IMG/VR virus record: IMGVR_UViG_3300030372_003010
Direction: 5' to 3' (one strand)
DNA from: an uncultured virus (IMG/VR IMGVR_UViG_3300030372_003010)
Taxonomy: Duplodnaviria; Heunggongvirae; Uroviricota; Caudoviricetes
Length of the DNA stretch: 20,000 nucleotides
Below the pieces are notes generated by a model. It made no database searches, had not been told where the DNA came from, and saw nothing but the letters and a program-made list of their open reading frames with translations. This document shows positions 1 through 20,000 of the stretch, in pieces (position 1 is the first letter of the stretch; the number at the start of each line of letters is the position of its first letter). Made by a program: the position numbers and the translations under genes.

Positions 1-3000
1 CAATTATTTTTAACTGTTCCTCAGAAAGAATCACTATATGCAAGTATAAAAAATACTATTCCTAAATTTAAGAATGCTGAGCCTATAACTATAGAGGAAG
101 CATTAGCAGAAGACTTTAGAAGTTATGCAAAAGGTCAAAAGAAATTTAAAGGAATAGTTGGTAAGATATTTAATCTTATTAATAAGTTTCTTAAATGGAT
201 GTATGGTGGAGTAACTAGGACAGATATGACTAGTTTGAGAGATATACCTAGGGTAAAAGAACTGTATAACCAATTATACAAGGGTGAGATACTAGATTTA
301 AAACCTAGCACGCAAAATATATATGAAGATTTCCATGTACTGAATAGCTTACAAAATACTATAAAGCTTACTAAAAAAGATCAAGATAACTTTGACGAGT
401 TTACAATTGATGAGACTAATATTGTTTTAAATACTTTTGATAATATTGTAGCAGATATTATTAAGAGTTCTTCAATATCTAATAATGATCTTAATATATT
501 TAAGAAAGTTTTAAATACAAAGAGTGAGATTCTTTTTGATGCTGTTTATGAGGAGCTGTCAGAAACAAGAGATGGTTTATTTGAACAAGTTGAAAAGTTA
601 AATATTACAGAAGATAGTTCTCCAGAAGATCTTTTTGAAGAAGAAAGACTTTTTGATAAAATTGATCTGCTAAATAAAACATTGAATAATTTTGGAGATG
701 TAACTTTATCACTAGAAGGTAAGCAAAAAACAGGAGTAGTTGCATTCTATCTTAATTCAGGAAGATTTTCATTAGTAAAAGAAATTTATAAGGATGATAT
801 TGCTGATGAAGGTCAATTAGATATAGATGATACAACTTCTGTTGAAGACATGCAGCAGTATAGAGATGATAAAGCTAATTTATTTAATCCTCAAACACTT
901 GCAAGTCAAGACACCTTAAGCTTATTATCTTTAATAACTCAAGTAGAAAAGAATGCTAAAGGCGAGTATACACAAATACCAGATTATTTTGGCTATCCTC
1001 AAGTAGAAGACATAGGAATTATATGGAACAGGGTATCTAAGGTTACAGAAGGTTCATTTAGTTATGCTGATTTTTATAAAAGACTTATAGAAAATTCAAC
1101 AAACTATCCGCAACTTCAGCAGCTAGCAGATATATTAAAACCTCCCGGTGAAGCATATAAAAATAATTCCGAGTTTAATACTGAAACAAATTTGTATCAA
1201 GACTTATCTAAACCAAGAGTTCGTTTTAGACAATTAAATATTATTAAAAGTGTTCTTAGAAGAGAAACTGAATTCACTGAAGAAGTAGCTGAGTTTGATA
1301 TAGGAGTTGCTGATGCATCTTTCTCTACAAGAGGTGTTATAGCAGACTGGACTAATCAATTCGCAACATCTACTAAGTTCACCAATCCTTATGTAGAGCT
1401 TAATGGTTTAGAGCCTGTACTTAATGTTAAAAAAATAATTAAAGACTTTAGTAATTCTAAGACAGGTTTATTTAAAAAGAATTTATCATTACCATTTTTA
1501 AGAGCTTTAGGTATAGCATTAGATCCAACAAGTGCAGAGATACAAGCTGAAGCAGCTAATGTAAATTCTTTCTATTCAGGATATAGAATTGATTTAATAT
1601 TTGATTCAATTAAACTAGTTAATAAAGCTTTGAATTCTGATTCTGTTGCAGATATTTCATCAGCAGAAAAGTTTATTAAAAGTCCTATTGAGTATTTAAG
1701 AAAAGGACTTCCTAAAAATATAAGACTTTCACCGGAGCAAAACAACAATGTTAAAAACAGAATAAATCAATTAGCAGAATTGCAAGTTAAATATTCAGAT
1801 AAGTATTCTAATTTTAGTACAACATTGCCTACAGATGATAGAGTTTGGGAACAGCAAAATGCTAGTGCAATAGTTAGAAGAGTTCAAGCATTAAATAATG
1901 CTGATAACTTTCAACAACTTACAACTCCAGAAGCAGATCCAGATGGTATTTACAAACATATGTACTTTTTAGCTGAAAATAATAATACATTTTCTAAGTA
2001 CTCTCGTATATTGAATTCATTATTTGTATTAGATAATGAAGCAAACTATGGAGAAAGAAGAACTATGTTAGTTGATGGTAAACAAGCCCCTGTTACACTA
2101 GATACATATAATATAGGAGGTACTAAATACATAGATACAGATAACTTCTCAAACAATCAAGGTGCTAAAACATCTAGGATAGAGGTTACTGGTAAGTTTT
2201 TACAAGAGTTAAATAGCATGCTTTTAAATGGAGTAGAGGAGTTTATGAGACATGCTTCTAAGAATACTGCAATGGGAATAGGTGTTAGTAAGATATTTGG
2301 AAATAATACTACGAAACATTTATACATAGATGTAAAAGACTTTGGTCCTATTAAAGGTAATGCTGGAAAATTAAAAGGTGTTGATATAGTTAATGGATAT
2401 CTTAAAGCTGAACTAGAACGTATGTTTAAATATACAAAGTTTAAAGATACAAAGTTTAAAGATTTTTCAGGTTATAATAGAAAGGTTCTTAAGAAGGATG
2501 GTTCAGGTAAATTTATTGAAGCAGGTTCAGCATTTACTATTTTTGATGATATATTAACTGAGGAAGTTCAGAAGGATCTTTATGATATGGTAGATAAAGC
2601 TATAGCAAATAAAACTGTTATGGAATCAATACCTGAAGAACTTCAAGAAAGAGTTAATAAAGACATGCTAGAATATTTTGATAAAGTTGTAGATAATAAT
2701 GTCAAATTATTTAATAAGGCCGGATATGTTTCAGAGCAATTGATAGATATTGTTCAAACACCTGGTATGGCACCATCTATAATAACTAGATCTTTAATGT
2801 CTGCTTATACTTTTAATTCTTTTATACATAAAGTAGAGACCACAATCCTAGGTTATGGTGATGCTGTACAGTACGATCATTCTAAAGAAGAGTTTCATAA
2901 AAGAAATTCTTGGTTAGCAACAGGTGCTAGAAACTTAAGATCTGATATTGATGCACAAAATTTTATTAATACTATTTATAAGTTTAGACATGCTGCTAAA

Positions 3001-6000
3001 CATGGCTATAGTGTAAATCCTTACAACGGGACATTTAATGCAGGTATAATAAAAGAAAAAGTTATTGAAAAATCAGAATACTATGAAGAGTATTTAGATG
3101 CTGTAGCTAATGCTATAAATAAAAGAATTAAGAATAAAAAGAAATCTAAAGAGCTTGCAGAAAAAGTACTATCTGAATATCTAGGTATTAAAGAAGGTGA
3201 CGGTCAAGGTTATATTCCTATTGAGTATTATAGAATGATGCAAGATTTAGCTGGTCTATGGTCTCCTGAACAAGAAGCTTTATACAATGATATAGTTTCA
3301 GGTGTAGAAATAAATCCTGAAGAAGTTACTCAGATGTTCCCTCCTTTAAAGTATCAATACTCAGGAAATCTTAAAACAGAAGGTTTACCTTTAACAGCAC
3401 AGCATAAGTTTTCTTTAACTCCAATAGTACCTGAACTTTTACCTGAAGGTTCTAATCTTTTAAAACTACATGATAGTATGGTTAAGCAAAATATTGCTTA
3501 TTCAACTTTTGAGTCCGGTTCTAAGATTGCTCATTTAGGTACACCAACAAATTTACTTAACGAAGATGGTTCTTATAATGAAGAAGCACAGTTTACTCCT
3601 AATGTTATTTATGCAGACTATCTTAAAAGTCAAGTTAATGTAAATAAAGAATTTAAAGGTAATGTTGTTTTCTCTACTCAGATGAGAAAATTAGTCTTAG
3701 AAGGTTTATTTAATAAAGGTAAGTTAAAGCCTGGAGCAAAATCCATACATGATTCTTATATTAAAAACATACGTGACTATACTGAGTTAGTTGAGTTTGA
3801 GTTTTTAGAAGAGATAGGTTTTGAAAAAAGAGGAGATAAATATTTTATGAAAGATAAATCAAGTATAAGAAACTTGGTTAACCTTGTAAGAAATAGTCTC
3901 TTAAATCAAGATGTTCTAGGAGATCATTTAATAAACATAATAGATATTACTGCTAATAATAATCTATCTTTAGATTTATCTTTACATCCTCAAGCAGATA
4001 GAATAGAGAAGTTAATATTGTCTCTAATCAATAAAAGAATTATTAAACAAAAGTTTAATGGAGAACCATTAGTTCAAATGGCTCCAACATTTGCTGAGGG
4101 AATGTTCTCAGAGCCTGAAAGTAAATTAAAGAAAGGTACTGCTGAATACATTAAGAAACTAAAAGGTAGTAATTTCTTACCAACATATCACGAGACTGTA
4201 AGAGCTAATAAAAAAGTTACTGCAGCTACTAAGGTTGTATTAACTATGCAAGGAGATTTCTTTAATCTTCTAAATATAGAGTATGAAGGAGAAGTGATAG
4301 GCACAGTTGAAAAACTTAATGAGTTACTAAAGGAAGATGACTTTGTAGATAAATACAGAGATCAGATTTCAATAGTAGGTGTACGTATTCCAGTGCAAGG
4401 TCTAAACTCTATGGAGTTTGCTGAAGTATTTCATTTCTTACCACCAGGTAATTCTAATGTAATTATTTCTGCATCAGAGCTAGTTGCAAAATCAGGAGGT
4501 GACTTTGACGTGGATAAATTAACTACATATTTTCCAAATATAAATGAGGAAGGTGCTCTTGTGGGTAAAGCATTTAATTCATTAGCTGAATTGAAAAAAG
4601 ACTTTGCTGAGAGAGCAGATGGGTCTATCAAGTATGATTTAATGAAGCAGCAAAAAGCTGCTATACAAAATAGTATTATAAAAGACTTAAGAAATATTTT
4701 AGAACTTCCTCAAAATTTTGCAAGTCTAATTACACCTAATGCAACTTCATTACTATTACCTATTGCAGAAGAGTTAGCTGAATATGTTATGGAATATAAT
4801 CCTAAGCAATCTTTAATGACTCAAGCTAATGTTAAAGAAGATGGTAAAGAAATTATTAGTCCAACTAGAATTTTTGAAGCAGAGTATAACCTGTATAAAC
4901 ATGAATCAAATAATATAGGTAAAAGAACATTAGGTTTAGGTGCTGTAGAAAATACATTTAATACCTTAATGACAGGTCTAGGTGCATACATGCCTGCTCA
5001 ATTTATGCAAGGGCAAGGTAGAAGCTTAGAAAAAAGAAATAGCAATCTATTCTTAAATCATAATGTTACAAAAGACAAAGCGGGTAATGAAGTTATTTCA
5101 GTATCTAATGAGTATGATGTAAATAATGAAAATAGAGTAGGAGAAGTTATCTCTCAAATGATGAATGGTTGGGTAGATGTTGAAAAAGATGCATGGATAT
5201 TCTACATTCAAGGAAACTATGAGGTTGCACCTCAATTACTTTATTTACTTAAAGCAGGTGTTCCTGTTAGAGAAGCAATATTCTTTGTGTCAAATCCATT
5301 AGTAAGAACATATGTTAAAGAACAACAACTTGCTAACAGTCCCTATAATGAAATGCTAGGTACAAAACCAGCTGAGCCACAATTTGCAAAGTTTAAAGCT
5401 GCAACAGAAACTCTTGCTACAGTAGCTAAATTTGCAGGCAATCCTTATGATGCAAAAAAAGGTATAGGATCAAATAGAGCAAGATATCAAAAAGGGTTAT
5501 CATTAGCTGACAGACATCTTAGAAACGGAGTGTTTCCTTTAAGTAAAATGGAAGCACTTGTTAAGACAGATGTAAATGAATTAACAGATAGTCAAAAAGA
5601 TTTTGCAACTGCTATGTTCTTACATTATCTAGCTATTGAACAACAAATTTCAGATTTAACTAAATTAAAAATAACTATGAATCCTGATACTAACAGTAGA
5701 ACAGGAGGAGCAATTATTGAGCAATCCGAACTTAATATTGAAGAGCTTAAAGGTAGTAGTAAATTAATGCCAGGTATAATTGAAAAATTTGAAAATGATA
5801 GTGTTATTGGTTCTTACTTTAAAAATGATTTATCAGCTAAAATTTTAGAGGCTATATTTCCTTTGAGATTTAATGAAAACTTTGTTTCATTAATGATGTT
5901 AAATAATGAGGAGCTTAAAAAACTATCAAGAATAAAATATGGTACAGTTGACATACAAAAGATAAGCTCATTTTTTAGAGATGAATTTGTAAATTATATA

Positions 6001-7590
6001 TTCCAAAATGTTTTAAGAACTCCTGTAATAAAAGATAACTATAAGAGTTATGTATTAAAAACTAATACTAAAGTTTCTAAAACTATTAAGTTAAACTTTG
6101 GAGCATTTGTCAAAGACGGTGTATTATATACTAATGAAAAAGCATTAGAGAAAGAATTCAAAGATGAACTTTGGGTAAAAGGAAACACAGAGCAAGGTAA
6201 CTATGAATCAAGAGGTTTATATGCATTAAACCCTGCTACATTTAAATCATCAAAGGGTACAAACTTTACTCAGTACAAGCACTTTGTTTTAGAAAGAGAA
6301 ACTTTGAGATCTATCACAAGTATGGAAGATCTTGAGTCTACAACTTTATTTAAAAAAGAACTAAAGAGTATTTCAGAACTAGACCCTACTAAGGGTAACC
6401 CTAAGAAATATGTTTATGAAAAGATACTAGCTAACAAAGCTTTATCTAATATCTTTAATCCATATCATTTGTTTAATGATCCGGTAAATGCATACTCTGT
6501 AGAATACTCACAACTAATGGATAAGTTTGGAGACAAGCTTTCTAAATATACGGTTCTTGAAAAGTTAAAACCTGAAACTAATAAAAAAATAAATAGTTAT
6601 AACTTGTATTTAGCAGAAAAAGATTTTGATAATAATCTATCTACTTTATATAATAAAAACTTAAAAGACTTAGCTAATCCTCAGATACTTAAAGTACCTA
6701 ATTATGAAGATAACTTATATATAAGTGAATTCTTTAGTAGACTTCCTTTAGTAGGATTTTTACAATCCGGTGTATCAGCAGGAAAATATAACTTTACAAA
6801 TATATTAGAACCAAGCGATTATCTATTTATTGTAAAAGACTCTGCTAATAGAATCAATGATTTATTAACAGGGAAAGTTCAATCAGATATGGTTGATATC
6901 TTTAATGGCTTTATGAAGAGTTTTGTAAATGTTAATGATATTAAACCAGGAGCATCAAAAAGAACTAAACCTATATTTAAAGATTACTTAGTTGAGTATG
7001 ATATATTCAAGCCTGATGTAACAGTAGAAGAAACTTCTGAAGATTTAATTGAAGGTGCTGTACCTGGAGTAGTTCTGTATGATGACAGTAAGGATGGTAC
7101 AAAATACTATGAGAACTTAGTAAACAATAATCCAAATACTTTCTTTGTGTATAGTTACTTTTTAACTAATGTTAAAACTACAAATCCTGTTCCTTATAGA
7201 AAGTCTGGATTAATATCTAAACTTTCAGAAGATTTATCAATGGGAATTCCTGTTGGAGTAAATGGATACACAGATAATTTTTCTACCTTTAATCCTGAAA
7301 GATATGATCAGGTAAAAGAAGTGTGGTCAAAAAAGTTTAATACTTTAAGTAAGCTTATAAAAGGTGGTGTCACAATAGCATTACCTAAATCAGGCTTTGG
7401 ATCAACTACAATGCCTAGTGAACTATATATAGATTTATCTAAACAGATGTTGAAGTTTGGAGTTTTAAATCCTGACTCAGCACAATATAAAGATGTAGAA
7501 GAAACAATAGGGGATGTTCAAGGAATATCCGATGCAGAAATAATAACAGAACTAGGATTAGAAGAAGATCCTTTTGTTTGTAAATTTTAA
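1..7590 (+). CDS. Virion-packaged single-polypeptide two-barrel (DPBB) DNA-dependent RNA polymerase, crAss-like type, 5'-partial
   Basis: The frame is open from base 1 (QLFLTVPQKESLY...EEALAEDFRSYAKG...KWMYGG), so the track's start at 199 is internal. The catalytic loop RIPVQG-x~32-SGGDFDVDKL (DFDVD at 4501-4515) matches the DxDxD Mg-binding motif of crAss-like vRNAPs such as phi14:2 gp66. Upstream motifs GDGQGYI (~3196-3216), QHKFSL and FESGSK fit the second barrel. Stop TAA at 7588-7590. Confidence 0.9.
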   Translation, partial: QLFLTVPQKESLYASIKNTIPKFKNAEPITIEEALAEDFRSYAKGQKKFKGIVGKIFNLINKFLKWMYGGVTRTDMTSLRDIPRVKELYNQLYKGEILDLKPSTQNIYEDFHVLNSLQNTIKLTKKDQDNFDEFTIDETNIVLNTFDNIVADIIKSSSISNNDLNIFKKVLNTKSEILFDAVYEELSETRDGLFEQVEKLNITEDSSPEDLFEEERLFDKIDLLNKTLNNFGDVTLSLEGKQKTGVVAFYLNSGRFSLVKEIYKDDIADEGQLDIDDTTSVEDMQQYRDDKANLFNPQTLASQDTLSLLSLITQVEKNAKGEYTQIPDYFGYPQVEDIGIIWNRVSKVTEGSFSYADFYKRLIENSTNYPQLQQLADILKPPGEAYKNNSEFNTETNLYQDLSKPRVRFRQLNIIKSVLRRETEFTEEVAEFDIGVADASFSTRGVIADWTNQFATSTKFTNPYVELNGLEPVLNVKKIIKDFSNSKTGLFKKNLSLPFLRALGIALDPTSAEIQAEAANVNSFYSGYRIDLIFDSIKLVNKALNSDSVADISSAEKFIKSPIEYLRKGLPKNIRLSPEQNNNVKNRINQLAELQVKYSDKYSNFSTTLPTDDRVWEQQNASAIVRRVQALNNADNFQQLTTPEADPDGIYKHMYFLAENNNTFSKYSRILNSLFVLDNEANYGERRTMLVDGKQAPVTLDTYNIGGTKYIDTDNFSNNQGAKTSRIEVTGKFLQELNSMLLNGVEEFMRHASKNTAMGIGVSKIFGNNTTKHLYIDVKDFGPIKGNAGKLKGVDIVNGYLKAELERMFKYTKFKDTKFKDFSGYNRKVLKKDGSGKFIEAGSAFTIFDDILTEEVQKDLYDMVDKAIANKTVMESIPEELQERVNKDMLEYFDKVVDNNVKLFNKAGYVSEQLIDIVQTPGMAPSIITRSLMSAYTFNSFIHKVETTILGYGDAVQYDHSKEEFHKRNSWLATGARNLRSDIDAQNFINTIYKFRHAAKHGYSVNPYNGTFNAGIIKEKVIEKSEYYEEYLDAVANAINKRIKNKKKSKELAEKVLSEYLGIKEGDGQGYIPIEYYRMMQDLAGLWSPEQEALYNDIVSGVEINPEEVTQMFPPLKYQYSGNLKTEGLPLTAQHKFSLTPIVPELLPEGSNLLKLHDSMVKQNIAYSTFESGSKIAHLGTPTNLLNEDGSYNEEAQFTPNVIYADYLKSQVNVNKEFKGNVVFSTQMRKLVLEGLFNKGKLKPGAKSIHDSYIKNIRDYTELVEFEFLEEIGFEKRGDKYFMKDKSSIRNLVNLVRNSLLNQDVLGDHLINIIDITANNNLSLDLSLHPQADRIEKLILSLINKRIIKQKFNGEPLVQMAPTFAEGMFSEPESKLKKGTAEYIKKLKGSNFLPTYHETVRANKKVTAATKVVLTMQGDFFNLLNIEYEGEVIGTVEKLNELLKEDDFVDKYRDQISIVGVRIPVQGLNSMEFAEVFHFLPPGNSNVIISASELVAKSGGDFDVDKLTTYFPNINEEGALVGKAFNSLAELKKDFAERADGSIKYDLMKQQKAAIQNSIIKDLRNILELPQNFASLITPNATSLLLPIAEELAEYVMEYNPKQSLMTQANVKEDGKEIISPTRIFEAEYNLYKHESNNIGKRTLGLGAVENTFNTLMTGLGAYMPAQFMQGQGRSLEKRNSNLFLNHNVTKDKAGNEVISVSNEYDVNNENRVGEVISQMMNGWVDVEKDAWIFYIQGNYEVAPQLLYLLKAGVPVREAIFFVSNPLVRTYVKEQQLANSPYNEMLGTKPAEPQFAKFKAATETLATVAKFAGNPYDAKKGIGSNRARYQKGLSLADRHLRNGVFPLSKMEALVKTDVNELTDSQKDFATAMFLHYLAIEQQISDLTKLKITMNPDTNSRTGGAIIEQSELNIEELKGSSKLMPGIIEKFENDSVIGSYFKNDLSAKILEAIFPLRFNENFVSLMMLNNEELKKLSRIKYGTVDIQKISSFFRDEFVNYIFQNVLRTPVIKDNYKSYVLKTNTKVSKTIKLNFGAFVKDGVLYTNEKALEKEFKDELWVKGNTEQGNYESRGLYALNPATFKSSKGTNFTQYKHFVLERETLRSITSMEDLESTTLFKKELKSISELDPTKGNPKKYVYEKILANKALSNIFNPYHLFNDPVNAYSVEYSQLMDKFGDKLSKYTVLEKLKPETNKKINSYNLYLAEKDFDNNLSTLYNKNLKDLANPQILKVPNYEDNLYISEFFSRLPLVGFLQSGVSAGKYNFTNILEPSDYLFIVKDSANRINDLLTGKVQSDMVDIFNGFMKSFVNVNDIKPGASKRTKPIFKDYLVEYDIFKPDVTVEETSEDLIEGAVPGVVLYDDSKDGTKYYENLVNNNPNTFFVYSYFLTNVKTTNPVPYRKSGLISKLSEDLSMGIPVGVNGYTDNFSTFNPERYDQVKEVWSKKFNTLSKLIKGGVTIALPKSGFGSTTMPSELYIDLSKQMLKFGVLNPDSAQYKDVEETIGDVQGISDAEIITELGLEEDPFVCKF
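2432..2463 (+). repeat. Perfect 15-bp in-frame tandem duplication (ATACAAAGTTTAAAG x2) encoding TKFKD-TKFKD
   Basis: Directly visible at 2432-2446 and 2447-2461, with a partial degenerate copy just upstream. Confidence 0.85.
4501..4515 (+). other. RNA polymerase catalytic DFDxD motif (DFDVD)
   Basis: gac ttt gac gtg gat in frame, preceded by SGG and the conserved upstream R-I-P motif. Confidence 0.9.
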
Positions 7591-7601
7591 ATTAAAAAGA
7601 A

Positions 7602-10600
7602 ATGGCTTGTATAGCGAGAGATAATGCAATAAAGCATCTAATAGATAAAGGAGCAATTGATGATACGAGAAAGATCTTGGATCTAAAACTGTATGAAGAT
7701 CTAAATAAAAAGTTAACTGAGATTGCAGTTAGAAAATACAACTTAGATACATTAGGTAATGAATTGTTTGCCATTAATGCATATGATGCTACATACTCAA
7801 GGCCGGTAACAACTGGAAGAGAACTTACATTCAAGGTAAGACGAGCTGTTCCTAACTCAGTTTTATTTGAGACTTTAGATGAAAAAATAAAAACATACGA
7901 GGAGAGATCTTCACAACCTGTTGTTGTTCCTGAAGAAACTATAGAAGTTGTAGAAGATACTGTAGAGGATACTGTTCTAGAACCAACAGGAGAGCAACTT
8001 GAATTTAACTTCCTAGAAGACAATAGTGTTGAGATAAACTTAGAAGACCTTAAGAGCCAAAGATCTAGACAACTAGGATCTGCAATAGCAGAAAGATTAG
8101 CACTAGGAATGAACTACAACTTCGAGAACATAACAGAGGAGAGAGCTGTAGAGATATTAAAAAGTAGAGTAGTAGGATACAGAGGAGAACCCGCTTTTAA
8201 TTTTGCAGGAACTGTTTATGTAGTAGGAGACAATGTAACGCTAAATACTGTACTACATGAGTTTGGTCATCCATTAATAAGATCAGTAAGACAGTTGAAT
8301 GATAAACTGTATAATAATCTGTACGAGGAGTTGATGGGTACTACTGAGGGGGAAGTTATAGAAGAGGCCGTGCTAGCAGAGTATCCTGAATTAAAAGACT
8401 CACCTGTATTTTTAAAAGATGAAATCTTAACATATGCACTACAACTAAAATCAGCAAACCAAGTAAACAATGAAATAGAAACAAAGGGATTTGATAATGT
8501 TATAAGGAAACTTTTAGCTGCCATTAAAGATTTACTACGAGGTATATTTGGTAGAAAAATAAAAGTCTCCAAAATAAATGTTGACACTACACTAGAAGAA
8601 CTCGGTACCATAATGCTGTCAGATCAAATAGACCTGCAGACAGACATGTTGACTGAAGAGGATGTGGTTGCATATGGAAAAGATTTAATAGAAAGAGTTA
8701 AGGTATTAACTGATAACGCTAAAGCTGAGACTATTAACCAGGCAATCACTGAAATATTTGAAGCTAACAAAGAAGTGTTAATGAATGCAAGGAAGACTAA
8801 GTTAGATCCTGCAACTAAAGAAATATTAAAGAGATCCTTCTTTGAAAAAGATGGTAGAAAACTATTACCTAGTATACAAAAAGATTTATCTAGATATCTA
8901 CGAGACAGTTTAAATAATAAAAACATTGATGAGGCTCTAGAGATTGTGCTAGATGCAGAGGAGAGAAGACTAGAAGATTTAAATAATAAGTCTATAGCTT
9001 TAGTAAGTACATTGGGTGTTATGTCACAGAGTTTTAAAAACATGAACCGTGAATTGGATTTACTATCTAAAAAGAAAAACTTTGGTACTAGATCTGACAT
9101 GGCTATTCTTGGTGTTTACAAAGGTTCATCTCAAAGAATGTATCAACTGGTTAAGGACCTGGATGAGTTATTAAAAAAAGATTTTGAAATAACTTCAGAT
9201 AATGCCTTTAGTGATTTACTTGGTCAGATACGTAATGAAACTATTAGGTCACAAGAAAATATTAAAAAACTATATGAAAGATTTACTAAGTATTTCTTTG
9301 TTGAAAATTCGGGTCATATAAATAAGTTTTTAGAAGAAGAACTAAAAACAGATTTAGGAAATTCTTTAAGTCAACATATTAGTCAAGAAGAGTTTGAAGA
9401 CATTTATGACAAACTTATTAAACAAAAGTTTGATGAGTCTGATGTAGAGTTTTTAAAATCTAAAGGTGTGCCGATAGCTTATGTTGAGCCTTTTTGGAAA
9501 AAGTATCAAGACATGCTTGTAAACTTACCAAAGATAGAGAGTATATTATCAGGGGAGTTTAAAGATGTAAGTATCATTAATAGGATGATTGAATCTTATA
9601 GTATTACAACTAACCCTATAGTTGGTGGATTGTCTAAGTACATTCAAGATTTATATTCAGATGCTACAAATAAAGGTTATAGAAAGTCATTAGAGTTAAG
9701 AAGTAAATTAGAAAAGCTACTGCCTGCTGTGGGATATAGCAAGTCTAATACTAGACAACTGATAGATATGCTAGCTTTTAAAGATCAAGTGTTAGATTTT
9801 GATAAAGAAGGTAACCCTGTTAAATTTGATGTATATTCATTCTTAGATAAGTTTGGAAATGGATGGAGATATGCAGTTGATAAATATAAGTTTGATATTA
9901 AAGAAGCATATACAAAAGGTGATGCAGAAGAAGTTAAGAGACTGAGGAAAGAACAGTATCAGTTCCATAGAGATTATATGTGGGATAACTACACTGAAGA
10001 GTATTATGAAAAAGATGCAATATTTGAGGATGCTGGAGAAGTTGGGATGGAAGCTTGGTTAGATAGAAAGTTAGCCTTAGATAGTTATAACTCAGTAATT
10101 AATAAAGCTACTGATGAACTAGAAAGATTTGAACAATACACTGTTGAGCAAGAAGCTTTTAGAAAGTATAAGCAATTGTATTCAATGCGTGATGAAGATG
10201 GGAACTTAAAGACAGGAAGAGCAAAAGAAAAGGCTGAGATTTTAATTCAATATTCTCAAGCTACTAGAGACTTTCATGAAATGGTTCCTATAAAAGGATC
10301 TTTAGAAGGTGCATTTAAAAACTTTTTAAACTTATTAGAATCTAAAGGTATATCTCAGTATGATGCTAAAGATCAATTGAACCCTGAATGGCAATCTAAA
10401 GTTGATGAATGGACTAAACAAAATACTAAAGTAGTTTATTCACAACAATACTATGAGAGATTATCTCAGCTTTATGATAGAATGAATGAGCTGCAGGAAA
10501 AAGTAGAAGTTGATTCTGATTTTGATGTATCAGCAGCTTATAAAGAAATTAATGACACCTTAAGGTTATTTAAAGATGAACAAGGTCAACCAATGCCAGA

Positions 10601-13538
10601 AGCTTTGGGTGAGGAAAGAATTGCAAGAATAAAAGAACTGCAACAGCAGATTAATAACTATCAAACAAGTGTTGACAAATCATCAGGACTAACTGCAGAA
10701 GAGCAAGCAGAACTTGCTGAGTATATTTTAATGCAAAAGAAAGGTGAGGCTTTAGATGAGGTACAAAAGAAAAGATATGTTGACTTAGTTTCAACTAAAA
10801 GCAAGGGACTATCTGTAGCAGAAGAGATTGAGCTTCAAGGGATTTGGACAGAGCTTAGAGAATTGTCTACTAAACTTCCTACTGAATACTACTTGGATGA
10901 ATTAAACTATCAGTTATCTAGATTTGAGATTGCTCCTGTTAAAGCTGAGGACGCATCTGAATATATTAATAAAGATGAATTCAAGGATCTTGTAAAGAAA
11001 GATGATTTACTTTTTGATTGGTTTAAAGCTAATCATGTAAGTAAAAAATACTTTGGTAAAACTGTATTTAATAGAAACCCTGCTCATAGTATTTCAATAC
11101 CTAGTGATAATAAGATGTTGTTAACAACAGAACTTGTTAATCCTAATACACAAGAAACAATAACTATAAAAGGTGTTCCTAATGCTAGACATTCTAGATT
11201 CCAAGTTAGAGATAAATACTTAAGTATACCTCAAGGTCTTACACCAGAACAAAGAGAAGAATATGTTGGGAAATATATAGATAATAGGGGTAACTATCTA
11301 CCAAGAGAGTATAAGCCGGGTGATAAGTTTAGTGCAAAGGATGATAGATTCATGAATAAAAGATATGCAGAAATGAATCCTGCAGGTGCTGAGTATCAAT
11401 TGCTTGAAACTATTAAAAAGTTTCATTTAGATGTTCAATCTGGAAATAGTAACTATGCTAAGTTATATTTAGACTTACCTAGATATGCAGTTGATGGCAT
11501 AGTAGAATCATTTCAAGCAGGAAAATATGGTGATAGACTTGAACAGTTGAAACAATCAGGTATAGAATTCTTATCTAAGACTACGGGTGCTTTTGGAAAA
11601 TCAACAGAAGACTTTACTAGTAAAGAATTCAACTATGATGAGAAAATGAATCTTGTAAACACAGATTTACGTGGTAATCAAGTAAGCTATATACCAGTTG
11701 ATGGTTTATATAAACTAGATTCAAAAAGAATAGATCCTGATCTTATACAAAACTTAATAAAATACACAGTGTCTTTAGAGACACATAAAACTCTATATGA
11801 GAACTTGCCGTTCATGAATGCAATTAGAGAAACTTTAGAGTCTGATGAAGCTAAGCCTAAAAATATGACTGCTTATGATAAGAGGATTCAAAAGATAAAA
11901 GGTAAACTTCAAAGACCTAATAGATCTGATGCACATAATAACATGTTAGAGCAAGTTAAAAGTTTACTTGACAGAGAATTTTATGGTAAAGTAAATTCAG
12001 CTGCGTCTGAAAGTATGCCACAAATAACTAAGTTAGCAGCAACATTCCAAAGAATGTCTGCACTTGCATCATTAGCACTGAACATTCCATCAGATTTAAA
12101 AAACAAGTATGGTGCAATGGTGCAGATTGCTATTGAAGCATCAGGTAATGAGTGGATTAATCTTAAGAATATGGCTAGTGGTAGACAGTGGGCATTTGAA
12201 GCTATGACTAATTGGTCTTTCATCCCTAAGAATGGTATCTATGCTATAGGACCTGGTTCAGTATCAACACAACTTATTGAACTTATGGATCCTCAGTTTA
12301 AAACTAAAGATGACTTGGGTAGAAGTGTTCAAAGAAGTTTATGGAAAGATTTTGTAAACGGTGAATTCTTATACATGCATAGAAAGTTTGGGGAAATGGA
12401 AGCTGGCTTAACTTTATTTGGATCATTTATAGATGCACAAAAAGTTGATCAGATTATAGATGGTAAAAAACATTCTATAAAATTTAAAGATGCCTGGGAA
12501 CAAGGTGAAGATGGGATATTAAAACTTAAAGAAGGTATTGATGTAGAGTGGAACTATGAACCTATATACCATACACTAGGAGAAGGAGAAACTTTACAAC
12601 AAGTTGCAGATAGATTTGGAATGACCAAGGAAGTATTAATGGCTAAGAATAAATTAAGAAAAGACATAGAAGCTAAACCTGGACAAGAACTTATTATATC
12701 CAAAGCTCAAAATTTTAAAAATTTAAAAACTAAAGTGCAAGGAGTATCACGTAGACTATTTGGTTCTTATGATACATTTGGTCAACCTGAAGGTAACAAG
12801 TTGTTATTATACAGGATGTTCTTCTTTATGAGAAAATGGTTTGTACCAATGTTTCAAAATAGATGGGGAGGAATAATAACCGGGAATAGATATGATTATG
12901 ATGTTGGAGATGTTGGTAAAGGATTTTACCTAGAAGGATTTAGAGGATACTACAAACTTATATCATCTCTTGGTAAAAGATATAACTATCTAAGTACTAA
13001 AGAAAAAGTTGGTATGAAAAAGATGGCTTCAGAAGCACTTGTCATAACTACATTTACTTTATTGATGGCTATGATATTTGGATGGGATGATGATGATGAA
13101 GAAAAGTGGGCAAAGATAAAAGAAAGATCCGGTGCTATAACAGAAGATAACTTTAACATGCCAGGATTCTTAACTAATCATGCTTTGTTATTGATGATGG
13201 GTACATTAGCTGAGACTACAGCTTATATACCATTACCTAAAGTAGCAGGAATTAACTTTGGTTTAGATGATCAGATGTCTATACTTACTAGTACTACAAC
13301 TGCTTTTGGAAATACATTAGGTTTATACGGTCAGATCTTTGCAGATGTTTTAAACATTGCAACTGGTAATGATGCTGCAAGATATAAAAGAGATTCAGGA
13401 CCTTATCCGTGGAAAGAAGAAGGTGACTTAAAGATTGTAAGTAATATATTAAAAGGTGTAGGTATTACAGGTTCTACAGGTGATCCACAAACAGGTATTA
13501 AGAACTTAAGTGCTTCAGGTAGTAAATTGCAAAGATAA
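7602..13538 (+). CDS. Giant internal virion/ejection (cargo) protein with zincin-like HExxH domain, LysM domain and C-terminal hydrophobic helices
   Basis: 1,978-aa ORF starting 11 nt after the vRNAP stop, with an A-rich leader (attaaaaagaaATG). Contains TVLHEFGHP (8256-8270) with a downstream Glu in KDEILTYAL (~8421), a LysM-like segment YHTLGEGETLQQVADRFGMTKEVLMAKNKL...PGQELII (12567-12698), and hydrophobic ALVITTFTLLMAMIFGW (~13035-13085). Its position beside the vRNAP gene matches crAss-like cargo protein clusters. Confidence 0.75.
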   Translation: MACIARDNAIKHLIDKGAIDDTRKILDLKLYEDLNKKLTEIAVRKYNLDTLGNELFAINAYDATYSRPVTTGRELTFKVRRAVPNSVLFETLDEKIKTYEERSSQPVVVPEETIEVVEDTVEDTVLEPTGEQLEFNFLEDNSVEINLEDLKSQRSRQLGSAIAERLALGMNYNFENITEERAVEILKSRVVGYRGEPAFNFAGTVYVVGDNVTLNTVLHEFGHPLIRSVRQLNDKLYNNLYEELMGTTEGEVIEEAVLAEYPELKDSPVFLKDEILTYALQLKSANQVNNEIETKGFDNVIRKLLAAIKDLLRGIFGRKIKVSKINVDTTLEELGTIMLSDQIDLQTDMLTEEDVVAYGKDLIERVKVLTDNAKAETINQAITEIFEANKEVLMNARKTKLDPATKEILKRSFFEKDGRKLLPSIQKDLSRYLRDSLNNKNIDEALEIVLDAEERRLEDLNNKSIALVSTLGVMSQSFKNMNRELDLLSKKKNFGTRSDMAILGVYKGSSQRMYQLVKDLDELLKKDFEITSDNAFSDLLGQIRNETIRSQENIKKLYERFTKYFFVENSGHINKFLEEELKTDLGNSLSQHISQEEFEDIYDKLIKQKFDESDVEFLKSKGVPIAYVEPFWKKYQDMLVNLPKIESILSGEFKDVSIINRMIESYSITTNPIVGGLSKYIQDLYSDATNKGYRKSLELRSKLEKLLPAVGYSKSNTRQLIDMLAFKDQVLDFDKEGNPVKFDVYSFLDKFGNGWRYAVDKYKFDIKEAYTKGDAEEVKRLRKEQYQFHRDYMWDNYTEEYYEKDAIFEDAGEVGMEAWLDRKLALDSYNSVINKATDELERFEQYTVEQEAFRKYKQLYSMRDEDGNLKTGRAKEKAEILIQYSQATRDFHEMVPIKGSLEGAFKNFLNLLESKGISQYDAKDQLNPEWQSKVDEWTKQNTKVVYSQQYYERLSQLYDRMNELQEKVEVDSDFDVSAAYKEINDTLRLFKDEQGQPMPEALGEERIARIKELQQQINNYQTSVDKSSGLTAEEQAELAEYILMQKKGEALDEVQKKRYVDLVSTKSKGLSVAEEIELQGIWTELRELSTKLPTEYYLDELNYQLSRFEIAPVKAEDASEYINKDEFKDLVKKDDLLFDWFKANHVSKKYFGKTVFNRNPAHSISIPSDNKMLLTTELVNPNTQETITIKGVPNARHSRFQVRDKYLSIPQGLTPEQREEYVGKYIDNRGNYLPREYKPGDKFSAKDDRFMNKRYAEMNPAGAEYQLLETIKKFHLDVQSGNSNYAKLYLDLPRYAVDGIVESFQAGKYGDRLEQLKQSGIEFLSKTTGAFGKSTEDFTSKEFNYDEKMNLVNTDLRGNQVSYIPVDGLYKLDSKRIDPDLIQNLIKYTVSLETHKTLYENLPFMNAIRETLESDEAKPKNMTAYDKRIQKIKGKLQRPNRSDAHNNMLEQVKSLLDREFYGKVNSAASESMPQITKLAATFQRMSALASLALNIPSDLKNKYGAMVQIAIEASGNEWINLKNMASGRQWAFEAMTNWSFIPKNGIYAIGPGSVSTQLIELMDPQFKTKDDLGRSVQRSLWKDFVNGEFLYMHRKFGEMEAGLTLFGSFIDAQKVDQIIDGKKHSIKFKDAWEQGEDGILKLKEGIDVEWNYEPIYHTLGEGETLQQVADRFGMTKEVLMAKNKLRKDIEAKPGQELIISKAQNFKNLKTKVQGVSRRLFGSYDTFGQPEGNKLLLYRMFFFMRKWFVPMFQNRWGGIITGNRYDYDVGDVGKGFYLEGFRGYYKLISSLGKRYNYLSTKEKVGMKKMASEALVITTFTLLMAMIFGWDDDDEEKWAKIKERSGAITEDNFNMPGFLTNHALLLMMGTLAETTAYIPLPKVAGINFGLDDQMSILTSTTTAFGNTLGLYGQIFADVLNIATGNDAARYKRDSGPYPWKEEGDLKIVSNILKGVGITGSTGDPQTGIKNLSASGSKLQR
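12567..12698 (+). other. LysM peptidoglycan-binding domain inside the giant protein
   Basis: 44-aa segment that fits the LysM consensus Y-x-V-x-x-G-D/E-T-L-x-x-I/V-A-x-x-F/Y-G-x(5)-L-x-x-x-N ... PGQ-x-L-x-I. Confidence 0.85.
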
Positions 13539-13687
13539 TGGAAATAATACTTAGTATATATTGGCCACATGATAGATGTCTTTTAGGATGGGAATATATA
13601 GGTCCAACAGATGATGAACCTATAAATTCCTTTATTATACATTTAACTATTATAACTCTTACCCTTCATCTGCAGGGTAATTCATAG
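13538..13687 (+). CDS. Small hypothetical protein, 49 aa (MEIILSIYWPHDRCLLGWEYIGPTDDEPINSFIIHLTIITLTLHLQGNS), not in the ORF track
   Basis: The ATG overlaps the upstream stop (TAATG at 13536-13540), the usual sign of translational coupling. Open to TAG at 13685-13687, and it fills an otherwise empty gap. Confidence 0.65.
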   Translation: MEIILSIYWPHDRCLLGWEYIGPTDDEPINSFIIHLTIITLTLHLQGNS

Positions 13688-13859
13688 TAGCAAATCTTTT
13701 AAATTTATTTAAATTTCTTTTGTTTAAACCTTCAAGATTTTCTACATCTACTTTGTAAATTTTAAAAGTTTTACTTTCATCTTCAGTAACTAGTGCATAC
13801 TTATGATCTGAAGATACATATTTTACATAAACAGTTTTGTTATTATGTTTTAGTTTCAT
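13659..13859 (-). CDS. Small hypothetical protein, ~66 aa (MKLKHNNKTVYVKYVSSDHKYALVTED...)
   Basis: Track ORF 13659..13889. The internal ATG at 13859 is preferred because it has an A-rich leader (aaaaaataagaATG) and only a short overlap with the upstream gene. Confidence 0.6.
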   Translation of the reverse strand: MKLKHNNKTVYVKYVSSDHKYALVTEDESKTFKIYKVDVENLEGLNKRNLNKFKRFATMNYPADEG

Positions 13860-14022
13860 TCTTATTTTTTTTGGAATTAGATAAGTCATCTCTCATATCA
13901 GAGAGGATTTTGTTAAACATCATTTTCTCATTACTATTAAGCTTATCATACCATGATGCAAACTCTCCTCCTTTAATTTGAAGATATTCTTTATGTAAGT
14001 CATATAAGCTTCTACTTTTCAT
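13843..14022 (-). CDS. Small hypothetical protein, ~59 aa (MKSRSLYDLHKEYLQIKGGEFASWYDKL...)
   Basis: Track ORF 13843..14055. The track start lies inside a terminator hairpin, so the ATG at 14022 is more plausible. The product looks helical and protein-like. Confidence 0.55.
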   Translation of the reverse strand: MKSRSLYDLHKEYLQIKGGEFASWYDKLNSNEKMMFNKILSDMRDDLSNSKKNKNETKT

Positions 14023-14035
14023 AATATAAATATAT

Positions 14036-14061
14036 AAAAAAAGGAGGACTTGCATCCTCCT
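14036..14061 (-). terminator. Rho-independent terminator-like hairpin 1
   Basis: The minus strand reads AGGAGGA-TGCAAG-TCCTCCT followed by a T run: a perfect 7-bp stem (14042-14048 / 14055-14061). Confidence 0.7.
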
Positions 14062-14137
14062 CTTTCCCTAATTAATCAAATAAATAATATGAGACAGTTA
14101 AATATAATAATTATTTTATAAATAACTAAATTTTTTT

Positions 14138-14168
14138 AAAAAAAAAGAGGAGGTTTTTACACCCCCTC
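14138..14168 (-). terminator. Rho-independent terminator-like hairpin 2
   Basis: The minus strand reads GAGGGGGT-GTAAAA-ACCTCCTC-TTTTTTTTT: an 8-bp stem whose single non-Watson-Crick pair is a G-U wobble only on the minus-strand RNA. It lies ~33 nt downstream of the DUF932-like gene stop. Confidence 0.8.
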
Positions 14169-14180
14169 TCTTGAACTAAT

Positions 14181-14211
14181 CAAATATATTATAATAATAT
14201 ATTAAAACAAA
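14181..14211 (-). promoter_or_regulatory. Candidate Bacteroidetes housekeeping-sigma promoter (-33 TTTG / -7 TAnnTTTG)
   Basis: On the minus strand: TTTG (14211-14208), a 19-nt spacer, then TATATTTG (14188-14181). This matches the TTTG-N19-21-TAnnTTTG consensus, but the AT-rich context makes a chance match possible. Confidence 0.45.
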
Positions 14212-15332
14212 TCCGGCAGATCTCCATCTTCTACATCTATTTCCTCTTGCTCAGTCTCTGTAGTAAAGTCTAGATCAAAGTCTGCATCATCTTCTTGATG
14301 TTTTAGAACTTCTTTAGCATGTTTTTGAAGAGATTCCATATCTTCTACACTTTTGATTTCATAAGATGTTCCTTCTTCATCACCTAAGTGTACAGTGAAA
14401 CCTTCCTCAGCTTCAGCTTCATCTTCAGCTATCTGTTCTTCAATTGCAAGTTCAGGAGTAGTTTCAACTATCTCTTCACCTGTATCATCATTAGGATTAG
14501 CTACTGCTTTGTCTACAAGTTCTTGTACAGTTGTTTCCTCTTCAGCCTCAACTTCTGCAATCATATCTTCTAGATCTACTTGATTAGGATCTACTTCAGG
14601 CTCCACCTCTTCTACTTTATTAAATTTAAAAGCATCAGATATAAACCAATGAAGAACTCTCTGATCCTCCATCCAAGTTTTAGGATGTGACTGCTGTAAA
14701 GCTATAGTAACATGATTATAAAATGCCCATAAGCTATCAGGATTTCCATACTTAAAGCTAGGTCTAGACATTTGTTGTCTAATGATACTAGCTTGTTCAG
14801 TAGTAAGGATTTCATATTCAGCAAACAGGATACCAAGTAACTGAGCTTGTTGTCTTTTACTAATATGAATTTCCTTCATACTTTCTTTATCTTTAACAAG
14901 CTGCTTATAATACATATTAGCATCTTTGATTTGCTCTTTAATGGTCTCTTCAGTTTCTGTGTCTGCAGTACCGGTGTGTTTACGGGCCCAAGAACCCATA
15001 TCTCCACAAACCATACTACTACCAGTTTGATTTATGTAAGCTCCAATACCACATTTAAACCTCATCTGTTTGTTATAACTATTAGACCAGGCAAACATCA
15101 TGGATAACTCAGGGTCATCCATAAATGTTAATCTATATACTCCTTGTGCTATATTTCCATTTCCTGTACATCTATAATGCTCTTGATTAACTTTAAATCC
15201 TGCATTCTCTAGACATTCAATTGATAGATCTATAACTGACTTATGACTGATTACAGTATAAGTGCTTGTCTGATTTGGTAAAGCAACATCAAACAGATGC
15301 TGCTTTGTACATTCTTTAATTTTTGTTGGCAT
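14202..15332 (-). CDS. DUF932-like phage protein with long acidic C-terminal tail
   Basis: The N-terminal ~235 aa carry DUF932-like motifs (TYTVISH, FAWSNSYNKQMRFKCGIG, RKHTG, SLWAFYNHVT). The last ~135 aa are D/E-rich and end in DGDLPDLF. Confidence 0.6.
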   Translation of the reverse strand: MPTKIKECTKQHLFDVALPNQTSTYTVISHKSVIDLSIECLENAGFKVNQEHYRCTGNGNIAQGVYRLTFMDDPELSMMFAWSNSYNKQMRFKCGIGAYINQTGSSMVCGDMGSWARKHTGTADTETEETIKEQIKDANMYYKQLVKDKESMKEIHISKRQQAQLLGILFAEYEILTTEQASIIRQQMSRPSFKYGNPDSLWAFYNHVTIALQQSHPKTWMEDQRVLHWFISDAFKFNKVEEVEPEVDPNQVDLEDMIAEVEAEEETTVQELVDKAVANPNDDTGEEIVETTPELAIEEQIAEDEAEAEEGFTVHLGDEEGTSYEIKSVEDMESLQKHAKEVLKHQEDDADFDLDFTTETEQEEIDVEDGDLPDLF

Positions 15333-15334
15333 AA

Positions 15335-17323
15335 TTAAAATAATTGTAATTGTGTTTTATTAGGCTGCAGAAGCTCTATCTCCCGCATAACCTTCTTAAG
15401 ATAAAAATCATAATTTATATCATACTCTTCAAATGGCTTTTCTATGTAATTAATAAACACAGTTTGTAACCATTTACCGGCTTCTACTTTAGCAGATCTA
15501 CCGTCAACAGTATTACTCTTTATAATTTTACAACCTCTATTAGATATATAGTATCTAACAGTTCCTTGAAGTTTATCAATTTTATGCTCACTTTCAGTGA
15601 CATATTCTTTATTAAACTCCCAGTTACCTTTCTTCTTAACTCCTCCACAAAAATCAAATATATTTTTGTTAGACTTAAGAGATTCTTCAGGGTCTATATT
15701 TTTTATAAAGTAATTATATATTGCTTTCTTTACACATAAGAAGCTCTTATTTTTATGTAAAGGAAGATCTTCAAATACAAAACGTCCCTTGGACTTAACA
15801 CCTGCAAAATAATATTTATCATTAGATATCTTGTACAGATAGTTAGGGTTTGATTTTCTTAAATCTTCAAATACATCTTTGTGAACTTCTTTATATTCAT
15901 TTATAGCAATATAGTTGTTGACATCTGCCAGCATAACCTTCTGGTATGTATCATGTTCAAGATTCAAATTAGTAATCTTTTCCCACTCTTCACAAAGGCT
16001 CATATACTTATCTACATATTTCCGTGGTATTCTTGTTTCAAGACCATCAGTATTATGCATCAAAGGAACAGCATTTGGAATATTCTCACAAATCATTTCA
16101 TGTAACATCATTAGACTCAATTGTCCATTGATAGTTATCTTCATTGTAAGTTCCGGGTCATATAGAAAACTATTCTCATCATTACTTAAACCATAAGTAC
16201 TATTCAGTACAATCTTGTAAACATAATTTCTAGGGTCAGATTTAGGAATCTTTTTCCTTTCTTTAAAAAACCATTCATACTGATCAGTAAATTCTTCTTT
16301 AGGAAGATGTAATGGTGCCCACTTGTTTTTAATAGCTAGGTTAGGATAAAAACTTGTAACATCTGACGACATTATAACATAGTCTTCATCAGAAGTATAC
16401 ACCTCTTTTCTAGCTCCGTGTACACCACCGAGACCAAAATGAGTTGTTATATTCTTATACCTAACTGTGTATTTGAAATTACCTTTTAGATCATTTGCAT
16501 CTAGTACTAGGTCATTAAACTTATTAACTAGTCTTTGAAATGTAGCTGTCTTAAAATTAATATAAGGCAGAATTAAATCTTTGACTACAAGCTTGCTGCG
16601 GTATGTTCTTAATTTCTTAAGATCATACTTTGCTATACCTGTCTTCTCACTAAGGAAAAGTGCAAATAGTTCTTTAGCTATTCTTGGTTCAGATGCACTA
16701 AATAAATCTATATTATATTCTTCTGTCAAAGCTTTCCTAAGTTCTATCTGTTTCTTACTTTTAAACATGATAGCTTTAGTTGACTTGACATCATTAATAC
16801 AATAAGTTATTATGTCATCTACCTGCTCTTTAGTTTTAATTTCAGTACTGTGATGGATAGGCATGTCTTGTATGTTCTGCCAATCCATAGTAAACTGAAT
16901 CCACTTTAAACTAGATCTCTTAGCTGCATTATCCCAATGGTTGAGTTTAAATACATCTATCTGTCTGATCTGTAAGTGCCAAGGTGCAAATTCAGAGAAT
17001 TCTCCTTCATTTTGCCTCTGTATTATGCTTTGAGCTTTTCCATATAAAAATAAAGCTATTTCTTCCCCCGGCATTTCCAGGAGTTGTTCTTTATTTCTTA
17101 ATACATGTTCTGTAATTTGAGCATCAAAGGACAAACCATTAAAAGATACATGCCATTCTTCACGGAAGATGTTTCTTTCTAGAAATGTAACAAATTCTAG
17201 AATATCATTCCGAGTGTTATGAATAACAAATATTTCTCTATAATCAGATTTGATATCTTCAAAGACGGCTATGAAACAATTTAATAAAGTCTCATAGTCC
17301 ATCACCCAATGGGTTCTATTCAT
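15335..17323 (-). CDS. polB: Family B DNA polymerase with 3'-5' exonuclease domain
   Basis: ExoI VMDYET, ExoII FNGLSFD and ExoIII YCINDV are present, as are polymerase motif A SDVTSFYPN, motif B YKIVLNSTYG and motif C NTDG (16043-16054). 662 aa. Confidence 0.93.
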   Translation of the reverse strand: MNRTHWVMDYETLLNCFIAVFEDIKSDYREIFVIHNTRNDILEFVTFLERNIFREEWHVSFNGLSFDAQITEHVLRNKEQLLEMPGEEIALFLYGKAQSIIQRQNEGEFSEFAPWHLQIRQIDVFKLNHWDNAAKRSSLKWIQFTMDWQNIQDMPIHHSTEIKTKEQVDDIITYCINDVKSTKAIMFKSKKQIELRKALTEEYNIDLFSASEPRIAKELFALFLSEKTGIAKYDLKKLRTYRSKLVVKDLILPYINFKTATFQRLVNKFNDLVLDANDLKGNFKYTVRYKNITTHFGLGGVHGARKEVYTSDEDYVIMSSDVTSFYPNLAIKNKWAPLHLPKEEFTDQYEWFFKERKKIPKSDPRNYVYKIVLNSTYGLSNDENSFLYDPELTMKITINGQLSLMMLHEMICENIPNAVPLMHNTDGLETRIPRKYVDKYMSLCEEWEKITNLNLEHDTYQKVMLADVNNYIAINEYKEVHKDVFEDLRKSNPNYLYKISNDKYYFAGVKSKGRFVFEDLPLHKNKSFLCVKKAIYNYFIKNIDPEESLKSNKNIFDFCGGVKKKGNWEFNKEYVTESEHKIDKLQGTVRYYISNRGCKIIKSNTVDGRSAKVEAGKWLQTVFINYIEKPFEEYDINYDFYLKKVMREIELLQPNKTQLQLF

Positions 17324-17326
17324 ATT

Positions 17327-17710
17327 CTAAGATTCTACTACTGCTGATATAGAAGGTTTATCTTTCTTAGTTTCTAGGAAACTTTTAAGACTAAACTTTT
17401 TAGCATTCACAGCAAAGATATTTACAATCTCTTTTATAGAGTCTACATCTTCAATGTAATACTCTTGAAAAGTTTCAATTGATCTTCTTTCTTGTTTAGC
17501 TCCTCTATTACCACTAATAGCTTTTCCATACTCATCTAGTTTAGGTAACATATGTAATGCAGTTTTAACTGTCTTACCTATAATTACAAAAACTTTTGAT
17601 GTTGGATCAAATATACATTCTACATATGGACAATCATTACTGATAGGTACCATTTTAAAAGTTTGTGTTTCTTGCCAGGTTGATTTAACCAGGATCATTG
17701 AATTCTCCAT
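17327..17710 (-). CDS. Hypothetical protein, 127 aa
   Basis: Packed 3 nt upstream of polB in the same orientation, with an A-rich leader (aaaaaaaatcaacATG). No motif recognised. Confidence 0.75.
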   Translation of the reverse strand: MENSMILVKSTWQETQTFKMVPISNDCPYVECIFDPTSKVFVIIGKTVKTALHMLPKLDEYGKAISGNRGAKQERRSIETFQEYYIEDVDSIKEIVNIFAVNAKKFSLKSFLETKKDKPSISAVVES

Positions 17711-17737
17711 GTTGATTTTTTTTATAAAAATAATTAA

Positions 17738-18298
17738 TTAATTTGATATTTTATTCAAGCAAGGTACATTTAGTATAAGTTTTTCTTTTTCAAGGTCTGG
17801 TTTGCTACATAGTTCACCAACATCTTTTAAGAAACTAACCTCTACATTTAAGCACAATGCATAATCTTCATAATACTTATCGGGATGCAAATAGCTTTTC
17901 ATATAGACATAGTTTCCTGTATTAGAATCAAAGAACTTTAATATCTCTTTCTTTGTGGACTCATTCATTTTACTATATCTACCTTCTAAAAACTTTTCCC
18001 AATCATCTTTTTTATCTGAAAATTCAAATATTACTACTAAATTTTCTTCATCAATCATACAATAATCAGCCAATCTATTGTGCCTTAATAACACATTTTT
18101 CTCAAATTTTTTATATTCATTATCATCTCTTGGGTGATACAAACAAACAAGTTTTGCATCATCTTTTGACACAGTGTCATTCCACTCTATATATGTTTCT
18201 GAGGGAACAACACTTGAACCTTTCCTTATTCCAAGCAAAGGGTACAAAAATAACTTTGATTTTTGAAAATACTTTTTATAAACGGATTTTACTGGCAT
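17738..18298 (-). CDS. Hypothetical protein, 186 aa
   Basis: Co-oriented and closely packed between the exonuclease gene and the 127-aa gene. No motif recognised. Confidence 0.8.
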   Translation of the reverse strand: MPVKSVYKKYFQKSKLFLYPLLGIRKGSSVVPSETYIEWNDTVSKDDAKLVCLYHPRDDNEYKKFEKNVLLRHNRLADYCMIDEENLVVIFEFSDKKDDWEKFLEGRYSKMNESTKKEILKFFDSNTGNYVYMKSYLHPDKYYEDYALCLNVEVSFLKDVGELCSKPDLEKEKLILNVPCLNKISN

Positions 18299-18310
18299 AA
18301 ATTTAATTAA

Positions 18311-19348
18311 TTATAATGTTACTTTTCCTAATGCTAATTTATATGGTAGACCATAGCTTCTTGTGTTGTAGTGATAATCTAGTTGAGGAAGCACTTCATT
18401 TCTAAACTTTATTAACCACTCTTCCATAGTCTTAGGTTTAACTTGAAAAGGATAAACTTGATTATATTGATCAATAACTACAAATGTAAAGTTTATACCC
18501 CACTCTAACTTATCTTTTCTATTATTAATATATTTATAAAACGCAAGATTATAATAAATAGCTGCTTGAATCCAGTATTTATAGTATTCTACAGAGTCTG
18601 CAAAATCAATTAGAGGCTTCCCTGTTGTTTTAACATCATTTATAAATAACTGTTTCTTGTCTTCATCTATAACTACATTATCTAGTATACCCTTAAATCC
18701 ATACTTGAGATTATCTTCAAAGATATTTCTATCAGAACGCACTGATACTTCATTATCTACAGATAGATGTTTATCTTCTTCTGACTTTTCTAATTGTAAC
18801 AGCTGTTTAACAGTAGTGTTATTACTTACACTCATTACACACTCCTTACAATAGTTTAGAGTTTCTACATCTACTAATGTTTTGCCTGCAGCTTTCTTTA
18901 GAAAATCAAAATAACTTATGTTATCATCTGTTAGAATCTTTTTGATTCTTGCTTCATCAGTCTTAAGCTTTTGATGTAAATTGATTATTTCTAATAAATC
19001 TAATATGTTTTTTTCAAAAAGCCTTAGTGATAATGAATCATCTCCAAGATCTGTATAGAGTTTAAAAATCTCATCAACTATCATTTTATTATTACCACTT
19101 GGTAACTTACCAGGAATGATTATAAACTCATCATCAAATGCATCTTTATCTAGAAGAAGGCAGTGAATGACCCTCCCTTTTACAAGGTGAGAGTCAACAC
19201 TGTCCTCTCTCTGGTTGAGCACATAGTGAGAGTAAAACATTCTTGGTGAAAACAATAGTTTATTTATGCTACTATAGCTAAAATAAAACTTGTCTTTATA
19301 AAATTGCTCTAGTTCATCAGAACCAGTCAAAGTCTGTGTTTCCGCCAT
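18311..19348 (-). CDS. PD-(D/E)XK exonuclease (RecB/RecE/Cas4-like phage nuclease)
   Basis: Motifs FSYSSIN, KGRVIHCLLL, NEVSV, FKGILDNV, INDVKTT and YWIQAAIY occur in the canonical order for this family. Confidence 0.85.
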   Translation of the reverse strand: MAETQTLTGSDELEQFYKDKFYFSYSSINKLLFSPRMFYSHYVLNQREDSVDSHLVKGRVIHCLLLDKDAFDDEFIIIPGKLPSGNNKMIVDEIFKLYTDLGDDSLSLRLFEKNILDLLEIINLHQKLKTDEARIKKILTDDNISYFDFLKKAAGKTLVDVETLNYCKECVMSVSNNTTVKQLLQLEKSEEDKHLSVDNEVSVRSDRNIFEDNLKYGFKGILDNVVIDEDKKQLFINDVKTTGKPLIDFADSVEYYKYWIQAAIYYNLAFYKYINNRKDKLEWGINFTFVVIDQYNQVYPFQVKPKTMEEWLIKFRNEVLPQLDYHYNTRSYGLPYKLALGKVTL

Positions 19349-20000
19349 TTGTTTTTTCTGTTTTTAAATTATTAGGTTGTGATCCTGTTTCTACCAGGGA
19401 CCTCTCTGGTTCAGAAACTACTTCTTCTTCAGTAACTTCTTCTTCTATGTCTTCATTAGACTCTACTACAGGTACTACTTCTTCTATAGCTTCAATAGAT
19501 ACTTTTTCTTCAACATTTGCTAAATCCGGGTCCACTGTTTCATAATCCGAATTTTCTGAAATAGTTGGGTCTTCTTCAGGAATTCTTTCAACATCACTTC
19601 TTTCATGAGAATGCTCTGTATCTTTTGTCCAATAAAAACCTGTATTCGCTGCAGTCTCAGCACTAAGTGTATAAGTCTTAGGTTTAATGTAGTTACTATA
19701 TCCACCATTAGCAAAATGGTCAGAATTTTCTTCCATTATAATTTCTAAAGCTTGCTTACTTAACGCATCATGATTCATTAAGCTTTTAATTAATGTATCT
19801 ACATGTTGATTGTAATAATTATCCTTACCCATGTAACTTTTAAGAGACTTAAAGTTTACATGATTTTTAGATCTGCAACCTTGTATAGCATAGTTATGAT
19901 GATAATATAAAAGTTCTAACCACAGAATGCTTTCTTTATAATTACAATTAGCCATAATTTCCATAGCAAGAACATGATTTTCATTATCAGAACTTAGAAA
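19317..20000 (-). CDS. Hypothetical protein, 5'-partial, with acidic C-terminal tail
   Basis: The frame stays open to the window edge (FLSSDNENHVLAMEIMANCNY...), so the track's ATG at 19964 is probably internal. It ends ...GGNTDFDWF with TGA at 19319-19317 and overlaps the nuclease start by 32 nt. Confidence 0.8.
   Translation of the reverse strand, partial: FLSSDNENHVLAMEIMANCNYKESILWLELLYYHHNYAIQGCRSKNHVNFKSLKSYMGKDNYYNQHVDTLIKSLMNHDALSKQALEIIMEENSDHFANGGYSNYIKPKTYTLSAETAANTGFYWTKDTEHSHERSDVERIPEEDPTISENSDYETVDPDLANVEEKVSIEAIEEVVPVVESNEDIEEEVTEEEVVSEPERSLVETGSQPNNLKTEKTNGGNTDFDWF

Follow-up and report, generated by a model that had tools for sequence, protein, structure and literature searches.

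The window, that is, the whole 20,000-nt stretch analyzed (IMG/VR record IMGVR_UViG_3300030372_003010, Caudoviricetes), carries two large open reading frames in succession on the plus strand. The first (1..7590, +), here called Y, is open at its 5′ end and encodes the C-terminal 2,529 aa of a putative virion RNA polymerase (vRNAP) with a full length of 3,503 aa, in the role of crAss001 gp50 and phi14:2 gp66. The second (7602..13538, +), Z, encodes a 1,978-aa protein resembling phi14:2 gp65 and crAss001 gp49, the last member of the proposed chain; X denotes the member upstream of the vRNAP. A sequence-only reading had drawn attention to a lone cysteine in each frame at their facing ends. A residue recount located exactly one in each, residue 2527 (third from the end) of the first and residue 3 of the second, and none of the additional internal cysteines that this reading had named as telling against its proposal. 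Both codons are TGT. They encode Cys3501 of the full-length vRNAP (7579..7581, +), the proposed C-terminal coupler, and Cys3, the only cysteine of Z and the proposed N-terminal coupler (7608..7610, +), and they lie 29 nt apart across the gene junction, as first described. The computed probability that both lone cysteines fall inside facing 10-residue windows by chance is p ~2e-5. The minus-strand cytoplasmic proteins are rich in cysteine, as had also been observed, with 24 Cys in 1,911 codons (1.26%) over the six minus-strand genes of the window, including 7 in PolB, 5 in DUF932, and 3 in the nuclease.

The vRNAP, a very large protein, contains the sequence GGDFDVDK, which matches the DFDxD catalytic motif. 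The DFDVD motif is located at 4501..4515 (+), and its residues D2475, D2477, and D2479 are invariant in 30 aligned homologs. A tblastn search with the vRNAP matched 17 Crassvirales-type phage records at 22–34% identity over parts of the protein (best E 5e-17); there was no Pfam or PHROG match to the vRNAP and no PDB match to gp66 by phmmer. The GDFDVD motif and the tblastn matches bear out the initial naming of 1..7590 as a vRNAP, and its assignment as a crAss-like virion RNA polymerase of the gp66/gp50 type holds at the level of sequence comparison. The protein ends in an acidic tail (7489..7587, +), a proposed docking tail, which is predicted to form two short helices followed by a low-confidence end and has the consensus GISDxEI...LEEDPFKC. 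A fold search with the last domain of the vRNAP returned only weak phosphatase-like matches with E values of at least 0.002.

Residues 1–105 of Z (7602..7916, +) are predicted (pLDDT 83) to form a compact N-terminal α/β module, a proposed docking module, in which Cys3 is positioned just before a helix spanning residues 4–16. The best-scoring segment of Z against phi14:2 gp65 is residues 1–85 (34% identity over 85 aa, E 1e-7), and the C-terminal region adds a weak match (E 0.005). A tblastn search of the named phages with Z was negative at 1e-5. Z further contains an HExxH zincin-type motif (8256..8270, +; placed by reference to L084, a 96% relative), a LysM domain (12570..12698, +; PF01476, E 7.5e-6, above the curated cut-off), and a possible membrane helix (13023..13079, +); as scored on L084, no other 19-mer of X, Y, or Z is strongly hydrophobic. 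The gp65 similarity and the HExxH motif identify Z as the gp65/gp49-like gene that adjoins the vRNAP. In a fold search of the Z module the best match was a POTRA domain (Z 5.3, rmsd 2.9, 67 aligned residues), and there was no match among viral structures at E≤0.001; phi14:2 gp65 ranked 31 with the highest TM-score (0.52) and an E value of 0.82, and the module was placed in no fold family. Bacterial lipoproteins have a hydrophobic signal peptide before the cysteine; in Y and Z a hydrophobic N-end is absent and the cysteine is at residue 3.

From residue 975 onward, every residue of the database protein P0123 (3,503 aa) is identical to the window ORF, and C3 and C3501 are its only cysteines. C3 lies in the N-terminal part that the sequence-only reading could not inspect. 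Looking upstream, as the sequence-only reading had suggested, led to a second junction, X→vRNAP, with the same pattern. In L084, X is a 2,411-aa gene upstream of the vRNAP whose only cysteine is third from the end; X, which lies outside the window, is tentatively assigned as gp67/gp47-like by its position in L084 and by indirect BLAST links. Together, X, Y, and Z of L084 contain 4 Cys in 7,892 aa, all at facing ends, where the rate in the cytoplasmic proteins of the window would predict ~99. The terminal cysteines at both ends of the vRNAP are invariant in aligned homologs, so that it is not Cys-free in the Schitoviridae manner, and the C-terminal residue is found at −1 to −3 in 120/120 homologs listed. 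For Z, 11/120 homologs listed have no N-end cysteine and appear truncated or mis-started.

A survey of ~390 related loci comprised 152 of the window's clade and 237 further IMG/VR loci, with counts taken as distinct 25-mers within each set from the best 80 matches per scan; single window fragments as scan queries retrieved 2 and 0 loci, and a GTDB scan two short contigs. The counts cover related sequences, so that only a few fusion, insertion, and rearrangement events stand as independent. Over the ~390 loci (best 80 matches per scan), 617/617 distinct predicted linking ends along X→vRNAP→Z carry a cysteine, compared with 1/275 free ends. In the window's clade (152 loci, best 80 matches per scan) the cysteine is present at the X C-end in 88/88, the Y N-end in 83/83, the Y C-end in 73/73, and the Z N-end in 79/79, and at the free X N-end and Z C-end in 1/70 and 0/73. 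In locus L053, X has an N-end cysteine under the first-Met start call. The ends of the upstream C2-like gene have a cysteine in 0/72 and 0/10 cases (same clade and matches), and the C1/C2 cargo proteins (gp45/gp46-like) are not members of the chain. The IMG/VR loci (best 80 matches per scan) gave 47/47 and 53/53 linking versus 0/8 and 0/37 free ends for the X|Y+Z gene arrangement, 30/31 and 31/31 versus 0/29 and 0/18 for X+Y|Z, and 32/32, 31/31, 40/40, and 30/30 versus 0/4, 0/33, and 0/2 for the three-gene type. The internal Cys rate is 0.05–0.19% in gut phages compared with 0.004% in the window's clade. Among 22 named phages, 59/60 linking ends and 0/43 free ends have a cysteine. In cr273 the last cysteine lies 50 residues from the annotated end, and crAss002 and cr110 obey the rule only if translation is taken to begin at an internal Met. 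In phi14:2, which has an aerobic host, gp67, gp66, and gp65 contain 4 Cys in 5,398 aa, all terminal (gp67 C1797, gp66 C3 and C2179, gp65 C3), and g065–g067 were detected in particles by MS according to the sequence-record notes. The terminal cysteines are thus conserved in homologs and are gained and lost in pairs across related loci, contrary to the second finding that the sequence-only reading had named as refuting its proposal.

In gene fusions of X+vRNAP or vRNAP+Z only the matching Cys pair is gone. The sole miss in the IMG/VR set (the 30/31) is L271, a 5,547-aa X+Y+Z fusion with no terminal cysteine. Its C4118 was considered as a junction remnant and rejected, being located inside a zincin-like segment (E 7e-17). 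Of 66 X+Y fusions, 5 have a cysteine within ±100 aa of the mapped junction, against a background of 9.8. Extra passenger proteins have a cysteine at both ends, including the ~510-aa passenger of L001/L002, the inserted phi17:2 gp038, and a 752-aa protein of csAssE-Sib. The first 64 aa of the L002 passenger are 44–45% identical to Z N-ends of other phages, and phi17:2 gp038 shows no detectable relationship to the passenger of L001. A further conserved cysteine, at −148 in X of L001/L002, is unexplained by the coupler model. The terminal-Cys pattern also occurs where no vRNAP is seen, in phi17:2 and a cyanophage. The chain has 2–4 members and is independent of gene adjacency; in crAss001 the rule is kept though the genes are rearranged, with gp47 on the opposite strand. 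The placement of cysteines at joining ends and their loss in fusions suggest that these proteins are hooked head-to-tail into one train, and conservation, pairing, and fusion loss support the original proposal that a terminal Cys pair links consecutive cargo proteins. Of its two candidate chemistries, a disulfide is most likely the link, and a shared metal looks less likely because no conserved His is present near either cysteine.

At the level of the ends themselves, the N-end modules form clusters that run across chain positions. The tail motif of the vRNAP and the module type of Z vary together: 67 type A modules are paired with a PF/PL-x-C tail, 9 of type B/C lack it, and 10 junctions, the window's own included, fit no module type. 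Charges at the facing ends are −4.2 (vRNAP C-end) and +0.2 (Z N-end), and +0.7 (X C-end) and −1.6 (vRNAP N-end); charge complementarity is suggestive at most. The top APC-MI between the vRNAP tail and the Z N-end module was 0.25 compared with 0.16 ± 0.03 for shuffles, which was treated as uninformative because the rows are related and the top pairs scattered.

A constraint on the DNA at the gene junction (a ribosome-binding site or overlap), or chance, would fit the dominance of TGT (78–95 of 88–96 per end) and the closeness of the codons in the window. However, TGT also accounts for 20/24 Cys codons in the window's other genes, TGC is used as a coupler codon as well, and the pairs persist with genes on opposite strands or 8 kb apart. 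The spacing of 11 to 41 nt in all frames and the use of both codons therefore indicate no DNA-level constraint, and this explanation can be practically dismissed. Joining of the pieces by a peptide bond, through trans-splicing or native-ligation chemistry using the cysteine, is compatible with the natural fusions, which show that one polypeptide is functional. Split inteins have an intein domain, a fixed first-residue nucleophile, and a C-end His-Asn. Here the cysteine is not a fixed first residue after processing, as it occupies positions 2–8 with 17 residue types at residue 2, no His lies near the C-end cysteine, and the Pfam scans matched no intein family, which makes such ligation highly improbable. 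Each terminal cysteine could also act alone, in homo-oligomer links, portal or scaffold attachment, terminal modification, or as a packaging signal, since each cargo protein is presumably packaged in several copies and fusion removes the termini and hence any terminal signal. Such a role would leave unexplained that a cysteine is never seen at the N-end of the first member or the C-end of the last, that a triple fusion needs none, and that passengers have exactly two, and we regard it as very unlikely.

Pairing through a shared Zn or Fe ion, with one cysteine per end plus Asp/Glu or with four cysteines from two chains, would account equally for the fusion pattern, would work in the reducing cytoplasm and in anaerobic hosts, and could draw on a vRNAP tail rich in Asp/Glu. 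In the aligned ends, however, neither a conserved His nor a second cysteine was found near either cysteine (His in 2/230 C-ends and 21/252 N-ends), the cysteine drifts between positions 2–8 at N-ends and −1 to −10 at C-ends, and unfolding in the channel would probably break a metal bridge built on two cysteines; a metal link, for which Asp/Glu may still serve as ligands, is improbable. The same low likelihood is given to non-covalent docking with no covalent train in the resting virion, the disulfide being only transient, only periplasmic during ejection (DsbA-type), or a redox switch for docking. Assembly in the reducing cytoplasm, the folded module and helical tail predicted at the ends, and the joint switching of module and tail types are in its favor; against it, other crAss001 virion proteins carry disulfides in purified particles, where inter-subunit disulfides are described in the accessible part of PMC10172136. 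This alternative differs from disulfide-locked docking mainly in timing.

The best-supported reading, to which we assign a probability of about 0.7, is that the ends are paired by small docking modules and locked by a disulfide. A split polyprotein would thereby leave the capsid as a single ordered string, to be severed in the reducing cytoplasm. The large ejected cargo would be one functional polyprotein, X→(passengers, usually vRNAP)→Z, split into 1–4 genes. As the survey shows, the upstream piece at each split ends in a short helical tail with a cysteine, and a small module with a cysteine at position 2–8 opens the downstream piece. Tail and module would dock at packaging, fixing the order and a 1:1:1 ratio, and oxidation, either in the released virion or in the periplasm, would join the two thiols in a disulfide. 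This covalent bond would then hold the string while the docking interface unfolds in the <50 Å tail channel, and thioredoxin-type reduction in the cytoplasm would free the vRNAP; the near-absence of internal cysteines would prevent wrong pairing. We infer the disulfide chemistry, the ejection order, and the cytoplasmic release. The anaerobic setting of gut phages raises the question of where oxidation takes place. In the sections available of bioRxiv 2020.03.07.982082, recombinant gp66 alone is active in DTT, and the link is therefore not needed for catalysis. A broader reading is somewhat favored, in which an N-end docking module with cysteine and a C-end Cys tail form a general, portable coupling system. 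Any protein so equipped could then join a train held by disulfides, with a gp47-like first and a gp49-like last member as its fixed ends; the train would pass the tail as a single string of up to ~10,000 residues, and reduction in the host would set its members free. The vRNAP would be one passenger of a system that predates or outlives it (phi17:2, csAssE-Sib, cyanophage Lbo-JY46).

Comparable arrangements exist elsewhere. Docking domains of PKS/NRPS enzymes are short C-end and N-end elements that fix the order of giant proteins and replace fusion; unlike the proposed phage coupler they are non-covalent and cytoplasmic, and neither the sequence nor the fold searches turned up a match to them. 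In disulfide-tethered two-chain proteins, a disulfide holds cargo to carrier outside the cell and is cut in the cytosol. Their chains derive from one cleaved precursor, whereas here separately translated products would join end to end, with plug-in passengers. The T7 and P22 ejectosomes are non-covalent assemblies, and we know of no terminal coupler in them. What they share with the proposed train is that internal proteins exit in sequence by way of a short tail (summarized in PMC10172136, PMC13434306). The giant ejected polymerases of Schitoviridae (N4 gp50, DEV gp71) share beads-on-a-string domains and a strong depletion of Cys, which is attributed to their transit of the periplasm (PMC11445570, PMC13434306). 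In contrast to the present proteins, they are T7-type polymerases on one polypeptide with essentially no cysteine (0.00075%), and each N4-like vRNAP is one chain with hardly any of it (PMC11445570); here the string is split, with a Cys pair at each break.

The window genes are relatives of the Crassvirales RNAP-associated cargo (crAss001 gp47/gp50/gp49; phi14:2 gp67/gp66/gp65). The accessible portions of PMC10172136 and bioRxiv 2020.03.07.982082 place it in the virion, describe that it partly unfolds when ejected and is occasionally fused into one polyprotein, and make no mention of cargo cysteines or of a link between the three proteins. The crAss001 proteins gp47/49/50 were detected in particles by MS. 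In the available text of PMC10172136, passage through the tail requires partial unfolding of the cargo, and Bayfield and co-workers consider its order likely set by packing and mutual interactions. No description of a cysteine-coupled ejection train was found in literature searches or in the accessible text of PMC10172136, whose reduced versus non-reduced MS data may bear on it, and a 2026 paper calls the relation of the three cargo proteins open (PMC13434306). Crassvirales are the most abundant human-gut phages, and the ordered exit of giant proteins through a <50 Å channel is an open question (PMC10172136; PMC13434306). The cysteine pattern gives a specific answer to it, with named residues. 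Such a coupler would explain the differing fusions of the three genes across families and the order kept despite gene rearrangement, and it predicts redox-sensitive infection. It also offers an annotation rule, by which a Cys-poor protein with a cysteine at both ends would be an ejected passenger.

The visible part of the virion RNA polymerase (vRNAP), its C-terminal 2,529 residues, is encoded at 1..7590 of the window and is followed at 7602..13538 by Z, the 1,978-residue last member of a proposed chain of ejected giant proteins. The sequence-only reading had claimed a single Cys in each of these proteins and many in the minus-strand products, and a recount confirms both points: the codons lie at 7579-7581 in vRNAP and 7608-7610 in Z, and six minus-strand genes (PolB, DUF932, PD-(D/E)XK nuclease, and three others) total 24 Cys in 1,911 codons. 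The vRNAP carries a DFDVD motif and matched 17 Crassvirales-type records in a sequence search. Its full-length form, database protein P0123, includes the window vRNAP exactly plus 974 further N-terminal residues, and its only cysteines are C3 and C3501. Z contains a LysM domain and an HExxH motif as well as a single hydrophobic stretch, and its best match to phi14:2 gp65 covers residues 1-85 of Z (34% identical). The last folded vRNAP domain (7045-7482, plus strand) is Cys-free; Foldseek relates it weakly to phosphatase folds of the DUF442/DUSP type (E 0.002-0.1). Only short ORFs of 62-76 aa lie at 13539-14201, where the late genes and the replication genes converge.

The suggestions that the terminal Cys are kept across orthologs and that the pattern recurs upstream of vRNAP are both borne out. 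Among the best 120 of 471 vRNAP homologs, P0123 included, a Cys lies at -1 to -3 from the C-end in 120/120 and C3 is present in 108/120 (108/109 of those of at least 3,200 aa), with five internal Cys in 405,981 residues. For Z (best 120 of 164), 109 have a Cys within the first 15 residues, 104 of them at position 3; a Cys at the C-end occurs in one, internal Cys number 17, and the 11 lacking the N-end Cys appear truncated. The upstream gene, X, is seen in L084, a locus 96% identical to the window in vRNAP: X (2,411 aa) has its sole Cys at -3, vRNAP has C3 and -3, Z has C3, and no Cys occurs in what is visible of the gene before X. Across the clade set of 152 loci (L010-L161, L001/L002 omitted, distinct termini counted, gene roles reassigned manually in 10 loci with interruptions or truncations), Cys marks the linking ends at the X C-end (88/88), vRNAP N-end (83/83), vRNAP C-end (73/73), and Z N-end (79/79). 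It occurs at 1/70 X N-ends and 0/73 Z C-ends, the free ends, and at 0/72 and 0/10 termini of the gene before X; the chain proteins hold 38 internal Cys in 912,069 residues. ORF ends created by breaks within chain genes (L030, L065, L086, L087, L092, L122, and L124) lack Cys and are a built-in control.

Gene fusions follow the same pattern. Three further IMG/VR scans, with the best 80 of each kept, gave 237 loci, grouped by query rather than taxonomy. In loci with a vRNAP+Z fusion (p-crAssphage type), Cys is found at 47/47 X C-ends and 53/53 fused N-ends, and at 0/8 X N-ends and 0/37 fused C-ends. Where X and vRNAP are fused, the linking ends score 30/31 (C-end) and 31/31 (Z N-end) and the free ends 0/29 (N-end) and 0/18 (Z C-end). 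The three-gene type gave 32/32, 31/31, 40/40, and 30/30 linking ends versus 0/4, 0/33, and 0/2 free ends. The sole miss, L271, is an X+vRNAP+Z fusion of 5,547 aa without terminal Cys; this single gene (L271:2819-19462) has three internal Cys, none at ends or junctions. Together the clade set and the 237 loci give 617/617 linking versus 1/275 free ends, with the L271 C-end reassigned to the free ends only after its triple fusion was seen; these are not independent trials, because the windows differed slightly (C-end 10 or 12 residues; N-end Cys at most 7-8 residues from the first Met, or directly following another Met within the first 20 or 45), duplicate termini were dropped inside each set but not across sets, and the sequences are related. 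At the mapped junction of 66 X+vRNAP fusions, Cys was present in 5, versus 9.8 expected from background, and 4 of these 5 are one lineage.

Named phages agree. In phi14:2, gp67 (X) ends in Cys, gp66 (vRNAP) has C3 and C2179, and gp65 (Z) has C3, with no other Cys in the three. The crAss001 proteins keep the pattern even though gp47 is encoded on the opposite strand: the single Cys of gp47 lies at -3, those of gp50 are C5, C1334, and a third at -9, and gp49 carries C5. gp45 and gp46 lack terminal Cys. C1-like cargo (crAss001 gp45 and neighbours; L008:21988-24516, L003, L004, L009:28984-30246) has internal Cys in pairs spaced by 8-9 residues, which may form disulfides within the molecule. Counted over 22 named genomes, for which we set the chain order from annotation, homology, and gene order and scored IAS and four genes split by intron or break at their outer ends, Cys is present at 59/60 linking and 0/43 free ends. 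The miss is cr273, whose last Cys lies at -50. crAss002 and cr110 fit this count only if translation starts at an internal Met; the annotated starts (L163:16653, crAss002 gp33; L171:12942, cr110 gp_23009) lie 32 and 14 codons upstream of a Met-Ser-Cys inside the ORF that agrees with the starts seen in relatives, and are probably mis-called. vRNAP fragments on short contigs of a Bifidobacterium and a Micavibrio MAG (L174, L175) are probably mis-binned phage DNA.

Chains with other memberships also occur. L001 and L002 (L001:2075-3619, L002:2130-3632; also L413 and L414) have a four-member chain; in L001 and L002 a passenger of ~510 aa with Cys at both ends sits between X and vRNAP. It matched no Pfam family, and residues 1-64 of the L002 passenger are 44-45% identical to the Z N-ends of L072-L075. 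The chain of Cellulophaga phage phi17:2 consists, in order, of a 1,957-aa protein with Cys as its last residue, a 517-aa one with C4 and C516, and a 1,914-aa one with C3; no DFDxD motif was found in the 50 kb fetched, and the accessible text of PMC7886860 describes the transcription block as absent from this group. csAssE-Sib is arranged in the same way, its passenger having 752 aa and its Z lying ~8 kb off. The annotation splits this Z into two overlapping ORFs of 281 and 1,885 aa (L417:14238-20640), probably one gene with a break, since the N-end Cys is in the first only. The two-member chain of cyanophage Lbo-JY46 (L416:8429-21335) comprises a protein of 1,552 aa ending in Cys and a last member of 2,748 aa with C4 and, at 122-210, a GNAT domain; the 41 kb fetched contain no DFDxD motif. 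The last members of these three chains match gp49/gp65, and the first were assigned from position alone.

Each break in the string from X to Z is marked by a Cys pair, a strict rule, and the feature is real and order-wide. We favor a disulfide-linked chain, with a probability of about 0.7. In AlphaFold2 models, Z residues 1-105 are predicted to form a compact module (pLDDT 83) with C3 immediately before the first helix, and the vRNAP C-end a folded domain with two short helices after it and then a tip of low confidence, which carries the Cys. A metal bridge between the paired Cys would also join the ends but is unlikely; neither a conserved His nor a second Cys was found near either site. It is very improbable that each terminal Cys has an independent role. 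The vRNAP tail motif changes with Z module type (67 versus 9 junctions, 10 unclassified), and among 389 clustered N-end modules vRNAP, Z, and passenger ends share clusters in two cases. Residue 2 is highly variable, the N-end Cys ranges from position 2 to 8, and codon choice and spacing at the junction vary. Docking of the ends with only transient oxidation is as unlikely as a metal bridge. According to the accessible part of PMC10172136, the cargo must partly unfold to pass the tail, and crAss001 virions contain inter-subunit disulfides elsewhere in the particle; a covalent link makes sense because unfolding in the tail would break a plain docking contact.

Against the disulfide chain stand cr273, an additional conserved Cys at position -148 of the L001/L002 X protein, the anaerobic hosts, which bring the site of oxidation into question, and the higher internal Cys frequency in gut-dominated sets (0.05-0.19%, L176-L412, versus 0.004% in the window's clade, L010-L161), a difference that perhaps reflects how oxidising the host periplasm is.

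The proteins themselves are of known kinds, and as far as searched the coupling principle is undescribed. No description of the cargo cysteines was found, although most subscription papers lay outside the search and prior mention is possible; the searchable text of the gp66 study (bioRxiv 2020.03.07.982082) mentions neither Cys nor disulfide, and the accessible parts of PMC10136315, PMC5512222, PMC7886860, and PMC13434306 do not mention cysteine. In N4-like phages, the accessible text of PMC11445570 and PMC13434306 indicates, the equivalent string is one Cys-free polypeptide, whereas here it is split, with a Cys pair at each break. In a disulfide-linked chain the ends would dock when the proteins are packaged, the paired Cys would oxidise, the cargo would pass the tail as one string, and reduction would release the linked proteins.
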